DNA from: Bacillota bacterium
Lineage (GTDB): Bacteria; Bacillota; Desulfotomaculia; Desulfotomaculales; Pelotomaculaceae
Reading direction: 5' to 3'
Assembly (NCBI GenBank): GCA_029555205.1
Contig: JAKPTB010000149.1
Coordinates: 10,993-74,992 of the forward strand
DNA length: 64,000 bases
Each line of letters starts with the position of its first letter. The stretch's first letter is position 1. The notes under the pieces are model-generated. The model had not been told where the DNA came from. It saw only the letters and a program-made list of their open reading frames with translations, and made no database searches. This document shows, one piece after another, positions 1-64,000 of the stretch. The translations under genes were made by a program, and so were the position numbers.

Positions 1-366
1 TTGGGATAACTGTCCCGGTATTCGTAAAGGCCCATCAGGCTCAGATATTCTGCGATGATTTCCTGCCGCCGGGCCGGGCTGAAGGCATCCCGGAGGACAA
101 AGTCCATGTTGCCGGCTACGGTTTTCCAGAGAAGCAGGCGGGGTTCCTGAAATACATAACTTATCTTAAGTCCTTCCGTTCCTGTGATCCGGCCGGCGTC
201 GGGCAGTTCCAGGCCGGCCAGGAGCTGCAGGATGGTTGTTTTACCGCAGCCCGATGGTCCTACCAGGCACAAAATCTTTCCCTTTTCAGCTTGCAATGAA
301 AAACCCTCCAGGACCCGGGTCTGTCCCAGAGTTTTATGGACGTTTTCAAACCTGAACACTACGGTC
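1..366 (-). CDS. ABC transporter ATP-binding protein (NitT/TauT type), partial; C-terminal part runs off the window
   Basis: Reverse-strand translation from the GTG at 366 gives VTVVFRFENVHKTLGQTRVLEGFSLQAEKGKILCLVGPSGCGKTT, which contains a Walker A motif. The start overlaps the stop of the upstream permease (ATGTGA). It is absent from the ORF track because the window edge truncates it. Confidence 0.8.
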
Positions 367-1117
367 ACATCCAGTGCTTGAATTTGTGCTGGGTCAGGCA
401 GGCCAGAAGACGGTCCGTAACCAGGCCAAGACCAATCAGAAACAGAGTCCAGGCGAAGAGAGCCGCTGTTTCAAGGTTAATTCTGGCCAGCGCCATGCCG
501 GCCCCTATGCCCTGCTGAACGCTCAGGAATTCTGCCATTGCCACGGCTTTCCAGGTAACTCCAAGGGCGTTGGAAACACCGGCCAGGAGGTAGGGGGCCA
601 CCTGGGGCAGGTAGATTTCCCGGATTACCCTGGGTTTGCTGATGCGGTAAATCTGGGCTACCTGCAATAGCTGTCTGTCTATACTTTTAACTCCTTGAAA
701 GGTATTAATCACGATCAGGGGAACAGTTGTGACAAAAACAACAAAAACAGGCACCCTGCTGAAACCAATCCAGATCATGGCCAGGAGCAGCCAGGAGATC
801 AGCGGGGTCACCTGCAGGACGACCACAAGAGGTCTCAGCAGGCTGGCTGCCACAGGATTCAGGCCGATTAACAGACCCAGGGGTGTGCCTGCTGCAACAG
901 CCAGGCAGAATCCAAGCAGGCCGCGCAGGATGGAGTGGCGGCTCTGTTCCCATAACTCACCGCCGGCTGCCAGGGTCCAGAGGGTTTGTGCAACCTCAGC
1001 CGGTGAAGGGACGACAACATGGCTGTAAAAGCCGGAAATCAGCTGCCAGAAGGCGATAAAGGCAGTTAAACCAAAAAGGGGCAGGAGGCCCCTAGTCAGA
1101 GAGATAGAATTTTTCAT
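365..1117 (-). CDS. ABC transporter permease (NitT/TauT family, SsuC/TauC-like)
   Basis: 250-aa multi-TM protein with a BPD-transporter-like core. It is translationally coupled to the SBP gene upstream and the ATPase gene downstream. Confidence 0.8.
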   Translation of the reverse strand: MKNSISLTRGLLPLFGLTAFIAFWQLISGFYSHVVVPSPAEVAQTLWTLAAGGELWEQSRHSILRGLLGFCLAVAAGTPLGLLIGLNPVAASLLRPLVVVLQVTPLISWLLLAMIWIGFSRVPVFVVFVTTVPLIVINTFQGVKSIDRQLLQVAQIYRISKPRVIREIYLPQVAPYLLAGVSNALGVTWKAVAMAEFLSVQQGIGAGMALARINLETAALFAWTLFLIGLGLVTDRLLACLTQHKFKHWM

Positions 1118-2081
1118 CCGGTAGTTTGCCCCCTACCATTTCCGGTGAGAAATCTAGAAGCCTGGAGAGGTAGACATCCACATCAACCCTGGCCTCGGAA
1201 CCCGGGACAAAGCGGAGCCGGGTCCGCTCCATGCTCTGGACAAATACCGGGGCCGGAATGCTTGCGCTGGCTTCAACCAGGGGAGCGGCTTCAGCGGGAT
1301 TGGCCACCGTCCAGTCCAGAGCCCCGGCGTAGGCCCGGTGAAATTCCGAAACCGTTCCCGGATAATTCCGGGCAAACTCGTTGAGCACCACCATGCCGGC
1401 CTGGGGCAGTGCGGTGGATTCACCTTCATATTGTTGCCAGTCGCTGTAGAAATCCCGGATAACCCGCGCTTCCTTGCGGTTCATCAGAACCTGGGTCAGC
1501 ATGGGTTCCGGCAGCACGGCGTTTTTCACCAGGCCGTTGATCATCATCCGGGCAATCTCCGGGGACTCCAGGTAGGTCAACTGGACTTCCCCCTCCTTTA
1601 ACCCGCTCCGGCTCAGGAAATATTGGGTCAGCACATCGGGAGTGGAGCCCCTGGCTCCAACGTGGAGATCCTTTCCCCTGAGGTCCGTCCATTCCTTGAC
1701 ATCGCTTTCCAGGCTGACCAGGTAAAGTATTCCCCAGGTACTGACATTGGCCAGGGAAATGTCAACCCCTTTGTTGTACAATTTTGCTGCAACGTTTACC
1801 GGAAGCACGCTGAAATCCGCCTCTTCCTTGACAACCCTGGTGGTGGCTTCCTCTACTGATTTATAGTAGATGATTTCCAGCGGGGTTCCGTCCGGCAGGA
1901 CCTCACCGGCCATTTTAAAAAGGGGCGCAGTGGGTGGGGCCAGGGGAGCCTGGACCACGATTTTTTCCGGTGTGGCGGAGGCCGGTGTTTTGTCTCCGGA
2001 TTTGACGCCTGTGCAGCCGGCGTTCAGCAAAATTAGCAGAAAAATTAAAATAATGGTTGCTCTCCGGTACATGTTAAACAT
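1092..2081 (-). CDS. ABC transporter substrate-binding lipoprotein (NMT1/THI5-like)
   Basis: 329 aa with a lipoprotein signal (LLILLNAGC). It is the first gene of an SBP-permease-ATPase operon. Confidence 0.7.
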   Translation of the reverse strand: MFNMYRRATIILIFLLILLNAGCTGVKSGDKTPASATPEKIVVQAPLAPPTAPLFKMAGEVLPDGTPLEIIYYKSVEEATTRVVKEEADFSVLPVNVAAKLYNKGVDISLANVSTWGILYLVSLESDVKEWTDLRGKDLHVGARGSTPDVLTQYFLSRSGLKEGEVQLTYLESPEIARMMINGLVKNAVLPEPMLTQVLMNRKEARVIRDFYSDWQQYEGESTALPQAGMVVLNEFARNYPGTVSEFHRAYAGALDWTVANPAEAAPLVEASASIPAPVFVQSMERTRLRFVPGSEARVDVDVYLSRLLDFSPEMVGGKLPDEKFYLSD

Positions 2082-2376
2082 TCTCCTTTAGCGGCTGTAG
2101 TGAAATCTGATAAGTATTCGCCAAATCATGCTGAGATCCTTCCCTTCTGTTTTATGTTATCTGCTAGCACGGAAGAGCAAAAATTTTTTAAACTGCAAAA
2201 CAGAAGAATAACGTTAGTATTAAGGAAAAAAATTCGTTAAGTAAATTAAGCACATTGGTGTTTCCCTCTTTGCTTATAAAGGAAGGGGGTATGAAAGGAA
2301 AGCCCGGAGGCTTGTTTTACGGGGTTGTTTCGGAAACAGGTGTTCGTATATAATAACCTTATAAAGGGGTGATCAT

Positions 2377-3465
2377 ATGCGAACGGGGATTGCAAACCTC
2401 CCCCTGCACGGGCACCACTGCCCGCGCTGGCTCTTTGACAGGATGGTCAAGCTTAGTTCTCTAATAATCGAGGCCGTCGTGGAAGAATACGGGACGGCTG
2501 AAGTTCTTGACCGGCTTTCCGACCCTTTCTGGTTCCAGGCCCTGGGTTGCGTGGTTGGTTTTGACTGGCATTCCTCCGGCCTGACCACGGTATTGTGCGG
2601 CGCCCTGAAAGAGGGATTCCGGCCCAAGCAGCGTCAGCTGGGGATTTACTTTGCGGGGGGTAAAGCCATGGCTTCCCGCAGGACACCCCTGGAAATCGAA
2701 GCATACGCGGACCGCTTCGGCCTCTCTGTAGACGTTCCGGCACTGCAGTACGCCAGCCGCATGTCCGCCAAGGTGGACAGCGCGGCGGTGCAGGACGGCT
2801 ATCAAATTTACCATCATGTTTTTATCTTTACAGCAGACGGGCGCTGGGCGGTGGTACAGCAAGGAATGAACCAGGCTACGGGCTGGGCCCGGCGTTACCA
2901 CTGGAAGGGTGACAAGCTGGAAAGCTTTATTCAGGAACCCCATTCCGCCGTTTGCGGGGAGCCGGAGAAACGGGTTTTGAACCTGGTTGCCTCGGAAAGT
3001 GTGGAGGCCAGGGACACCTCGCTTTACCTGACCCAAAGGCCGCTGGAAGTAATTAAGAACCTGAAAAAAATAAAGGAACTGGCCGGTCAGGGGAAGCTTG
3101 AACTGAACCTTCCCGCTACCCACCCGGTTCCGGGAGCCGGCCGGATTGAGAAAACGCTGAACAGGCTTTACGACCTGAAACCATCCTCTTATGAACAGGT
3201 ACTGGCAGTGGAAGGGGTGGGTCCGGCTACAGTGCGGGCTTTTGCCCTGGTTTCCGAGGTTGTTTACAATGTCAGGGCCAGCCGCCGTGACCCGGTTCGC
3301 TACAGTTTCGCCCACGGCGGCAAAGACGGGCACCCCTTCCCGGTAAACAGGGAAAACTATGATCGCTCCATTATGCTTCTGGAGAAGGCCTTGCGCCGGG
3401 CTAAAGCCGGTCGGAGAGAAACCGTCGAAGCCCTGAAGCGGCTGGCTATAATCTGCAAGATCTAG
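2377..3465 (+). CDS. DUF763 domain-containing protein
   Basis: The N-terminus MRTGIANLPLHGHHCPRWLFDRMVKL is typical of the DUF763 family. A good RBS (aaagggg) lies upstream. Confidence 0.7.
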   Translation: MRTGIANLPLHGHHCPRWLFDRMVKLSSLIIEAVVEEYGTAEVLDRLSDPFWFQALGCVVGFDWHSSGLTTVLCGALKEGFRPKQRQLGIYFAGGKAMASRRTPLEIEAYADRFGLSVDVPALQYASRMSAKVDSAAVQDGYQIYHHVFIFTADGRWAVVQQGMNQATGWARRYHWKGDKLESFIQEPHSAVCGEPEKRVLNLVASESVEARDTSLYLTQRPLEVIKNLKKIKELAGQGKLELNLPATHPVPGAGRIEKTLNRLYDLKPSSYEQVLAVEGVGPATVRAFALVSEVVYNVRASRRDPVRYSFAHGGKDGHPFPVNRENYDRSIMLLEKALRRAKAGRRETVEALKRLAIICKI

Positions 3466-3544
3466 AAAATAGCGCTAATAACAGGTGTTGCCTTGTCTGA
3501 ATTTGGTATATAATATTTATTATCAGAAAAGAGGAGGGATTTCC

Positions 3545-4039
3545 ATGAAAACAGATCAGAATTTAAAAGAAGCTTTTGCCGGTGAATCACAGGCCAACCG
3601 CAAGTACCTTGCTTTTGCCAGAAAGGCCGACGAAGAAGGATATCCGTCTGTGGCCAAACTGTTCCGGGCTGCCTCCGAGGCCGAAGCCATCCATGCTTAT
3701 TCTGAATTAAAGGCTATGGGGGGGATCAAGACAACGGCGGAAAACCTGCAGGCGGCCATTGACGGGGAAACCTATGAGTTTACCGAAATGTACCCTGGTT
3801 TTATCAAAGATGCCGAAGAGGAAGGGGCCTCCAGCCAGGCCAAGAGAGCTTTTCACCTGGCCAATGAAGCCGAGAAGGTACACGCCGAGCTTTACCGGAA
3901 AGCCCTTGCGGCTCTGGAAAAGAAGGAAGACATTGAATATTTCTTATGCACAGGGTGCGGATATATCCAGGAAAACAGCGCTCCGGACAAGTGTCCCATT
4001 TGTGGTGCGCCAGCAAAAGCATTTAAAAATGTAGGTTAG
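3545..4039 (+). CDS. rbr: rubrerythrin
   Basis: N-terminal ferritin-like diiron domain (EAFAGESQANRKYLAF...EAIHA...E..H) followed by a C-terminal rubredoxin CxxC...CPICG. The ATG at 3545 follows a GAGGAGG RBS. Confidence 0.9.
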   Translation: MKTDQNLKEAFAGESQANRKYLAFARKADEEGYPSVAKLFRAASEAEAIHAYSELKAMGGIKTTAENLQAAIDGETYEFTEMYPGFIKDAEEEGASSQAKRAFHLANEAEKVHAELYRKALAALEKKEDIEYFLCTGCGYIQENSAPDKCPICGAPAKAFKNVG

Positions 4040-4070
4040 GGGAGAAAATTAAAAAACAACCCCCCTCCGG

Positions 4071-4556
4071 TTAACTGGACGGGGGGTTCGTGTTTAATCC
4101 GGCAACTTCCCTGATGATTATGTCATATCCCTCTGTCAGGGTGCTGAATTCGGCATACAGAGGCAGTTCCTCCCGGCTGTCGTAGCGGACGGCATGTCCC
4201 CTGTAAACGCAACGGACCGGCAGGCTTCTTCCTTTATAGTCATAATGCCCGTAGACACGGCACTGGTAGGGCCGGAAGGTATAAATGCCGCATAAGTCCC
4301 CTTCCTGAAAGGGACAGTGGCCGGATGTACCTCCCCAGATATCGATCAGGTCATTACCCGTAAAATCCCGGAACCGTTTCATTTTAACACGATTATTAAT
4401 GCGTCTGCCAATATTCTCCATTTCCAGCGGGTACACCCTCAATACTGAAGTAACCTTACAACACTCACCGCATACTCCGCAGTCTTTCTTGGATGATTGC
4501 AGGTACAGATCGAGCTTTTCATAAAAGCTGTTGAGCTTTTTCAGCAACGAGTCCAT
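4071..4556 (-). CDS. YkgJ family cysteine-cluster protein (UPF0153)
   Basis: Contains the DCGVCGECCK motif and has the typical size of 161 aa. Confidence 0.7.
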   Translation of the reverse strand: MDSLLKKLNSFYEKLDLYLQSSKKDCGVCGECCKVTSVLRVYPLEMENIGRRINNRVKMKRFRDFTGNDLIDIWGGTSGHCPFQEGDLCGIYTFRPYQCRVYGHYDYKGRSLPVRCVYRGHAVRYDSREELPLYAEFSTLTEGYDIIIREVAGLNTNPPSS

Positions 4557-4668
4557 CTAAACACCCCCGCTTTCCAGGATCTCTGTTCTTATTATACCAC
4601 ATTCAGGTCAATTATGTAAGATTTAACTTATTATCCACAAATGGTCAGGCCCCAAGGGTGGAGTTTAT

Positions 4669-5955
4669 TTAATGAGTGATTCCTCCATGTTCTCCTGTCT
4701 TTTCCCAGTTGTTTTCAATTTCTTCAAGGATATCCGAGACAAGTTCTTTAGCCATATTTTCAAGTTCCCCCGGCCGGTAGGGCGCAGGACCGGGAGTAGA
4801 GGTTTGCGGCTCCGGAACAGGTTCCGGCCCGGGGTAAGGAGAGGGTTTTTGGCGCATTTTTTGGATCGGTACGACGGGTTTAAGGGCAGTTAGAGGAGTG
4901 GACATAATCCCGTTAAAACGAAGAAAGGCAGCCCGGGGGGAGACGCTGGAGAGTTCAACGGAACGGTAAAGGTCACGGTTAACCCTGCAGGTCATAATAC
5001 AGGGCTGAGGCTCTCCGGGATCAACTTCGTGGTTTATTGCCCTGACCCGTCCGTTGAACACTGCCTGCTCTACCAGCCTGTCCGGGCATGTAAAAAAGAT
5101 CAAATGAATTGCGCTCAGGCTCAGCTGGAGAAGTATTTCCTGGTAGAAATCTGCAAATTCCTGTTCCTTCATTTCCACAGGGGTTATGTCGTGTTCTTCT
5201 TCATCATACTGGTAGAAGATTGTCCGGGGGATTTCATGGGGTGCGCAGAAAACGCCCTCCACTACAAGAAGCCTGTCCTCTTGCTCATAACGGGCATCAA
5301 ATTCCACTTCAAAGGCGTCGGGGTATTTCATTATAGACAGAAATGTCCGGACAAAGCTCTCTACAGCGCCTGGTTGCCCCTTTGCAAGATCTAAACACAG
5401 CTGATCTATGGAATGGTTGTATTGGGACTGCTCTTCAAGAAAGGACTTGCGCTTTAGCTCGTAAGCAGCCCTGGCAGATTTCTCCCTCTGGTGGTATTCT
5501 TCCAGTTTCAAATTAAATAATCGCCTGGCATCCTCTTCCATTTTCAGGCGCCTTTTCCTTAACGAGGGCAGGAAAAATTCCTTGATTGGATCCTTCCGGT
5601 TAATTCCCATTTCCCTGGCAATCAGCTCATATCTGGGAAGGGGTTCTTTAAAGACAAAAGGAGGATAAGGCTCATCTTTGTAACAGGAAATCCAATCAAA
5701 TTTTCCGGCGGCGAGATTGTTCCGGAGTATGTTTTTACACTCCTCGATGTATTTCTTTGCCAGTTCACTTTCGTATTTCGCCAGTTCCTTTAAGCTCTCC
5801 GTTTCCTCACGTTCTTTTTGTTGTCTTTCTCCCCTGGCTATGCGGACAGCCCTTAATTCTTTTTTTACCCTTTGTTCCAGCAGGGATGAACCTGTGCTTG
5901 CCGGTATTGAGTCAAGGTTAGAGCCGTGAGGGTTTTTTTCTAAATCTGCACTCAA
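4669..5955 (-). CDS. hypothetical protein (charged coiled-coil N-terminus, central alpha/beta region, Pro-rich linker, acidic C-tail)
   Basis: 428-aa ORF with a TTG start preceded by GGAAAGGAGAGAG. I recognised no family motif. Confidence 0.6.
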   Translation of the reverse strand: MSADLEKNPHGSNLDSIPASTGSSLLEQRVKKELRAVRIARGERQQKEREETESLKELAKYESELAKKYIEECKNILRNNLAAGKFDWISCYKDEPYPPFVFKEPLPRYELIAREMGINRKDPIKEFFLPSLRKRRLKMEEDARRLFNLKLEEYHQREKSARAAYELKRKSFLEEQSQYNHSIDQLCLDLAKGQPGAVESFVRTFLSIMKYPDAFEVEFDARYEQEDRLLVVEGVFCAPHEIPRTIFYQYDEEEHDITPVEMKEQEFADFYQEILLQLSLSAIHLIFFTCPDRLVEQAVFNGRVRAINHEVDPGEPQPCIMTCRVNRDLYRSVELSSVSPRAAFLRFNGIMSTPLTALKPVVPIQKMRQKPSPYPGPEPVPEPQTSTPGPAPYRPGELENMAKELVSDILEEIENNWEKTGEHGGITH

Positions 5956-6186
5956 TATTCTCTCTCCTTTCCAGTCAAATTCAATGTATCATAAAAACAA
6001 TTTATTTGGATCATATTTCCCCCTTTTTTCTACAGATTTCAGGCGAAAACTAGGTAAAGGAAATCTAAACATAAAAAAGGTTTATATTGTGTGGTAATAG
6101 TGATATTCTAGTAGACGGGATCTGTCGATAAATGTAGAGCTCCCGGAATTTGTTTCTCTATTGCTTATTACCCTGGTCAGGGGAGG

Positions 6187-7176
6187 ATGTTCTTGTATTT
6201 ACCAGTTTCAGGTGTTGAGGTCGAACCGTGGCTGCCGCCGCTGGTTGCGTTTCTGATAGCGTCATGTACTACTTCTTCTGGGATCTCCGGCGGGGTTCTC
6301 TTGCTGCCCTTCCAGATGAGCGTACTTGGGTTTATTAGCCCTTCCGTCAGCCCTACAAATCTGATTTACAATATTGTAGCCATACCCGGCGGGTTATACC
6401 GTTATATCCGGGAAGGCCGGATGGCCTGGACCCTGGCCTGGGTTACCATTGCTGGCACTCTTCCCGGTATATTTGCGGGCGCCTGGATCAGGGTCAATTA
6501 CCTGCACGACCCCGGGTCTTTTAAGGTTTTTGCTGGCCTGGTCCTCTCGTATCTTGGTTTTCGGCTGCTCTACGATACCTTTACGCCGAACCGCAAGGAA
6601 AACGCAATTGAAGAAAAATTTAGAGAGACGGCGAATGCATCCAGAGGAAATGGGGCAGCCAGGTACGTTTTATCTGCAGGGCTGCCGGCCGATGCCGTTG
6701 TTAAAAGGAAAAGACTCACTTTGCGCAGGATCGAATTTGAGTTCTGGGGTGAGGATTATTCCATCAGCACTTTCACTGTTGTTTTAATCTCTGTGGCAGT
6801 GGGAATTATGGGAGGCGTTTACGGTATCGGTGGGGGCGCAATAATTGCCCCTTTCTTAGTTACCTACCTGGGTCTTCCTGTTTACACGGTAGCCGGGGCT
6901 GCCCTGGCAGGCACTTTCATGACTTCTGTCGCAGGTGTGTGTTTTTACAGCATCATTGCGGTTTTACCGGCCGGGGCACAGGTTGCGGTGGCGCCCGACT
7001 GGACCCTGGGTTTGTTGTTCGGCGCCGGGGGATTTTTGGGAACATATGTCGGCGCCAGACTTCAGAAGTATTTACCTGAAAAAATTATCCAGGGCACGCT
7101 GGGCTTTCTCGTAGTGTTTTTGGGATTTCGGTACCTTTACCCTTTTGTGGAGATATTGCTGGCCTGGGGCGGTTAG
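6187..7176 (+). CDS. sulfite exporter TauE/SafE family membrane protein
   Basis: Two TauE-like halves (SGISGGVLLLPF... and GGVYGIGGGAIIAPFL) separated by a hydrophilic insert. Confidence 0.75.
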   Translation: MFLYLPVSGVEVEPWLPPLVAFLIASCTTSSGISGGVLLLPFQMSVLGFISPSVSPTNLIYNIVAIPGGLYRYIREGRMAWTLAWVTIAGTLPGIFAGAWIRVNYLHDPGSFKVFAGLVLSYLGFRLLYDTFTPNRKENAIEEKFRETANASRGNGAARYVLSAGLPADAVVKRKRLTLRRIEFEFWGEDYSISTFTVVLISVAVGIMGGVYGIGGGAIIAPFLVTYLGLPVYTVAGAALAGTFMTSVAGVCFYSIIAVLPAGAQVAVAPDWTLGLLFGAGGFLGTYVGARLQKYLPEKIIQGTLGFLVVFLGFRYLYPFVEILLAWGG

Positions 7177-7294
7177 TTTTATTTTTACTGTTTTTGTTGT
7201 AAGAAAACCAGTTTCATCTTAGTACAAGTTAGCCAGAGAACTGTCCCCTTGTTACCCATGTAACCTTAATATGTAAGCAGTAAGAGGTAACACG

Positions 7295-8422
7295 ATGAAA
7301 AAAACGGCAGAGAGGGAGTTTTCCCGCTGGTGGCTGATTGGTTTGGTAAACTTTCTTTTTGGTTTTGCCGTCCAGGGTTCCATCATTTTCATCCCCCTTC
7401 TGGGCGCCCAGTTGGGGGCTTCTGATTTTCAAATAGGCATGATAGGCGCCCTTTATGGGGGCTCTTACCTGGTATCATCCCTTATATCCGGCTGGAAATC
7501 AGATAAACTGGGACGGCTCCTCTTTGTACGCTGGGGGCTTTTGCTCAGCAGTGCTGCCTTTGCGGCCCAACTCCTGGCCGGCAGTATCCTGGTGCTGGCT
7601 GTGGTGCGCGGGGTGGTTGGATTCTCCCTGGGAATTGCCTCTGCGGCATTCATCGCTTACGCCTTTGAGGCCGGCGCCGACATGGGCAAGTATAGCTCTT
7701 ACGGTTCCCTGGGCTGGATTTTCGGCGCCCTGGGGGCGGCCCTGGTAGGGGATATCCACCTTTTATTCTGGTTGAGTTTCCTGGTTTGTCTGGCAGCCTT
7801 TCTAATCTCTCTGTTTTTTAAAGATGTGCCGTCTTACCGTTCTTCCCTGCCTCCCCGGCTATGGCCGGTGTTAATCAGGAATTACCGGATCTATCTAGCA
7901 GTCTTCCTGCGTCACCTGGGGGCTACCGCGGTCTGGATCATCCTGCCCCTGTACCTGGCCGGTCTGGGCCTGAATCAGTTCTGGATCGGGCTTTTGTGGG
8001 GGATTAATTTTATTGTACAGTTTATTGTAATGCGCTGTTTGCAGCAGTTTTCAGCATCCAAAGTCTTTGCTTGCGGGCAATTGCTGTCCATTCTTGTCTT
8101 CCTGGCCTATGCCTTTGCGGCTGGTAAATTGTCCCTTATTGCTGTGAATGCTTTACTGGGGGTAGCCTGGTCCTGCCTCTACGTGGGCGCCCTGGTGATC
8201 GTCCTGCAAAGCGGGGAGGAAAGGGGTACGGCAGGGGGTATTTTCCAGGCTACACTGAATCTTTGCAATGCTATTGGTCCCCTCCTGGGCGGTCTGATTG
8301 CCCAGTACTGGGGCTACCGTGGAGTCATGTTCTTTGCAGCGGGACTGGGTGTGGCAGGTATGTTTACGGCCTTGCCGGAGGCTGGGAAAACCGGGGATGT
8401 TGATGCCGGTGCCAAAAATTAA
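7295..8422 (+). CDS. MFS transporter
   Basis: 375 aa with about 12 TM segments and an MFS loop motif (GWKSDKLGRL). Confidence 0.8.
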   Translation: MKKTAEREFSRWWLIGLVNFLFGFAVQGSIIFIPLLGAQLGASDFQIGMIGALYGGSYLVSSLISGWKSDKLGRLLFVRWGLLLSSAAFAAQLLAGSILVLAVVRGVVGFSLGIASAAFIAYAFEAGADMGKYSSYGSLGWIFGALGAALVGDIHLLFWLSFLVCLAAFLISLFFKDVPSYRSSLPPRLWPVLIRNYRIYLAVFLRHLGATAVWIILPLYLAGLGLNQFWIGLLWGINFIVQFIVMRCLQQFSASKVFACGQLLSILVFLAYAFAAGKLSLIAVNALLGVAWSCLYVGALVIVLQSGEERGTAGGIFQATLNLCNAIGPLLGGLIAQYWGYRGVMFFAAGLGVAGMFTALPEAGKTGDVDAGAKN

Positions 8423-8554
8423 ACAGGCCTTCCGGCGCCAGGTGCCTTTTGAGGCCTGGATCAACAGGATAAGCATAAATTTAAGAGTATACATTGAATA
8501 GATAATAGCTTAAAAAACATGTTATTATTTTATTATTAATGTTCTTGCTCCTGG

Positions 8555-8788
8555 TTAAAGGTTTACCCCGTTTTTTTTCCCCTTTCTTTTATTCGGGTCG
8601 TAGACTTCAAATTTGCCTGAAAAGCTTTCCAGGTTATATTCAATCAGGGGAGCTGATTTGTTCAAACGTTCCATCAGTTTTACGCGCATTTTCGTTACAG
8701 CGTTTCCGTATTCGTTTCTTTTTCTGTCCACATGGCATTTATGCTTACTCATAACATTATTATGTTCAACCGTGGCAGGTTCATTCAC
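8555..8788 (-). CDS. small hypothetical basic protein (uncertain)
   Basis: 77-aa ORF with no convincing RBS. The composition is plausible for coding sequence, but I recognised no family. Confidence 0.3.
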   Translation of the reverse strand: MNEPATVEHNNVMSKHKCHVDRKRNEYGNAVTKMRVKLMERLNKSAPLIEYNLESFSGKFEVYDPNKRKGKKNGVNL

Positions 8789-8864
8789 CCGTTGTTATAA
8801 TTGTTATAAAAAGAAGCCTGACTTCCCGCGAACCTCAGGCAATCCGTCATTTTTAGGGAGGTGC

Positions 8865-9146
8865 ATGAAGATGTATAAATACAAGGTGATTGCTACAATT
8901 ATAGAAATCCGGGGAGAAGGAAAATGTTCTTACGGCCATAAAGTAGGGGATAGTTTTGAGTTTGGGCAGTTCACACCCGGAGGACTGTGTCAGTTTGCTT
9001 ACGATTCTTTGCGTTCGGCAGTGGCGGCGCTGCTCTACGGAGGCCATTTTCCCTGGGCTGCGGACAGTGAAGTTTCCACCTGGGCCTGTCCTGATCCGGA
9101 TCGTCCGGTAATTTTTGAGCTGAAGAGAATTGCAGTTACTGATTAA
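8865..9146 (+). CDS. TIGR04076 family protein
   Basis: MKMYKYKVIATIIEIRGEGKCSYGHKVGDSFEF...GLCQFAYDSL...GGHFPW...CPDPDRPVIFELKR matches the family pattern. An AGGGAGG RBS lies at 8855. Confidence 0.8.
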   Translation: MKMYKYKVIATIIEIRGEGKCSYGHKVGDSFEFGQFTPGGLCQFAYDSLRSAVAALLYGGHFPWAADSEVSTWACPDPDRPVIFELKRIAVTD

Positions 9147-9219
9147 AGGAGGATTTTTTAGGCCCGCGTCGAAATTGATCTGGGTTTTTTGATAATTATC
9201 TATAAGGAGGATTATTGAA

Positions 9220-9465
9220 ATGCCTATTTTTGAGTACAAGTGCAGCAATTGTGGAAAAACATTTGAGACTTTGGAGTTGCCGGGACAAGAGAACAACGTC
9301 AAGTGTACCGGTTGCGGGAGTGATGATCTGAAAAAATTGATTTCCGCCCCCTTTCTGCCGAGTTCGGTAGGAAAGCCCGCCAATGACGAGCTCAGGTGCT
9401 GCGGCAGTACTGCCGGAGCGAAGGATTGCAGGCCCGGTTCCTGCTGCGGGCAGCAGCCTGAATAA
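9220..9465 (+). CDS. FmdB family zinc-ribbon protein
   Basis: MPIFEYKCSNCGKTFE...CTGCGS is the CxxC...CxxC signature of the FmdB regulatory-protein family. Confidence 0.85.
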   Translation: MPIFEYKCSNCGKTFETLELPGQENNVKCTGCGSDDLKKLISAPFLPSSVGKPANDELRCCGSTAGAKDCRPGSCCGQQPE

Positions 9466-9522
9466 CGATTTATTGGCTACTCCCGGATCCGTGGATCCGG
9501 GGTGGGGATAAGGGGTTTAATA

Positions 9523-10281
9523 GTGCTAAAACCGGCTTCAAAGAAACAGGACGGTAATGGTTACTGCTTCAGCAATTCTGTTAAACTCCAGGGCAGGACC
9601 GTTCATTATACGGTACGGAGGAGCCGCCGGGCAAAACATTTATGCCTTAAAGTGCACTGTGATTCAGCTGAGCTTGAGGTTGTTGTCCCCGGCGGTTATG
9701 ACCTGGGTCTGCTGGAGGGAGTCCTGCAGCATAAGCAGGACTGGATTCTGGATAAAATAAACCGCTATCAGCAGTTAAAAAAAATAGCCTTGCCCGGGCA
9801 GGATGGCGGCAAAAGGGTATACTACCGTGGGTGTGCCTATGAAGTTGTGACGAAAGTAGAACAGGGCAACAATCGTTCTGTTTTTTTGAGCGGGGATAAA
9901 CTGGTGGTTACTGTGCCTGCCGGGTCTGAAAATGAGGCCGGAGCCGTCCTTGAGCAGTGGTTACGCTCAGCGGCCCGGCAGATTATCACCCGGCGGGTGG
10001 AAATAATAAGTAAAGCGTTAAAATTGTCCTATAACCGTATTTTTATCAGGAACCAAAAAACTCGCTGGGGCAGTTGCTCTCAAAAAAGGAATTTAAATTT
10101 CAACTGGAGGCTGGTCATGGCGCCGCCGGTCGTTCTGGACTATATTATCATCCACGAATTGATGCATCTGATTGAACTTAATCACTCCAAAAAATTCTGG
10201 CGGTTGGTGGCGGGCGTTTGTCCGGATTATCAGATTCAACGGGCCTGGCTCAGGAAAAACGGTTCCCACTTAACCCTTTAA
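9523..10281 (+). CDS. YgjP-like (DUF45) M48-family metallopeptidase
   Basis: Contains the HELMHLIELNHSKKFW motif. The start is uncertain: the GTG at 9523 follows AAGGGG, while the ORF opens at 9502. Confidence 0.8.
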   Translation: MLKPASKKQDGNGYCFSNSVKLQGRTVHYTVRRSRRAKHLCLKVHCDSAELEVVVPGGYDLGLLEGVLQHKQDWILDKINRYQQLKKIALPGQDGGKRVYYRGCAYEVVTKVEQGNNRSVFLSGDKLVVTVPAGSENEAGAVLEQWLRSAARQIITRRVEIISKALKLSYNRIFIRNQKTRWGSCSQKRNLNFNWRLVMAPPVVLDYIIIHELMHLIELNHSKKFWRLVAGVCPDYQIQRAWLRKNGSHLTL

Positions 10282-10333
10282 GCCCCTTTTTATATCAGAA
10301 ATTTTGGTTCCTATTCGATGGAGGTGTCCGGTC

Positions 10334-11005
10334 TTGTGCGGGCGATTCACCCTGACCACGGACATTAAGACACTGAAAAATGTTTTTCAGCTGAAGGAAA
10401 ATATTTTTGATTATATCCCCCGTTACAACATCGCTCCAGGCCAGAATATCCACGTAATCATCAAGGAAGACGGCAGCCGGAAGCTCAGGCTGATGAAATG
10501 GGGGTTGATCCCCGGCTGGGCCAGGGAATCAAAAATTGGCTACAAAATGATCAACGCCCGGTATGAGACAATCGACACAAAGCCCGCCTATAAAGGACCA
10601 TTTCAGCACCGCCGCTGCCTGATCCCTGCGGATGGTTTTTACGAATGGTTAAAAAAGCATAAGACCAGGCTGCCCTTCAGAATCACCCTGCCCGGTGGTG
10701 TGCTTTTTGCTTTTGCCGGCATCTGGGACCGCTGGATATCCCCGGAGGGCCTCATTGTATACTCCTGCAGCTTGATTACTGCACCTGCCAACGAATACCT
10801 CAAAGAAATCCATGAGCGAATGCCGGTTATCCTGGACAGGGAACAGGACTATGAAACCTGGTTGGCTCCCGCTGAAACCGGCTCCTTAAAAGGACTCCTG
10901 GGAACTTACCGGGGGAAAATGGAAATCTATCCTGTCTCTTCACTGGTTAACTCTCCAAATCATGACCACCCCGGCCTGATCCAAAGGAGCAGCGATAAAT
11001 TTTGA
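10334..11005 (+). CDS. SOS response-associated peptidase (SRAP/YedK family)
   Basis: A TTG start places the catalytic Cys at residue 2 (M-CGRFTL). NARYET and RCLIPADGFYEW motifs are present, and a GGAGG RBS lies 10 nt upstream. Confidence 0.85.
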   Translation: MCGRFTLTTDIKTLKNVFQLKENIFDYIPRYNIAPGQNIHVIIKEDGSRKLRLMKWGLIPGWARESKIGYKMINARYETIDTKPAYKGPFQHRRCLIPADGFYEWLKKHKTRLPFRITLPGGVLFAFAGIWDRWISPEGLIVYSCSLITAPANEYLKEIHERMPVILDREQDYETWLAPAETGSLKGLLGTYRGKMEIYPVSSLVNSPNHDHPGLIQRSSDKF

Positions 11006-11069
11006 ACCGGCGCCTGGGCAAAGGGTGGTGTAAATCCTGGAACTGTTAAATGAAGGTGCCGTTGAAGGC

Positions 11070-12725
11070 ATGGCCTTTATAGATCTGCCGGCGCGACCGG
11101 GAGGGTTGAGGGAGATGCTGAGCGATAAATTGTTGAAAAGGCGTTTAGCGACCGGAGAACATTTTTTGCCAAGGTTGGTATTCTGGTTTTTCGTTATCCT
11201 GTTATTATATTATTTTGCGGGTAAATGTTATATTGTAATTCCGGGGCGAGTTTACCCCGGCGTTCACCTGGCTATGGAGTTTGCTCTAATCATTACGGCA
11301 ACATGCGCTTCTTTGATGAGCTGGTATGACTATAAATATAAATTCGAAATCCGGGCAATTGTTTTGTGCCTGACCTTCTGTACAGTAGCCATGATCCAGT
11401 TTGTCCATGCTGTATCCTATAAGGGTATGCCGGACTTTTTAACACCTAATACCGTAAACAAGGCCTCCACATACTGGATAATCTCCAATCTGTTCATGGG
11501 CGCCGGCTTCCTGACAGCGGTTTTTTCCGGTGACAGGGTTAGAAGAATAAAGGTTAACAGAGTTTTATTTTTTTGGATCATGGGCAACCTGCTGCTGGTC
11601 GCTGCCGTTGCATACTTCTTACCGTACCTTCCCCCTATGTATGATCCCGGGGCGGGAAAACAGACCTTGTTGAAAATCGCCCTGGAATACCTGATCATTA
11701 TCATGCTGGCTCTGCCGGTGCTGAAAATTTGGCGAAAAAGCCAGATGAACAAACAGGGATACTATTTCTGCATGGCCCTGATCACCGGAATTTTCAGCGA
11801 GCTTGCTTTTACCCTCTACAGCAATGCCTACGATACTTATAATCTACTTGGACACATTTTAAAAATCATTTCCTATGCTTTTATCTTGAAGGTCATGCTT
11901 GATGATGCCGTCGGCATGTTGTATGAAACAAACAGGACCCTGGAAAAACAGAGGGAGATGCTGGCGGAAACCAATCTCCAGTTGCAGGAAAAGGACCGCC
12001 TGAAAGACGAGTTTTTGGCCAATGCTAACCATGAATTACGGACACCCCTTGCTGCAGTCATTGCTTTCACCGAGTTGTTAAGGGAAGAAAGCACAGGAAA
12101 ATTAAACAATTTGCAAAAGGACTATTTAAATGAGATAAACGACAGCGGCAGGGAACTTTTGGATAGAATCAACGGTTTTTTGGATTTGTCAAAAATCGCT
12201 GCAGGAAAGGTAGTGCTGTATACAGAAATTTTTCAAGTAAATGAGTTGATTGAAACCGTTGTACGGCGGGTCCGGCCCTTATTTAACAACAAGGGGGTTG
12301 TTCTGGAGGTTGCCCCGTTCCCTAACGAAAGCTTGCAGGTTTTGGCAGACAGGGATAAGGCTGGGCAAATTCTGACGAATTTACTTTCTAATGCCTTGAA
12401 ATTTACGCCTCCGGATGGTAACGTGGTGGTGGACACCTGTCTTGACGAATCAGGCCGTTATGTAGCTATCTCGGTTAAGGATACAGGTATCGGTATTGCC
12501 CCGGGAGAACAGCAGAGAATTTTTGAACCCTTTTATCAGGTAGACGGTTCAGCAGCAAGAAAATACGGAGGAACGGGAATAGGCCTCACCCTTGTGAAGA
12601 AACTGGTGGAATTAAACGGCGGCACAATCAAGGTATCCAGCAATTTAGATCAGGGGACTACATTTACTTTTACCCTTCCGGTGGGGGAAAAAGATGGGGG
12701 GGAGTTGTCCAATAATGTTGAATAA
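11070..12725 (+). CDS. sensor histidine kinase with polytopic membrane N-terminal domain
   Basis: H-box ANHELRTPL, an N/G1/G2 HATPase region (GTGIGL) and about 7 TM segments at the N-terminus. Confidence 0.9.
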   Translation: MAFIDLPARPGGLREMLSDKLLKRRLATGEHFLPRLVFWFFVILLLYYFAGKCYIVIPGRVYPGVHLAMEFALIITATCASLMSWYDYKYKFEIRAIVLCLTFCTVAMIQFVHAVSYKGMPDFLTPNTVNKASTYWIISNLFMGAGFLTAVFSGDRVRRIKVNRVLFFWIMGNLLLVAAVAYFLPYLPPMYDPGAGKQTLLKIALEYLIIIMLALPVLKIWRKSQMNKQGYYFCMALITGIFSELAFTLYSNAYDTYNLLGHILKIISYAFILKVMLDDAVGMLYETNRTLEKQREMLAETNLQLQEKDRLKDEFLANANHELRTPLAAVIAFTELLREESTGKLNNLQKDYLNEINDSGRELLDRINGFLDLSKIAAGKVVLYTEIFQVNELIETVVRRVRPLFNNKGVVLEVAPFPNESLQVLADRDKAGQILTNLLSNALKFTPPDGNVVVDTCLDESGRYVAISVKDTGIGIAPGEQQRIFEPFYQVDGSAARKYGGTGIGLTLVKKLVELNGGTIKVSSNLDQGTTFTFTLPVGEKDGGELSNNVE

Positions 12726-13416
12726 GATTTTAGCTGTTGACGACGATCCTAAAATACTTAAAATTCTCCTGCACACGCTGCGCAAAGAGGCTTTTGAGGT
12801 CATTACCGCTACCAGTGGGGAGGAGGCCCTGGAAAAAGCGGGAAAATACTTGCCGGACCTGGTAATCCTGGACATTATGATGCCGGGCATGGACGGTTTT
12901 GAAACATTTCAGAAGCTGAAGGCACTGCATGATATACCCGTCATTATCCTCTCCGCAAGGAGTGACGAAGTGGACAGGGTGGTAGGATTCCGCATGGGAG
13001 TGGATGATTATCAGACCAAACCATTCAGCCCTACAGAACTGGCCCTGCGGGTCAAGGCGATCCTGAGGAGGGTGCGCGAACCGGGGGAGCGGGTCAAAAC
13101 CGTGCTGAAATTTGGAGATCTGACCCTTGATTACAACAAGCGCTTGATAACCTGCAAGAACCAGAAGATTGAGCTGACTCCCAAGGAATTTGAAGTGCTC
13201 TGGCTGATGGCTTCCAACCCCAATAAGGTTTTCTCAAAGGCACACCTGTTGGAAAAGGTTTGGGACAGCTCCTTTTATGGAGATGACAATACAGTAACTG
13301 TGCATATCAGGAGAATAAGGGAAAAATTGGAGAAAAACCCCTCCAGTCCCTCTTATATCAAGACGGTCTGGGGAATAGGATATAAGTTTGAGTACGATTC
13401 AAATTTAATAAAATGA
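12715..13416 (+). CDS. OmpR-family response regulator
   Basis: Receiver domain (ILAVDDD...LVILDIMMPGMDG) plus a winged-helix region (TVWGIGYKF). It overlaps the end of the HK gene. Confidence 0.9.
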   Translation: MLNKILAVDDDPKILKILLHTLRKEAFEVITATSGEEALEKAGKYLPDLVILDIMMPGMDGFETFQKLKALHDIPVIILSARSDEVDRVVGFRMGVDDYQTKPFSPTELALRVKAILRRVREPGERVKTVLKFGDLTLDYNKRLITCKNQKIELTPKEFEVLWLMASNPNKVFSKAHLLEKVWDSSFYGDDNTVTVHIRRIREKLEKNPSSPSYIKTVWGIGYKFEYDSNLIK

Positions 13417-13560
13417 TCATAATATGCTTAAATGGAGCGGAGGGATAAACCCTCCGCTTTAATAAATTATTAGCCTTAATAAATTATTAATGGTTTTGTA
13501 ATCTGGTCTTAAACTGTCTGAAATATAATCAACGTACAGGGGGATACATGGGGTGAGGCA

Positions 13561-14157
13561 ATGAGTGGACCAATGAATATTGATCCGGGAATAGTCTGGA
13601 AGCATCTTGAAGAACACCATAAACTTTATCCTGCTGTTCAAAAAAATAAAATAAAAGAAATTGAGGCAAGGCTGATCAGGGTTGATACGGCCTGTGTGGA
13701 CCCGACCTACTGCCCTTTGCGTTCCTTAAAGAAGGAGTACGCCTATGCACTCAATTCAGTAAGGCTGCACAACTTGTATTTTGAAAACATCGGAGAACCT
13801 GGTTCAAAACCTTCTCCAGAACTGGTAAACGTCATCGAAGGTTATTTCGGCTCTTTGCAGGAGTGGGAAAAACAGTTTACAGCGCTTGCTGCGTGTTCCA
13901 GGGGTTGGGTGATCCTGGGTTTTGACTTGACGGACGGGGCGATCATAAATTTTTTTGCGGATGACCACACCGAGGGAGTCTGGTCCGTAATACCCCTGCT
14001 TGTCCTGGACGTTTACGAACACGCCTACTGTTCAATTTTTCAGACCAGGACTGCTTATATTGAAAGTTTTCTGAAGCGGATCCAGTGGGAAATTGTCAGC
14101 AAGAGGTTAAAGGCTGCCAGAGAAGTATTTAAAAAAATCCAGCCTGTTGTTAAGTAA
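13561..14157 (+). CDS. divergent Fe/Mn superoxide dismutase-like protein
   Basis: The C-terminal LLVLDVYEHAYCSIFQTRTAYIESF aligns with DVWEHAYYLKYQNRR of SODs. His in EEHH and LHNLYF align with metal ligands. The N-terminus is atypical. Confidence 0.6.
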   Translation: MSGPMNIDPGIVWKHLEEHHKLYPAVQKNKIKEIEARLIRVDTACVDPTYCPLRSLKKEYAYALNSVRLHNLYFENIGEPGSKPSPELVNVIEGYFGSLQEWEKQFTALAACSRGWVILGFDLTDGAIINFFADDHTEGVWSVIPLLVLDVYEHAYCSIFQTRTAYIESFLKRIQWEIVSKRLKAAREVFKKIQPVVK

Positions 14158-14196
14158 CACCCATCGCTACAAGCCTCAAACCGGGAACAGAATAAC

Positions 14197-14260
14197 AAAC
14201 TGGGTACCCGGTACCAAAGTTACTGAAGATTCAATAACTTGGGTACCCGGTACCCAAGTT
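14197..14260. promoter_or_regulatory. two palindromic GGTACC-containing operator-like sites upstream of sodA
   Basis: 14236..14260 reads AACTTGGGTACC-c-GGTACCCAAGTT, with perfect 12-nt arms. 14197..14221 is a related imperfect copy, AAACTGGGTACCCGGTACCAAAGTT. Confidence 0.5.
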
Positions 14261-14292
14261 ATTACGATAATAAAATTAAGGAGGCGGAGAAA

Positions 14293-14892
14293 ATGGCATT
14301 GCACCAACTACCGGAACTCCCCTACGCCTATGGAGCTCTGGAGCCCTATTACGACGAGCAGACTGTAAGGCTGCACCATGACGTACACCACAAGGCTTAC
14401 GTGGACGGGCTGAATAATGCCGAGGCAAAGCTGGCAGAAGCCCGGGAAAAGGGAGATTTTGCACTGATCAAGCACTGGGAGAGGGAGCTGGCTTTCCATG
14501 GTTCGGGCCATATTCTGCATACGCTTTTCTGGCAAAATATGAGCCCTGATGGAGGAGGTCCCCCTGTGGGTAAAGTGGCGAAGGAAATTGACAGGTGTTT
14601 CGGAAGCTTTGAAAGCTTTAAAAAGCAGTTTTCGGCTGCTGCCGTGGCCGTGGAAGGATCCGGCTGGGCAGTGCTTTGCTACAATCCCGGCTTTCAGAAG
14701 CTGGAGATTTTAACTGCTGAAAAACATCAGAACCTGACCCAGTGGGGGGTAGTTCCCCTGCTGACTGTAGACGTCTGGGAACATGCCTACTATCTTAAAT
14801 ATCAGAACAGGCGTGCTGCTTATGTGGAGAATTGGTGGAATTTGGTGAATTGGGAAGATGTAAATGCCCGGCTGGACACCATAGGGGTATGA
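14293..14892 (+). CDS. sodA: Fe/Mn superoxide dismutase
   Basis: MALHQLPELPYAYGALEPYYDEQTVRLHHDVHHKAYV...DVWEHAYYLKYQNRRAAYVENWWNLVNW, preceded by a GGAGG RBS. Confidence 0.95.
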   Translation: MALHQLPELPYAYGALEPYYDEQTVRLHHDVHHKAYVDGLNNAEAKLAEAREKGDFALIKHWERELAFHGSGHILHTLFWQNMSPDGGGPPVGKVAKEIDRCFGSFESFKKQFSAAAVAVEGSGWAVLCYNPGFQKLEILTAEKHQNLTQWGVVPLLTVDVWEHAYYLKYQNRRAAYVENWWNLVNWEDVNARLDTIGV

Positions 14893-15111
14893 TAATTGCG
14901 ATTTTGATTCTACAGCAAGTTTAATAATGAAGAAAAAAACCTGTCTTTCTCCATTCCGGGGATAACAGAGGTGTGAACCGGTTATACTACAAAAGTAATG
15001 CGGGATATTTGCTGCAGAATTTTGTTAAAATATCTTGCATATTTACAAGTATGGTGTATACTTGTATTATTCGCCTCTACATGAGGCATTTTAGGAGGTA
15101 TATTTAGGAGT

Positions 15112-15309
15112 ATGATCGGTAAGGTAAAATGGTTCAATGCGGACAAAGGTTTCGGTTTTATTGAAACAGAGGAAGGAAAAGACGTTTTCGTCCACTTCTC
15201 TTCCATCCTGAGTGATGGCTTTAAAACCCTTGACGAAGGCCAGAGCGTTGAGTTTGACATCGTTCAGGGCAACCGCGGCCCACAGGCCTCAAATGTGGTT
15301 AAATTATAG
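15112..15309 (+). CDS. csp: cold-shock protein (CspA family)
   Basis: [32 protein letters not shown] contains the RNP1 and RNP2 motifs. Confidence 0.95.
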
Positions 15310-15880
15310 AATAAAAGAATCTCTTTTAAATATAATTTAAACGCGCCAGGTAAAAAGGTAGCTGTAACGGCTGCCTTTTTACTTTCCCTAAGCCTGGTCA
15401 GGTTAGTGATTTAGAATTAAAGGCGTTCACGGGTTTTAGAGACTGTTAAAGTAATCCAGTAAATTCGTGAAATTACTGCTAATATAAATTTCGTTTTCGT
15501 GAAAACTAATAGCAGAACCGGATTAAATTTTTCAGGTGTGGATGGGAAAGAATGACAGCTTTTTTATTCCTTGATTTCGCCTGGTTGTGCCGGCATCGGT
15601 ATGGGCAAAAAATTCCGAAAGAGGCCAGTTCCCCTGCCCGGCTAACCGGACAACATTGTTTGAGAATAAAAATTATACTTACATCCCTTTTGGGTCTGGG
15701 CTAAGAAAAAGTTCCATTTATTCCAAGCCTTCAAATAATAAGCTTTCAAGATATTTTGCGAGGAAAATAGGGAAAATTCTCTTGTTCGGCAATTCGGTTC
15801 TAGAGGAAAGATTCTTTTCCTAACCTGATTAAATTACCATGAGTCTGCGTATAATACATTGAAAGGGGGTGACAGATACA

Positions 15881-16417
15881 ATGAAGGCAACAGGAATAGT
15901 TCGTCGAATCGACGATCTGGGAAGAGTGGTGATACCTAAGGAGATCCGGCGAACAATGCGGATCCGGGAAGGAGATCCCCTTGAGATATTTACGGACAGG
16001 GAAGGGGAAGTCATTTTAAAAAAGTATTCACCTATCGGTGAACTTGGTGAATTTGCGACAGAATATGCAGATTCACTCAATGAGGCCCTCGGTCACATCT
16101 CATGTATTGCAGACAAGGACACAATTATTGCAGTTGCCGGAGCTCCCAAAAAGCAGTTGATGAACAAGCAAATTGGACCCGATGTCGAGAAGGTAATGGC
16201 TGAAAGAAAAATGACATTGTTTAATGAGCCCTGCTACTTGACCGTTGATGAAGATATTAGTTATAGTTCAGCGGTAATCGCGCCGATTATCACAGAAGGA
16301 GATACAGTTGGCGCAGTAATTATCGCAGCAAAGGATCCCGGAGTTCAACTGGGCAATCTGGAAACTAAGCTGGCGGAGACTGCCGCAGGTTTTCTAGCAA
16401 AACAAATGGAGTCATAA
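15881..16417 (+). CDS. spoVT: stage V sporulation protein T (AbrB-family regulator with GAF-like C-domain)
   Basis: MKATGIVRRIDDLGRVVIPKEIRRTMRIREGDPLEIF followed by a C-terminal domain, about 178 aa in total. Confidence 0.9.
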   Translation: MKATGIVRRIDDLGRVVIPKEIRRTMRIREGDPLEIFTDREGEVILKKYSPIGELGEFATEYADSLNEALGHISCIADKDTIIAVAGAPKKQLMNKQIGPDVEKVMAERKMTLFNEPCYLTVDEDISYSSAVIAPIITEGDTVGAVIIAAKDPGVQLGNLETKLAETAAGFLAKQMES

Positions 16418-16445
16418 AAGCCTCTTTTTAGAGGCTTTTTTTTTA
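16417..16445 (+). terminator. intrinsic terminator after spoVT
   Basis: AAAGCCTC-ttttta-GAGGCTTT hairpin followed by a T-run. Confidence 0.8.
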
Positions 16446-16548
16446 TGATTAATAACTTAAGTGTTAATACCGGCTAAGAATAAAAATTTCATCATTGGTC
16501 AAGCTAAATCCAGGCTTTCATTTTGTTTTACAAATAATATGAGAGGGA

Positions 16549-16854
16549 GTGAAGAAATTGGTAACCAGCTGGAAGGATACTCAGAAGGGTGTTGAAGTAA
16601 AGAGCGCTTACGGCAATGAGGTAACCGTTATTTACAACGGCCTGCTCAAAAATTCGGGCGCCGATCAGGTTTATCTGCATTACGGATTTGGTGATACAAA
16701 TCACTGGTATGATATTGATACTACAAGGATGGAAAACTCAGCCCGGGGTTTTGAAAAAACAATTAGAATGAAAAATCATGTATTAAAATTCTGCTTTAAG
16801 GATTCGGCTAATAACTGGGACAACAACAACGGCCATAACTGGACGGTACGTTAG
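16549..16854 (+). CDS. small carbohydrate-binding-module-like protein (CBM25/26-like)
   Basis: 101 aa with a GTG start. The YLHYGF...W and NNWDNNNGHNW pattern resembles starch-binding modules. Confidence 0.5.
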   Translation: MKKLVTSWKDTQKGVEVKSAYGNEVTVIYNGLLKNSGADQVYLHYGFGDTNHWYDIDTTRMENSARGFEKTIRMKNHVLKFCFKDSANNWDNNNGHNWTVR

Positions 16855-17010
16855 TCAACAGCCGTATTAACAAAGCCCCTTCCAGAATTCTGCCACCTGT
16901 TCATCTTGACCATGACGAAAAGCCGCCCTGCTTACCGGGCGGCTTTTTCGGGAACTACCCACATATGATACTTTTCTTTTCTTTATAAAAGCCAGAATCT
17001 CGTTAACTGA

Positions 17011-18576
17011 TTATGATCCGAGAATAGCTTCCAGGTCTGTTTCCGGTTTGCCGGTTGGTTTGATGTCGAATTTCTCTACCAGGATGTTCAGGACATTGGG
17101 AGAAATGAATGCCGGCAGTGTGGGACCAAGGTAGATGTTTTTCAAGCCCAGTGACAGGAGTGTCAGCAGAACGCAGACGGCTTTCTGTTCGTACCAGGAG
17201 AGCACCAATGTCAGCGGGAGTTCATTAACCTCACACTTGAAGGCACCGGCAAGGGCAAGGGCAACCTGGATTGCGGAATAGGCGTCGTTGCACTGACCCA
17301 TGTCCAAAATTCTCGGTAGTCCACCAATTTCCCCGATGTTGAGATCATTAAAACGGTACTTACCGCAGCCCAGGGTCAGAATAACGGTGTCTCCAGGAGC
17401 CTTTTGCACCAAATCGGTATAATAATTCCTGCCGGGTCTGGCACCGTCACAGCCGCCAACCAGGATGATATGTCTAATGGCGCCTGCCTTAACCGCATCA
17501 ATCACTTTGTCGGCAACACCGAGAACGGCATTGTGGGCAAATCCGGTCATGAGCTCGGAACCGCCGTTAATCCCGGTGAGTACTTTATCTTCCTTCCAGC
17601 CTCCTAATTCAAGGGCTTTATTGATAACCGGGGTAAAATCCTTCCTGCCGTTTTCTTCCTTGATATGCTGAATACCCGGATAACCAACCACGGCAGTGGT
17701 GAATATTCTATCGGCATAGGAGTCCCTGGGCGGCATCAGGCAGTTCGTTGTGAAGAGCACCGGGGCCGGAATGCCGTCAAACTCTTTCTGTTGGTTCTGC
17801 CAGGCTGTGCCGAAGTTTCCTTTCAGATGCCCATATTTTTTGAGTTCAGGGTAGCCGTGGGCAGGCAACATTTCACCATGGGTGTAGATATTAATGCCCT
17901 TGTCCTGGGTTTGCTCAAGGAGCTGCTTTAAATCCTCTAAGTCGTGGCCTGTTACCACAATAAATGGTCCTTTGGCAATGGTTTTGGGCACTTTTACCGG
18001 TACGGGATGACCAAAGGTAGAGGTGTTGGCCTCGTCCAGCAGGGACATGCACTTGAGGTTAGTCTGCCCGAACTCCATCAACAGATTCAGCCATTCTTCG
18101 GTGGAGTGTTCTTCTCCAATAGCGCGCATGCCTTTGTAGAACCAGGAGGTGACTTCATCGTTTGTTTTGCCGAGCACATAAGCATGCCAGGCATATGCGG
18201 CCATACCGCGCAAGCCGAACAGGAGAGTCGAACGCAAGGATACGGTATCGGTGTCTCCATGGAAGAGGGTGGCGGGATCGAAATCTTCAGCGCCGCCCAG
18301 TTTTTCTTTTTCTTCCTGAATAAGCTTTTTCAATTCCTCAATGCGGTCTCCGTCGAAGTTTACATTTGTGACTGTGGCAAAAAGCCCCTGCATCATCAGT
18401 TCGTCGGCATTCCGGCCTGGTTGTTTGCCCTCTGCAGCCCGGGCTAGTCCAACCAGGGCGCAGGTCAGTCCGTCATGTTTGAGGGCAACATCCGGCTTTT
18501 TACCGCATACACCTGATTTTGTGCAGCCTTTACCGCCTGCTGTTTGCTCGCACTGGAAACAAAACATGCCACTCAT
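17011..18576 (-). CDS. hcp: hydroxylamine reductase / hybrid-cluster protein
   Basis: MFCFQCEQTAGGKGCT N-terminal cluster motif, 521 aa. Confidence 0.95.
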   Translation of the reverse strand: MSGMFCFQCEQTAGGKGCTKSGVCGKKPDVALKHDGLTCALVGLARAAEGKQPGRNADELMMQGLFATVTNVNFDGDRIEELKKLIQEEKEKLGGAEDFDPATLFHGDTDTVSLRSTLLFGLRGMAAYAWHAYVLGKTNDEVTSWFYKGMRAIGEEHSTEEWLNLLMEFGQTNLKCMSLLDEANTSTFGHPVPVKVPKTIAKGPFIVVTGHDLEDLKQLLEQTQDKGINIYTHGEMLPAHGYPELKKYGHLKGNFGTAWQNQQKEFDGIPAPVLFTTNCLMPPRDSYADRIFTTAVVGYPGIQHIKEENGRKDFTPVINKALELGGWKEDKVLTGINGGSELMTGFAHNAVLGVADKVIDAVKAGAIRHIILVGGCDGARPGRNYYTDLVQKAPGDTVILTLGCGKYRFNDLNIGEIGGLPRILDMGQCNDAYSAIQVALALAGAFKCEVNELPLTLVLSWYEQKAVCVLLTLLSLGLKNIYLGPTLPAFISPNVLNILVEKFDIKPTGKPETDLEAILGS

Positions 18577-18634
18577 TGAATTACCTCCTTTTTATTCTTA
18601 TATTAATTAGGCGGCTCATAGTGAGCAATGCCCC

Positions 18635-19360
18635 CTAATCTTCCAGTATGTTTCCATCAGTGGAGATGGTAACGATCCGCCAGGGGATCATTTTACCGCT
18701 GTTGATCAGGGCTTGTTTAACCGCCTGGGCTATACCGCTGCAACAGGGTACCTCCATACGCAGAACAGTAATGCTTTTTAGATCATGGGCTTTTATAATC
18801 TCGGTGAGTTTATCGGCGTACTGGACGTTGTCCAGCTTGGGGCAGCCGATGAGAGTGACTTTATTGCGCATGAAATCATCATGGATGCTGGCGTAGGCAT
18901 AGGCGGTGCAGTCTGCAGCCACAAGCAAGTGGGCTTGATCAAAGTAGGGAGCGTTAACCGGTACCAGCTTGATCTGGCAGGGCCACTGGCGAAGCTGTGA
19001 CCCTGCCGTTGCCCGGGCCTGCCTGGCAACAGGGCTTGTCCCTGCCTCAGCCTTCCTCTCGAAAACCCTGGCGTGGGTACCGGGGCAGCCACAGGGCAGG
19101 ATTTCAGGTTCGGGCTTGCTCTTTGCTGCCATATGCGCCTTCACCGCAGCTTCATCAAAAGCTTCCGCTTCCCGTTCTTCAATGGTGATTGCTCCGGCAG
19201 GACACTCCGGGAGGCAGTCTCCCAGTCCGTCGCAGTAGCTTTCTGAGATAAGCCTGGCCTTTCCATCCACCATTTGCAGGGCGCCCTCGTGGCAGGCTTC
19301 AACACAAAGACCGCAGCCATTACATTTATCTTCGTCTATTTTGACAATTTTTCTGATCAT
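18635..19360 (-). CDS. 4Fe-4S dicluster ferredoxin-domain protein, co-transcribed with hcp
   Basis: CNGCGLCVEAC and CDGLGDCLPECP motifs at the N-terminus. Confidence 0.85.
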   Translation of the reverse strand: MIRKIVKIDEDKCNGCGLCVEACHEGALQMVDGKARLISESYCDGLGDCLPECPAGAITIEEREAEAFDEAAVKAHMAAKSKPEPEILPCGCPGTHARVFERKAEAGTSPVARQARATAGSQLRQWPCQIKLVPVNAPYFDQAHLLVAADCTAYAYASIHDDFMRNKVTLIGCPKLDNVQYADKLTEIIKAHDLKSITVLRMEVPCCSGIAQAVKQALINSGKMIPWRIVTISTDGNILED

Positions 19361-19429
19361 CCTACAGCTCCTTTCCTGATTTTTGTAGTATTTACAGGGA
19401 TATTATACTATAATAAGCATGGGAAAACG

Positions 19430-19443
19430 GTAGCCACGGTTAC
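19430..19443. promoter_or_regulatory. candidate Crp/Fnr (HcpR-type) operator
   Basis: GTAGC-cacg-GTTAC inverted repeat in the divergent hcp/regulator intergenic region. Confidence 0.3.
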
Positions 19444-19465
19444 TTACGACGGCGGTGAACAAAAA

Positions 19466-20158
19466 ATGTATGAAAAATGGATGGGAGTCCTTGCAAAATG
19501 CCCGTTGTTCAAAGGCATGCAACCGGACCAGTTGAAATGTGTACTGTCCTGCCTAAAACCTAAGGTGGGTAGTTACGCAAGGAATGAATGTGTGGCGGTT
19601 GTGGGCGGGAGAATGACCGGTCTGGGAGTTGTTCTTTCCGGTGATGTTGTGGTGAGCAGTGAAAATATCGCAGGTAACAGGACGATCATAGCGGTTGACG
19701 GTCCCGGAGAGATGTTCGGGGAAATGGCTGCTTTCTCAGGAAGTGACGTCTGGCCGGCTACGGTTATGGCCCGGAGTAGCTGCGATGTAATGTTTCTGCC
19801 GGCCGAAAAGATCGTCAATAGCTGTGAAAACGCATGTGCAAGCCATAGGATGATGATCTTAAACATGCTTAAAATTATTTCCGACAAGGCGCTTGCCCTG
19901 CACAGGAAAGTAGAATACCTGTCCATAAAGAGCATGCGGGGGAAGATCAGTAGTTACCTGCTTGAACAGTATAAAAGGGCAGGCAGAGCTACATTCATAA
20001 TACCATTAAAGCGGAACGAACTTGCAGACTTCCTGAATGTTTCCCGCCCGTCCCTTTCACGCGAGATGAGCAGGTTAATGGAAGAAGGCATAATTGATTA
20101 TCACAGGGCATCAATCAAAATTAAGGACCTGGATTCTTTAAAGAGAATGGCCGATTAA
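19466..20158 (+). CDS. Crp/Fnr family transcriptional regulator (HcpR-like by context)
   Basis: cNMP-binding-like domain plus a C-terminal HTH (RNELADFLNVSRPSLSREMSRL). It is divergent from the ferredoxin-hcp operon. Confidence 0.8.
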   Translation: MYEKWMGVLAKCPLFKGMQPDQLKCVLSCLKPKVGSYARNECVAVVGGRMTGLGVVLSGDVVVSSENIAGNRTIIAVDGPGEMFGEMAAFSGSDVWPATVMARSSCDVMFLPAEKIVNSCENACASHRMMILNMLKIISDKALALHRKVEYLSIKSMRGKISSYLLEQYKRAGRATFIIPLKRNELADFLNVSRPSLSREMSRLMEEGIIDYHRASIKIKDLDSLKRMAD

Positions 20159-20247
20159 ACTTGTAACGGGCATTATTTTTTCAGTATTAACAGGTGCGTT
20201 ATTAAATATGATAAGTGAAAAGGACTGCAGCGCAAATTTCCCATAAC

Positions 20248-20682
20248 TTAAATAACGGCATTGATCCCGGTAATTCTGTATTTTTTTTTACCGGCAGGCA
20301 GCTCCAGTTCCACAATACTGCCGGTTTTTTTTAGGAGTAAAGCATTACCCGGCGCTGAAAAGATTGAGACATCACCATGTTTGATTTCATCTGTTGTACT
20401 TACCAGCCTGAGCTTTTGACGGGTTTGAGTTAACACGTCTTCTACTTCTACTTCACAATCAAGGGTCACCAGCGGCAGTTTATTGTCCCATGTATCTTCC
20501 TTTGCAACAATTCCTAAAAAATGATCGATTGTCTTAATGTATTTTTCAATTAGCTGGCTTATCCTGGACCTATCGTTGGGATCGAAGTAATATTCGAGAA
20601 TTAAATCACGTTCTTCTTCCAGTTTAACCAGGCTTTCCAGGATAATCTCAAATGCGTGTGTTGAGATGCAATATTCTTTCAT
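20248..20682 (-). CDS. GreA/GreB-family C-terminal-domain protein
   Basis: The C-terminal VSIFSAPGNALLLKKTGSIVELELPAGKKKYRITGI matches the Gre C-domain pattern. The N-terminus is atypical. Confidence 0.6.
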   Translation of the reverse strand: MKEYCISTHAFEIILESLVKLEEERDLILEYYFDPNDRSRISQLIEKYIKTIDHFLGIVAKEDTWDNKLPLVTLDCEVEVEDVLTQTRQKLRLVSTTDEIKHGDVSIFSAPGNALLLKKTGSIVELELPAGKKKYRITGINAVI

Positions 20683-20921
20683 CTTAATCTCCCAAATAAT
20701 ATATTTAAGAGATAGTAACAGATATATAATAATATAATAGGGTATTTCAATGTAATGTCCTGTGAAATACCCAATCTTTATGCTTGGAGATTATTTTATT
20801 AGTTATTTAACATTATAATAGTTATTAATAAGAAGTTTTTTAGTCTCCTGCAGAACATCATCATGGTTGCTTCCCTGGTATCCTGGTGGAATACTTAAAA
20901 GCTGCTTTTTTGTTGAGGCTC

Positions 20922-21335
20922 CTACAGGTCATAATCACCGGCTGCTTCCGGCTGATATAGAATTTTTTCTACTTTTAATCTAACCAGACCGCCCGGAACT
21001 TTCCAGTCGACTATATCCCCTTTGCGAAAACCCAGGATTGCTGTTCCCACAGGAGCCAATACGGATATCTTATTCTCCATCAGATCAGCATCGGCAGGGT
21101 AAACCAGGGTGTAAATCATTTCCTCCCCGGAGTCCAAATCCTTTAATAACACTTTCGAATTCATTGTAATTATATCATGGGGAATTTTTAAGGAGGGAAC
21201 TACCTGGGCCCGGTTTAATTCCTGCTCAAGCTCTTTCAGGGATTCCTGATTACCTTCCCCAAACTCTTTAGCTTCATTTATAAATTTTTGAAGTCTTTGT
21301 TTGTCTTTTTCTGTGATAAATATTTGCCTGGACAT
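20922..21335 (-). CDS. Rnk-like GreA/GreB family regulator (nucleoside diphosphate kinase regulator-like)
   Basis: MSRQIFITEKDKQRL...ISVLAPVGTAILGFRKGDIVDWKVPGG. The start at the third Met lies 9 nt after GAAAGG. Confidence 0.7.
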   Translation of the reverse strand: MSRQIFITEKDKQRLQKFINEAKEFGEGNQESLKELEQELNRAQVVPSLKIPHDIITMNSKVLLKDLDSGEEMIYTLVYPADADLMENKISVLAPVGTAILGFRKGDIVDWKVPGGLVRLKVEKILYQPEAAGDYDL

Positions 21336-21527
21336 TTTCATCAACCTTTCATTAGAGTTGGAAAGAAATAAAAACATACGGCGACTACGGTAATTTTTGG
21401 TAATCGCCGGTTTTAATATCAAGTTATATAGAAAAATATAAGGAAGGTTTTTTTACGTAATTATCTGATAACATGATTATATCTATTATTTAACATTAAG
21501 TAAAGATCGTGGTGATATTAAATAACC

Positions 21528-23174
21528 TTATTTATTCAGGGACCTGAGCAGGTTTAATTCTTTCAGAATAGTTATATACTCGGTGTCCAGGGTTGAAGTA
21601 TCTTTTTGTTTTGAGGTGCATAGCCGCCCTATTATTTCGCTTAATTTGTTCTCCAGCTGTAAAATCTTCATTCTTCGCTGGTCCTGTCCCGACCGTTCAA
21701 AGGAATCCAGACGCTGCAGGTATTCACTGTATTTCCCGGGGTAATGGACAGCTTTCCCATGCTGCAGAACGATGACTTCATCAGCAATTTGTTCGATAAA
21801 TGTCCGGTCATGGGATACGAAAAGGATGGTGCCCCGGTATTCCTTCATGACCTTTTCCAGCGCCTCTAAGGAATAAACATCCAGGTAGTTTGTCGGCTCA
21901 TCCAGCACGATCACGTTATAACTGCCGGCAAAAATTTTTGCAAGAGCAACCTTTACTCTTTCTCCACCGCTTAAAACTTTTACTTTTTTATGAACTTCCT
22001 CCCGCCTGAACATCAATCGCGCCAGAATCAGCCTTACATCGGGCAAGGGGAGGCTGCTGTCCTGCATTACATTTTCAAGAAGTGTTTTATTTTCGTCCAA
22101 AGTGTCGAGATCCTGGTGGAAATAACCGATCCGGGCCCCTCTGGCTGTTTCAATTCCTTTTTCCCCCGTTTCAATCATCTTGAGTAGGGTTGTTTTACCG
22201 CTGCCGTTGTTGCCGATTAAGGCCACCTTTTTTCCTGCGGGTACTTCAAAACTAATCTCCTTAAGTATAACCTTATTTCCAAAAGCTTTACTTACACTTT
22301 TTCCCGTGATAGCAACGCGGCAATAGAGCTGGCGTTGGTCTTTAATATCCATATTGACTTTAATCGGTTTAGCCGGTTTTTCTTTTACCTCCAATTGCTC
22401 TATTCTTGTTCTGATAGCTGCAGCCGCCTTTTCCAACTTGGCCATTTTTTGGCCTGTCTTTCCTTTGTGCAGGCGGGCTTCTGAATTACCCATGCGGGAA
22501 GGTGTTTTCTTCATCGAGCCTGCCTTTTGCTTTTTTTCGATCAAGGCAGCGGTGAGGCGGCGTTTTTCACTGAGATAATGCTCGTATTCAGCAAGCTGCC
22601 TTTTTCCAGCGGCTTCCTTCTGGCGCCTGTACTCGCTGAAATTGCCTGTATAACCAGTCACCAGGCCGTTTTCAATTTCAATAATTCTGGTACACAGGCT
22701 GTCCATCAGGGCGCGGTCGTGGGAAACTAATACCAGCGCTCCTTTGAAGTTCTTCAACTCTTCTTCCAATAATTGAATTCCCGCCAGGTCAAGGTTGCAG
22801 GTGGGTTCGTCCGCAAAAATGAGCGGGCACTGGTCACTTAGGGCCCGGGCGATTTTTAAACGTGTCCTTTCTCCACCACTCATGGTTTTGTGGTCGAGAT
22901 CAGGGACACCAAACCTTTTTTCCATAACACGTTCCACCGGATGGGTTTCGGTATCCTCAAGCTGGTGGATAAAAGCGTACCTGCTGTAGCGGCGGACCGT
23001 ACCTTCAGAAGGAGAGTCTATCCCTGCCAGTATATTTAAGAGTGTAGTCTTGCCGCAACCGTTGGCGCCCACTACACCAATCCGTTCACCTTGATATATT
23101 TTCAAACTGTCTATCCTGAAAAGAATCCTGTCTCCATATAGTTTTTTTATTTTGTCTGCTTCTAGCAAAAGCAT
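21528..23174 (-). CDS. ABC-F family ATPase, ARE (ribosomal-protection) type
   Basis: Two ABC cassettes (GANGCGKTT and GNNGSGKTT; two LSGGE signatures) joined by a K/R/Q-rich linker of about 90 aa. There are no TM segments. Start taken at MLLLEADKI after AAGGAGGG. Confidence 0.85.
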   Translation of the reverse strand: MLLLEADKIKKLYGDRILFRIDSLKIYQGERIGVVGANGCGKTTLLNILAGIDSPSEGTVRRYSRYAFIHQLEDTETHPVERVMEKRFGVPDLDHKTMSGGERTRLKIARALSDQCPLIFADEPTCNLDLAGIQLLEEELKNFKGALVLVSHDRALMDSLCTRIIEIENGLVTGYTGNFSEYRRQKEAAGKRQLAEYEHYLSEKRRLTAALIEKKQKAGSMKKTPSRMGNSEARLHKGKTGQKMAKLEKAAAAIRTRIEQLEVKEKPAKPIKVNMDIKDQRQLYCRVAITGKSVSKAFGNKVILKEISFEVPAGKKVALIGNNGSGKTTLLKMIETGEKGIETARGARIGYFHQDLDTLDENKTLLENVMQDSSLPLPDVRLILARLMFRREEVHKKVKVLSGGERVKVALAKIFAGSYNVIVLDEPTNYLDVYSLEALEKVMKEYRGTILFVSHDRTFIEQIADEVIVLQHGKAVHYPGKYSEYLQRLDSFERSGQDQRRMKILQLENKLSEIIGRLCTSKQKDTSTLDTEYITILKELNLLRSLNK

Positions 23175-23420
23175 AAAAAAACCCTCCTTAAGCTGGAGAG
23201 AGGATGGTTTATGCATTCTTGACGAAGCTTGCCCGCTTATCCGAAAGACAAGAAGTGGAAAAGTAACTCTCGTCCTTGCTGTTCCCTGTATTTTGGGAGA
23301 ATGCAAAAATGATGCATAATGCCATGCGGGCATACCAATCCTGCTCGTTTAAATCTAACAAAGTAAATTTAATTAAATATCAAGCAGGACTAGAAGCGCA
23401 TCATTTACTCCTTTCAGTTT
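23175..23420 (-). promoter_or_regulatory. ABC-F leader: 4-codon leader ORF (MMRF-stop, 23404..23390) plus alternative hairpins and an SD-sequestering stem
   Basis: GAAAGGAG-taa-ATGATGCGCTTCTAG opens the leader. Further 3', CUCUCC-agcuuaa-GGAGGG-U7-AUG (23200..23172) buries the SD of the ABC-F gene. Confidence 0.55.
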
Positions 23421-23846
23421 CTTAATAGTTGTTTTGCAAATAGTGTATCATCTTTTAAAAAAAAGTCAATGGCTATAAAATACGGTGGTTTCTGAGTGAG
23501 TAGGTATTATGGATACACCCGGGGTGAAGAGGCTTTTTGAAAGAGAGCAGAAAATATTTTTTCTAAATGATAATTCTATTATTATTTGGATAAGCTCTTA
23601 ATAATGGCTTTTTTCCGCCAGGAGTGTATGGCGATACAAAAAAGAGCAACTTTAGCGTTTTTCGGAGATGACAAAATCCGTGATTGAATACCCATTCATT
23701 GAATCAATAATATTTTGCAACGATGGTTTAATGCAGGAGTAACTGAAGAAATAGAATTGAAATAACATTCATTTAAAATGAAGAATACTGCTGGACATTG
23801 AAAGTAGTATCCTTTATTCTTTAGGGTATACTAGACTATTATAGTA

Positions 23847-25937
23847 ATGGAGGGAGGTAATAAAATTACTTGCAAAAATGTTGTACCCAATAGATTGATC
23901 AACGAGAAATCGCCTTATCTACTACAGCACGCACATAACCCAGTGGATTGGTATCCCTGGGGAGAAGAAGCCTTCGAAAAGGCAAAAGCTGAAGACAAGC
24001 CGGTATTCTTATCAATAGGCTATTCCACCTGCCATTGGTGCCATGTAATGGAAAGGGAATCCTTTGAAGACGGAGAAGTGGCGGCAATTCTTAATGATAA
24101 GTTTGTTTCAGTCAAGGTTGATAGGGAAGAGCGCCCGGATCTTGACCATATCTATATGAATGCCTGCCAGGCCATGACCGGGCAGGGGGGCTGGCCTCTG
24201 ACCGTTTTACTGACCCCGGAGAAAAAACCTTTTTATGCCGGGACCTATTTCCCCAAAAACAGTAAATGGGGAATGCCGGGAATGGTGGATATTTTAACAC
24301 TGGTCAGCCAAAAATGGGAACAGGAACGGGATCGGGTGCTGGAAGCCGGCGAAGAGGTTCTAGAAGTTTTAAAAACAGGTTTTGGCTCGGATTCCCGGGC
24401 AGTTCTGGACAGGGATACGCTTAACAGAACCTATAAACAGCTGCGGGACAGGTTTGACCATGAATACGGCGGCTTCGGCGCCGCGCCCAAGTTTCCAACT
24501 CCCCACAATCTGATGTTCCTCCTGCGCTACTGGAAGAGAAGCGGTGAAAAAGAAGCCCTGGCCATGGTGGAAAAGACGCTGCAAGCTATGTACAACGGAG
24601 GCCTTTACGACCACATCGGATACGGCTTCTCCCGCTACTCCACCGACCGGAAGTGGCTTGTGCCCCATTTTGAAAAGATGCTTTACGACAACGCGCTTCT
24701 GGCCCTGGCTTACCTCGAGGCGTACCAGGTTACAGGCAGGGATTTTTATGCCCGTGTTGTAAAAGAAGTGTTCAGCTATGTCTTAAGAGATATGACCTCG
24801 CCGGAGGGAGGTTTTTACTCGGCCGAGGACGCCGATTCCGAAGGTGTGGAAGGGAAGTTTTATGTTTGGACACCCCTGGAGGTCCGGGAAATCCTCGGTG
24901 AGGAGGACGGGGAGGTTTTCTGCCGCTATTATGACATTACCCCCGGAGGGAATTTTGAGGGCAAGAGTATTCCCAACTTAATTCATAAATGGGTTGAAAA
25001 TGAAGAGCCTGCATCCAGCGGGGAATCCGGAGAATTCTTAGCCCGGCTTGATGCCCTCCGGGAAAGGCTGTTTAAAGCCAGAGAAGAGCGGGTACATCCC
25101 CATAAGGACGATAAAATCCTGACTTCCTGGAACGGGCTGATGATTACCGCCCTGGCCAGGGCCGGGTCCGTGCTGGAAGAAACCCGTTATACGGAGGCGG
25201 CGGAGCGTGCGGTTGCTTTTATCTTCGAAAAGTTGAGGCGTGCTGACGGCAGATTGCTGGCCAGGTACAGGGACGGGGAGGCGGCTTTGCCCGCCTATCT
25301 GGATGATTACGCCTTTGTTACCTGGGGCCTGCTGGAGCTGTACGAGGCTACTTTCGCCCCAAGGTATTTAAGGGATGCCCTCGAGCTGACCCACCAGACC
25401 CTTGAACTTTTCTGGGACAGGGAAAACGGCGGATTTTTCTTTTACGGGGAAGACGCCGAGCAGCTGATCATACGGCCCAAGGAAATCTATGACGGAGCGC
25501 TCCCTTCCGGCAATTCCGTTATGCTGCTGAATCTTTTGCGCCTTGCCCGCCTGACCGGCGACGGGGCGCTTTCGGACAAGGCGGAAGGACAGGTGAGGGC
25601 CTTTGCCGGCGAGGTTGCAGATAACCCCCAGGCCTATTCATTTTTTATGACCGGACTGGATTTTTACCTGGGACCCACCAGAGAGATTGTAATTGCAGGC
25701 AAGTCCGGGGATGCCCTGGCTGAAAGCATGCTCAAGGCTGTCCGGCTTCGTTTTATGCCGGATACTGTGGTTGCTTTCAATCCTGATGATGGCGCCGGGA
25801 CAGATTTAGAAAAATTGGCGCCTTTTCTAGGAGAACAGCGAGCTATAAATGGCAGGGCAACGGCTTATGTCTGTCAGAACTACGCCTGTCAGGCGCCGGT
25901 CACCGACTATCAACAATTCATCGACATGCTTAATTGA
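23847..25937 (+). CDS. thioredoxin-domain protein YyaL (DUF255 plus six-hairpin glycosidase-like domain)
   Basis: [29 protein letters not shown]...[12 protein letters not shown]. The exact start is uncertain. Confidence 0.85.
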
Positions 25938-26244
25938 ACCGGTGACCTGAAAAGCTTTTGCAATTAAAGATTCGCGTTGTCTACCCAAGCGGCATCCCAT
26001 GCGCCGGTGGGAGAGCCTGATTGATTTAATTGAAACAATTCTTGTTTTATCGGCTAGAAGAAGGCGGGACACACCCGCTTTCTTCTAGCTGTACGCAGAA
26101 TATATCTTTAGATTTACTGTTGGTATTTTTCAATTAACAGCTTAGACATCCGTGCCGCTGATGCGGTACCGGCAGTATGAAAATTCAATTTTCACATTTG
26201 ATGGGATAGGGTAATGCTGAATTAATCTTAAAAATAATATTTAT

Positions 26245-27516
26245 TCAGGCATCTCTGTGCGCTCCGTTCGGGTACTTGATTACACGGTGCTCCCATGTTC
26301 TGAGGGAAATGTATTCTTCGTCCCTGTCCAGGATGTACTGGGGCAGGACCGGAGTTTTGCCGTACCCGTTGGGGGTATTGATAATATAGGACGGAACCGC
26401 CAGACCTGAGGTGTAACCGCGCAGCTTTTCCATGATTTTTATGCCGTCATCGACACTTGTGATAAAATGACCGGTGCCCTTTACCTGTTTAGCGTGAAAA
26501 ATATAGTAGGGACGAACCCGGATTTTCAGCAGTTCGTGGTTTAGTTTTTTCATAATTGAAGGCGTGTTGTTGATTCCTTTCAACAGGACGGCCTGATTGC
26601 CCAGAACCACACCGGCGTTAACCAGCATCTCACAGGCAAGGGCGGCATCACGTGTAATCTCGCGGGGATGGTTAAATTGTGTATTAATATATAACGGTGG
26701 ATGTTTCTTTAATATGGAGCAGAGGTCACGGGTAATTCTTTGAGGCATCGTAACGGGTGTTCTTGTCCCGAGTCGCTTAATCTCCACATGCTTGATCCTG
26801 TCCAGTTCAGTCAGTAACCAGTCAAGGTAGCTGTCACTCAGCAAGAGGGCATCCCCACCGGTGATCAAAACGTCCCTTATTTCCCTGTTTTCCCTGATGT
26901 ATTGAAGCGCTTTCCGGATGGCGCTGTTCGATCTGTGCCTGTCGATTTCTCCGATATTGCGCCTGCGCTGGCAGTGTCTGCAGTACATGGCGCACTGGTT
27001 GGTAACGTTGATGATCAGCCTGTCCGGGTAACGCCGGGTTATACACGGGGCAGGGGAGGTATATTCCTCAGCCATTGGGTCACTTTGGCCCGTTTCCGCC
27101 AGTTCGTCGACACTTGGAACGGCCTGGGTCCAAATGGGGTCTGCGGCGTTCCTTTCATAAAAAAGTGAAGCATAATAGGGAGAGATGGACCAGCGGTATT
27201 TTAAACCCACCCTCTTTATGTTTATAGATGTTTCTTTGTTGATACAGAATATTTTGGAAAGTGTTACGACATCATGAATACGGTTTGACATTTGCCAGCG
27301 CCAGTCTTGCCAATCTTTCCAGGTTGCGTTGAATATATTCAAGATCCTTTTCTTGTTTTCCAGGATGTTGTTTTCCAGGTCAAAGCCGGTTTTGATAGTT
27401 TCTTTTTCTTCCAGATAGTCACTTATTCTCTCTTTCAATTCCGCTGCCCGGTTTAAGGCAATAACCGTCCTGTCATCCTGGGATACTGTTATTTGCTGCG
27501 GGGCATTTAATGACAT
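26245..27516 (-). CDS. KamA-family radical SAM aminomutase, probable glutamate 2,3-aminomutase
   Basis: CAMYCRHCQRRR cluster motif. The positions aligning by eye with LAM Asp293 and Asp330 read Lys (FHAKQVKG) and Asn (IINTPNGYGK). Confidence 0.6.
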   Translation of the reverse strand: MSLNAPQQITVSQDDRTVIALNRAAELKERISDYLEEKETIKTGFDLENNILENKKRILNIFNATWKDWQDWRWQMSNRIHDVVTLSKIFCINKETSINIKRVGLKYRWSISPYYASLFYERNAADPIWTQAVPSVDELAETGQSDPMAEEYTSPAPCITRRYPDRLIINVTNQCAMYCRHCQRRRNIGEIDRHRSNSAIRKALQYIRENREIRDVLITGGDALLLSDSYLDWLLTELDRIKHVEIKRLGTRTPVTMPQRITRDLCSILKKHPPLYINTQFNHPREITRDAALACEMLVNAGVVLGNQAVLLKGINNTPSIMKKLNHELLKIRVRPYYIFHAKQVKGTGHFITSVDDGIKIMEKLRGYTSGLAVPSYIINTPNGYGKTPVLPQYILDRDEEYISLRTWEHRVIKYPNGAHRDA

Positions 27517-27902
27517 TCTATCCCTCCTTATATTACTAACAAAAAGAATAACCCCGGTTAAACGAATCCGTTCCGGGGCAAGGAAAAAATGTCAAACAGC
27601 CGGTTGTTATCTACAACAGGGCAGTTCTCCTCCCTTTCCACGCTTGCGAAGTTAGCTGACGGATTCGGATTGAAAAGTAACCCTACGGAATCAGACCGGC
27701 TTAATTGAATAATTATTTAAGGAAGATTTTAATTCCTTGATAATCATTCTTGAGCCACTCAAGAGACCGATCCCGATTCACCCCAAAAACCTGGTTCCCC
27801 CGCTTCTAGAAGAATTAAGCGATCAGAGGATGTTATGCGATTATTATTATTTTCAATTTTTTGCCTGCAACTTATTATAGCATGATAAGTTGTTGGTTGC
27901 AA
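27517..27902 (-). promoter_or_regulatory. sigma-A promoter plus structured 5' leader of about 350 nt (unassigned riboswitch/attenuator candidate)
   Basis: On the minus strand: TTGCAA (27902..27897), 17-nt spacer, TATAAT (27879..27874). An upstream CCGAAUCCGU segment is complementary to ACGGAUUCG inside the terminator, which could act as an antiterminator. Confidence 0.55.
27541..27578 (-). terminator. leader terminator immediately upstream of the aminomutase gene
   Basis: On the minus strand: CCCCGG-aacggattcgtttaa-CCGGGG followed by ttattcttttt. It lies about 25 nt before the RBS. Confidence 0.7.
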
Positions 27903-27998
27903 GACCTGGTGCCAATGGTTTGCAACTTTTTGTATCTGTAAATTTATTGCCTAAAGGGATTTAGCGCCTGAAAAAAGAATTCTCTTAGCGGAGGTGCA

Positions 27999-28208
27999 TT
28001 GAATTTGGGTGAAAAGCGTTCGGGCAGGGTTTATGAGTTTACCCCGGGGAAGAAGCGAAAGCTGAAGTCACTGGATTACGTTTCACCCGAAAAAAAAGAA
28101 TTGCTGAGAAAGAGAAAACAAGCTAAGAAAGATAAGAGCGTCTTTTATGCGGGAGTGGGAATACTCATACTGTTGGTGGTCATTATTACACTTTTTAGGA
28201 TAAGATAA
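27999..28208 (+). CDS. small membrane-anchored basic protein, hypothetical
   Basis: 69 aa with a GGAGGTG RBS, a K/R-rich N-terminus and a single C-terminal TM segment. Confidence 0.5.
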   Translation: MNLGEKRSGRVYEFTPGKKRKLKSLDYVSPEKKELLRKRKQAKKDKSVFYAGVGILILLVVIITLFRIR

Positions 28209-28500
28209 ACAAACATGGACTCTTTATTATGAACTGTCCATTTACAGCTTAACAGCAAGTTTGTTTTCCTTTGTTGCAACGGATGCATTATTTTGTAAGA
28301 ATGAACATTTATGGTATAATGGTTATATAATACCCTGGTGAATAGGAAATAATCTAAAAAGGGGATTGAAAAATTGAGACATTCCATCTAACAACAGGAC
28401 CTCGGTCTTTTTAGGCTTGAGGTTCTATTTGTTCATAAAGCCCCGGGCTGGTAATAATAAATAATTGATGTTATACATTTAGGCCGTCTGCAGAAAGAAG

Positions 28501-29073
28501 TTGATTGTCATTCAAAAGGTAACCAAAGGGCCCTCCGCGGCTCTCTTACCCGTTCCCGCCGTGCTTGTAACCTCCTGCCTGGAGGGTGGCGAGCCAAATA
28601 TCATAACCATCGCCTGGACAGGTGTGATGAGCTCCGAGCCGCCTGTGGTCTATATTAGTGTCCGCCCGGTGGGCAGGCATTCATACAGGTTGATCAAAGA
28701 ATCCGGGGAGTATGTTATTAATATACCATCAGCCCATCAGATCAAGATGGTGGACTACTGCGGGGTAGTTACAGGAAAAGATGTTAATAAGTTTAAGGAA
28801 ACGGGGCTGACCCCTATGCCGGGAGCAAGGGTGAGGGCGCCACTGATTGCGGAGTGTCCTGTAAACATTGAGTGCAGGGTGCGTCAGATTCTTCCCCTGG
28901 GAAGCCATGATGTCTTTATTTCTGATGTGCTTGCTGTTCATTACAGTCTGCAGGTGCTGGACGAAAAAGGGCGTCCGGACATTGGCAAGATCAGGCCGTA
29001 CGGTTACTGTACCGGCGAATACCGGGAATTGGCCGATAGAATTGGCAGGTACGACTTTTCTAGGAGGGAATAG
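28501..29073 (+). CDS. flavin reductase family protein
   Basis: 190 aa showing the flavin-reductase-like FMN-binding domain pattern (PVPAVLVTS...NIITIAW). Confidence 0.75.
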   Translation: MIVIQKVTKGPSAALLPVPAVLVTSCLEGGEPNIITIAWTGVMSSEPPVVYISVRPVGRHSYRLIKESGEYVINIPSAHQIKMVDYCGVVTGKDVNKFKETGLTPMPGARVRAPLIAECPVNIECRVRQILPLGSHDVFISDVLAVHYSLQVLDEKGRPDIGKIRPYGYCTGEYRELADRIGRYDFSRRE

Positions 29074-29136
29074 CTTTGACGGCAGAGAACCATCTCCTGC
29101 CTGAATTAATTCAGTATCTCTTCGGGGGGGATTAGA

Positions 29137-29682
29137 GTGGAGGTAAGGAGCGGAAAAACACTGATTCGGACTGTTTTGGGAGACATCACTACACAGACAA
29201 CGGAGGCCATCGTCAATGCCGCTAACTCGGGTCTTTTGGGCGGAGGAGGCGTTGACGGCGCTATCCACCGGGCAGGCGGGCCCCAGATTATGGAGGAGTG
29301 CAAAGAGATCCGCGCCCGGCAGGGAGGCTGCCCCACGGGTCAGGCCGTAATAACCGGAGGAGGCCGCCTGAAAGCAAGTTATGTTATACACACTGTTGGA
29401 CCGGTCTGGTCGGGGGGCAACAGGCAGGAGGATGAACTTTTACGCAGCGCTTACTGGAGCAGCCTGGCCCTGGCCAGAGAGAAGGGGATCCGGACCATTT
29501 CATTTCCTTCGATCAGTACAGGTGTCTATCATTTTCCCGTGGAACGGGCAGCCCGCATAGCTGTCAAAACCGTCCTGGATTTTACCGGGGAACATGATTT
29601 CGAGGAAATTCGTTTTGTTCTTTTTGATCAACGGACTTACAGGGCTTTTGAGGAAGCCATCGAAGAACAAATGCCTGCATAA
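29137..29682 (+). CDS. macro-domain protein, O-acetyl-ADP-ribose deacetylase (YmdB-like)
   Basis: [35 protein letters not shown]...ISTGVYHFP. Confidence 0.9.
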
Positions 29683-29837
29683 CTTCCGCTGAATGAGAAC
29701 ATACACTTTGGCTTTAGCTGATCCGGCAGGAACAATAATAATGGAAAAGGTCAATGTTGCAATGGGATTTGAATAAATTAAAAATTGATAAATACAGGTT
29801 CAATGCAGGTGAATATATAAGATCTGGTTGATACCGC

Positions 29838-29865
29838 AGAACAGCTGGGCTGTTCTTTTTTTTTG
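29838..29865 (+). terminator. intrinsic terminator
   Basis: AGAACAGC-tgg-GCTGTTCT hairpin followed by T9. Confidence 0.75.
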
Positions 29866-30047
29866 CGTTGCTGAAGGGTTATAAAAAATTAATATGTCCA
29901 ACTTTATTTCCATAAATATTTTCTATAAGTATTATAAAAGACATTATGGTATAAAGAAATAGAATGGATATTTCCAACCGGGAGGTGGTCGAAAGTTTAA
30001 CTAAGACCCGGTCAATCTAAAATATAAAACGGAAAGGTGGTAATTTT

Positions 30048-31157
30048 TTGAATCAAAGGAACTTGATTATTCTGGCTGGAAGTGTCTTCGGCCTTTTAGC
30101 GATTCTCCTGGTCAAGTTCGGCAACCCGCCCAATATGGGTTTTTGCATCGCCTGTTTTTTAAGAGATGTTACCGGTGGGCTGGGTTTACACAGGGCTCCT
30201 GTGGCTCAATACATCCGCCCGGAAATCCTGGGGCTGGTGCTGGGAGCTTTTGCAGCGGCCATGGTTACCAGGGAATTCCGGTCCCTCGGCGGTTCCAGCG
30301 CACTTACCCGCTTTGCTCTCGGCTTCGTTGCCATGATCGGGATGCTGGTTTTCCTGGGTTGTCCCCTGCGTGCTATTTTACGTCTTGCGGGCGGCGACCT
30401 GAACGCCTTGCTAGGTTTAGCCGGATTGGTGGCGGGAGTGGCCCTGGGAATTCCCTTTTTGCGGAAGGGCTTTTCCCTGGGCAGGGCTTTGCCTCAAAAT
30501 AAGGCAAATGGCTATATCTTTGTCGGAATCATAATTTTTCTACTGATCCTTTTGCTGGCCAAGCCTGCATTTATTTACTTCAGTACGGAGGGTCCCGGGT
30601 CAATGAGGGCTCCCCTGGCCTTGTCCCTGGGTGCAGGTCTGCTGGCAGGTTTCCTGGCCCAACGCTCAAGGCTCTGTCTGGCCGGCGGAGTCAGGGATTT
30701 CATTTTATTCAGGGATTTTTACCTGCTCTACGGCTTTATTGCTATACTGGTTGTCGCCTTCTTGGGAAACCTGGTCCTGGGCAACTTTAAACCTGGTTTT
30801 GCAGGTCAGCCCATTGCCCACAGCGACGGTCTTTGGAGTTTTCTCGGTATGATGCTGGCGGGCCTCTGCTCTGTTCTCCTGGGCGGTTGTCCCCTGCGGC
30901 AGCTTGTATCTGCATCAGAGGGCAACACTGATTCCGCCGTAACTGTAATTGGTTTAATGACAGGGGCCGCTTTCGCCCATAATTTCGGTCTGGCCGCAAG
31001 TGCCAAGGGGGTCCCCGCAGCAGGCCAGGCGGCGGTATTAATAGGATTCGTACTTGTTTTAACTATAGCATTCTTTATCTGCAAGGCCAATCTAACAGCA
31101 CGGGAGGTGAGCGCCGGTGGAAGAAATAAAGGACGCGCGGGGGCTACTCTGTCCTGA
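30048..31157 (+). CDS. yedE: YedE-family putative selenium metabolism membrane protein
   Basis: GNPPNMGFCIACFLRD N-terminal motif, polytopic, paired with yedF. Confidence 0.8.
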   Translation: MNQRNLIILAGSVFGLLAILLVKFGNPPNMGFCIACFLRDVTGGLGLHRAPVAQYIRPEILGLVLGAFAAAMVTREFRSLGGSSALTRFALGFVAMIGMLVFLGCPLRAILRLAGGDLNALLGLAGLVAGVALGIPFLRKGFSLGRALPQNKANGYIFVGIIIFLLILLLAKPAFIYFSTEGPGSMRAPLALSLGAGLLAGFLAQRSRLCLAGGVRDFILFRDFYLLYGFIAILVVAFLGNLVLGNFKPGFAGQPIAHSDGLWSFLGMMLAGLCSVLLGGCPLRQLVSASEGNTDSAVTVIGLMTGAAFAHNFGLAASAKGVPAAGQAAVLIGFVLVLTIAFFICKANLTAREVSAGGRNKGRAGATLS

Positions 31158-31329
31158 ACCCTTACTAATCACCAAGCAGGAAATGGAGAGACTGGGTGGC
31201 GGTACCTTTAAAGTCCTGGTCAATACGGCTGCTGCCAGGGATAATATCACCCGTCTCGCTAAAAACCAGAACTGGAAGATTGAAGTTTCAGAAAAGGACG
31301 GGGAATATTTACTTACTCTCACAAAATAA
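31117..31329 (+). CDS. yedF: sulfurtransferase-like selenium metabolism protein YedF (TusA fold)
   Basis: 70 aa with the DARGLLCPEP (CPxP) motif. The GTG start overlaps the end of yedE. Confidence 0.8.
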   Translation: MEEIKDARGLLCPEPLLITKQEMERLGGGTFKVLVNTAAARDNITRLAKNQNWKIEVSEKDGEYLLTLTK

Positions 31330-31577
31330 ATAAACCAGGCCTGCTCTTTTTTGGTACATGGTTAAAAAAACTAACACATTATTGTTCAAAATGGGGGCAA
31401 TTTTTGTATTAATTTGTCGAATAAAATATGCTAAGATTAAGAGATAAAACTACAGTCATCGACCCGGCTAAGGAAGTAGCCGGGTCTTTTAAGGCTTTTG
31501 GGGGAGCCCTGAAGTAGAGTGATAATTAATTTCATGTTGACAATGTTCAAACTTTTCAGATATTCTAGGCATAAGGA

Positions 31578-32588
31578 TTGGTGCAGGAAAAATATACTGA
31601 AAAGAATCAAAATAAATCGTGCGGGGGGAGATTCGCATTGTCCACAATCCTGAATCTGGGACACCAGGTCCATCAAATTGATGTTCGGGAGCAGGGAAGA
31701 ACAGAACGTACATCCAGTTATATTCTGGCTGCCGAAAATGTGGCTATTATTGAAACCGGAGCTTCACCGGGCACCGTCTACCTGCTGGATGCCCTTAAAA
31801 ACCTGGGAATTGCTGTTCAAAGAGTGAAGTATATTATTGTTACGCACATTCATCTGGATCATTCCGGCGGAGCCGGACAACTGGCCAGAGAGTTGCCGGA
31901 TTCCCGGATAATCGTTCATCCCAGGGGGGCAAGGCATCTCATTGACCCGTCAAGGCTGGTTGCCGGGGCCAGGCAGCTCTACGGCGAGCGTTTTGATGAA
32001 TTTTTTGGTGAGGTTCTGCCTGTTCCCGCAGAGAGGATCCATACCCCGGAGGATGGGGAAAACCTGGAACTGGAAGAAGGCCGGACCCTGACAATCTATC
32101 ATACACCCGGGCATGCCCGCCATCACCTTGTTGTTCACGATCCTGTCGCCAGGGGGCTCTTTAGCGGTGACGCTATGGGTAGTTGTTACCCTGCACTAAG
32201 CAGACTCATTGAACGTGACTATATTCTTCCCCTCACACCCCCATCGGAATTTGATCCGCCTACATTCGTAGAAACACTGGAACGTTTGAGTAAGCTGGAT
32301 GTAGAGAATATTTACTTTACTCACTTCGGGCGTGCTGCCGGTGCCAAGTCAATTTTTCCAAGAGTTCGTGAACTGGTTATCACCTTTGCTGAGATAGGAC
32401 GCTCTATTCTTGATTCCGGGGGCGGGGCCAAAGAGATCGAAGCAACGCTGTGGGATCTGGTGCTGGGCGAGCTTTCACAATACGGGGAGATTGACAGAAA
32501 CCATCCATTTTTGAAATATCTTGAGTCTGATATGGAGCTAAACGCTGCAGGAATTGTTCACTACTTTCAAAAGATGAAAAAAGGTTAA
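31578..32588 (+). CDS. MBL-fold metallo-hydrolase
   Basis: THIHLDHSGGAG motif. The start is uncertain (TTG 31578 or GTG 31581, after AAGGA). Confidence 0.8.
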   Translation: MVQEKYTEKNQNKSCGGRFALSTILNLGHQVHQIDVREQGRTERTSSYILAAENVAIIETGASPGTVYLLDALKNLGIAVQRVKYIIVTHIHLDHSGGAGQLARELPDSRIIVHPRGARHLIDPSRLVAGARQLYGERFDEFFGEVLPVPAERIHTPEDGENLELEEGRTLTIYHTPGHARHHLVVHDPVARGLFSGDAMGSCYPALSRLIERDYILPLTPPSEFDPPTFVETLERLSKLDVENIYFTHFGRAAGAKSIFPRVRELVITFAEIGRSILDSGGGAKEIEATLWDLVLGELSQYGEIDRNHPFLKYLESDMELNAAGIVHYFQKMKKG

Positions 32589-32738
32589 AAAAAAATCCGG
32601 TTTTAAGAAAACCGGAAAAAACATTGGTGGATGTAGGCTGGAATAATAAATTACAAAAAGGAGGGGAGCCGGTTCGCCGGTTAAGCGAACCGGTAGATGT
32701 GGGGAATATTTTGTCTGCCTTCCTGCCTGGAACTGCGC

Positions 32739-32975
32739 TTAGCGCTTTAACCACTTCCTGTGGCCGCAGGAGAGACAGGTAATCACCGTATTTCCCCGGC
32801 TGGTCCGGGCTATGTGTTTGCGGCTGTGAAACCCGCAAACTTTGCAGTATGCACCTTCTTCAGTAAAGGTTTCCTGTACCATTTTCTCAAAAGTCCTGCT
32901 GACTGGATTCCGGAATACCTTATTGTTGAAAGGAATTATCAAATCCCGGGAGTCGATTGCTCGATCTATAGACAT
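32739..32975 (-). CDS. small zinc-ribbon protein, hypothetical
   Basis: 78 aa with CKVCG...CLSCGH. The RBS is weak. Confidence 0.45.
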   Translation of the reverse strand: MSIDRAIDSRDLIIPFNNKVFRNPVSRTFEKMVQETFTEEGAYCKVCGFHSRKHIARTSRGNTVITCLSCGHRKWLKR

Positions 32976-33187
32976 GGTTTTACACTTCTTTCAATAACCT
33001 GCGCAACATTAAAGCACTTTGGATAATAAATACCAGCAAAAGTCATGCCTGTAAAACTATACGGCATGTCTTTGTTGTTTATTAAAAGTAGAAGGAGTTC
33101 AGATCTATTTTGAAGAATATCCTAAATATAAAATATGCAAATATAATACATAATTTTCTAAAACTGGTAAGTGAGTGGTGGATTGTA

Positions 33188-34501
33188 ATGGTTCGGCCGA
33201 GCAGTATTACTTTCGGTATAATTATCCGCTGGGGATTGATCCAACTGGCGGCAATAAGCCTGGTAGTTTTGCTGAAACCGGGGATCTGGGAGGCTCTGAT
33301 CATTGCTATTGCCTTAAATGCCCTGGGAACTTATTCAATTGTTGATTATATTCAAAAGTACAAAGGTGTAAAGTTAAAGCTGGACGAACATCCCATTGAC
33401 CCGACCCTGCAAATTGCCAATGAGACCCTTCCCTTCATGAGACGGGGCTTAAATGAAGAAACGGCTCAAAAGACCGCTGAAATTATTTTGAAAATCAGCG
33501 ATGTATCCGCAGTGGCTATTACAGACCGTGAAAATGTGCTGGCTTACATTGGGGAGTGCTCGGATCACCACAAGGCGGGCGGTCCCATTATCACCTATCC
33601 CACCAAGCAAGCCATAGCAACTGGGGAATTAGTGATTGTAAATGATAAAAAAGGTTTAAACTGCCCGGAGAAGAACTGTACGCTCCAGGCAGCCGTTATC
33701 GCCCCCATGAAGTGCAAGGGTGAGGTAGCCGGAACGGTTAAGCTCTATCAGACCAGTCAGGGCAGTCTTCAACCTTCCGTAGTTAAGCTGGCTGTGGCTG
33801 TGGCGCAACTCCTGGGACTGCAGATGGAACTGGCTGAACTGGACCGCCAGACTCAGCTTGTCACCATCGCCGAACTGGATGCCCTGCATGCCCAGATTAA
33901 CCCTCACTTTTTATTCAATACGCTTAATGCTATAATTACTTACAGCCGTACTCACCCGGAAACAGCAAGAAGGCTGTTGATCCGTCTGGCCTCATTTTTC
34001 CGGCAGGCCTTAAAAAGACACGGTCATTTCAATAGTGTTAAAGAAGAAATTGAATATGTAAATACCTACATCATTCTGGAAAAGGCCCGTTTCCGGGAAA
34101 AATTAAAGATCAAGAGGGATCTTGATCCTGCCCTTTTTGATTATCAGGTGCCTGTTCTAACTTTGCAGCCCCTTGTGGAGAACGCCATTAAACATGGTGT
34201 CCAGCCAAAGGTAGGTCCCGGGACGGTGGAAATTATAGCACGTCTGGTAAACGGAGAAATGCTGTTTATAATTCGTGATGACGGGGTTGGAATCAGCAGC
34301 GACAGGTTGTCTAAAATATTTCTTCCCGGCTACGGCTCAGGCAACGGTGTTGGTTTAAGCAACGTCCATGAGCGTTTGAAGAGTTTGTTTGGGGAGGATT
34401 ACGGACTTCGCATAACAAGCGAAATAAACAAGGGCACCTCAGTTTATGTCAGGATTCCGGTTAAGAAAGCGCTATGGCAAAAGGAGGTTGCTGCCCAGTG
34501 A
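33188..34501 (+). CDS. LytS/YehU-type sensor histidine kinase with GAF-like domain
   Basis: INPHFLFNTLNAI (His_kinase) plus an HATPase region (GVGLSNVHERL). The ATG at 33188 follows GGTGG. Confidence 0.85.
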   Translation: MVRPSSITFGIIIRWGLIQLAAISLVVLLKPGIWEALIIAIALNALGTYSIVDYIQKYKGVKLKLDEHPIDPTLQIANETLPFMRRGLNEETAQKTAEIILKISDVSAVAITDRENVLAYIGECSDHHKAGGPIITYPTKQAIATGELVIVNDKKGLNCPEKNCTLQAAVIAPMKCKGEVAGTVKLYQTSQGSLQPSVVKLAVAVAQLLGLQMELAELDRQTQLVTIAELDALHAQINPHFLFNTLNAIITYSRTHPETARRLLIRLASFFRQALKRHGHFNSVKEEIEYVNTYIILEKARFREKLKIKRDLDPALFDYQVPVLTLQPLVENAIKHGVQPKVGPGTVEIIARLVNGEMLFIIRDDGVGISSDRLSKIFLPGYGSGNGVGLSNVHERLKSLFGEDYGLRITSEINKGTSVYVRIPVKKALWQKEVAAQ

Positions 34502-35286
34502 AATTAAAGGCGCTTATCGTGGATGATGAATATCCAGCCAGGCAAGAGTTGAGGTATGCTTTAAACGGCACGGATAATGTTGAAATAGTTGGTGAAGCGA
34601 CAAATGCCCAGGAAGCCCTTGCCCTGATCAAAGCCCTCGACTACCAGATTCTCTTTCTTGATATTTCCATGCCCGGCATGAGCGGCTTGGAACTGGGGGC
34701 CGTTATTCAAGAATTGCCGAGACAGCCCTATATTATTTTTGTAACTGCTTTTGATGAATATGCAGTATCGGCATTTGAAGTAAATGCAGTAGATTATATA
34801 CTCAAACCTTTTGAGCCTCAGCGTCTGCAAAAGGCTATCGATAAAGTAATCAAGCTGACCCAGGAGTTCGCAGGGACTGACTCTGAAGGCAATGCCGGTT
34901 CCGCTAAGAAGACCTCCAGGGATCCCGTCCAGCGTCACCAGGAGCAAATCAGGTTTGACCGCATCCCGGCGGAAAAGCAGGGGAAGACCATCCTGGTCAA
35001 TGAATCCGATATTGTCTACGCCTTTACAGAACAGGACTATGTTTATATCAAAACCTATAGCGATAAGCTCTTTACGCGGTTTACCCTGAAGGAACTGGAG
35101 GCGCGCTTAAACCCCAATCTCTTTTTCCGGACTCATCGCTGCTACCTGGTGAACCTGCACAAAGTAAAAGAGATTGTCCCCTTTTTTAATGGAGCATATA
35201 ATTTGACCGTAGAGGACAAAGAGCGAAGCGAGGTCCCGGTCAGTCGTGCCCAGGCCAAGAAATTAAGAAAAATATTAGGTTTATAA
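34498..35286 (+). CDS. LytR/AlgR (LytTR) family response regulator
   Basis: Receiver domain (ALIVDDE...LFLDISMPGMSG) plus a LytTR C-terminus (FRTHRCYLVNL). The GTG start overlaps the HK stop. Confidence 0.9.
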   Translation: MKLKALIVDDEYPARQELRYALNGTDNVEIVGEATNAQEALALIKALDYQILFLDISMPGMSGLELGAVIQELPRQPYIIFVTAFDEYAVSAFEVNAVDYILKPFEPQRLQKAIDKVIKLTQEFAGTDSEGNAGSAKKTSRDPVQRHQEQIRFDRIPAEKQGKTILVNESDIVYAFTEQDYVYIKTYSDKLFTRFTLKELEARLNPNLFFRTHRCYLVNLHKVKEIVPFFNGAYNLTVEDKERSEVPVSRAQAKKLRKILGL

Positions 35287-35463
35287 CATACCCTGTCCGT
35301 CCCTGTAAATCCGGCCGGAGGTATAGGCACGGCAATAAATCGTCCAGAATAATAAAGGGATAACCTGCTGTTAAGTTTAACTTTAAAAGGCAGGTTATTT
35401 TGTATTTTATCGCGAATTTTTAGTACAGGTTTTGATTTGTTTGCAGAACCGGAGGTGATAAAA

Positions 35464-35871
35464 TTGACTGGTGGTACTCGCACCGGCGCTCCCGCCGGTG
35501 TCGGGACGGATATAATCGAGATTAGCAGGGTTCGAGAGGCTGTGGAGCGTGGCGGCCGCCGCTTTTTGGAGCGTGTCTATACAGAAGGGGAAATAGCTTT
35601 CTGTGAGGGCAGGCGTGACCGGTATGCCTGTCTGGCGGTCCGCTTTGCCGCTAAAGAAGCGGTATTCAAGGCCCTGGGCAATGGCCTGGCCGGGTGCCGC
35701 TGGGTGGATGTTGAGGTTTGCCGGACAGGGCGGGGCAGGCCTGAGATCATATTGCATGGGGCAGCCGCAAGGCTGGCCAGAGAGAACGGCATCGCGTCTG
35801 TACTGATCAGCATGTCCCATAGCCGTGAACATGCTGTTGCCTTTGCCCTTGCCGCTAGAGAGGGGGTTTGA
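35464..35871 (+). CDS. acpS: holo-[acyl-carrier-protein] synthase
   Basis: GVGTDIIEISRV...RFAAKEAVFKALG. The TTG start follows GGAGGTG. Confidence 0.85.
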   Translation: MTGGTRTGAPAGVGTDIIEISRVREAVERGGRRFLERVYTEGEIAFCEGRRDRYACLAVRFAAKEAVFKALGNGLAGCRWVDVEVCRTGRGRPEIILHGAAARLARENGIASVLISMSHSREHAVAFALAAREGV

Positions 35872-37421
35872 GTTTGAGAGTCGTTACTGCTGAGGAAATG
35901 AAAGCGCTGGATCGGGCTGCCATAGAAGAGTATGGAATTCCAGGCCTGGTTCTAATGGAAAACGCCGGCCGCCACGTGGTGGAAATAATCAGGCAGGAAC
36001 TGGGAGATGTCCGGGATAAAGTCGTAACAGTATTTATTGGTAAGGGTAATAACGGAGGTGACGGCCTGGTTATAGCCCGTCACCTCCTCAATATGGGGGC
36101 CGAAATCAAACTCCTGGTGCTGGCCAATGTCGAGGAAATAACCGGAGACGCTGCTGTTAACCTGGAGATATGGCGAAAACTGGGACAAAAGATTTATTCC
36201 ATCCACCATGGCGACGGGATTAATATCGTGAGATTAATCTTAATGAACACGGACCTGATTGTAGACGCCATTTACGGTACAGGATTCCGGGGAAAAGTGC
36301 CGGAAAAGGTCGGCCGGATTATTGAGGTGCTTAATAGCAGCGGCAAACCTATTGTTGCCGTGGACATCCCCTCCGGACTTGAAGCCAGTAACGGCAAGGT
36401 TGAAGGGCCCTGTATCCAGGCGACCCACACCGTTACTTTCGGTTTGCCGAAACTGGGGTTAATCCTGGAACCAGGCGCAGGTTATGCAGGCCAGCTACAT
36501 ATCGCCGATATCTCCATTCCAGCGGTCCTCGTAGAAAAGGAAGGCCCCTTAAGGTACCTGATCACGCCCGAGCTGGTCAGGGAATGGCTCCCCGCCCGCC
36601 CCTCCGGGGCACACAAAGGCACCTTCGGCAGGGTACTCATCGTTGCCGGTTCCCGGGGTATGACAGGAGCCGCCTGCCTGGCCGGGGAGGCGGCCCTCAG
36701 GGCTGGTGCGGGGCTGGTCACGGTGGCTGTGCCGGAAACCCTGCATGATATTGTAGAGATGAAATTGACTGAAGTGATGACGACGCCCCTTCCCGACAAC
36801 GGTAAGGGTTGTCTGAGCAAGGAGGCAAAACAGGCCATCCTGTCCCTGCTGGAAGACAAGGATGTTCTTGCCATCGGTCCCGGCCTGTCTAACGATCCTG
36901 AAGTGGCGGCCCTGGTGAGGGAACTGCTTTCCTCCCTAAGGGTTCCCTGTGTACTTGACGCTGACGCGCTGAACGCCCTGGCCGGAGCAGGGGAACTTCT
37001 CAGAAAAGTCCAGGCCCCTGTAATTATAACGCCCCACCCGGGTGAAATGGCCCGGTTGACGGGAGTATCAATCCGGGAGATCCAGGAGGACAGGCTTTTA
37101 ACCACCAGCAGGGCGGCGCTCAACTGGAATGTTGTGGTACTTCTGAAAGGGGCCCGTACAGTTGTGGCCGATCCGGGCGGTGCCATTTACATTAACCCTA
37201 CGGGTAACCCGGGTATGGCTACCGCCGGAAGCGGCGATATATTAACCGGCTGCATAGCTGCCCTGCTGGGTCAGGGTCTTGACCCGTCCCGGGCGGCTGC
37301 TGCAGGAGCTTACCTCCATGGCCTGGCAGGCGACCTGGCGGCCAGGGAAAAGGGTATGATGGGATTGGTGGCGGGTGACCTTGTTTTAACCCTGCCGGAA
37401 GCAATCCGGGATCTCGGTTAA
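35868..37421 (+). CDS. nnr: bifunctional NAD(P)H-hydrate epimerase / ADP-dependent dehydratase
   Basis: YjeF N-domain (GKGNNGGDG) and C-domain (GSRGMTGAA...GSGDILTG), 517 aa. Confidence 0.9.
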   Translation: MSLRVVTAEEMKALDRAAIEEYGIPGLVLMENAGRHVVEIIRQELGDVRDKVVTVFIGKGNNGGDGLVIARHLLNMGAEIKLLVLANVEEITGDAAVNLEIWRKLGQKIYSIHHGDGINIVRLILMNTDLIVDAIYGTGFRGKVPEKVGRIIEVLNSSGKPIVAVDIPSGLEASNGKVEGPCIQATHTVTFGLPKLGLILEPGAGYAGQLHIADISIPAVLVEKEGPLRYLITPELVREWLPARPSGAHKGTFGRVLIVAGSRGMTGAACLAGEAALRAGAGLVTVAVPETLHDIVEMKLTEVMTTPLPDNGKGCLSKEAKQAILSLLEDKDVLAIGPGLSNDPEVAALVRELLSSLRVPCVLDADALNALAGAGELLRKVQAPVIITPHPGEMARLTGVSIREIQEDRLLTTSRAALNWNVVVLLKGARTVVADPGGAIYINPTGNPGMATAGSGDILTGCIAALLGQGLDPSRAAAAGAYLHGLAGDLAAREKGMMGLVAGDLVLTLPEAIRDLG

Positions 37422-37481
37422 ACGGGATTGACGGGAATCAGAAAACAAGAAAATCGAAATCATAATTAAGGTGGGGTTATT

Positions 37482-38600
37482 ATGCTCATCGGTGTATTAA
37501 AAGAAATAAAACCCAATGAAGACCGTGTTGCGGTGACACCGGCGGGGGTCAAGGCTCTAACCGGCGCAGGTCACAGGGTGTTGATTGAATCAGGGGCAGG
37601 TCTTGGTAGTGGCATTTCGGATGAGGTTTATGCCTCAGCCGGCGCTGAGTTGTTGAGGGAGCCTTCTGAAATATACAGCCGGGCGGAAATGATTTTAAAA
37701 GTCAAAGAACCTTTACCCCAGGAGTACTCCCTGATGCGGGAAGGCCAGATCCTTTTTACCTATCTGCACCTGGCAAGTGATAAATCACTGACTATAGCCC
37801 TGCTGGAGAAGAAAATAATTGCTGTGGCCTATGAAACTGTCCAGCTTGACAGCGGTTTACTCCCTTTGCTTACTCCCATGAGTGAAATTGCCGGTAAGAT
37901 GGCCGTTCAACTGGGCGCTCATTATTTAGAAAAGCCCTACGGGGGCAGGGGGGTTCTTCTGGGAGGAGTGCCGGGGGTCCCGGCAGCTGACGTGGTTATT
38001 ATCGGCGCCGGCACGGTAGGGGCCAGCGCTGCCAAAGTGGCTATCGGCATGGGAGCACAGGTTTCAATAATAGACAGGAATCTGGACCGCTTGCGTATTC
38101 TGGATGACCTCTACGGGGGCAGGATTAAGACTTTTGCGTCAAATCCAGCACACCTGGAGCAGTCCACCCGCTATGCCGACCTGCTGATCGGGGCCGTGCT
38201 GGTGGTGGGAGCCAGGACGCCCAAAATAGTTAGTGAAGAAATGGTCAAAAAAATGAAGAAAGGTTCCGTTATTATAGATGTCGCTGTTGACCAGGGGGGG
38301 TCCATTGAGACTATTGACCGGGTTACCACACATGCCGATCCCATCTATGAGAAGCATGGTGTTATTCACTATGCTGTGTCGAATATGCCAGGGGCAGTGG
38401 CCAGGACTTCCACTTTTGCCCTGGCCAATGCTACCCTCCCCTATGCCCTTGAACTGGCCAATAACGGTTGTGAAAAAGCTGCTTTGAACAACCGGGCCCT
38501 TGCCCGCGGGGTTAATACTTACAGGGGCATGCTGACCTGCCGGGCGGTAGCTGAATCACATAATCTGGACTACTGTTCGTTGAGCCAAGTCATCGGATAA
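37482..38600 (+). CDS. ald: alanine dehydrogenase
   Basis: MLIGVLKEIKPNEDRVAVTPAGV...IIGAGTVG Rossmann fold, 372 aa. Confidence 0.9.
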   Translation: MLIGVLKEIKPNEDRVAVTPAGVKALTGAGHRVLIESGAGLGSGISDEVYASAGAELLREPSEIYSRAEMILKVKEPLPQEYSLMREGQILFTYLHLASDKSLTIALLEKKIIAVAYETVQLDSGLLPLLTPMSEIAGKMAVQLGAHYLEKPYGGRGVLLGGVPGVPAADVVIIGAGTVGASAAKVAIGMGAQVSIIDRNLDRLRILDDLYGGRIKTFASNPAHLEQSTRYADLLIGAVLVVGARTPKIVSEEMVKKMKKGSVIIDVAVDQGGSIETIDRVTTHADPIYEKHGVIHYAVSNMPGAVARTSTFALANATLPYALELANNGCEKAALNNRALARGVNTYRGMLTCRAVAESHNLDYCSLSQVIG

Positions 38601-38638
38601 TATTTCAGATAATATTAATGACAAGGGAGGAATACCAT

Positions 38639-38938
38639 ATGCCAACTCCAGAAATCCTTTTAGAAGATGTGACATATTTGTTGAAAAAACTGAGCTCCCT
38701 GCACGGTGACGAGATAAAGTCCCTTTGTCGCGACCTGAACATTCAGGTAAAGAATATGGGTACCCACGATATGGTTGAACAAATCATGAGCACAGTAAAT
38801 GGAGCTATCCAGTCTTACAGGAAAAAGCCGAACCGGGAAAGTGAAAGGATCCTTGCTACTTTTCGCTACAACATGTTCGTTAAGAGCCGGTTTATGGAGA
38901 GGTATCTGGACCGGATGAAGAAGATCATACCGGATTAA
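38639..38938 (+). CDS. hypothetical protein
   Basis: 99-aa ORF after a GGGAGG RBS. No family recognised. Confidence 0.5.
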   Translation: MPTPEILLEDVTYLLKKLSSLHGDEIKSLCRDLNIQVKNMGTHDMVEQIMSTVNGAIQSYRKKPNRESERILATFRYNMFVKSRFMERYLDRMKKIIPD

Positions 38939-39068
38939 GGGAAATATCCTGAAGGGGCCTGTCCGGTAAAGGCGTCCAGGACCGGACGGGCACCGCTGTT
39001 TGGGAGCCGTACGGGAATACCTGATTTAATATAACGCTTTAAATAAAGTGAAGAAGGTGTAAGTTGGC

Positions 39069-40190
39069 ATGGCTGTATTCCCGGTTTGGGTGGAAATTGA
39101 TCTAAGCGCGATTTCTCATAATGTACGGGAAATCCGTAGAGTCACCACGCCGGCTGCCAGGGTTATGGCAGTTGTCAAGGCCGACGGCTACGGCCACGGG
39201 GCAGTGGAGGTAAGCCGGACAGCCCTGGCTGGCGGTGCGGAATGGCTGGGAGTGGCCAGGACAGGGGAAGGCGCAGCCCTGCGTGATGCGGGTATAGAAG
39301 CGCCTGTACTGGTGCTGGGTTATACCCCGCCTGAACAGTTCAGGGAAGTTCTGGAAAGGCGTCTGGTCCAGGCTGTTTTTAACCGGAAGATGGCCCTTGA
39401 CCTGGCGGAGGAGGCCCGTAAGGCCGGAGTAAAGGCCCGGGTGCATCTGAAGGTGGATACAGGGATGGGACGGCTAGGCTGGTTGGCCGGCGCCGGCGCT
39501 TGTGGAGAAATTCTGGATCTGGCCCGCAACCCCCACCTGGAGCTGGAAGGCATCTTCACTCACTTTGCAGCTGCAGACGCCCTTGACCAGAGCTATACCC
39601 TGGAACAGTTTCATAAATTTATGGAACTGACGGAACAACTGCGACGGTCCGGTCTGGAGTTTCCCCTGAGGCATGCGGCAAACAGCGCGGCCTTGCTGGG
39701 AATGCCGGAAACACATTTGGATATGGTGAGGGCGGGGATTGCCATCTACGGTCTTAAACCCTCCGGCGAGGTGAATTATAGTAACGTCAGGCTGCGCCCG
39801 GCCCTGGAGCTTAAAGCCAGGGTAGCTCATGTCAAAGAGGTGCCGGCCGGCTATGCAATTAGCTACGGTTGTACCTACAGGACCGGGAGGACTACCTGCG
39901 TTGCCACGCTGCCCCTGGGTTACGCCGACGGTTATCCCAGGCTGCTTTCATCCAGGGGAGAGGCTCTGATTCACGGCTGCCGCGCGCCGGTTGTGGGCAG
40001 GGTGTGTATGGATCAGATCATGGTGGATGTGAGCCATATTCAGGATGTGAAAATTGGAGAAGAAGCTGTCTTGATCGGTCGCCAGGACGATGAGGAAATA
40101 ACAGCGGAGGAAGTAGCCGACGAAGCGGGAACAATTCATTACGAAATTGTAAGCCAGATTAACGACCGCGTCCCAAGGATCTACAAGTAA
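39069..40190 (+). CDS. alr: alanine racemase
   Basis: [13 protein letters not shown]-lysine motif, 373 aa. Confidence 0.95.
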
Positions 40191-40265
40191 TACTTTTCAT
40201 TAAAAATTCAATGAACCCTTTTCTTGTCAGGTTGAATTGGAATTGTAAAAAATCTAAAGAAGCTA

Positions 40266-40294
40266 TTGACAGCGGCCACAACGCTTCATATAAT
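40266..40294 (+). promoter_or_regulatory. consensus sigma-A promoter of the amtB-glnB operon
   Basis: TTGACA, 17-nt spacer, TATAAT, all exact. Confidence 0.8.
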
Positions 40295-40300
40295 GAAATA

Positions 40301-40446
40301 GTACAACGCAGTATCAAAGACGGCGATGGCGCTTTTTGAGAAAGGTTTCTTTCTTGAAAAGCGTTTTTTGCTTTCTTGATTATATAATAAGTGAGCAGTG
40401 ACGCTCTCGAAACGGGCCGGGAAGCCTTGTTTAGAGAGCGTTTTCT
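40301..40446 (+). promoter_or_regulatory. amtB leader with two tandem intrinsic terminators, each preceded by an A..G hexaloop hairpin
   Basis: Hairpin GUAC-AACGCA-GUAU (40301..40314) precedes a 15-bp terminator plus U6 (40330..40369). Hairpin GAGC-AGUGAC-GCUC (40393..40406) overlaps the 5' arm of a second terminator, ACGCUCUC...GAGAGCGU-UUUU (40401..40446). Confidence 0.55.
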
Positions 40447-40576
40447 GTTATAAGAGAACCTGCAGTCAAAGGCGCAAGTGCCGGGGCCAGGCGCCGGCTC
40501 CGGGAGAACGTGTCAAGATGCGGACGGTTCTCAAAATAAGCCTGTCACAACGAGATTGCAAAGGGGGATTTGAAAA

Positions 40577-41977
40577 ATGTTAAACCGGCTCTTGCGTACT
40601 ATATTTATGGCTATGATCTTGATTATGACCATACCGGCTTTTGCCCGGGCGGAAGAAGCGGCCGGTGCTGCTGCGGGGGCTGCCGTCGATACAGGTGACA
40701 CGGCGTTCATTCTCATCTCCGCGGCACTGGTCATGCTGATGACGCCCGGCCTGGCTCTTTTTTACGGCGGCATGTCCCGGACGAAACATGTACTAAGCAC
40801 AATCATGTATAGTTTAATAGCTCTGGGTGCTGTCAGTGTCCAGTGGGTAATGCTTGGTTACAGTCTCTCTTTTGGACCGGACGTGGGCAGTTTGCTGGGA
40901 AGCCTGGACTGGCTGGGGCTGAAAGGTGTCGGCCTGAAGCCGAGTGATTCCTACGCTACCACGGTACCGCATCAGGCTTTTATGGTTTTTCAAATGATGT
41001 TTGCGGTTATTACAGCGGCTCTGATATCCGGGGCTGTTGCGGAAAGGATGCGTTTTTCCGCATTTCTGGCCTTCATCCTGTTCTGGACGACGTTTATTTA
41101 CGACCCCGTTGCCCACTGGGTCTGGGGCGGGGGCTGGCTGGCTCAAATCGGGGCTCTCGACTTTGCCGGCGGTACCGTTGTTCATATTCTGTCGGGTGTT
41201 TCCGGCCTTGTGGCCTGCATCATCATCGGCAAGCGGAAGGGGTACGGCAGTGAGCCCATGATTCCCCACAACCTGCCCATGACCGTCACGGGGGCAGCGC
41301 TGCTCTGGTTTGGCTGGTTTGGTTTCAATGCGGGCAGTGCCCTTATGGCGGACGGTAGAGCCGTCAGCGCCTTTGTTGTAACCCACGTAGCCACGGCCTC
41401 GGCACTGGTTTCCTGGATAACTGTTGAATGGATCCGCCACGGCAGGCCCACCGTCCTCGGCGCCGTCTCCGGCGCAGTTGCAGGCCTGGTGGCGATCACC
41501 CCCGCCTCTGGTTTTGTTGACCCCATTGCAGCTATCATTATCGGCCTGGTTGCAGGTGCGGTGTGCTGCCTGGCAGTCAGTTCCCTAAAAAGAAAGCTGG
41601 GTTACGACGACTCCCTCGATGCCTTCGGCGTACATGGTATAGGCGGGACATGGGGGGCCCTGGCCACCGGTATCTTTGCCAACCCGGCTGTAAATGAATT
41701 GGGCGCCGGACTCTTGTACGGCAACGCCAACCAGGTGGTCATCCAGCTAATCAGTATCGTTGCCAGCTGGGCGGTGGCAGCGCTGGGAACCTTCGCAATT
41801 CTAAAGCTCATTGGACTTGTTATCCGCCTGCGTGCTACCGATGAAGAACAGGAAGCCGGCCTGGATATATCACAGCATGGGGAAGATGCTTATACTGGTT
41901 TAGCCTCGGGCACTCCCTTAGGCGCCGGCGGGCTACCTGCCGTCCAGGCTTCCAGTGTGATGAAACCTGCCTTATAG
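40577..41977 (+). CDS. amtB: ammonium transporter
   Basis: Signal peptide, then DTGDTAFILISAALVMLMTPGLALFYGG...FAGGTVVH...AFGVHGIGG. Confidence 0.95.
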   Translation: MLNRLLRTIFMAMILIMTIPAFARAEEAAGAAAGAAVDTGDTAFILISAALVMLMTPGLALFYGGMSRTKHVLSTIMYSLIALGAVSVQWVMLGYSLSFGPDVGSLLGSLDWLGLKGVGLKPSDSYATTVPHQAFMVFQMMFAVITAALISGAVAERMRFSAFLAFILFWTTFIYDPVAHWVWGGGWLAQIGALDFAGGTVVHILSGVSGLVACIIIGKRKGYGSEPMIPHNLPMTVTGAALLWFGWFGFNAGSALMADGRAVSAFVVTHVATASALVSWITVEWIRHGRPTVLGAVSGAVAGLVAITPASGFVDPIAAIIIGLVAGAVCCLAVSSLKRKLGYDDSLDAFGVHGIGGTWGALATGIFANPAVNELGAGLLYGNANQVVIQLISIVASWAVAALGTFAILKLIGLVIRLRATDEEQEAGLDISQHGEDAYTGLASGTPLGAGGLPAVQASSVMKPAL

Positions 41978-42116
41978 GCTGGTGCGGAGCCCGGGGCGAA
42001 GGCTTCCGGAATAAGCTTTGGGCTTTCAAATATAAGAAGAAGGATGTGGCAAAGAGAAAACCAAACTGCGATCAATGGCTAATAAGGTTTAATAAAGCAG
42101 CAAAGGAGGTAATCCC

Positions 42117-42455
42117 TTGACTAAAATTGAATGCATCCTGCGGCCGGGCAAGCTGGAGAACGTTAAAGAGGCAATTAACAACTACGGTATTCACGGGATG
42201 ACTGTAACCCAGGTGATTGGCTGCGGGCTGCAGAAGGGGCGCACTGAGGTTTACCGCGGAACCGAGTACAGTATTAACCTTTTGCCGAAAATCAAGCTGG
42301 AAATGGTCGTTCCCGATAAAGATGTGGAAGACATCATCAACATTATCAGTATAGCGGCCCATACCGGGGAAATTGGTGACGGCAAAATCTTTACTTATAA
42401 AATTGACAATGCCCTTCGAATCAGGACCGGTGAAACCGGAGACATTGCTATTTAG
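42117..42455 (+). CDS. glnB: P-II nitrogen regulatory protein
   Basis: 112 aa with a TTG start. KIECILRPGKLENVKEAL-type N-terminus, T-loop GRTEVYRGTEY, and DGKIF...RIRTGE. Confidence 0.95.
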   Translation: MTKIECILRPGKLENVKEAINNYGIHGMTVTQVIGCGLQKGRTEVYRGTEYSINLLPKIKLEMVVPDKDVEDIINIISIAAHTGEIGDGKIFTYKIDNALRIRTGETGDIAI

Positions 42456-42603
42456 CCTGATGAGAACTAAAGTAACCAGGTTGTTATATTTTTAGCAATA
42501 TTTACCTGAAGGGTAGAGCGGAAGCTTTAAAGGGCTTGTATTAAAAACAATTATAAAATTCATTTGTTGCACTTTATGGATGTGGATTTGAATTATTCAG
42601 GCA

Positions 42604-42648
42604 AGGACGTCTGCGGCTCCAGGGAAAAGCAGGCGTCCTATTCTTTTC
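42604..42648 (+). terminator. probable amtB-glnB terminator
   Basis: AGGACGTCTGC...GCAGGCGTCCT 11-bp stem followed by attcttttct. Confidence 0.55.
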
Positions 42649-42906
42649 TCCAAAACAATCATCTCCTTTCCCCCAGTTGCCCAAAAGATCCCTGGCGGTT
42701 ATTTTTTCTTATTTTATTATTTTATCCATCCGTTATAATGGATTTAAAATGAGTCCCCAATAGTGGCTGGTGGCCTTGAGGTTTGTTTGCTTTATAGTTC
42801 ACGTCGGGTGTGAACATTCCCCGCTCAGGGGAGGAAGGCGCCCGGCTTTAATACCAATTTTCATCCCTCTGCTGGTACCACTTCAGCGGTAAAGGTGTTC
42901 TATATT

Positions 42907-43015
42907 AAAAAAATGGAGAGCCCCAGCTACAAGCCAGGGCTTCCTTTAGGGGGAAGAAGCGGAATCGAACCGCGTAGCGGGCCCCGGACCTCGCTGTGTT
43001 CCCGACACTCTTCCC
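42907..43015 (-). ncRNA. tRNA-like small RNA (8-bp acceptor-like stem and canonical T-arm, no anticodon arm) with its own terminator
   Basis: GGGAAGAG...GCGG-UUCGAUU-CCGC-UUCUUCCC at 43015..42951. A terminator hairpin at 42944..42915 is followed by U7 at 42913..42907. Confidence 0.55.
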
Positions 43016-43022
43016 GGGAATC

Positions 43023-43050
43023 ATTATACCATCAATTACCAGTATTTGAA
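43023..43050 (-). promoter_or_regulatory. extended -10 promoter of the tRNA-like RNA
   Basis: On the minus strand: TTCAAA, 16-nt spacer, TGgTATAAT. The RNA 5' GGG begins 7-8 nt downstream. Confidence 0.55.
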
Positions 43051-43174
43051 ATATATAATTATTTGTTAATGGAATAGTAGCTTTGGATGAACCAGCAGAT
43101 AAAGGAACCCGGGGTGGGGAAGTTTTACGAAGAGCAGAAGGACAGGCCAGGGTATTGAAATACTTTTTTGGAGC

Positions 43175-43203
43175 GCGAACTTCAGGGACATCTGCAGCGT
43201 CTA
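43175..43203 (+). promoter_or_regulatory. ECF-type autoregulated promoter candidate
   Basis: GAAC, 17-nt spacer, CGTC, about 40 nt upstream of the ECF sigma gene. Confidence 0.4.
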
Positions 43204-43242
43204 TAGATTATAAACCGCTTTAAAGCGTTAAGATAAACGGGG

Positions 43243-43797
43243 ATGACGGGAGTAAGAATCTTGCCGGAAAAGAATCTGATCGCAGCAGCCCAATCAGGAG
43301 ATAGTGATGCCTTTACCCAGCTGGTGCAAAGGTATTCTTCGGACGCGTACCGTACAGCGTACATGGTTCTGCACGACCGCGAAGATGTGGAAGACGTGGT
43401 CCAGGAAGCTTTTTTAACCTGCTACAGGAAAATAAATACATTCCGAATGGATTCTTCCTTTAAGACATGGTTGTACCGGATTGTGGTAAACCTGTGTTAT
43501 GACCGGATCCGCAAGCGGAGTCGCGAAAGAGCGGCATTCCAAAGGGTGTCTATTAATATGAAGACCGGGTATAGAGATATGTCGGATATAGAAAAGCGCA
43601 TAGACTTGAAGGAAGTTATAGCAACATTGAATCCTGACTACCGGATTACCCTTACCCTTTATTATGGGATGGACTTCAGCGTGCAAAAAGTTGCAGAGGT
43701 ACTGGGCATTCCGGTGGGCACTGTGAAATCCAGATTGAATTCCGCACGCAACTTGCTTAAAGAACGCTTGGAAAGAGGACATAAGTATGCGTTGTGA
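43243..43797 (+). CDS. ECF-subfamily RNA polymerase sigma-70 factor
   Basis: Region 2 (DVVQEAFL...YRIVVNLCYD) and region 4 (KVAEVLGIPVGTVKSRL), 184 aa. Confidence 0.9.
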   Translation: MTGVRILPEKNLIAAAQSGDSDAFTQLVQRYSSDAYRTAYMVLHDREDVEDVVQEAFLTCYRKINTFRMDSSFKTWLYRIVVNLCYDRIRKRSRERAAFQRVSINMKTGYRDMSDIEKRIDLKEVIATLNPDYRITLTLYYGMDFSVQKVAEVLGIPVGTVKSRLNSARNLLKERLERGHKYAL

Positions 43798-45019
43798 AGA
43801 ATATCTGCCCATGCTTAACGAATTGCTCAATAAAACACTCACTCCCGGGGAAAGAAGGGGAGTGGAGGCGCATCTGGCGGTCTGCGAGGGTTGCCGGAAC
43901 GAGTTTCAAAGACTTAAAAGGGCTGATGAACTGCTACGGGAAGCTGTTTCTGACATGTTTTCGGAAATCGAGGTTCCTGCCGATCTTTCCAGCCGTATTG
44001 AAGAAGTCATCAAGAAGGAGCGGAAAAAAACTGCACGGCTGGCACATGCCAGGTGGTTGCCGGCATTTTTAAAGGTCCCGGCGGTTGCGGCGGCTCTGCT
44101 TTTATTTGTTGCAGCCGGTACCTTCGGCTACAGGTACATCTTTGCTCCGCCCCTGAAGCAGTCCCAGGTTGTTTTGCAGGAGCCCGTGGCCGACAATGAA
44201 TCAAAACCGTTCATGTCCCCGGATGGATCGGATTTGCCGGCCGAGTCCTTAAAAAGCGGGGAAACCTACGGATCCGGGGATGTCCAGAAAGAGTCTGCAC
44301 CGGTTGAGCCCCAGGATACCCCGCCGGCGCCCAAACCGGGGGAACCCCGGAAGCCGGTGTCCGGTAACGAGGCCGAAATAAACCTTGCCCGGGAGGGCGC
44401 TCCCCCCGGAAAAGGCGGGGATTCAGAGCCTGGGCCTGTCACAGAACGGCGCGCCGGTGGCGGCGCAGCTGTTCAAAGAAATGCCGGGCAACCGGCAGAT
44501 TCCGCTCAGTCGGCGGATTCCACCGGGCCGGTGCCAACTGGGACACAGGAAGACCTGTCCCTGTTTGCGGCAGGTGCGCCTGGCGCAAATGTAGAGGATG
44601 GAGAAATCCAGGCTTCGGAGAAGGACGGTTTTGCCCGGGACGCCCAGCAGGATGCGGCAAAAGAGGTGGGTTTTGTTTGCCTGGAACCGGCCTACCTGCC
44701 CCGGGGGACGGAACTCCAGGATGTGACCTGGCTATCCGGTACAGTTTGCCAGAACTACCTGGTTGGTCAGCTTTCTTTCCGGATCTGCCAGGGACTGGCG
44801 AAAGCCCCTATGGCTGAAATTGAATCAGCTTCAAAGGATTCTTCCGCTCTTGAAATAAACGGTGTCAAAGGCATCCTTAAGGAGAAGAAGCCGGGGGACG
44901 AAGAGGGGACTTCCAGAGGTTATACCACAATAACCTGGCAGCAGGGTGAATTACTGATCACCGTGGGTGGGGAGTTGCCCAGGGAGGAACTGGTCAAAAT
45001 TGCTTCTTCCTTGAGGTAA
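43787..45019 (+). CDS. anti-sigma factor (zf-HC2 N-terminus, one TM, Pro/Gly-rich linker, DUF4367-like C-domain)
   Basis: MRCEEYLPMLNE...HLAVCEGCRNEF. It overlaps the end of the sigma gene. Confidence 0.8.
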   Translation: MRCEEYLPMLNELLNKTLTPGERRGVEAHLAVCEGCRNEFQRLKRADELLREAVSDMFSEIEVPADLSSRIEEVIKKERKKTARLAHARWLPAFLKVPAVAAALLLFVAAGTFGYRYIFAPPLKQSQVVLQEPVADNESKPFMSPDGSDLPAESLKSGETYGSGDVQKESAPVEPQDTPPAPKPGEPRKPVSGNEAEINLAREGAPPGKGGDSEPGPVTERRAGGGAAVQRNAGQPADSAQSADSTGPVPTGTQEDLSLFAAGAPGANVEDGEIQASEKDGFARDAQQDAAKEVGFVCLEPAYLPRGTELQDVTWLSGTVCQNYLVGQLSFRICQGLAKAPMAEIESASKDSSALEINGVKGILKEKKPGDEEGTSRGYTTITWQQGELLITVGGELPREELVKIASSLR

Positions 45020-45313
45020 TCGTTACTAAAGGGATTTAAGCACAGCGTCTGCAGGATAAACCTGCGTGCGCGGTGCTTTTTTTGCATAAGGCTCTGTTAA
45101 AGTATATTGTTTTTTAGACAAAATAGTGAGGTGCTGATATAATAGCACCTCTTACGCATTTTATTGTGAATGTGACCCGGTATTTATATAATTATCAAAA
45201 GCAAGTGGCGCTCATTTTGTGTAGTATTTCCCTTGATAACTAAATTTCGTAGCGTCCATGCCCTTTTTTAACTTCTTTTGCATAAAATATACCACCAGGA
45301 GACAACGGCGTTT

Positions 45314-45347
45314 CCGAAAGAAGCTGCAGCTTCTTTCGGTTTTTTTC
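45314..45347 (+). terminator. leader terminator upstream of the asnB remnant
   Basis: CCGAAAGAAGC-tgca-GCTTCTTTCGG hairpin followed by T8. Confidence 0.75.
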
Positions 45348-45380
45348 TTTGAAAAAATATTGAGAGAGGAGAGCTTAAAA

Positions 45381-45570
45381 ATGTGTGGAAACACTGGTTG
45401 GATCGACTGGGAGGTTGACCTCACCCGGCAGCGCCGTGTCCTGGAAACCATGGTGAAAACGCTGTCCTGCCGCGGGCCGGATGCGGGAGGGAGTGTGGCT
45501 GTTGGTCGACCCGGAAGGAGGAGTCCAGTCGATGATGCGGCGGTACGGGAGCCGCGTCTATACCATCACC
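45381..45570 (+). pseudogene. asnB: remnant of asparagine synthase (glutamine-hydrolysing) N-terminus
   Basis: MCGNTGWIDWEVDLTRQRRVLETMVKTLSCRGPDAGG is followed, after a frameshift or deletion, by VDPEGGVQSMMRRYGSRVYTIT and a stop. Only about 65 of the roughly 600 expected codons remain. Confidence 0.7.
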
Positions 45571-45878
45571 TAAGCTGTTAATCTTTTTCCCATGATGCCT
45601 GCTTACCGTGTAAAGACCGTCAACGGCGCCGGTGTTTACGCAATAACGGCAGTAATTTAAAAAGGTTACAGTACTTTTTACCCCGGGTTATAATCTCTTT
45701 CCAGAGGAAAAAGGGAAAAGCTTAAAACAGAACTTCTTTTTTTGTTGATCATGCTACATCAAACACTTAGCTGAAACATAAGATTTGATGTAAAGCAGAA
45801 ACAGTGCAAATGAAAAAAAACTACTGGTACATTTTGCCTGCCATGACTTAAAAATTCAGAAACAGGGGGTTTTTTTAG

Positions 45879-47009
45879 ATGGCCAAAGGAAGGCTGATTA
45901 AGGTTTTCCCTGGTGGAAACACCGCCTACGGTTTTTACTCATTTTATGATCATATAATCGAACCGGACGCTGCCCGTATTTTCGTAATCAAGGGCGGTCC
46001 GGGCGTGGGTAAGTCCACATTCATGAGGTATATCGGTGAGGCCATGCTGAAAAGGGGCTACGATGTGGAGTTTCACTGCTGCTCATCGGATAACGGTTCA
46101 CTGGACGGAGTCGTTATACCGGTCATCCGTGTGGCCCTGCTTGACGGCACAAGCCCGCATATCGTTGATCCAAAGAATCCGGGTGCAGTGGACCAGATTA
46201 TCCACCTGGGAGACCACTGGAACGAGAAAGGAATCAGGGGAAACAAAAAGGAAATTCTCTCTGTTAACAAAGAACTGGGCCGCCTATTTAAACATGCATA
46301 CGCTTATCTTGCAGCGGCAAAGCTATTCCTTGATGAGGTGGAATCCTACTATAATGAAAGCAACGCTTTTAATGTGGGTGCTTTCGATAAAATGGTTCTG
46401 AATTTAATCCATGAAATCTTTGAGGGAAAGCAAAGGGTTACAGAGAGTCCGAAAGCACGTCACCTTTTTGCCACGGCAATTACTCCGGACGGTTCAGTCA
46501 GTCACCTGGAAACAGTCGTCGATCACCTTCAGAAGCGCTATATTATCAATGGCGATGATGGAACAGGAAAAACTACTTTAGTGAGACGTTTGATGGAGGC
46601 AGCTTTAGCCAGGGGGTTTAACATTACTGCCTTTCACTGTGCGTTAAACCCCAAGGTGATTGATCACCTGGTTATTCACGACCTGAGCCTGGCCATAATT
46701 AACAATGTTGAGCCACACATATACACCCCAAAGGAAGGCGATACCATAATCGATACAATGAACTGCGTTGATCCTGTGATTAATGAAGCCTACCTGGTCG
46801 AAAAAGGCCTGGCCCGCGGAATGTACCGGCAATGTATGGAACAGGCAATTTCTTTCATCAGCAGGGCCAAAAAAACCCACGATGAGATGGAGAAGTATTA
46901 TGTGCCTTTCATGGACTTTGAGGCAATCAACTTAAGAAGGGAAAAGACCCTCCAGCTAATTTTGGATACAGCAGAGCAAATTGATGAGTCAACCCCGGCT
47001 CTGAAATAG
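45879..47009 (+). CDS. PRK06851-like ATPase with two P-loop-like motifs, function unknown
   Basis: GGPGVGKST and GDDGTGKTT motifs, 376 aa. Conserved hypothetical protein in Firmicutes. Confidence 0.65.
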   Translation: MAKGRLIKVFPGGNTAYGFYSFYDHIIEPDAARIFVIKGGPGVGKSTFMRYIGEAMLKRGYDVEFHCCSSDNGSLDGVVIPVIRVALLDGTSPHIVDPKNPGAVDQIIHLGDHWNEKGIRGNKKEILSVNKELGRLFKHAYAYLAAAKLFLDEVESYYNESNAFNVGAFDKMVLNLIHEIFEGKQRVTESPKARHLFATAITPDGSVSHLETVVDHLQKRYIINGDDGTGKTTLVRRLMEAALARGFNITAFHCALNPKVIDHLVIHDLSLAIINNVEPHIYTPKEGDTIIDTMNCVDPVINEAYLVEKGLARGMYRQCMEQAISFISRAKKTHDEMEKYYVPFMDFEAINLRREKTLQLILDTAEQIDESTPALK

Positions 47010-47193
47010 ATAGAAGCTTAAAGGAAGCCAGACAGGCTTCTTTTTCATTAAATCCAGTATACACAGGGATTCTATCTATCTTTTTTGAGGGTGCCGTGTT
47101 AAAATACTGCTAATATTTTTGTAATACAATAAAAGCTTAGCTATTAATTCTGGGTAAGTTATAATTTGAAGTAAAAACTTGAAGGTGCGTCCT

Positions 47194-47778
47194 ATGTTTG
47201 GGACACGAGTAGTCATTGCTGATGCTGACGCCGAATACCGGAAAAAATTAAAGGAAACGTTGCTGCAGGCCGGATACATGGTTGCAGGCAGTGTAGGAGA
47301 CGGGAGAAGCGCCCTCAAGGCTATCTTCCAAACAGAGCCTGATATTATCATTATGGACTCAAAACTTCCGGGTGCCGAGGGTATGGAAATTACCAGGATC
47401 ATTGAGGAGCACCGGGTGGCCCCGTTCCTCCTGTTAGCATCCGGTCCTGAGCAGGAACTGCTGGAGAGCGCAAAATTTTCCTGGGTCTTCGCCATCCTGG
47501 TTAAACCGGTCAACAATGAGCAGCTCTTTACCGCCATAGAACTGGCCATCGCCAACTTTAAAAGAATAATCAAACTGGAAGCAGAAAACAAGCGGCTGAA
47601 AAAAGCCCTGGAAGAAAGAAAACTGGTTGAAAAAGCAAAGGGTTTGATCATGGAGCAAAAAGGTATTTGCGAAAAAGACGCTTACAAGTTATTGCAGAAA
47701 CTCAGCATGAACAGATGCCTGCCAATAGGTAAAATTGCCCGTCAGGTAATAACGTATTATAGTAATAAGAGGGATTAA
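47194..47778 (+). CDS. response regulator with ANTAR RNA-binding output domain (copy 1)
   Basis: Receiver domain (VVIADAD...IIIMDSKLPG) plus ANTAR (ERKLVEKAKGLIMEQKGICEKDAYKLLQKLSMNRCLPIGKIARQVI). Confidence 0.9.
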   Translation: MFGTRVVIADADAEYRKKLKETLLQAGYMVAGSVGDGRSALKAIFQTEPDIIIMDSKLPGAEGMEITRIIEEHRVAPFLLLASGPEQELLESAKFSWVFAILVKPVNNEQLFTAIELAIANFKRIIKLEAENKRLKKALEERKLVEKAKGLIMEQKGICEKDAYKLLQKLSMNRCLPIGKIARQVITYYSNKRD

Positions 47779-47869
47779 AGCGTTTAGTTTGTATACAATA
47801 TTCTTCTGCTTCAAGCATTGATTTTAAATGCAATCATGATATACTAGGTATTAGCAAAATATTTAGCAC

Positions 47870-47925
47870 GGGCAATGACGTCCTGGAAAGACCTTTATGA
47901 AAGGTCTTTCGTGGGGCGTTTTTTA
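47870..47925 (+). promoter_or_regulatory. glnA-1 leader: AAUGAC hexaloop hairpin overlapping a long terminator
   Basis: GGGC-AAUGAC-GUCC. Its 3' arm forms part of ACGUCC-ug-GAAAGACCUUU-aug-AAAGGUCUUUC-gu-GGGGCGU followed by U6. Confidence 0.55.
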
Positions 47926-47949
47926 TTTTGCATGAAAAAAGGTGATAAT

Positions 47950-49275
47950 GTGCTGGGTATTACAACGAAAGAAGAAGTTTTAGAAAAGGCCAAAGAATGT
48001 AATGTCAAATTTATCCGGCTGCAGTTTACCGGTATCTGCGGAGTCTTTAAAAATATTGCGGTTACAGTGGAAGAGCTGGAGAGGGCCCTGGACGGCCAGG
48101 TTATTTTTGATAGTTCTGTTATTGAAGGATTTGTGCAGAACAGGGAAACTGATATTTTTCTTCTTCCGGATCCCTCCACCTTCGAGGTTTTTCCATGGAG
48201 GCCCAGGGATGGCGCGGTGGCCCGCCTGATCTGCGACATCCATGCACCTGGCGGGAAACCCTTTTCCGGTTGCTCCCGCTCCGCCCTCAAGAAAATTGCC
48301 CGGAAGGCGGAGGGTCTAGGATTTCAGCTCCGTGCAGCCGCTCAAATCGAATTTTTTCTATTTCACAATGATTCCAAGGGTCAACCGACCACGGTCACCC
48401 ATGATCAGGCCGGGTATTGTGACCTGTCTCCCGTGGACCTCGGGGAAAACGCCCGGCGGGATATGGTTCTGACCCTGGAGGAGATGGGTTTTGAAATATC
48501 TTCCTCCCACCATGAGATTGCTCCCGGCCAGCATGAGATCTTTATAAAAGAAGACAATGTGCTGGCAACTGCAGATAAGATTGCTACTTTCAAGTTTGTG
48601 GTCCGTACCATAGCCCAGAGGCATGGCCTCCATGCTTCTTTCATGCCGAAGCCCATCGGGGCGGTGAATGGATCCGGTCTGCACCTGCACCAGTCGCTCT
48701 GGCGAGAGGAGGAGAACGCCTTTGATGACCCGTCAGGGCCGCTGGGTCTAAGCTTCACCGCAAGACACTATATCGGCGGCTTGCTGCGGCATGCCCGTGC
48801 CATTACCGCCCTGGCCAACCCCCTTGTGAATTCATATAAGCGTCTCCTGCCTAAAGACCTGTGCCCGGTATTAATTGCCTGGTCGGAAGAAAACAGGAAC
48901 ACAATCATTCGTGTTCCCGCCCAAAGGGGAAATGACACCAGGGTAATTCTGAGAAGTCCGGATCCCGCCTGCAACCCGTACCTGGTACTTGCAGCTGCCC
49001 TGGAGGCAGGTCTTGACGGTATCGTTTCAAAAATAAGTCCCCCGCCGCCGGAAAACCAGCTTGGAGCTGGAAATATGCAGGAAATAATCAAAAGCAGGGG
49101 ACTCCCCCGCAGCCTGGGCGAGGCGCTGCAAGACCTGGCCGGCGACGATTTGCTGCAGGAGGCGCTGGGACAGCATATCTGCAGGCGCTACCAGGAAAGC
49201 AAGGAGCGGGAGTGGGAGCGGTTCCAGTCGGTTGTTCATCAGTGGGAGCTGGATGAATACCTTGTAAGCTACTAA
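47950..49275 (+). CDS. glnA: type I glutamine synthetase (paralogue 1)
   Basis: [14 protein letters not shown]...EFFLF...HHEIAPGQHEI...NSYKRL...IRVP. GTG start chosen to give about 441 aa. Confidence 0.9.
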   Translation: MLGITTKEEVLEKAKECNVKFIRLQFTGICGVFKNIAVTVEELERALDGQVIFDSSVIEGFVQNRETDIFLLPDPSTFEVFPWRPRDGAVARLICDIHAPGGKPFSGCSRSALKKIARKAEGLGFQLRAAAQIEFFLFHNDSKGQPTTVTHDQAGYCDLSPVDLGENARRDMVLTLEEMGFEISSSHHEIAPGQHEIFIKEDNVLATADKIATFKFVVRTIAQRHGLHASFMPKPIGAVNGSGLHLHQSLWREEENAFDDPSGPLGLSFTARHYIGGLLRHARAITALANPLVNSYKRLLPKDLCPVLIAWSEENRNTIIRVPAQRGNDTRVILRSPDPACNPYLVLAAALEAGLDGIVSKISPPPPENQLGAGNMQEIIKSRGLPRSLGEALQDLAGDDLLQEALGQHICRRYQESKEREWERFQSVVHQWELDEYLVSY

Positions 49276-49449
49276 GTTTCTATAAACCTGCCTAAACTTG
49301 AATAAATTCGTCAGTTATCTAAATAAAACCCGGGAGGAGGCTTTGCCAGTAATACAGGGTTAGGGAAGTATTCTTAAATTTATTATTACCTGAGAGTAAT
49401 GGCTTCTTTTAGGACACAGAAAAAGAGTATTGAATAGGAGGATGTTTTT

Positions 49450-51027
49450 ATGAATTTCAGTAAAGGCATTAATGCTACAGCGGCTACCCTGACAAAATTG
49501 CGCACCGGCAGCAGCAAGTGTGAATTCAGCGGCATGTGTGTCACCTGCCAGGACGGCTGTCCGGGACTATGCGAGGTGGGCAAATCTTCCATTCGCGCCA
49601 AGGAGGTTCTCTACCCCCAGCCCTTTGGGAAAATAACTGCGGCTTCCCAGAAGGACTACCCGGTGGATTACTCCCACTTCAACATCATGGGCACAGCCGT
49701 GGGCGCAATCGGCATCGACCCGGATCCGGACAAGGCAATTTTTCCCGCCGTCAGCCTGGAAGCCGGGATCGGGGCGGATAGCCGGATCAAGCTGGACCTG
49801 CCCATTATTATCGCGGGCATGGGTTCCACCAATGTAGCGGCCGACAACTGGGAGCACCTGGCTGCCGGGGCGGCCATCTGCGGAGTGGGTATTGTAATCG
49901 GTGAAAATGTCTGTGCCATGGACCCAAATTCCGAAATCAAGAACGGCAGGGTTATCCATTCGCCGAATCTGTCCAGGAGGGTTAAAGACTTTCAAAGGTG
50001 GTATAACGGCAAAGGGTTTATCGCCGTTCAGGCCAACGTAGAGGACACCAGCCTGGGGGTTCAGGAATACGCCCTGGAAAAATTGGGCATTGATGCGGTG
50101 GAAATCAAGTGGGGCCAGGGCGCCAAGGACATCGGCGGCGAAGTTAAGCTGAACAGCCTGGAGCGGGCCCTGCTGCTGAAGAGCCGGGGCTACATCGTCC
50201 TGCCCAATCCCGAGGACCCCAAGGTACAGGAGGCCTATAAAGCCGGCGCATTTAAAGAGTTTGAGAGACACTCCCGGGTGGGCATGGTCAGCCAGGAAGG
50301 TTTCAACGCCAGAGTTGAACAACTGCGCAAGGCCGGCGCCAAATATGTTATGCTTAAAACTGGCGCTTACCGGCCGGCGGACCTGGCCCGGGCAGTTAAA
50401 TTCGCCTCTGACGCCGGTATCGACCTGCTTACAGTGGACGGAGCAGGCGGAGGCACCGGTATGAGTCCGTGGCGGATGATGAACGAGTGGGGTGTGCCTA
50501 CTGTTTACATTCAGGCTCTGCTGGTCAAGTATCTCGACAAACTGGCGGCCCGGGGCGCCTATGTACCTCCGGTGGCCATAGCAGGTGGCTTTACCCTGGA
50601 AGACCATCTTTTTAAGGGGCTGGCCCTGGGCGCCCCGCACATCAAGGCCATTGGCATGGCCCGCTCCCCCCTTACCGCCGCCATGGTTGGGAAAACCGTT
50701 GGGGAAGCTGTTAAAAACGGCAAGGTACCGCCGGAATATCAAAAATACGGCCTGTCCATTGACCAGATCTTTATTGCTGCCTCAGAACTTAAGGGGAAAT
50801 TAGGCAGCGAATTTGACAGCCTTCCACTGGGTGCCATCGGTGTCTACAGCTACTTCGAGCGCCTGGCCCAGGGCCTCAGGCAGCTGATGTGCGGCGCCCG
50901 CAAATTTGCCCTCTGTCATATCAGCCGGGACGACCTGGCGGCATTGACCAGGGAAGCAGCTGAAATAACCGGTATCCGCTACATCATGGAGGTTGACGCG
51001 GAAGAAGTGGAAAATATTTTGAGCTAG
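49450..51027 (+). CDS. FMN-binding glutamate synthase family protein (archaeal GltB-domain-2-like) with N-terminal Cys cluster
   Basis: CVTCQDGCPGLCE, followed by a TIM-barrel region with VDGAGGGTG. 525 aa. Confidence 0.75.
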   Translation: MNFSKGINATAATLTKLRTGSSKCEFSGMCVTCQDGCPGLCEVGKSSIRAKEVLYPQPFGKITAASQKDYPVDYSHFNIMGTAVGAIGIDPDPDKAIFPAVSLEAGIGADSRIKLDLPIIIAGMGSTNVAADNWEHLAAGAAICGVGIVIGENVCAMDPNSEIKNGRVIHSPNLSRRVKDFQRWYNGKGFIAVQANVEDTSLGVQEYALEKLGIDAVEIKWGQGAKDIGGEVKLNSLERALLLKSRGYIVLPNPEDPKVQEAYKAGAFKEFERHSRVGMVSQEGFNARVEQLRKAGAKYVMLKTGAYRPADLARAVKFASDAGIDLLTVDGAGGGTGMSPWRMMNEWGVPTVYIQALLVKYLDKLAARGAYVPPVAIAGGFTLEDHLFKGLALGAPHIKAIGMARSPLTAAMVGKTVGEAVKNGKVPPEYQKYGLSIDQIFIAASELKGKLGSEFDSLPLGAIGVYSYFERLAQGLRQLMCGARKFALCHISRDDLAALTREAAEITGIRYIMEVDAEEVENILS

Positions 51028-51248
51028 TCACTGATAGGTATTGCCGGTAAAGGGTAAATCGTATATAATTTACTTATTAAGTTGATAGTTTGGTTTAGAT
51101 ACGATGATGTATCTATCAATGCTGGCGATGAAGCCCTCATCAGGTTTAAACCTGTTAGAGGGCATTAATTTTGAAAAAACATACCATTATTTCCAAAAAG
51201 GTGCATTTTTCGGGATAAATCAATGCATAAATACAGGAGGCATGCTTC

Positions 51249-51824
51249 ATGGGAGAATATCGGCTAGTATTAGTTGAAAGCGATGCCGCCTGGCGAAGGA
51301 ATATCAAGGCAATGATGGCCAAAATGGGTTACTGGGTGATTGGAGAAGCGGAAGATGGATTGACCGGCTTAAAACTTATCAGGGCCAGGCAGCCCGACCT
51401 GGCAATTATTGAGGCTTTTCTGCCAGGAATGGACGGACATGAGGTAGCCCGGATTGTCCATGAGGATAAACTGGCCCCGGTGGTACTCATCGCCTCTTCA
51501 ACCCAGCAAAATGTAATAGAAAAGGCAAAAGTTGCCAGGGTGTTCGCTTTCTTGCTGAAGCCCGAGCTGGAATACAACCTTGTTCCGGCGATAGAACTGG
51601 CTTTAACTAATTATAAGGAGATCGTCAGGCTTGAAAACCAGGTCAAGGAACTTAAAGATACCCTGGAAACCAGGAAGTTCATAGAAAGGGCCAAGGGTAT
51701 CCTGATGGAGACTTTGGGGATTAGTGAAGCAGAAGCATTTAAGCGGATCCAGAAGCAAAGCATGAATAAGCGGATTTCCATGCGGGCCGTAGCGGAGGCC
51801 ATAATCCTTGCTCACAATTTGTAG
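51249..51824 (+). CDS. receiver-ANTAR regulator (copy 2) with Glu at the phospho-acceptor position
   Basis: In LAIIEAFLPGMDG, Glu55 (51411..51413) aligns with CheY Asp57. ANTAR domain: TRKFIERAKGILMETLGISEAEAFKRIQKQSMNKRISMRAVAEAI. Confidence 0.85.
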   Translation: MGEYRLVLVESDAAWRRNIKAMMAKMGYWVIGEAEDGLTGLKLIRARQPDLAIIEAFLPGMDGHEVARIVHEDKLAPVVLIASSTQQNVIEKAKVARVFAFLLKPELEYNLVPAIELALTNYKEIVRLENQVKELKDTLETRKFIERAKGILMETLGISEAEAFKRIQKQSMNKRISMRAVAEAIILAHNL

Positions 51825-51852
51825 AGCCGGGTAAAGGCATGGATTTGGAACC

Positions 51853-51940
51853 GGGCACAATGACGTGCCTGAACGGGCAAAGGCGCCCTTAATTGCCGGG
51901 GTTTTTACAATTGTCCCCTGCTGTTAAGGGTTTTTATTTT
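51853..51940 (+). promoter_or_regulatory. ANTAR-type dual hexaloop hairpin plus terminator (glnA-2 leader)
   Basis: GGCAC-AAUGAC-GUGCC, then ugaac, then GGGC-AAAGGC-GCCC. The 3' arm of the second hairpin is the 5' end of the terminator CCCUUAA...UUAAGGG-UUUUUAUUUU. Confidence 0.75.
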
Positions 51941-52094
51941 ACTATCAAAGTTTAGAGGAGGGTTGAGATCAGGGACCAGAGCCGGGAAGCTGATATTTTG
52001 AACCGCGGGGGCCAGCTGCAACCTTGCCCTGGAATGGCTCCAACTTTTGTAAAGTCCCAATCTTGAAGAAAGTTAAGGAAAGGTGGCTCATGAA

Positions 52095-53420
52095 ATGAAT
52101 GAAAAGAAACAATTGATTGAGAAAGCAAGAAACCTGGGAGTCAAGTTTATCCGCCTGCAATTTACAGATATCCTCGGTGTGCTGAAGAACGTTGCCATTA
52201 CTATTGAACAACTGGAAAAGGCCCTGGACGGAGAACTTATGTATGACGGTTCATCCATTCACGGTTTTGCCAGGATCGAGGAATCGGACATGTACCTTCG
52301 TCCGGATCTGAACACCTTTGTTGTCTTTCCCTGGCGGCCCAGGGAAGGCGGTGTGGCCCGTTTAATTTGTGATTCTTATAATCCTGACGGATCGCCCTTT
52401 GAAGGGGACCCCCGGATTGCCCTCAAGAAGGTGCTGGCGGAAGCCGCAGATATGGGCTTTTCCATGATGGTGGGCCCCGAGTTGGAGTTCTTTCTGTTCC
52501 ATGTGGATCAAGACGGCAAGGCTACGGTGGAAACTCACGACCGTGCCGGATACTTTGACCTTGCTCCGGTGGACCTCGGCGAAAACGCCCGCCGGGCCAT
52601 GGTACTTACTCTGGAAGAGATGGGTTTTGAAATTGAGGCTTCCCATCACGAAGTAGCGCCGGGACAACACGAGATTGACTTTAAATACTCCGACGCCCTG
52701 GACGTCGCCGACAAAATCATGACCTTTAAGATGGTTGTGCGTACAACCGCCCAGCGCCACGGCCTGCATGCCACGTTCATGCCCAAGCCGATCTTCGGGA
52801 TTAACGGATCCGGCATGCACATGAACCAGTCCCTGTTTATAGATGGCAAGAATGCCTTTTACGATCCTTCAACGCCGGACCAGTTAAGTGAAATAGCCAA
52901 GTATTATATCGGGGGTCTGATGAAGCATGCCCGCTCCATGGCAGCCGTCACCAACCCGACAGTCAACTCCTACAAGCGCCTGGTGCCCGGTTATGAGGCT
53001 CCGGTCTACATCGCCTGGTCAGGCCGGAACAGAAGCCCGCTGATTCGTATCCCGGCCAAGCGCGGCAGTTCAACCCGGATCGAGCTAAGGAACCCGGATC
53101 CGGCCTGCAACCCCTACCTGGCCATCGCTGTAGCCCTGAAGGCCGGCCTGGACGGGATTAAGAACAAAATCCTGCCGCCGCCGCCCACGGACGTGAACAT
53201 TTACCACCTGAGCAGGGAGGAACGTGAAAAATCAAACATCTTGAGCTTGCCCGGGAACCTCTGTGAAGCCCTTGAGGAACTGGCCAAAGATGAAGTAATC
53301 AAGAGTGTCCTGCAGCCCCATATTTACGATAAGTTTGTAGAGGCAAAGATGCACGAATGGGACAGCTACCGTGTGCAGGTTCATCCCTGGGAAGTGGAAG
53401 AATACCTGACCAGGTTCTAG
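52095..53420 (+). CDS. glnA: type I glutamine synthetase (paralogue 2)
   Basis: [14 protein letters not shown]...[15 protein letters not shown]...[13 protein letters not shown]. The ATG lies 9 nt after GGTGG. Confidence 0.95.
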
Positions 53421-53688
53421 CATTCACTTACGATTGATGATTCTGCGACCTGTCCTTTGCCCATGATCAGGGCAGGGGACAGGTTTGCGGGCAAAATAAT
53501 TGTCCAAAGGACTATCGCCTTTTACATTTATTGTGTTATACTATGTCTTAATTACATCAGAAGATACAGCGTTGGATCAATGAACAAGGGGCGATGGGGC
53601 CTGTAGCGAGGGTTTTTATGCCCGTAGGTTGGCCCTTTTTTCATAAGTTAACCCCTCATCGACAGCGTTGGGGAAAGGATGAACAACA

Positions 53689-55020
53689 GTGGCTAAACTT
53701 ACTAACGACGATGTTCGTAGTCTGGCCAAGGACCTGGGTGTCAAATTCATACGTTTGCAGTTTACAGATATATTCGGTATTCTAAAAAACGTTTCTATAA
53801 CTGTAGAGCAATTGGATAAGGCCCTGAACGGGGAGCTCATGTTTGATGGTTCTTCCATTGAGGGTTTCGTGCGCATTGAAGAATCCGATATGTACCTTCG
53901 GCCGGACCCTTCAACCTTCAATATATTTCCCTGGAGACCCAGGGAGGGAGCGGTAGCCCGGCTGATTTGCAATATTTACAATTCGGACGGCACTCCATTC
54001 TGTGGTGATCCCCGCAATGTCCTGCTTAAAGCTGTTGAGGAAGCCGAGCAACTGGGCTACACCATGAATGTGGGGCCGGAAGCGGAATTCTTCCTTTTCC
54101 ATGTGGACAGGGAAGGAAGGCCTACCACCATCACCCATGATAATGCAGGGTATTTTGACCTGGCTCCGGTAGACCTGGGTGAAGACGCCCGTCGCGATAT
54201 GGTCCTGGCCCTGGAACAAATGGGTTTTGAAATTGAGGCCTCTCACCACGAATTGGCCCCGGGCCAGCACGAGATTGACTTCAAATATTCGGATGCTATG
54301 GATATAGCCGACAAGATTGTTACCTTCAAGCTTGTGGTGCGTTCCATAGCCCAGCGGCACGGACTGCACGCCACTTTTATGCCGAAGCCAATTTTTGGGA
54401 TTGCCGGTTCCGGGATGCACTTAAACCAGTCCCTGATGAAAAACGGGGAAAACGCCTTTTTCGACCCGCAGGCGCCGGATGGACTGAGCCGGGAATGCCT
54501 GTATTACGTCGGGGGCCTGATGAGTCACGCCAAAGCTATCACGGCGTTGGTCAACCCGACCGTAAACTCCTATAAGCGCCTGGTTTCAGGCTATGAGGCG
54601 CCGGTTCATATCGCCTGGTCGGCACAGAACAGAAGCCCGTTAATCAGGATTCCGGCCAAGAAAGGTCCTTCCACCCGGATCGAATTAAGAAGCCCTGATC
54701 CCTCCTGTAACCCGTATCTGGCCCTGGCGGTTTGTCTCAAAGCCGGCCTGGACGGAATCAGGAATAGAATCCTGCCGCCCAAGCCCTGCAACCGGAACAT
54801 CTACGAGATGACTCCGTTAGAGCGGGAGCAGATGGGCATTGGCGTTTTGCCAGGCAGCCTTAGTGAGGCCCTGGCGGAGCTTTTACAAGATAAGGTTATC
54901 CAGGAGGCCCTTGGTGAGCATGTCCTGCAGCGGTTTGTGGAAGCAAAGCAAATCGAATGGGACCGCTACCGCACAATGGTCCATCCCTGGGAAATTGAGG
55001 AGTACCTGACCAAGTTTTAG
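53689..55020 (+). CDS. glnA: type I glutamine synthetase (paralogue 3)
   Basis: [14 protein letters not shown]...[15 protein letters not shown]...[16 protein letters not shown] start after GGAAAGGA. Confidence 0.95.
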
Positions 55021-55069
55021 TCTGTTAATTTTAGAAGTGATTTTGATCAAGATCTTATAAATAAATAGC

Positions 55070-55158
55070 GGATACAATGTTGTATCCACGGTTTTGGCAA
55101 TGAGGCCTGAACCACAGCTGCTGTATTCCAGCGCGCCTGTGGCGGGCCTTTTTCTTTT
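55070..55158 (+). promoter_or_regulatory. ANTAR-type dual hexaloop hairpin plus terminator (gltBD leader)
   Basis: GGAUAC-AAUGUU-GUAUCC, then GGUU-uu-GGC-AAUGAG-GCC-ug-AACC. The second 3' arm overlaps the terminator GGCCUG-aa-CCACAG...CUGUGG-CGGGCC-UUUUUCUUUU. Confidence 0.8.
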
Positions 55159-55189
55159 CTAGATTATGGAATTAGGAAGGGTACTTAAC

Positions 55190-58100
55190 ATGAATAATTA
55201 CGGAATGCCACCCAAACAGGGTCTTTATGACCCGCAATTTGAGCATGATGCCTGCGGCATCGGTTTTGTAGCCAACATCAAAGGCAAGAAGTCAAATGAT
55301 ATTGTCCGGAAGGCCCTGACCGTACTGGAAAATCTCGACCACCGCGGGGCCAGGGGTTCCGAGCCGGAAACAGGTGACGGCGCCGGTATTCTGATGCAGA
55401 TTCCCCATGCCTTCTTCGAAAAGGAATGCGCCAAACTAGGTTTCCGGCTACCGGCCGGGGGGAAATACGGGATCGGCATGCTGTTTCTGTCCCACCAGCG
55501 GGACAGGCGTGAAAAGTGCGAACAATTACTCGAAAAAATCATCCGGGAAGAGGGTCAGGACCTCCTGGGCTGGCGGACGGTACCGGTAAACGACGCTTCC
55601 CTGGGTGAAACGGCAAAGCTGGCCCAGCCCTATATTCGTCAGGTTTTCGTCGCCGGGAGCCCCGGATTTGATCATAAGCTGGCCTTTGAGCGCAAGCTGT
55701 ATCTGATCCGGAAGCGGGCTGAAAACGAAATTGGCGTTAAGTGCCTGCAAGAAGGCGGCAGGTTTTACTTTCCCAGCTTCTCCTGCAGAACCATAGTTTA
55801 TAAGGGCATGCTTGTGCCGGAACAGCTGGCGGAGTATTACCCTGATTTAAATGATCCCGCCCTGGAAGTGGCGCTGGCTCTGGTTCATTCAAGATTCAGC
55901 ACCAATACCTTTCCCAGCTGGGAGCGCGCCCATCCTTACCGCTATCTGATTCATAACGGGGAAATCAATACCCTGCGCGGGAATATCAACTGGATGCATA
56001 CCCGCCAGTCCACCTGTGAAACGGAATTATTCGGCGAGGATATAACAAGGGTTTTTCCCGTAATTGATCCGAACGGCAGCGACTCGGCCATGTTTGACAA
56101 CTGCCTGGAGTTTCTCGGGCTTACCGGGCGCTCCCTGCCCCATGCGGCCATGATGATGATACCCGAGCCGTGGTCCAACCATGAAAGCATGAGTGATGAA
56201 AAGAAGGCCTTTTATGAATACCATAGCTGTATTATGGAGCCCTGGGACGGCCCTGCCTCCATAGTTTTTACCGACGGCACGCTGATTGGCGCGGTGCTCG
56301 ACCGGAACGGCCTGAGGCCTTCCCGCTATTATGTTACCAAAGACGATCTGATTGTTCTAGCCTCGGAGGTGGGTGTACTGGATTTTCCTCCTGAGGACAT
56401 CGTGCTGAAGGAGCGGCTCCGGCCCGGGCGCATGCTGCTGGTGGATACAGAAGAGGGCAGGATCGTCAGTGACGAAGAGTTGAAGCAGCGGATGGCCGCG
56501 GAGTATCCCTACCGCCAGTGGCTGAACCAATACCTGGTGGACCTGGAGGAACTGCCGCCGGCCGGGCTGATCCCGGAGGCTGAAGGCGAGTCGTTGCTTG
56601 TGCGGCAGCAAACCTTCGGCTATACCCACGAAGATCTTTTCAAGATCCTGGAGCCAATGGCCAAAGACGCGGTTGAGGCGGTGGGTTCCATGGGCAATGA
56701 TGCAGCCCTGGCGGTGCTCTCGGCTAAACCCCAGTTATTGTATAACTATTTTAAACAGCTTTTTGCCCAGGTGACAAACCCGCCCATAGACTCTATCCGG
56801 GAGGAAATAATTTTTGCCGTTGAGACGACCATAGGATCCGAGAAAAACCTCCTTAAGCCACAACCCGATAGCTGCCGGCGGATCAGGCTGAAGGCGCCTG
56901 TTCTGACCAACGGGCAACTGGCCAGGATCAGAAATGTGAAGCTGGAAGGCTTTAAAGCCGTTACCCTGCCCATCCTCTTCAAGGCGGCGGCAGGAACCCG
57001 GGGCTTGGAGGCAGCCCTGGAGTCCCTTTTTCGCGAGGCCGACCGGCAGATTGACGGCGGTGCCAACCTGTTAATTTTATCCGACCGGGGTGTGGATGCA
57101 GACAATGCTCCAATTCCAGCCCTGCTGGCCGTGTCGGGACTGCACCACCACTTGATCCGGCGGGGGACCCGGAACAGGGTCAGTCTCTTGCTGGAATCGG
57201 GAGAGCCCCGGGAAACCCACCACTTTGCGGTATTGCTGGGTTACGGCGCCAGCGCCGTCAACCCCTATCTGGCCTTTGAAACGCTGGAAGACATGATCCG
57301 GCGGGGGATAATTACGGGCGTAACATCCAGGGAGGCACTGAAGAATTATGTCAAGGCCGCCATCAAGGGGGTGGTCAAGGTTGCTTCCAAAATGGGCATC
57401 TCAACGATTCAGAGCTATTGCGGGGCCCAGATTTTTGAAGCAGTGGGAATCCACCGTACCGTCATAGACAGGTATTTTACCTGGACTGCCTCCCGTGTCG
57501 GCGGCATCGGGCTTGCTGAAATTGCCCGGGAGGCCCTGCTCCGCCACCGGCGGGCCTTCCAGGGAGGTTGCGACAGCATCCTTGATTCCGGCTCTAATTA
57601 CCAGTGGCGGCATGACGGCGAGGAGCACATGTTTAACCCCCGGACCATAACGCTGCTGCAGCAAGCCTGCCGCGAGAACGATTATCAACTTTTTAAACAG
57701 TATTCCGCAGAGATAGACAGCCAGAAAAACGCCCTGCGCAGGTACCTGGAATTTAAAAAGGGACTGCCGTCCATCCCCCTTGACGAGGTCGAGCCGGTGG
57801 AATCCATCTGCCGGCGCTTTAAAACCGGCGCCATGTCCTTTGGTTCCATCAGCAAAGAGGCCCATGAAGCGCTGGCCATTGCCATGAACCGGATTGGCGG
57901 TAAGAGCAACACAGGTGAAGGCGGCGAAGACCCGGCGCGCTACAAGCCGCTTCCCGGCGGGGATTCCCTGCGCAGCGCCATTAAGCAGGTGGCTTCGGGC
58001 AGATTTGGCGTGACCAGCGAATATCTGGCCAGCGCAGATGAAATTCAAATAAAGATGGCCCAGGGGGCAAAGCCCGGTGAGGGCGGCCAGCTGCCGGGCC

Positions 58101-59773
58101 GCAAGGTCTACCCCTGGATTGCCAGAGTCCGGGGTACGACGGCGGGTGTGGGCTTGATTTCACCACCGCCCCACCATGACATTTATTCTATCGAGGACCT
58201 GGCCCAACTTATCCATGACTTAAAGAACTCCAATCCCGGTGCCCGGATTAACGTCAAGCTTGTTTCGGAAGTGGGCGTGGGCACCATTGCCGCCGGTGTA
58301 GCCAAGGGCCGGGCTGATGTTATTTTGATCAGCGGTTATGACGGGGGCACCGGAGCATCGCCCCGGACCAGCATCAATCATGCCGGACTCCCTTGGGAAC
58401 TGGGTGTGGCTGAAACCCACCAAACCCTGGTGCTGAGTAATCTGCGCGACCGGATCGTGATTGAGACGGACGGCAAGCTGATGACGGGCCGGGACGTGGT
58501 CATTGCCACACTGCTCGGCGCAGAAGAATACGGGTTTGCCACTGCCCCCCTGGTTGTTTTGGGGTGCGTCATGATGCGGGTCTGCAACCTGGACACTTGC
58601 CCCTGCGGTATTGCGACCCAGAATCCCGGACTTCGCAAGAATTTTAAAGGGGATCCGCAACACGTGGTTAATTTCATGCAGTTTATTGCCCGGGAAATGC
58701 GCGAGATCATGGCAGAGCTTGGTTTCCGGACGGTCAACGAAATGGTCGGGCGGAGCGATGTGCTGCAGCAGATGCGGGGCATAGAGCACTGGAAGGCAAA
58801 GGGACTGGAACTCTCGGGTCTGCTCCGGCAGCCGGATGTACCGTCCGGCAGGGGGAGGTACTGCAGCGTTAAGCAACAGCATAATTTAGAAGAATCTCTG
58901 GACCGGCAGGTACTGCTGAAAATCTGCAGGCCCGCCCTGGAGCGCCGGGAGCCGGTGAAAGCCAGGCTACCGGTTAAAAACACCAACCGTGTGGTGGGCA
59001 CCCTTCTTGGCTACGAGGTTACCAGGCGTTTCGGCGGGGAGGGGCTGCCCGAGGACACAATCCGCTTGTACTTTGACGGTTCGGCAGGACAGAGCTTCGG
59101 CGCTTTTGTTCCCAGAGGGATCACTCTAAACCTGGCAGGGGACGCCAATGACTACTTCGGCAAAGGCCTTTCAGGCGGCAAGCTGATTGTTACACCGCCT
59201 GCCGGAGCGACTTTTGCGGCGGAGGAAAACATCATTGCCGGCAACGTATCTCTGTACGGGGCAACTTCCGGGGAGGCCTACATCTGTGGCGTGGCCGGCG
59301 AGCGCTTCTGTGTCCGGAACAGCGGCGCAAAGGCGGTGGTGGAGGGTGTCGGTGACCACGGCTGTGAATACATGACCGGCGGGCGCGTGGTCATCCTCGG
59401 GGTCACCGGCAGAAACTTTGCAGCCGGCATGTCGGGCGGGATCGCCTACGTGCTGGATCAGGACGGGACGTTCCCGGCGCGCTGCAACCACCAGATGATT
59501 ACCCTGGAAGCCCTGGAAGAAGCCGGGGAAATTGAGGACCTCCGGCTAATGATCCGGAAGCACTGGGAGTATACCGGGAGCCGGCGGGCCGGGGCGATTC
59601 TGGACACCTGGGAGGACAGCGTGCACATGTTTGTAAAGGTTATTCCCAGAGACTACAAGCGCATGATCGAAGCTATTAAACGGGCCCGGCAGCTGGGCCT
59701 CAGTAAAGACGAGGCGGTTATGACTGCGTTTGAAGAGAATATTAAAGATGTATCCCGGGTCAGCGGCAACTAG
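55190..59773 (+). CDS. gltB: glutamate synthase large subunit
   Basis: N-terminal amidotransferase with Cys1 context ([13 protein letters not shown]), FMN and 3Fe-4S central domains, and a C-terminal GXGXG domain. About 1527 aa. Confidence 0.95.
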
Positions 59774-59799
59774 CCGGCAATGTTGAGGGGGGAAAGATC

Positions 59800-61329
59800 A
59801 TGGGTAAACCGGGTGGATTTATGGAATACCGGAGGGAACTCCCGGGCGACCGCGCCCTACTGGAGCGGATTAACGACTGGGAAGAATTTCACATGAGCCT
59901 GCCGGAGGAAAAATTAAAAGCACAGGGCGGGCGTTGTATGGATTGCGGCACACCTTTTTGCCACAGCGGCATGCTCATCAACGGGTTAGTTTCAGGCTGT
60001 CCCAACCACAACCTGATACCCGAATGGAATGACCTGGTGTACCGGGGCTTATGGAAGGAAGCCATGGGCCGGCTGTTGTCAACGAATAACTTCCCCGAGT
60101 TTACCGGCAGGGTCTGCCCGGCTCCCTGCGAAGGGGCCTGTGCCGCAGGTCTGGCCTCTGAACCGGTAACCACGAAGACAATTGAGCGTGCCATCATCGA
60201 CAGGGCCTTTGAGGAGGGCTGGATCAGGCCCAGGCCGCCTTTAAGGCGGACCGGCAAAAGGGTTGCCGTTGTCGGCTCAGGTCCCTCCGGCCTCGCCTGC
60301 GCGGCTCAACTGAACAGGGCCGGTCACTGGGTTACCGTTTTTGAGCGGTCCGACCGGATCGGCGGCCTGCTGATGTACGGCATTCCCAATATGAAGCTCG
60401 ACAAGCGGATTGTGCTGAGGCGGGTCGAATTGCTGGCTGAGGAAGGCGTATCCTTTATTACCAGCACAGAGGTGGGCAGGGATTACCCTGCAGAGCGTTT
60501 ACTTAGGGATTTCGATGCTGCCGTCCTCTGCGGGGGAGCCAGCCAGCCGCGGGATTTGCAGGTGGAAGGCAGGCATCTGAAAGGGATCCATTTTGCGGTT
60601 GAATACCTGAAATTGAATACAAAAAGCTTGCTGGATTCCAATCTGTCCGACGGAAAATATATCTCTGCCGCCGGCAAGGATGTCCTTGTCATTGGCGGTG
60701 GTGATACCGGTACGGACTGTGTGGCCACAGCCCTGCGCCATAAGTGTAAAAGCGTCAACCAGTTCGAGATCATGCCCAGGCTGCCCGGCAAACGCAGTGA
60801 AGATAACCCCTGGCCGCAGATTCCCAGAGTCTTCAAGGTGGACTACGGCCAGGAGGAAGCGGCCTGGCTTTACGGTAAAGACCCGCGGCACTACTGTATT
60901 AAAGTGAAAAGGCTGGCAGGAGACTGGTCCGGCAGGGTCAAAGAGGTTGAGACGGTGAACGTAGAGTGGATCAAAGATGATTGTGGCCGCACAGTACCCA
61001 GGGAGCTTCCGGGTACGGAAAGGATCTGGCCCGCCCGGCTGGTGCTGCTGGCCATGGGCTTCACCGGTCCGGAAAGCCTGCTCCTGGACCAGCTTGGTGT
61101 GGAGCGCGACAGTGGTTCTAAGGCCAGGGCTCTGGACAATACATTCTCCACCAATGTCAAGGGGATCTTTATAGCCGGCGACATGCGCCGGGGACAGAGC
61201 CTCGTCGTGTGGGCCATCAACGAGGGACGCGGGGCTGCCGCAGAGTGCCACCGCTACCTGATGGAAGCACCAGCCCGGGCTGATCTTAACCGGGTGGTAA
61301 GAAAAAAGAGCATAGGGGGTGAACGGTAG
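59800..61329 (+). CDS. gltD: glutamate synthase small subunit (NADPH)
   Basis: RCMDCGTPFC and CPAPCEGAC clusters, VAVVGSGPSGLA and VIGGGDTGTDC dinucleotide folds. Confidence 0.95.
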   Translation: MGKPGGFMEYRRELPGDRALLERINDWEEFHMSLPEEKLKAQGGRCMDCGTPFCHSGMLINGLVSGCPNHNLIPEWNDLVYRGLWKEAMGRLLSTNNFPEFTGRVCPAPCEGACAAGLASEPVTTKTIERAIIDRAFEEGWIRPRPPLRRTGKRVAVVGSGPSGLACAAQLNRAGHWVTVFERSDRIGGLLMYGIPNMKLDKRIVLRRVELLAEEGVSFITSTEVGRDYPAERLLRDFDAAVLCGGASQPRDLQVEGRHLKGIHFAVEYLKLNTKSLLDSNLSDGKYISAAGKDVLVIGGGDTGTDCVATALRHKCKSVNQFEIMPRLPGKRSEDNPWPQIPRVFKVDYGQEEAAWLYGKDPRHYCIKVKRLAGDWSGRVKEVETVNVEWIKDDCGRTVPRELPGTERIWPARLVLLAMGFTGPESLLLDQLGVERDSGSKARALDNTFSTNVKGIFIAGDMRRGQSLVVWAINEGRGAAAECHRYLMEAPARADLNRVVRKKSIGGER

Positions 61330-61384
61330 CTGACAGTTGAAAGCTGGCAACTGGTTTGCCGGATCACCCTTTAAGATGCGAAAA

Positions 61385-61411
61385 GAGGAGCCCATTGGAG
61401 CTTCTCTTTTT
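61385..61411 (+). terminator. gltBD terminator
   Basis: GAGGAGC-cccattgga-GCTTCTC hairpin followed by T5. Confidence 0.6.
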
Positions 61412-61525
61412 AATTGAGAGGCCGAAAGATGACATTGGATTGATGCAGGAAATTTTAAAACACTTAATCAATTTTTGTGATAAAATAAAATAAACGCGTA
61501 ATAAGGCGCATGTAGGAGGGTTATC

Positions 61526-62026
61526 TTGAAGAGCACGCTTGCAGTTCTGGTTGTTAATAAACCTGGTGTTCTTGCACGCATATCCGGGCTGCTGAGCCGG
61601 AGGGTTTTCAATATTGAAAGTATTGCGGCCGGCTATACGGAGGAACCGGATGTGACCCGCATTACCCTGGTTGTGCAGGGCGATACCCAGGTTCTGAATC
61701 AGGTGATGAGGCAGCTTTCAAAACTGGTTGACGTGATTAAAATCGTGGAACTCAAGGCGGAGGAATCTGTTGAGCGGGAGCTGGCCCTGGTTAAAGTGAG
61801 GGCGGAAACAAACCGCAGGTCCGACATTGTCAACCTTGTTTCTGTATTCAGGGCCAATATTATTGATGTCAATAAAGAAACTATGATTATAGAAATCCTG
61901 GGTGATGATAAAAAAATTACAGCCCTTTGCTCGGTGCTTGAAGACTATGGTATTGTTGAAATGGTGCGCACCGGGAAAGTAGTCCTGTCCAGGGGCCCGG
62001 GGGCGGTAAAACACCAGCCTGTTTGA
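61526..62026 (+). CDS. ilvN: acetolactate synthase small (regulatory) subunit
   Basis: LAVLVVNKPGVLARISGLLSRRVFNIESI ACT domain, 166 aa, TTG start. No ilvB lies adjacent. Confidence 0.85.
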   Translation: MKSTLAVLVVNKPGVLARISGLLSRRVFNIESIAAGYTEEPDVTRITLVVQGDTQVLNQVMRQLSKLVDVIKIVELKAEESVERELALVKVRAETNRRSDIVNLVSVFRANIIDVNKETMIIEILGDDKKITALCSVLEDYGIVEMVRTGKVVLSRGPGAVKHQPV

Positions 62027-62139
62027 CCGGTTTGATCGGATCTGTGCTGTTGTTAGTAAAACATGTGTTATTGACATAATTGAAGCGATAGTGTATATAA
62101 TAAGGTATATTAAACCGGCTTCATGGAGGAGGACGGTCA

Positions 62140-62415
62140 GTGTCCCAGGTAAGAAGAGTTATGATTAGCCTGCCCGATACACTTCTGGCCGAGGTGGACG
62201 GGATAGCGGCCGCTGAACAACTTAACCGCAGCGAATTTATTCGGGAGGCCATGAAGCTGTATATTGCAGAACGAAAAAGACGTCTTTTGAGAGAGCAGAT
62301 GAAGAGAGGATACCTGGAGATGGCAAGAATCAACCTGGCCCTGGCAGTGGAGCATTATCGGCTGGAAGCAGAAGCAGCACGCATTATTGAAATGCCCGTT
62401 CCGGAGGTTAAATAA
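62140..62415 (+). CDS. mazE: CopG/RHH-family antitoxin (MazE/EndoAI-like)
   Basis: [34 protein letters not shown] ribbon-helix-helix. Its stop abuts the toxin start. Confidence 0.85.
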
Positions 62416-62765
62416 TGCTGATTCGTCGGGGTGATATTTTTTACGCAGATCTAAGCCCGGTTGTCGGTTCCGAACAGGGGGGTACCAGGCCGGTGCTTAT
62501 TATTCAGAACGATATAGGGAACCAGTACAGCCCGACCACTATAGTGGCGGCAATTACATCACATATCGAGAAATCCAGGCTGCCCACTCATATTGAAATG
62601 CCAGCGGCTCCTGGCGGTCTGGAAAAAAATTCGGTCATTCTTCTGGAACAAATCAGGACTATTGACAAAAGCAGGCTGATGGAAAAAGTAACTTCCCTTG
62701 AGGCTGAGATGATGGCCAGGGTTAACCAGGCTGTGGAAATAAGTCTGGGCCTGGTTGATATATAA
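62415..62765 (+). CDS. mazF: type II toxin MazF/PemK (EndoA) endoribonuclease
   Basis: [33 protein letters not shown], 116 aa. Confidence 0.95.
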
Positions 62766-62925
62766 GATTTTCCAAGAGATTTAGCATTTCTTAGCTTACA
62801 TAAACATTTTTCAATCCTTTCCCGGGAAAGGATTTATTTTTTTAAAGGGTAATTCCAGTTCAGCCGTGCCTACTATATATATAAAAGTATATAAAAGGTC
62901 ATGATCAGAGGCGGTGGTATAAAAA

Positions 62926-63624
62926 TTGCTGCCTGTAATTGGTATTACCTGTGCGGCAAGCCGGGACGGCGGCAGGCTGTACTTAAACGAGCCCTATGCT
63001 GCTGCAGTGGCGGCGGCAGGAGGTCTACCCCTGTTGCTTCCGGAAATAAGAGGGTTGGAAAAGGATTATTTAAAAAGGCTGCATGGGTTGCTTCTATCCG
63101 GCGGAGGGGATATCGATCCTTCTTTTTTTGGCCAGGAACCGCACCCCCTTATGGGCTGGGTCAGTCCCCGCAGGGATGCTTTTGAGTTGGAACTTGCACG
63201 GCTTGCTCTTAAGACTGGGATTCCTGTGCTGGGTATTTGCCGTGGGCTTCAAATTCTCAACGTTGCTGCCGGGGGCGATATCTGCCAGGATATCTCCATG
63301 TCCGTCAGGGATCCCCTAAAGCATTTCCAGGACGCTCCGCGCTGGCACCCCACCCACGGATTGCGAATTAATCCGGGCACCCTTCTGGCCAGCCTCCTGG
63401 GATTGGAAATCAGGGTTAATAGTTTTCATCATCAAGCGGTGGGAAGGGTTCCAGGATTTTTTAGGGTGGCCGCACGCTCGCCCGACGGCGTAATTGAGGG
63501 CCTGGAGAGCCGGAAAAGTTATGCTCTGGGTGTTCAGTTTCATCCCGAAGAACTGTGGAAACAGGACGCCCGGTTCTTGAACATTTTTCAATCACTGGTT
63601 GAAGCAGCTAGATTATGCAAATAA
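62926..63624 (+). CDS. gamma-glutamyl-gamma-aminobutyrate hydrolase family protein (peptidase C26, class I GATase)
   Basis: GICRGLQILN catalytic Cys, plus SFHHQAV and QFHPE motifs. Confidence 0.85.
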   Translation: MLPVIGITCAASRDGGRLYLNEPYAAAVAAAGGLPLLLPEIRGLEKDYLKRLHGLLLSGGGDIDPSFFGQEPHPLMGWVSPRRDAFELELARLALKTGIPVLGICRGLQILNVAAGGDICQDISMSVRDPLKHFQDAPRWHPTHGLRINPGTLLASLLGLEIRVNSFHHQAVGRVPGFFRVAARSPDGVIEGLESRKSYALGVQFHPEELWKQDARFLNIFQSLVEAARLCK

Positions 63625-63787
63625 ACCAGTTTGAAGTCGAAATTTGACTAAAGGAATTATGCTTTATCCGGAGAAAGTTATGCAGGTAAACGTATCTTTT
63701 GTTTAAATATGCAGGTCAACTGACTGATCTTTCGAGAAATCTCTTTATAACTATATTTTGCCATAAAAGGTAGGAAGAGGGAGCGCT

Positions 63788-64000
63788 GTGCTGGCTTTTA
63801 CTGGCGCAAGGGTTATTACTATGGCAGGACCGCCGCTGGAAAAGGGTACGGTTCTTGTTGAAGGAGATAGAATTATTGATGTAAAAGAAGGACTGATGGT
63901 TCCCCCAAATGCTGAGGTTGTAGACCTGGCGGGAAAGACAATTCTGCCCGGAATGATTGACGCTCACAGCCACCTGGGAATTATAGAGGAAATATACCGT
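63788..64000 (+). CDS. amidohydrolase family protein, N-terminal fragment (runs off the window)
   Basis: GTG start. VLAFTGARVITMAG...ILPGMIDAHSHLG is the metal-binding HxH motif. Confidence 0.7.
   Translation, partial: MLAFTGARVITMAGPPLEKGTVLVEGDRIIDVKEGLMVPPNAEVVDLAGKTILPGMIDAHSHLGIIEEIYR

Follow-up and report, generated by a model that had tools for sequence, protein, structure and literature searches.

A ydaO-class c-di-AMP riboswitch upstream of a predicted glutamate 2,3-aminomutase gene

The window, i.e., the whole 64-kb stretch of DNA that was analysed, carries on its minus strand an eam open reading frame (26245..27516, 423 aa) that encodes a radical SAM/PLP enzyme of the KamA family. 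The elements of its 5'-UTR are arranged in the order promoter, aptamer, terminator and ribosome-binding site (RBS), and the expression platform overlaps the 3' part of the aptamer. The gene appears to be monocistronic: the next gene downstream is transcribed towards it, and none of the flanking genes is related to it.

The 423-aa product scores 703.5 bits against TIGR04368, the equivalog model for glutamate 2,3-aminomutase (trusted cut-off 650), and stays under the cut-offs of the related equivalog models, TIGR03820 for lysine 2,3-aminomutase (LAM; 455.4 bits, cut-off 525.4) and that for arginine aminomutase (357.9 bits, cut-off 600). Asp293 and Asp330 of LAM are the residues that bind the distal group of the substrate. 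In a HMMER alignment to the Clostridium subterminale enzyme (2a5h), K343 faces D293 (YYIFHAK versus YYIYQCD) and N380 faces D330 (IINTPNGYGK versus VVDAPGGGGK). Asp is thus retained at neither position, and the original prediction of a KamA-family radical SAM protein with the Lys/Asn signature of glutamate 2,3-aminomutase (Eam) is borne out. Both K343 and N380 are invariant among 19 homologues. The protein shares with C. subterminale LAM the fold family, 45% identity, the radical SAM cluster motif (CAMYCRHC, with C175, C179 and C182 as CxxxCxxC) and the PLP lysine (K387, aligned by HMMER to K337 of 2a5h), and differs from it in the two substitutions and in the TIGR03820 score. Comparison with an approximate LAM sequence, less authoritative than the HMMER alignment to 2a5h, also indicates that the protein lacks LAM's C-terminal zinc-binding extension. 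The glutamate 2,3-aminomutase of C. difficile, reportedly the Eam characterised by Ruzicka and Frey in 2007, is 59% identical over its full length and has the same CAMYCRHC motif, Lys/Asn pair and GxGK PLP lysine, whereas the region upstream of its gene contains neither a c-di-AMP riboswitch nor any other Rfam element. On the strength of these sequence features the ORF is assigned as a glutamate 2,3-aminomutase, predicted to convert L-glutamate to beta-glutamate.

A predicted sigma-70-type promoter lies at 27874..27902 (minus strand) and consists of a -35 element TTGCAA (27902..27897), a 17-nt spacer and an extended -10 element TGcTATAAT (27882..27874). It matches the consensus at 10 of 12 positions, has a TG ahead of the -10 element and is conserved in the closest relative, L001; transcription probably starts near 27867. 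At the other end of the leader (minus strand throughout), a spacer hairpin (27630..27591, -11.8 kcal/mol) is followed by AUUUUUUC, the two together occupying 27583..27630, and then by an intrinsic terminator (27540..27578). The terminator comprises the stem-loop CCCCGGAACGGAUUCGUUUAACCGGGG at 27578..27552, with stem strands CCCCGGAACG and CGUU-UAA-CCGGGG, and the U-rich tract UUAUUCUUUUUG at 27551..27540. The hairpin folds at -15.8 kcal/mol; it was missed by a simple scanner because of a 3-nt bulge in the inner stem and was found by direct folding. The stem ends 22 nt from the RBS (AAGGAGG, 27523..27529), which is itself 6 nt ahead of the ATG. Both the TTGCAA-17-TATAAT promoter and the CCCCGG..CCGGGG terminator before the RBS are therefore present as originally described.

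Between promoter and terminator, positions 27831..27625 (minus strand, 207 nt) match the c-di-AMP riboswitch family RF00379 (ydaO/yuaA) with 94.2 bits (gathering score 38, E = 8e-23). The match spans the whole model (positions 1-134 of 134), and RF00379 is the only Rfam family that reaches its gathering score in the 64-kb window. In the cmscan alignment every consensus pair is standard, the NC line marking no non-canonical pair; each consensus helix can form, and the aptamer contains the conserved cores of the class (GGGGAACC, GGGGUGAAUC and CCGAAUCCGUCAGCUAAC). A further segment, CGAAUCCGU (27659..27667), sits inside the highly conserved aptamer core CCGAAyCCGUCAGCUAAC. Members of this class bind c-di-AMP selectively (two molecules) and repress gene expression in a ligand-dependent manner, and they feature a pseudoknot that joins the loop of the last hairpin to the 3' tail. 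Here this pseudoknot can be formed by CUUUUC (27677..27672) and GGAAAG (27639..27634). An equivalent is found in 20 of 21 relatives with different sequences, e.g., CCCUUA/UAAGGG, UCCUG/CAGGA and AUGUUUC/GAAACAC. We also considered 5' UCCUC and 3' GAGGA as the class pseudoknot and dropped this pairing, since the covarying pair in the relatives is that of hairpin loop and 3' tail. Folding of the whole leader does not give the consensus aptamer fold, and the whole-leader z is only -1.63. Such failure of thermodynamic folding is usual for aptamers that depend on a ligand or a pseudoknot.

The original prediction had described the leader as being of unknown class, with no known riboswitch core. What it said of the classes it named stands: T-box, L-box, TPP, SAM, cobalamin and glycine riboswitches are all absent from the leader in Rfam searches at E ≤ 10. 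Its further step, to an unclassified leader, does not, as the complete RF00379 aptamer had been overlooked. That headline fails by the standard the prediction itself had set, namely a clear match of the leader to a known riboswitch family. Other Rfam families reach only chance level in the leader (DLEU2_5, E = 5.3; GcvB, E = 3.9), and a blastn search of a plasmid collection with the leader returned just short matches of 47-51 nt to the aptamer core.

The association of this aptamer with eam extends well beyond the window. RF00379 occurs upstream of eam, on the same strand, in 30 of 80 species-representative genomes, mostly from Bacillota of the Desulfotomaculum/Pelotomaculum, Syntrophomonas and Desulfitobacterium types. 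Among the eam-associated relatives (n = 21), 93% of cells are paired, covariation exceeds both shuffle and slide controls, and 14 pairs have changed on both sides. A lack of conserved structure upstream of orthologues, the other finding that had been expected to count against a structured leader, is hence not what we see. Terminator-like hairpins lie between aptamer and start codon in most of the riboswitch-bearing eam loci. L001 has a 178-nt insertion with a promoter-like element between terminator and RBS, and control may therefore be bypassed there. We considered whether this insertion is a repeated mobile element and found no further copy of it in either the window or the 80 loci.

The leader can adopt two mutually exclusive folds, as had been proposed. 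The core segment CGAAUCCGU (27667..27659) doubles as the 5' strand of an antiterminator by pairing with ACGGAUUCG (27571..27563), which lies inside the terminator and forms the 3' strand. This pairing is part of the minimum free energy (MFE) fold of the transcript ending at 27563, in which the U/C run of the AUUUUUUC region also pairs with the aptamer tail GGAAAGGG. For the full leader, the terminator fold (-91.3 kcal/mol) differs little in energy from the fold with the antiterminator enforced (-90.7 kcal/mol). A duplex between the 3' part of the aptamer and the 5' part of the terminator has an energy of -22.5 kcal/mol versus -14.9 kcal/mol for shuffled sequences, 2% of which do as well. In the relatives, a crude test of antiterminator complementarity is significant in only about 6 of 16.

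We propose, with a probability of roughly 0.9, that transcription of the monocistronic eam gene is under the control of a single ydaO-class c-di-AMP riboswitch. Transcription from the promoter at 27902..27874 would produce the 207-nt aptamer first. When c-di-AMP is abundant, it would bind the aptamer and lock into it the core with CGAAUCCGU as well as the outer helix (3' strand) and the GGAAAG tail of the pseudoknot; the CCCCGG...CCGGGG hairpin with its U-tract would then form, and transcription would terminate ahead of the RBS (OFF). When c-di-AMP is low, a signal associated with osmotic stress, the 3' aptamer segments would pair with UUUUUUCC...CGGAACGGAUUCG and so cover the terminator loop together with the greater part of the 5' arm. 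Formation of this antiterminator would permit read-through and synthesis of Eam, which would convert L-glutamate to beta-glutamate, a compatible solute. The RNA family, the protein family, the two alternative folds and the conserved linkage of riboswitch and eam are observations of this analysis. That the aptamer binds its ligand, that binding turns eam off and that beta-glutamate acts as an osmolyte are carried over by analogy from the literature on this class and on the leader of a related aminomutase gene (PMC9337991): in Dehalobacter, White et al. 2022 found c-di-AMP-dependent termination in vitro in an aminomutase leader with <5% read-through, and they interpreted beta-glutamate as an osmoprotectant (PMC9337991). 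Leaders of this class, such as that of B. subtilis ydaO (kimA), have in common with the present one the whole RF00379 consensus with all helices, the cores and the loop-tail pseudoknot, as well as the 5'-UTR location, an OFF platform of the terminator type and the association with an osmotic-stress gene (PMC9337991). Against the ydaO class in general, two differences stand out: (i) the window's aptamer has an 80-nt expansion in one variable hairpin, and (ii) eam encodes an enzyme of compatible-solute biosynthesis rather than a K+/osmolyte transporter or a cell-wall enzyme.

Alternatively, translation might be the main or an additional target of the riboswitch, which would then mask the RBS. 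The U-rich tract does pair with the purine-rich RBS region when the whole leader is folded to its MFE, and some relatives (L024 and L032) have CCCUCC...GGGGGG hairpins with the look of RBS-sequestering structures 8-10 nt away from the start codon. Predicted pairs between a U-tract and a Shine-Dalgarno sequence are, however, frequent, weak and non-specific. The hairpin that the window has upstream of the RBS is canonical, GC-rich and followed by a U-tract, and it is this hairpin, not the RBS, that the competing helix targets. We consider translational control unlikely here. Since some relatives do look like translational platforms, the exact platform appears to be lineage-specific.

The aptamer is long: at 207 nt it exceeds the about 130-145 nt of most relatives because of the 80-nt expansion of a variable hairpin (P6; 27690..27769, minus strand), inserted where the RF00379 model has 6 nt and closed by CGGG (27775..27772) and UCCG (27689..27686). 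The expanded region folds as a single long extended hairpin (-29.5 kcal/mol, z = -4.95). Aptamer length in the relatives varies in the same segment (32-138 nt), and large expansions recur at this site in eam leaders of the Pelotomaculum/Desulfotomaculum type. As a candidate conserved module the expansion was rejected, given that those of the window and L004 (Pelotomaculum sp.) are dissimilar and do not align; the window's expansion is common only to its close relative L001. That it is an added functional module rather than a passive helix extension, e.g., a protein- or ion-responsive one that tunes c-di-AMP sensing in place of a Na+ aptamer, strikes us as very improbable.

Scarcely any likelihood is left to the notion that the leader responds to glutamate, beta-glutamate, K+ or a different osmolyte, be it as an unclassified riboswitch or as a protein-dependent attenuator: its length of about 350 nt, its mutually exclusive terminator and antiterminator folds and the absence of all the classes initially checked would suit such an element, but the full-length RF00379 match lies 56 bits over the gathering score and recurs with covariation upstream of orthologues, the extra length is the hairpin expansion, and no unassigned conserved RNA is left beyond aptamer, spacer hairpin and terminator.

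Equally slight is the chance that the element belongs to a two-input logic gate (Na+ AND-NOT c-di-AMP). Such gates are known from close by: White et al. 2022 described c-di-AMP and Na+ riboswitches in tandem upstream of eam in Pelotomaculum thermopropionicum and Desulfotomaculum acetoxidans (PMC9337991), and our positive control, L004, has an RF03071 aptamer (46 bits) upstream of RF00379. The tandem leaders of eam in these two species and of ablA in Dehalobacter sp. CF share with the present locus the c-di-AMP aptamer class, the eam family and the bacterial clade, and also the logic by which the aptamer core competes with the terminator in the absence of c-di-AMP only (PMC9337991). What defines the gate is that an RF03071 (DUF1646) aptamer, equipped with a terminator of its own, precedes the c-di-AMP riboswitch; this arrangement is missing here. 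No Na+-I aptamer (RF03071) is detected in 27300..28100 at E ≤ 10, or at the gathering score anywhere in the window, and only about 36 nt separate the putative transcription start from the c-di-AMP aptamer. Among the 30 riboswitch-bearing loci the one-input form outnumbers the tandem by 29 to 1. Lacking the Na+ aptamer and the first terminator, the window has a one-input switch.

The pairing of a c-di-AMP riboswitch with eam has already been published for related bacteria (PMC9337991). What might have been a new riboswitch belongs to a well-known class, which in itself has little import beyond annotation. For this eam gene family, the widespread label "lysine 2,3-aminomutase" is corrected to glutamate 2,3-aminomutase. 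In the present census the stand-alone c-di-AMP riboswitch is the common regulator of eam (30/80 genomes) and the tandem the rare one (1/80). The census lends further support to the production of beta-glutamate by these anaerobes as a compatible solute under the control of c-di-AMP, which would link this second messenger to the biosynthesis of osmolytes, beyond the transport of osmolytes and K+.

Comparison of the leader, the RNA between the promoter and the start codon of the glutamate 2,3-aminomutase gene (eam), with all 4227 Rfam families by cmscan gave one real match: RF00379, the c-di-AMP riboswitch (ydaO/yuaA leader), at 27831..27625 on the minus strand. The match spans model positions 1-134 of 134 and scores 94.2 bits against a gathering score of 38 (E = 8e-23); across the 64-kb window, RF00379 alone among Rfam families reaches its gathering score. 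Each consensus helix of the aptamer is formed, with standard pairs throughout, the conserved cores GGGGAACC, GGGGUGAAUC and CCGAAUCCGUCAGCUAAC are all present, and the pseudoknot of the class, between a hairpin loop and the 3' tail, is possible as CUUUUC/GGAAAG. The equivalent loop-tail pairing covaries among relatives. All in-silico membership tests for RF00379 were passed by the leader RNA. The sequence observations and enzyme assignment of the original prediction stand, but its reading of the leader as one of unknown class does not: the Rfam scan it called for returned this match, ydaO was missing from the classes it had excluded, and the segment it had noticed, CCGAAUCCGU, belongs to the aptamer core where conservation is highest.

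The elements around the aptamer are those originally described. The promoter TTGCAA-17-TATAAT, with a TG, lies at 27902..27874 (-), and an intrinsic terminator hairpin (CCCCGGAACGGAUUCGUUUAACCGGGG, then UUAUUCUUUUUG; 27578..27552, -, folding at -15.8 kcal/mol) shortly precedes the RBS AAGGAGG (27529..27523, -). The segments proposed to pair in a mutually exclusive fold, CGAAUCCGU (27667..27659, -) and ACGGAUUCG (27571..27563, -), are complementary, and they are paired in the MFE structure of the transcript folded to 27563 only. The long imperfect helix of that structure also pairs UUCG with CGGA, GCG with UGC, and the pseudoknot tail GGAAAGGG with UUUUUUCC, so that most of the terminator's 5' arm and its loop are taken up by the 3' half of the aptamer. 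Of shuffled sequences, 2% reach the strength of this duplex. Between aptamer and terminator, a second hairpin followed by AUUUUUUC (27630..27583, -, -11.8 kcal/mol) looks like a weak terminator, but on read-through it makes up the apex of the antiterminator helix; it may act as a pause site or in antiterminator nucleation.

Folded over its full length, the leader has almost the same energy in the terminator fold (-91.3 kcal/mol) as with the antiterminator enforced (-90.7 kcal/mol). In these folding models it is bistable, and an aptamer stabilised by its ligand can tip the balance. Bound c-di-AMP would therefore favour termination (OFF) and low c-di-AMP would favour read-through (ON). We infer this direction, and the link of eam to osmotic stress, from the riboswitch class. 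A Dehalobacter aminomutase leader tested by White et al. 2022 gave under 5% read-through at its c-di-AMP riboswitch when c-di-AMP was present; according to those authors, nucleotides of the aptamer core disturb the terminator only without c-di-AMP, a high c-di-AMP level indicates freedom from osmotic distress, and beta-glutamate, the Eam product, counts as an osmoprotectant (PMC9337991). The overall mechanism is most likely c-di-AMP-triggered termination upstream of eam.

One hairpin holds 80 nt where the model has 6, which brings the aptamer to 207 nt. This stretch folds as one long extended stem (-29.5 kcal/mol, z = -4.95). It is unlikely to have a function of its own. The aptamers of relatives range from 128 to 238 nt, and the variation in length falls almost wholly in this segment; in L004, an eam locus from a Pelotomaculum sp. 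MAG, the expansion is longer still (138 nt for the P6+P7 segment), unrelated in sequence and impossible to align with that of the window. This pattern speaks for a variable helix that the aptamer tolerates, and against a conserved module.

The 423-aa ORF (27516..26245, -), which contains CAMYCRHCQRRR, matches TIGR04368 (glutamate 2,3-aminomutase) at 703.5 bits, above the equivalog cut-off of 650, while the lysine (455.4, cut-off 525.4) and arginine (357.9, cut-off 600) 2,3-aminomutase models of NCBIfam fall below theirs. In a HMMER alignment to the Clostridium subterminale lysine 2,3-aminomutase (LAM) structure 2a5h (E = 4e-109), YYIFHAK faces YYIYQCD, and IINTPNGYGK faces VVDAPGGGGK. By residue counting, LAM D293 and D330 correspond to K343 and N380, and the PLP lysine K337 to K387. 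The K/N pair is reportedly the mark of Eam (Ruzicka and Frey 2007). All 19 homologues compared, with identity down to 64%, keep K343 and N380, and the C. difficile orthologue (59% identity) has the identical pair. The protein passed all in-silico membership tests for TIGR04368. The TIGR04368 score, the sister models below cut-off and the K/N pair thus bear out the predicted Eam assignment. In their source records, many close homologues from the protein database (P0006, P0036, P0056, P0062, P0070, P0082, P0107 and P0116), 64-89% identical to a K/N-signature protein and members of an Eam-type cluster, carry the names 'lysine 2,3-aminomutase' or 'YodO family'; these names are likely a systematic misannotation. 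The Dehalobacter 'ablA' of the published tandem-riboswitch experiment might be a similar case.

The eam gene appears to be monocistronic. Downstream, a gene for a DUF255/thioredoxin-domain protein converges on it. Upstream lie genes for a flavin reductase-like protein, a macro-domain protein and a sulphur-transport protein with TusA, together with a 69-aa ORF, none of them related to eam. That ORF (27999..28208, +) runs divergently from the eam promoter; it is rich in lysine over its N-terminal half, has a hydrophobic segment towards the C-terminus (GVGILILLVVIITLF) and matches nothing in Pfam.

More than 592 loci came from an Eam profile scan that took a single genome for each GTDB species, and the best 80 were fetched. 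The nearest of them is from a Pelotomaculum sp. MAG, and the window therefore most likely stems from a Pelotomaculum-like bacterium within the Bacillota. An Rfam scan placed RF00379 upstream of eam, on its strand, in 30 of these 80 (41-110 bits), among them loci of Pelotomaculum, Desulfotomaculum, Desulforudis, Desulfosporosinus, Desulfitobacterium, Dehalobacterium, Syntrophomonas, Syntrophothermus, Thermosyntropha and Gelria; the same 80 loci gave no such match in Clostridioides, Paraclostridium, Lacrimispora, Tissierellia or Fusobacteria. In an alignment of 21 short eam-associated aptamers, standard pairs make up 93.1% (82.9% in shuffles), 14 pairs have changed on both sides, and the covariation score of 0.345 exceeds those of shuffles (0.166) and of slid partners (at most 0.121). 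The orthologues' upstream regions thus also speak against an unclassified leader.

The relatives differ in detail. L004 carries a Na+-I aptamer (RF03071, 1983-2043, 46 bits) followed by the c-di-AMP aptamer (2147-2384, 86.8 bits) upstream of eam. In the nearest locus, L001 (Pelotomaculum sp. DTU098, a MAG; 95% aa identity), an insertion of 178 nt (L001:743-955, between window positions 27540 and 27517) separates the riboswitch terminator from the eam start codon, with the RBS region partly duplicated at both ends (TAATATAAGGTGCGATG ... ATATTAAGGGAGGGATAGA) and, inside, a promoter-like TTTATG...TGATAAAAT that could let eam escape riboswitch control; no further copies were found in the window or the 80 loci. 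In some Syntrophomonas/Gelria relatives (L024:2446-2475, L032:2449-2473), CCCUCC...GGGGGG hairpins follow the aptamer 8-10 nt before the start codon with no clear U-tract terminator, which suggests translational rather than transcriptional platforms. In L042 (1393-1524), L058, L035, L045, L033 and L013 a gap of 225-976 nt separates the upstream aptamer from eam; it may hold another ORF or element, so that eam may there be a later gene of an operon under riboswitch control. Opposite-strand T-box leaders (L005:1687-1953, L008:411-679, L058:5615-5870, all -), group II intron domains (L034:5347-5640, -) and a downstream Moco/tungsten riboswitch (L043:4590-4714, +) occur near eam with no link to the gene itself.

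The association of c-di-AMP riboswitches with eam is already published (White et al. 2022, PMC9337991): in Supplementary Table 2 of that paper, the eam genes of Pelotomaculum thermopropionicum and Desulfotomaculum acetoxidans are preceded by tandem Na+/c-di-AMP riboswitches. A full-text search, outside which lay the gene lists of Block 2010 and Nelson 2013, found no other paper tying these riboswitches to aminomutases. The window leader differs from the published tandem leaders only in lacking the Na+ aptamer and carrying the hairpin expansion; it is a stand-alone OFF riboswitch on eam, with c-di-AMP as ligand and the direction assigned by analogy. What is modestly new is quantitative only: among the best 80 of more than 592 loci, with the riboswitch in 30 of 80 species and the tandem in one of these 30 (L004), the one-input form is common and the published tandem form rare.

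Follow-up and report, generated by a model that had tools for sequence, protein, structure and literature searches.

The transcription unit between glnB and the ECF sigma gene

The window, meaning the whole 64,000-nucleotide stretch of DNA analysed here, contains a gene-free gap between the end of glnB at position 42455 and the start of an ECF sigma gene at 43243. The gap, given as 790 bp in the first-pass annotation, measures 787 bp from these two gene ends. Within it lies a compact unit on the minus strand (43050..42907), for which a promoter, a 65-nt RNA, a 6-nt spacer, a 13-bp hairpin and a U7 tract had been proposed. Every feature was re-read base for base, and each is present on the minus strand where it had been placed. 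The promoter (43023..43050) is of the sigma-A type as found in the window clade, with a -35 element TTCAAA at 43050-43045, a 16-nt spacer and an extended -10 element TGgTATAAT at 43031-43023; the promoter scan gave it 10 of 12 matches plus the TG motif. The tRNA-like RNA itself (43015..42951) is identical in sequence to the 65-nt species originally read. It is followed by a single-stranded, A-rich linker, CCUAAA (42945..42950), which in relatives measures 5-12 nt and is mostly A. Beyond the linker stands the 3' hairpin GGAAGCCCUGGC-loop-GCUGGGGCUCUCC (42915..42944), found by the terminator scan, with 13 bp, a tandem U.G/G.U, a bulged C and a variable loop, and the U7 tract (42907..42913) lies 3' of it.

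Taken by itself, the window sequence is weak evidence for an RNA gene. The four-helix fold first suggested is indeed the minimum-energy fold of the 65-mer, whose fold z-score is only -1.2; that of the 109-nt transcript reaches -2.3. About 1.1 occurrences of the T-loop motif per window are expected by chance, and the promoter and terminator scans showed no enrichment of promoter-like and terminator-like sites in the region. The unit occurs once in the 64-kb window. The case for a genuine RNA gene rests on conservation and covariation across more than 30 related sequences.

Conservation and covariation among relatives

Over 30 distinct homologues, each locus carrying a single one, were found in Pelotomaculum and allied Desulfotomaculaceae genomes and metagenomes, together with one more distant Bacillota-like contig (individual loci are cited here by L numbers). 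The carriers include the cultured P. propionicicum and P. terephthalicicum JT. Across an alignment of 30 sequences, the proposed pairs are formed in 95.0% of cells, as against 43-58% when the partners are slid. Both-side, compensatory changes occur at ten pairs against a shuffle mean of 4.3, and the observed covariation score was reached by 0 of 500 shuffles, although the sampled diversity is narrow, about one family-level clade, so that these shuffle statistics overstate independence. RNAalifold independently gives the same helices. Conservation in relatives and compensatory changes in the acceptor and T stems had been put forward as a check, and both are found across the 30 aligned sequences. 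The RNA is also kept across lineages whose flanking proteins share only 62-70% identity. It is wholly absent from L064, the syntenic orthologue locus of a relative, and is thus dispensable in that lineage; the sigma paralogue locus L063 likewise has no RNA.

Frequent G.U pairs (4:69 in 13 and 5:68 in 12 of the 30 sequences, as well as the tandem U.G/G.U of the 3' hairpin) identify the minus strand as the RNA strand. A protein-coding explanation was rejected, as all six frames of L019 contain stops and the length differences among members are not multiples of three. A mobile-element origin was also set aside: a pattern scan of viral contigs returned 0 matches, and Blastn against phage and plasmid records yielded only short chance matches. 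Conservation climbs at G1 and stops at the final base of the 3' hairpin. Comparative sequence analysis indicates that this is a real small RNA gene of Pelotomaculum-type bacteria, with defined boundaries, its own predicted promoter and a structure under selection.

The tRNA-like module

The 5' strand of the acceptor stem, GGGAAGA (43009..43015, minus strand), pairs with UCUUCCC (42951..42957, minus strand; pairing at 42957-42951), after which a C at 42950 occupies the 'discriminator' position; this pairing is taken from the 30-sequence alignment. All seven acceptor pairs vary among the 30 sequences, four of them by changes in both partners, with pairing in 91% of cells. Outside the window clade the 5' strands include GGGGGGA, GAGGAGG and GGGAGCA, and in L003, L019 and L026 the pairing register has moved by one. 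The T-arm, C-GCGG / UUCGAUU / CCGC-U (42958..42974, minus strand), carries a canonical T-loop closed by G53-C61, and GGUUCGAUUCC with this closing pair is invariant across the family alignment. Its stem varies: pair 49:63 is A-U in 12, G-C in 12 and G-U in 3 of the 30 sequences, and pair 48:64 is C-G in 18, U-A in 3 and U-G in 2. In the window clade the fifth T-stem position holds a C.U mismatch, which accounts for the apparent 8-bp acceptor and 4-bp T-stem of the window; 23 of the 30 sequences have a standard pair there, and in the consensus of the family a canonical 7-bp acceptor adjoins a 5-bp T-stem (7/5). The canonical acceptor and T-arm first recognized are therefore genuine, while the 8-bp/4-bp arrangement does not extend beyond the window clade.

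The position directly 3' of the acceptor is not conserved: among the 30 sequences, 14 have A there, 10 have U, 5 have C and one has G. Pair 3:70 is G-C in 27 of 30, leaving no G3.U70 alanine identity pair. A shifted identity pair, G4.U69 or G5.U68, was considered and rejected, each being found in under half of the members. The absence of an encoded CCA, noted for the window, holds across members.

Directly inside the acceptor sits a D-like hairpin, GUGU-CGGGA-ACAC (42996..43008, minus strand), with a 4-bp stem and a 5-nt loop in which GGG is invariant; these G residues are presumed to be the equivalents of G18/G19 that contact the T-loop. No equivalents of tRNA A14 and R15 are present. The hairpin shows no variation in 20 genome-derived sequences, and the rare stem variants preserve pairing through wobble (U-A to U-G in L049 and L062; G-C to G-U in L054), with changes in L051 and L053 confined to the loop bases beside GGG. 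The position of the anticodon and variable arms is taken by a closed hairpin, AGCG-A-GGUC-CGG-GGCC-CGCU (42976..42995, minus strand), of 8 bp with one bulged A. Across the family this central hairpin has 8-9 bp and a loop of 3-5 nt that varies in size and sequence. Pairs 25:44, 26:43 and 29:38 show compensatory changes, and in L024 the central sequence is wholly swapped for CAGUG...CACUG with the hairpin retained. None of the members has a 7-nt anticodon-type loop in this hairpin, so the initial observation that an anticodon loop is missing holds for every member. On sequence grounds, this first module would have the outline of a tRNA and cannot read codons.

The likeness to tRNA could nonetheless be superficial if CGGGAAC of the D-like arm paired with GUUC..CCG of the T-arm, a fold that is not tRNA-shaped at all. 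L027 and L024 adopt this pairing in their minimum-energy folds, and it survives C13U, A17G (L051) and A18G (L049, L062) through wobble pairs. Against it, both the window RNA and L005 fold at minimum energy into the four-way junction, which RNAalifold also gives as the consensus, and the strongly covarying T-stem pairs 48:64 and 49:63 are incompatible with the D/T helix. L053 A17U, moreover, disrupts the alternative pairing, and L054 C21U keeps the D-stem as G.U. The natural variants are few and discriminate incompletely between the two folds, of which the non-tRNA-shaped one appears distinctly improbable.

Transcript ends and the 3' hairpin

Near-consensus promoters of the form TTGACA-17/18-(TG)nCATAAT precede the RNA in 25 of 31 members, bearing out the description of a unit that stands alone, with a promoter and a hairpin/terminator of its own. 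In these members the -10 box ends 13-22 nt ahead of G1, compared with 7 nt in the window, a geometry shared by L030 and L053. A start exactly at the acceptor 5' end, as first proposed, thus suits the window clade and not the family at large, and the accompanying expectation that no RNase P leader exists is wrong for most members, which carry a 5' leader by the position of their -10 box. Because of this difference in distance, a shared mature 5' end needs processing. In the many lineages with a leader of 6-15 nt, RNase P would be the enzyme that produces it. A switch in which leader UUCCU pairs with AGGAA at the hairpin base was rejected, since the UUCCU-type motif is missing in five members (L007, L013, L019, L024 and L026) while GGAAG is invariant.

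The first-pass annotation regarded the 3' hairpin as a plain terminator, whereas it is the most conserved part of the unit. It is paired in 99.7% of cells, and 9 of its 13 pairs are invariant among the 30 sequences. Together with the AAAGGAAG segment it reaches a column conservation of 0.91-0.99, against 0.79-0.82 for the acceptor strands. An intrinsic terminator consists of a G+C-rich stem-loop followed by a U-tract; the window conforms with its U7, and the tracts of relatives vary between 7 U and as few as 2 U in 9 nt, as with 'gauuacacc' in L027 and L060. In L005 the linker pairs with the U-tract in the minimum-energy fold, resembling a bidirectional terminator. The hairpin may double as an intrinsic terminator stem, but because the U-tract is poor in many members, termination alone is insufficient to explain an invariance that exceeds its needs. 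Nor is the hairpin a dispersed REP-like repeat, as each locus has one copy and so has the window.

These properties bear on the reading in which the tRNA-like module is only a maturation or stability signal. RNase P would trim the leader and RNase Z would cut 3' of the acceptor, releasing the A-rich tail (with AAAGGAAG) and invariant hairpin as a regulatory sRNA or protein-binding hairpin. A similar logic operates in tRNA-linked 3' external spacers and in MALAT1/mascRNA. Besides the superior conservation of the hairpin and AAAGGAAG and its excess over what termination requires, the single-stranded linker and absent CCA are the configuration that RNase Z takes; RNase Z of Firmicutes accepts a single-stranded linker lacking CCA. 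However, the D-like and T loops are equally invariant and would not be needed by a mere handle. No complementary target was found, and the seed would usually lie in the hairpin loop, which is variable; GGAAG is buried in the base of the stem. This reading is considered unlikely.

Genomic neighbours

The genes beside the RNA at the loci examined include alr, amt-glnB and an ECF sigma/anti-sigma pair. The orientation of the RNA relative to alr is reversed in L019, L026 and L027, and L024 has different neighbours altogether. Across the related loci compared, no conserved neighbour hints at function. Its own promoters, flipped orientation, changing neighbours and sharp conservation limits mark the RNA as an independent gene. 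The glnB setting emphasized at first is incidental, as amt-glnB is missing from many loci. The genes yedE/yedF do lie in the window, as reported, although 11.6 kb away and in none of the related loci that were fetched. Functional linkage to glnB, the ECF sigma gene or yedE/yedF was therefore rejected, none being a constant neighbour, as was a link with the MFS gene next to L024, an outlier, since four loci with MFS homologues carry no RNA.

A structured domain followed by a terminator is also the layout of a riboswitch, and the element might act in cis, either as a riboswitch-like leader or as a bidirectional terminator shared by its neighbours. In many loci the hairpin sits between convergent genes with an A-tract and a U-tract on its sides. 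A riboswitch regulates a same-strand downstream gene, and only L019 and L026 have such a gene, an amidase gene in the orientation of the RNA; there is none in the window, L001, L003 and others, where the next gene is convergent. As the RNA also has its own strong predicted promoter and variable neighbours and orientation, a cis-acting role is very improbable.

Comparison with known RNA families

ARAGORN reported no tRNA or tmRNA gene, either in the window or in the 29 member loci scanned, and Rfam gave nothing at gathering thresholds for the window region and six other members. At E values up to 10, Rfam returned only sub-threshold matches to terminator-like families, tRNA-Sec and the tmRNA T-arm. 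A literature search on Pelotomaculum tRNA-like RNAs, the invariant blocks and anticodon-less tRNA-like small RNAs found no description of this RNA. It matches no described RNA family, in keeping with its being left unassigned at first, and the ARAGORN and Rfam results bear this out. Set beside a canonical tRNA, the family has the 7-bp acceptor, the contiguous 5-bp T-stem (with C.U as the fifth pair in the window clade) and the GUUCRANYC T-loop. The anticodon arm with its 5-bp stem and 7-nt loop, a conserved discriminator base and an encoded 3' CCA are all absent.

The best Rfam match in the window is tRNA-Sec (RF01852), at 17.5 bits against a cut-off of 47 (E = 0.66), and the six other members have no match to it. 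As in tRNA-Sec and allo-tRNAs (8/5, 8/4 or 9/3), the window clade can be drawn with an 8-bp acceptor, a 4-bp T-stem and a variable-arm-like hairpin, and like some selC genes the window RNA begins GGGAAGA. Bacterial tRNA-Sec, however, has a 13-bp acceptor/T domain (8/5), a 6-bp D-stem with a 4-nt loop and a UCA anticodon, and allo-tRNAs retain anticodons and function in translation (PMC7609411). The family instead has a 7/5 arrangement, a D-like arm of 4 bp with a 5-nt loop, and no anticodon loop; unlike either tRNA-Sec or allo-tRNA, it has no anticodon arm whatever. The early reading as selC accordingly fails, and the GGAAGAG start and 8-bp acceptor offered in its favour are peculiar to the window clade. 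It is likewise extremely improbable that the RNA is a functionless, decayed tRNA or selC pseudogene that has lost its anticodon arm. Ancestry from a tRNA is plausible, and tRNA-Sec is, below threshold, the top match. Yet stem covariation and invariant loops contradict the notion of a decayed selC, as do conserved promoters, sharp boundaries, the divergence of the flanking proteins over which the RNA persists, and the restriction of the Sec-like traits to one clade.

With tmRNA (SsrA), the RNA shares an open acceptor built from its own 5' and 3' parts, a canonical T-arm, a reduced D region, and a different helix in the anticodon-stem position with no anticodon. The tmRNA 5' end is produced by RNase P (PMC3985003). 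Weak Rfam matches of other members fall on the tmRNA T-arm (cyano_tmRNA, 13 bits against a cut-off of 70). The RNA differs from tmRNA in having no G3.U70, no encoded CCA, no tag reading frame and no pseudoknots, with merely a 20-nt hairpin between the D and T arms. It is also some 100 nt long, compared with about 360 nt, and its 3' end runs on into the conserved hairpin.

The bacterial Y RNA YrlA does not decode either and imitates the D-arm, T-arm and acceptor of tRNA; in M. smegmatis its acceptor measures 7 bp and RNase P cleaves the RNA (PMC4201824). Its ends form a Ro60-binding stem with a GNCGAA motif, its acceptor-like stem is closed, and its gene adjoins rsr (PMC4201824). The present RNA is similarly a non-decoding, tRNA-like module with a 7-bp acceptor, but the topology is reversed: it has an open acceptor and a closed anticodon position, whereas YrlA has a loop-closed acceptor and free ends at the anticodon position. 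It has no GNCGAA Ro-binding motif and no Rfam YrlA match, and no rsr gene lies among the neighbours examined. Transcripts of the mascRNA type and tRNA-linked 3' spacers are eukaryotic or by-products of true tRNA operons. As in the mascRNA type, a tRNA-shaped module here carries extra flanking RNA, may be bounded by RNase P and RNase Z, and may have its function in the flank. Unlike both, it is a stand-alone bacterial gene with its own predicted promoter.

Proposed function

The explanation that best accommodates these features, to which we assign slightly less than an even chance, is a lineage-specific, non-decoding tRNA mimic. It would be encoded by a single-copy sigma-A gene of Pelotomaculum-type Desulfotomaculaceae and act in trans as an RNA of about 100-110 nt. 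Of the readings originally offered, that of a tRNA mimic thus remains the best. The first module would be a tRNA-shaped four-way junction of about 65 nt in which a 7-bp acceptor stacks on a canonical 5-bp T-arm. The invariant GGG of the short D-like hairpin could lock onto the T-loop to form the tRNA elbow, and the closed hairpin of 8-9 bp would replace the anticodon arm. The second module would comprise the A-rich linker and the near-invariant 13-bp hairpin, which would also end transcription. Such a non-aminoacylated mimic might occupy, in trans, a protein or enzyme that recognizes the tRNA acceptor, T-arm or elbow, with the invariant 3' hairpin serving as a second recognition or stabilizing element. 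We infer that the RNA folds into an L, is processed by RNase P, acts in trans and is not charged. The cellular RNase Z and CCA-adding enzyme might process the RNA by default, an outcome that would favour a processing signal or an amino-acid carrier.

A carrier would arise if RNase P, RNase Z and CCA addition yielded a species of about 75 nt, charged by an anticodon-blind synthetase and used as a non-ribosomal donor in, say, peptidoglycan or envelope chemistry. The RNA keeps an intact acceptor/T minihelix and elbow, and M. smegmatis YrlA provides a precedent, being cleaved by RNase P and CCA-tailed in vivo (PMC4201824). Fem-family cell-wall aminoacyl transferases use aminoacyl-tRNAs and have been studied with acylated RNA helices as donors (PMC2655667). 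The neighbours also lean towards the envelope, with ald-alr upstream, the ECF sigma/anti-sigma pair, Amidase_3 downstream in L019 and L026, and an M23 peptidase in L024. Conversely, the discriminator position is unconserved (A14/U10/C5/G1), G3.U70 is replaced by G-C in 27 of 30 sequences and no CCA is encoded. Selection just 3' of the acceptor is strong, the opposite of a discarded trailer, and the neighbours are inconstant, with no Fem-type transferase seen nearby. Such a carrier seems doubtful, and that the RNA is a synthetase-charged, anticodon-less 'tRNA' of about 75 nt dedicated to non-ribosomal amino-acid donation, as in envelope or peptidoglycan chemistry, has only a slim chance of being correct. 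The presence of ald-alr, amidase, M23 peptidase and ECF sigma genes as neighbours is a hint in the direction of an amino-acid donor.

Significance

To our knowledge, bacteria have few tRNA mimics that are not themselves tRNAs, and the main ones are tmRNA and the Y RNAs. Each of these opened a new part of RNA biology. The family described here represents a third architecture, combining an open acceptor, a T-arm and an elbow with a capped anticodon end and a sequence-invariant 3' hairpin. Its general importance is limited by its narrow distribution and by its loss in at least one related lineage. Were the amino-acid donor reading true, the RNA would be the first aminoacyl carrier found in nature that is structurally barred from decoding. 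Its presence in cultured P. propionicicum and P. terephthalicicum JT makes the RNA directly accessible to experiment. As a compact substrate of about 100 nt, it may show which of the enzymes that handle tRNA (RNase P, RNase Z, the CCA-adding enzyme, modification enzymes, EF-Tu and the synthetases) need just the top half of a tRNA in vivo.

Architecture and distribution of the RNA

The elements named in the first-pass annotation are all present on the minus strand: a promoter recognized by sequence and promoter scan (TTCAAA-16-TGgTATAAT; 43050-43023), a 65-nt tRNA-like RNA (GGGAAGAGUGUCGGGAACACAGCGAGGUCCGGGGCCCGCUACGCGGUUCGAUUCCGCUUCUUCCC; 43015-42951), a 6-nt spacer, a 3′ hairpin of 13 bp with one bulged C (42944-42915) and a U7 tract (42913-42907). 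The four-helix structure proposed there is also the minimum-energy fold of the 65-mer. Taken alone, the single window sequence is a weak case for an RNA gene, because the fold z-scores are modest (-1.2 for the 65-mer, -2.3 for the full transcript), chance alone would yield the T-loop word roughly once per window, and the region is no richer in promoter-like and terminator-like sites than shuffled sequence.

The ECF sigma factor encoded beside the RNA places the organism among Peptococcaceae or Pelotomaculum, and three orthologues of it (87%, 69% and 65% identical) all have the same RNA nearby, on the other strand. One genome per GTDB species was scanned with the two invariant loops as anchors, which gave 27 loci (20 with the full architecture and 7 chance matches); the members belong to Pelotomaculum or Desulfotomaculaceae, among them the isolates P. 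propionicicum C1 and P. terephthalicicum JT. Some 15 further close relatives came from metagenomes, scanned with the T-loop and the 3′ hairpin arm as anchors. The RNA is also present in Candidatus Syntrophopropionicum ammoniitolerans (locus L062, on a 2.6-Mb contig), where it is intact despite the splitting of alr, yjeF and the sigma gene into several ORFs each, most likely through frameshift errors of long-read assembly. A covariance model detects a single copy at each locus and a single copy in the 64-kb window.

A full member occurs at locus L024, whose MAG bears the label Deltaproteobacteria bacterium DeMMO5_3. Since its MFS protein has its named relatives in Bacillota (Desulfofundulus, Pelotomaculum, Desulfoscipio), L024 probably represents a more distant Desulfotomaculia lineage, and the taxonomy assigned to the bin or contig is doubtful. 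The syntenic amt-glnB to sigma locus L064 (sigma 61% identical) has no trace of the RNA in its 620-bp gap (4380-5000); in that lineage the RNA was lost or never gained. Nothing related was found in phage, plasmid and viral collections, and the distribution is narrow.

Family structure and its conservation

The family consensus begins with a 7-bp acceptor stem, followed directly and without a linker by a D-like hairpin (GUGU-CGGGA-ACAC), a central closed hairpin of 8-9 bp with a 3-5 nt loop, a single nucleotide, and a T-arm with a 5-bp stem and the loop UUCGAUU, which leads into the acceptor 3′ strand. The next base is variable (A14/U10/C5/G1), no CCA is encoded, and an A-rich linker of 5-12 nt precedes the 3′ hairpin, GGAAGCCCYGGC-loop-GCUGGGGCUCUCC. 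The RNA has no anticodon loop, encoded CCA or conserved discriminator. That it is a CCA-ended, charged but non-decoding carrier is improbable.

Some features first described from the window are particular to its clade. The 8-bp acceptor and 4-bp T-stem hold there because the fifth T pair is C·U, but give way to 7 and 5 bp in the family; the GGAAGAG start is likewise confined to that clade. A transcription start at the first acceptor base (G1) also stands for the window clade but not generally, as 25 of 31 members have a near-consensus promoter farther upstream (TTGACA-17/18-(TG)nCATAAT) that ends 13-22 nt before G1, implying a 5′ leader of ~6-15 nt.

Covariation was assessed in a model-guided alignment of 30 distinct sequences, fitted to the structure and hence biased towards it, in which standard pairs form in 95.0% of cells, against 43-58% when the 3′ partners are slid by 1-3 columns. 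Both-sided changes were observed at ten pairs against a shuffle mean of 4.3, and none of 500 shuffles reached the observed covariation score or percentage paired. A plain MAFFT alignment of 20 sequences gave 92.8% paired against ~47%, and RNAalifold independently returned the same helices. Covariation is clearest in T-stem pairs 49:63 (A-U in 12 sequences, G-C in 12, G-U in 3) and 48:64 (C-G in 18, U-A in 3, U-G in 2), in the acceptor, which varies by lineage (GGGAAGA/UCUUCCC, GGGGGGA/UCUUCCC, GAGGAGG/UCUCCUC, GGGAG/CUCCC), and in the central hairpin, which L024 keeps with its sequence entirely exchanged. The frequent G·U pairs place the RNA on the minus strand. A coding explanation was tested and fails.

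The D-like and T loops are invariant apart from single changes, none touching GGG, a pattern expected if a GGG-to-T-loop elbow contact were selected. Complementarity between D and T segments could instead support an alternative fold, which we consider improbable. Conservation is ~0.4-0.7 upstream, 0.8-0.99 from G1 to the final base of the 3′ hairpin, and falls to ~0.4 within ten bases beyond it. Together, these comparisons show a real RNA gene which, judged from its sequence, is independently transcribed and structurally constrained, with tRNA acceptor, T-arm and elbow features.

The 3′ hairpin

Conservation in the 3′ hairpin exceeds that in the acceptor stem: 9 of the 13 hairpin pairs are invariant, as are a tandem U·G/G·U and the bulged C, and the loop ranges from 3 to 9 nt. 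The U-tract that follows ranges from 7 U down to 2 U in 9 nt, and the A-rich linker is able to pair with it, as in bidirectional terminators. Termination accounts for the presence of the hairpin, not for its sequence invariance. The hairpin may therefore be the effector, with the tRNA-like part serving as a processing handle, a reading that we rate as unlikely but the strongest of the alternatives. A dispersed-repeat origin of the hairpin was ruled out. Separately, long near-perfect hairpins immediately adjoin the RNA gene in two related loci (L051, 225-298; L060, 1052-1140); these give 27-48-bit matches to unrelated microRNA-precursor models and may be large terminators or small inverted-repeat elements.

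Genomic neighbourhood

In the window the RNA is flanked by amt (40577-41977) and glnB (42117-42455) and by the ECF sigma gene (43243-43797) with its zf-HC2/DUF4367 anti-sigma gene. The divergent neighbour is a sigma gene in most loci. In L019, L026 and L027 the RNA lies directly downstream of alr on the same strand, its orientation relative to alr being the reverse of that in other loci, and with no sigma gene, and the neighbours in L024 differ from those of other loci. The gene neighbourhood tends towards alanine and envelope functions (ald-alr, Amidase_3, M23 peptidase, the ECF sigma pair), and none of these is constant among the loci compared; a purely cis-acting element is very improbable.

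Only some loci have the amt-glnB cassette, and the DNA 3′ of the RNA forms a site with variable cargo (window 40577-42455; L001, L003, L005, L007, L008, L020, L028), either empty with alr adjoining or holding amt-glnB. In L005 a 116-aa ORF and two GDT1 genes accompany amt-glnB, with what appears by eye to be a Mn2+ riboswitch ahead of them; an Rfam Manganese match was returned in L040 only, below threshold (33 bits, cut-off 45).

An ECF-type promoter (GAACTT-N15-CGTCTA; 43177-43203, plus strand) lies ~40 nt upstream of the ECF sigma start codon and is kept in relatives, including L001 and L003, so that the sigma/anti-sigma operon looks autoregulated. The RNA promoter is distinct from it, being of sigma-A type and on the opposite strand. 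Downstream of the anti-sigma gene, 45879-47009 (plus strand) encodes a 376-aa protein with two P-loop/STAND-like NTPase signatures, conserved at varying positions in the close relatives L001, L009, L030 and L029. Elsewhere in the window, a full-length c-di-AMP (ydaO/yuaA) riboswitch (27625-27831, minus strand; 94 bits, cut-off 38) lies upstream of an ORF at 26245-27516 (minus strand).

Relationship to known RNAs

The checks with Rfam and ARAGORN proposed in the first-pass annotation were run, and no known RNA accounts for the unit. ARAGORN called neither a tRNA nor a tmRNA, whether in the window or at 29 related loci, and Rfam gave no match at the position of the RNA at gathering thresholds. 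When E is relaxed to 10, tRNA-Sec ranks first with 17.5 bits (cut-off 47), and the rest are terminator-like small-RNA families. The tRNA-Sec match is absent from six other members, which match nothing but the T-arm region of a tmRNA model, at 13 bits. As the RNA fails every defining test for tRNA-Sec, that identity is rejected, and a decayed selC or other tRNA is the least probable reading of all. The yedE/yedF-like pair cited in the first-pass annotation does lie in the window (30048-31329, plus strand; Sulf_transp and TusA domains), but 11.6 kb from the RNA, and it is in none of the related loci fetched.

The reading that we favour, tentatively, is of a tRNA mimic. The RNA would fold into an L-shape, and its 5′ end would be generated by RNase P, for which a 7-bp acceptor stem is the main determinant in cleavage of a bacterial tRNA-like RNA (PMC4201824). 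It would stay uncharged and act in trans on a partner that recognizes the acceptor, the T-arm or the elbow, the invariant 3′ hairpin serving as its second module. The tRNA-like domain of tmRNA is alike in topology, but this RNA lacks G3·U70, a tag frame and CCA. YrlA is likewise a non-decoding tRNA mimic, but its topology is opposite and its Ro-binding stem has no counterpart here (PMC4201824). Literature searches found no description of this RNA, which belongs with the bacterial tRNA-like non-coding RNAs.
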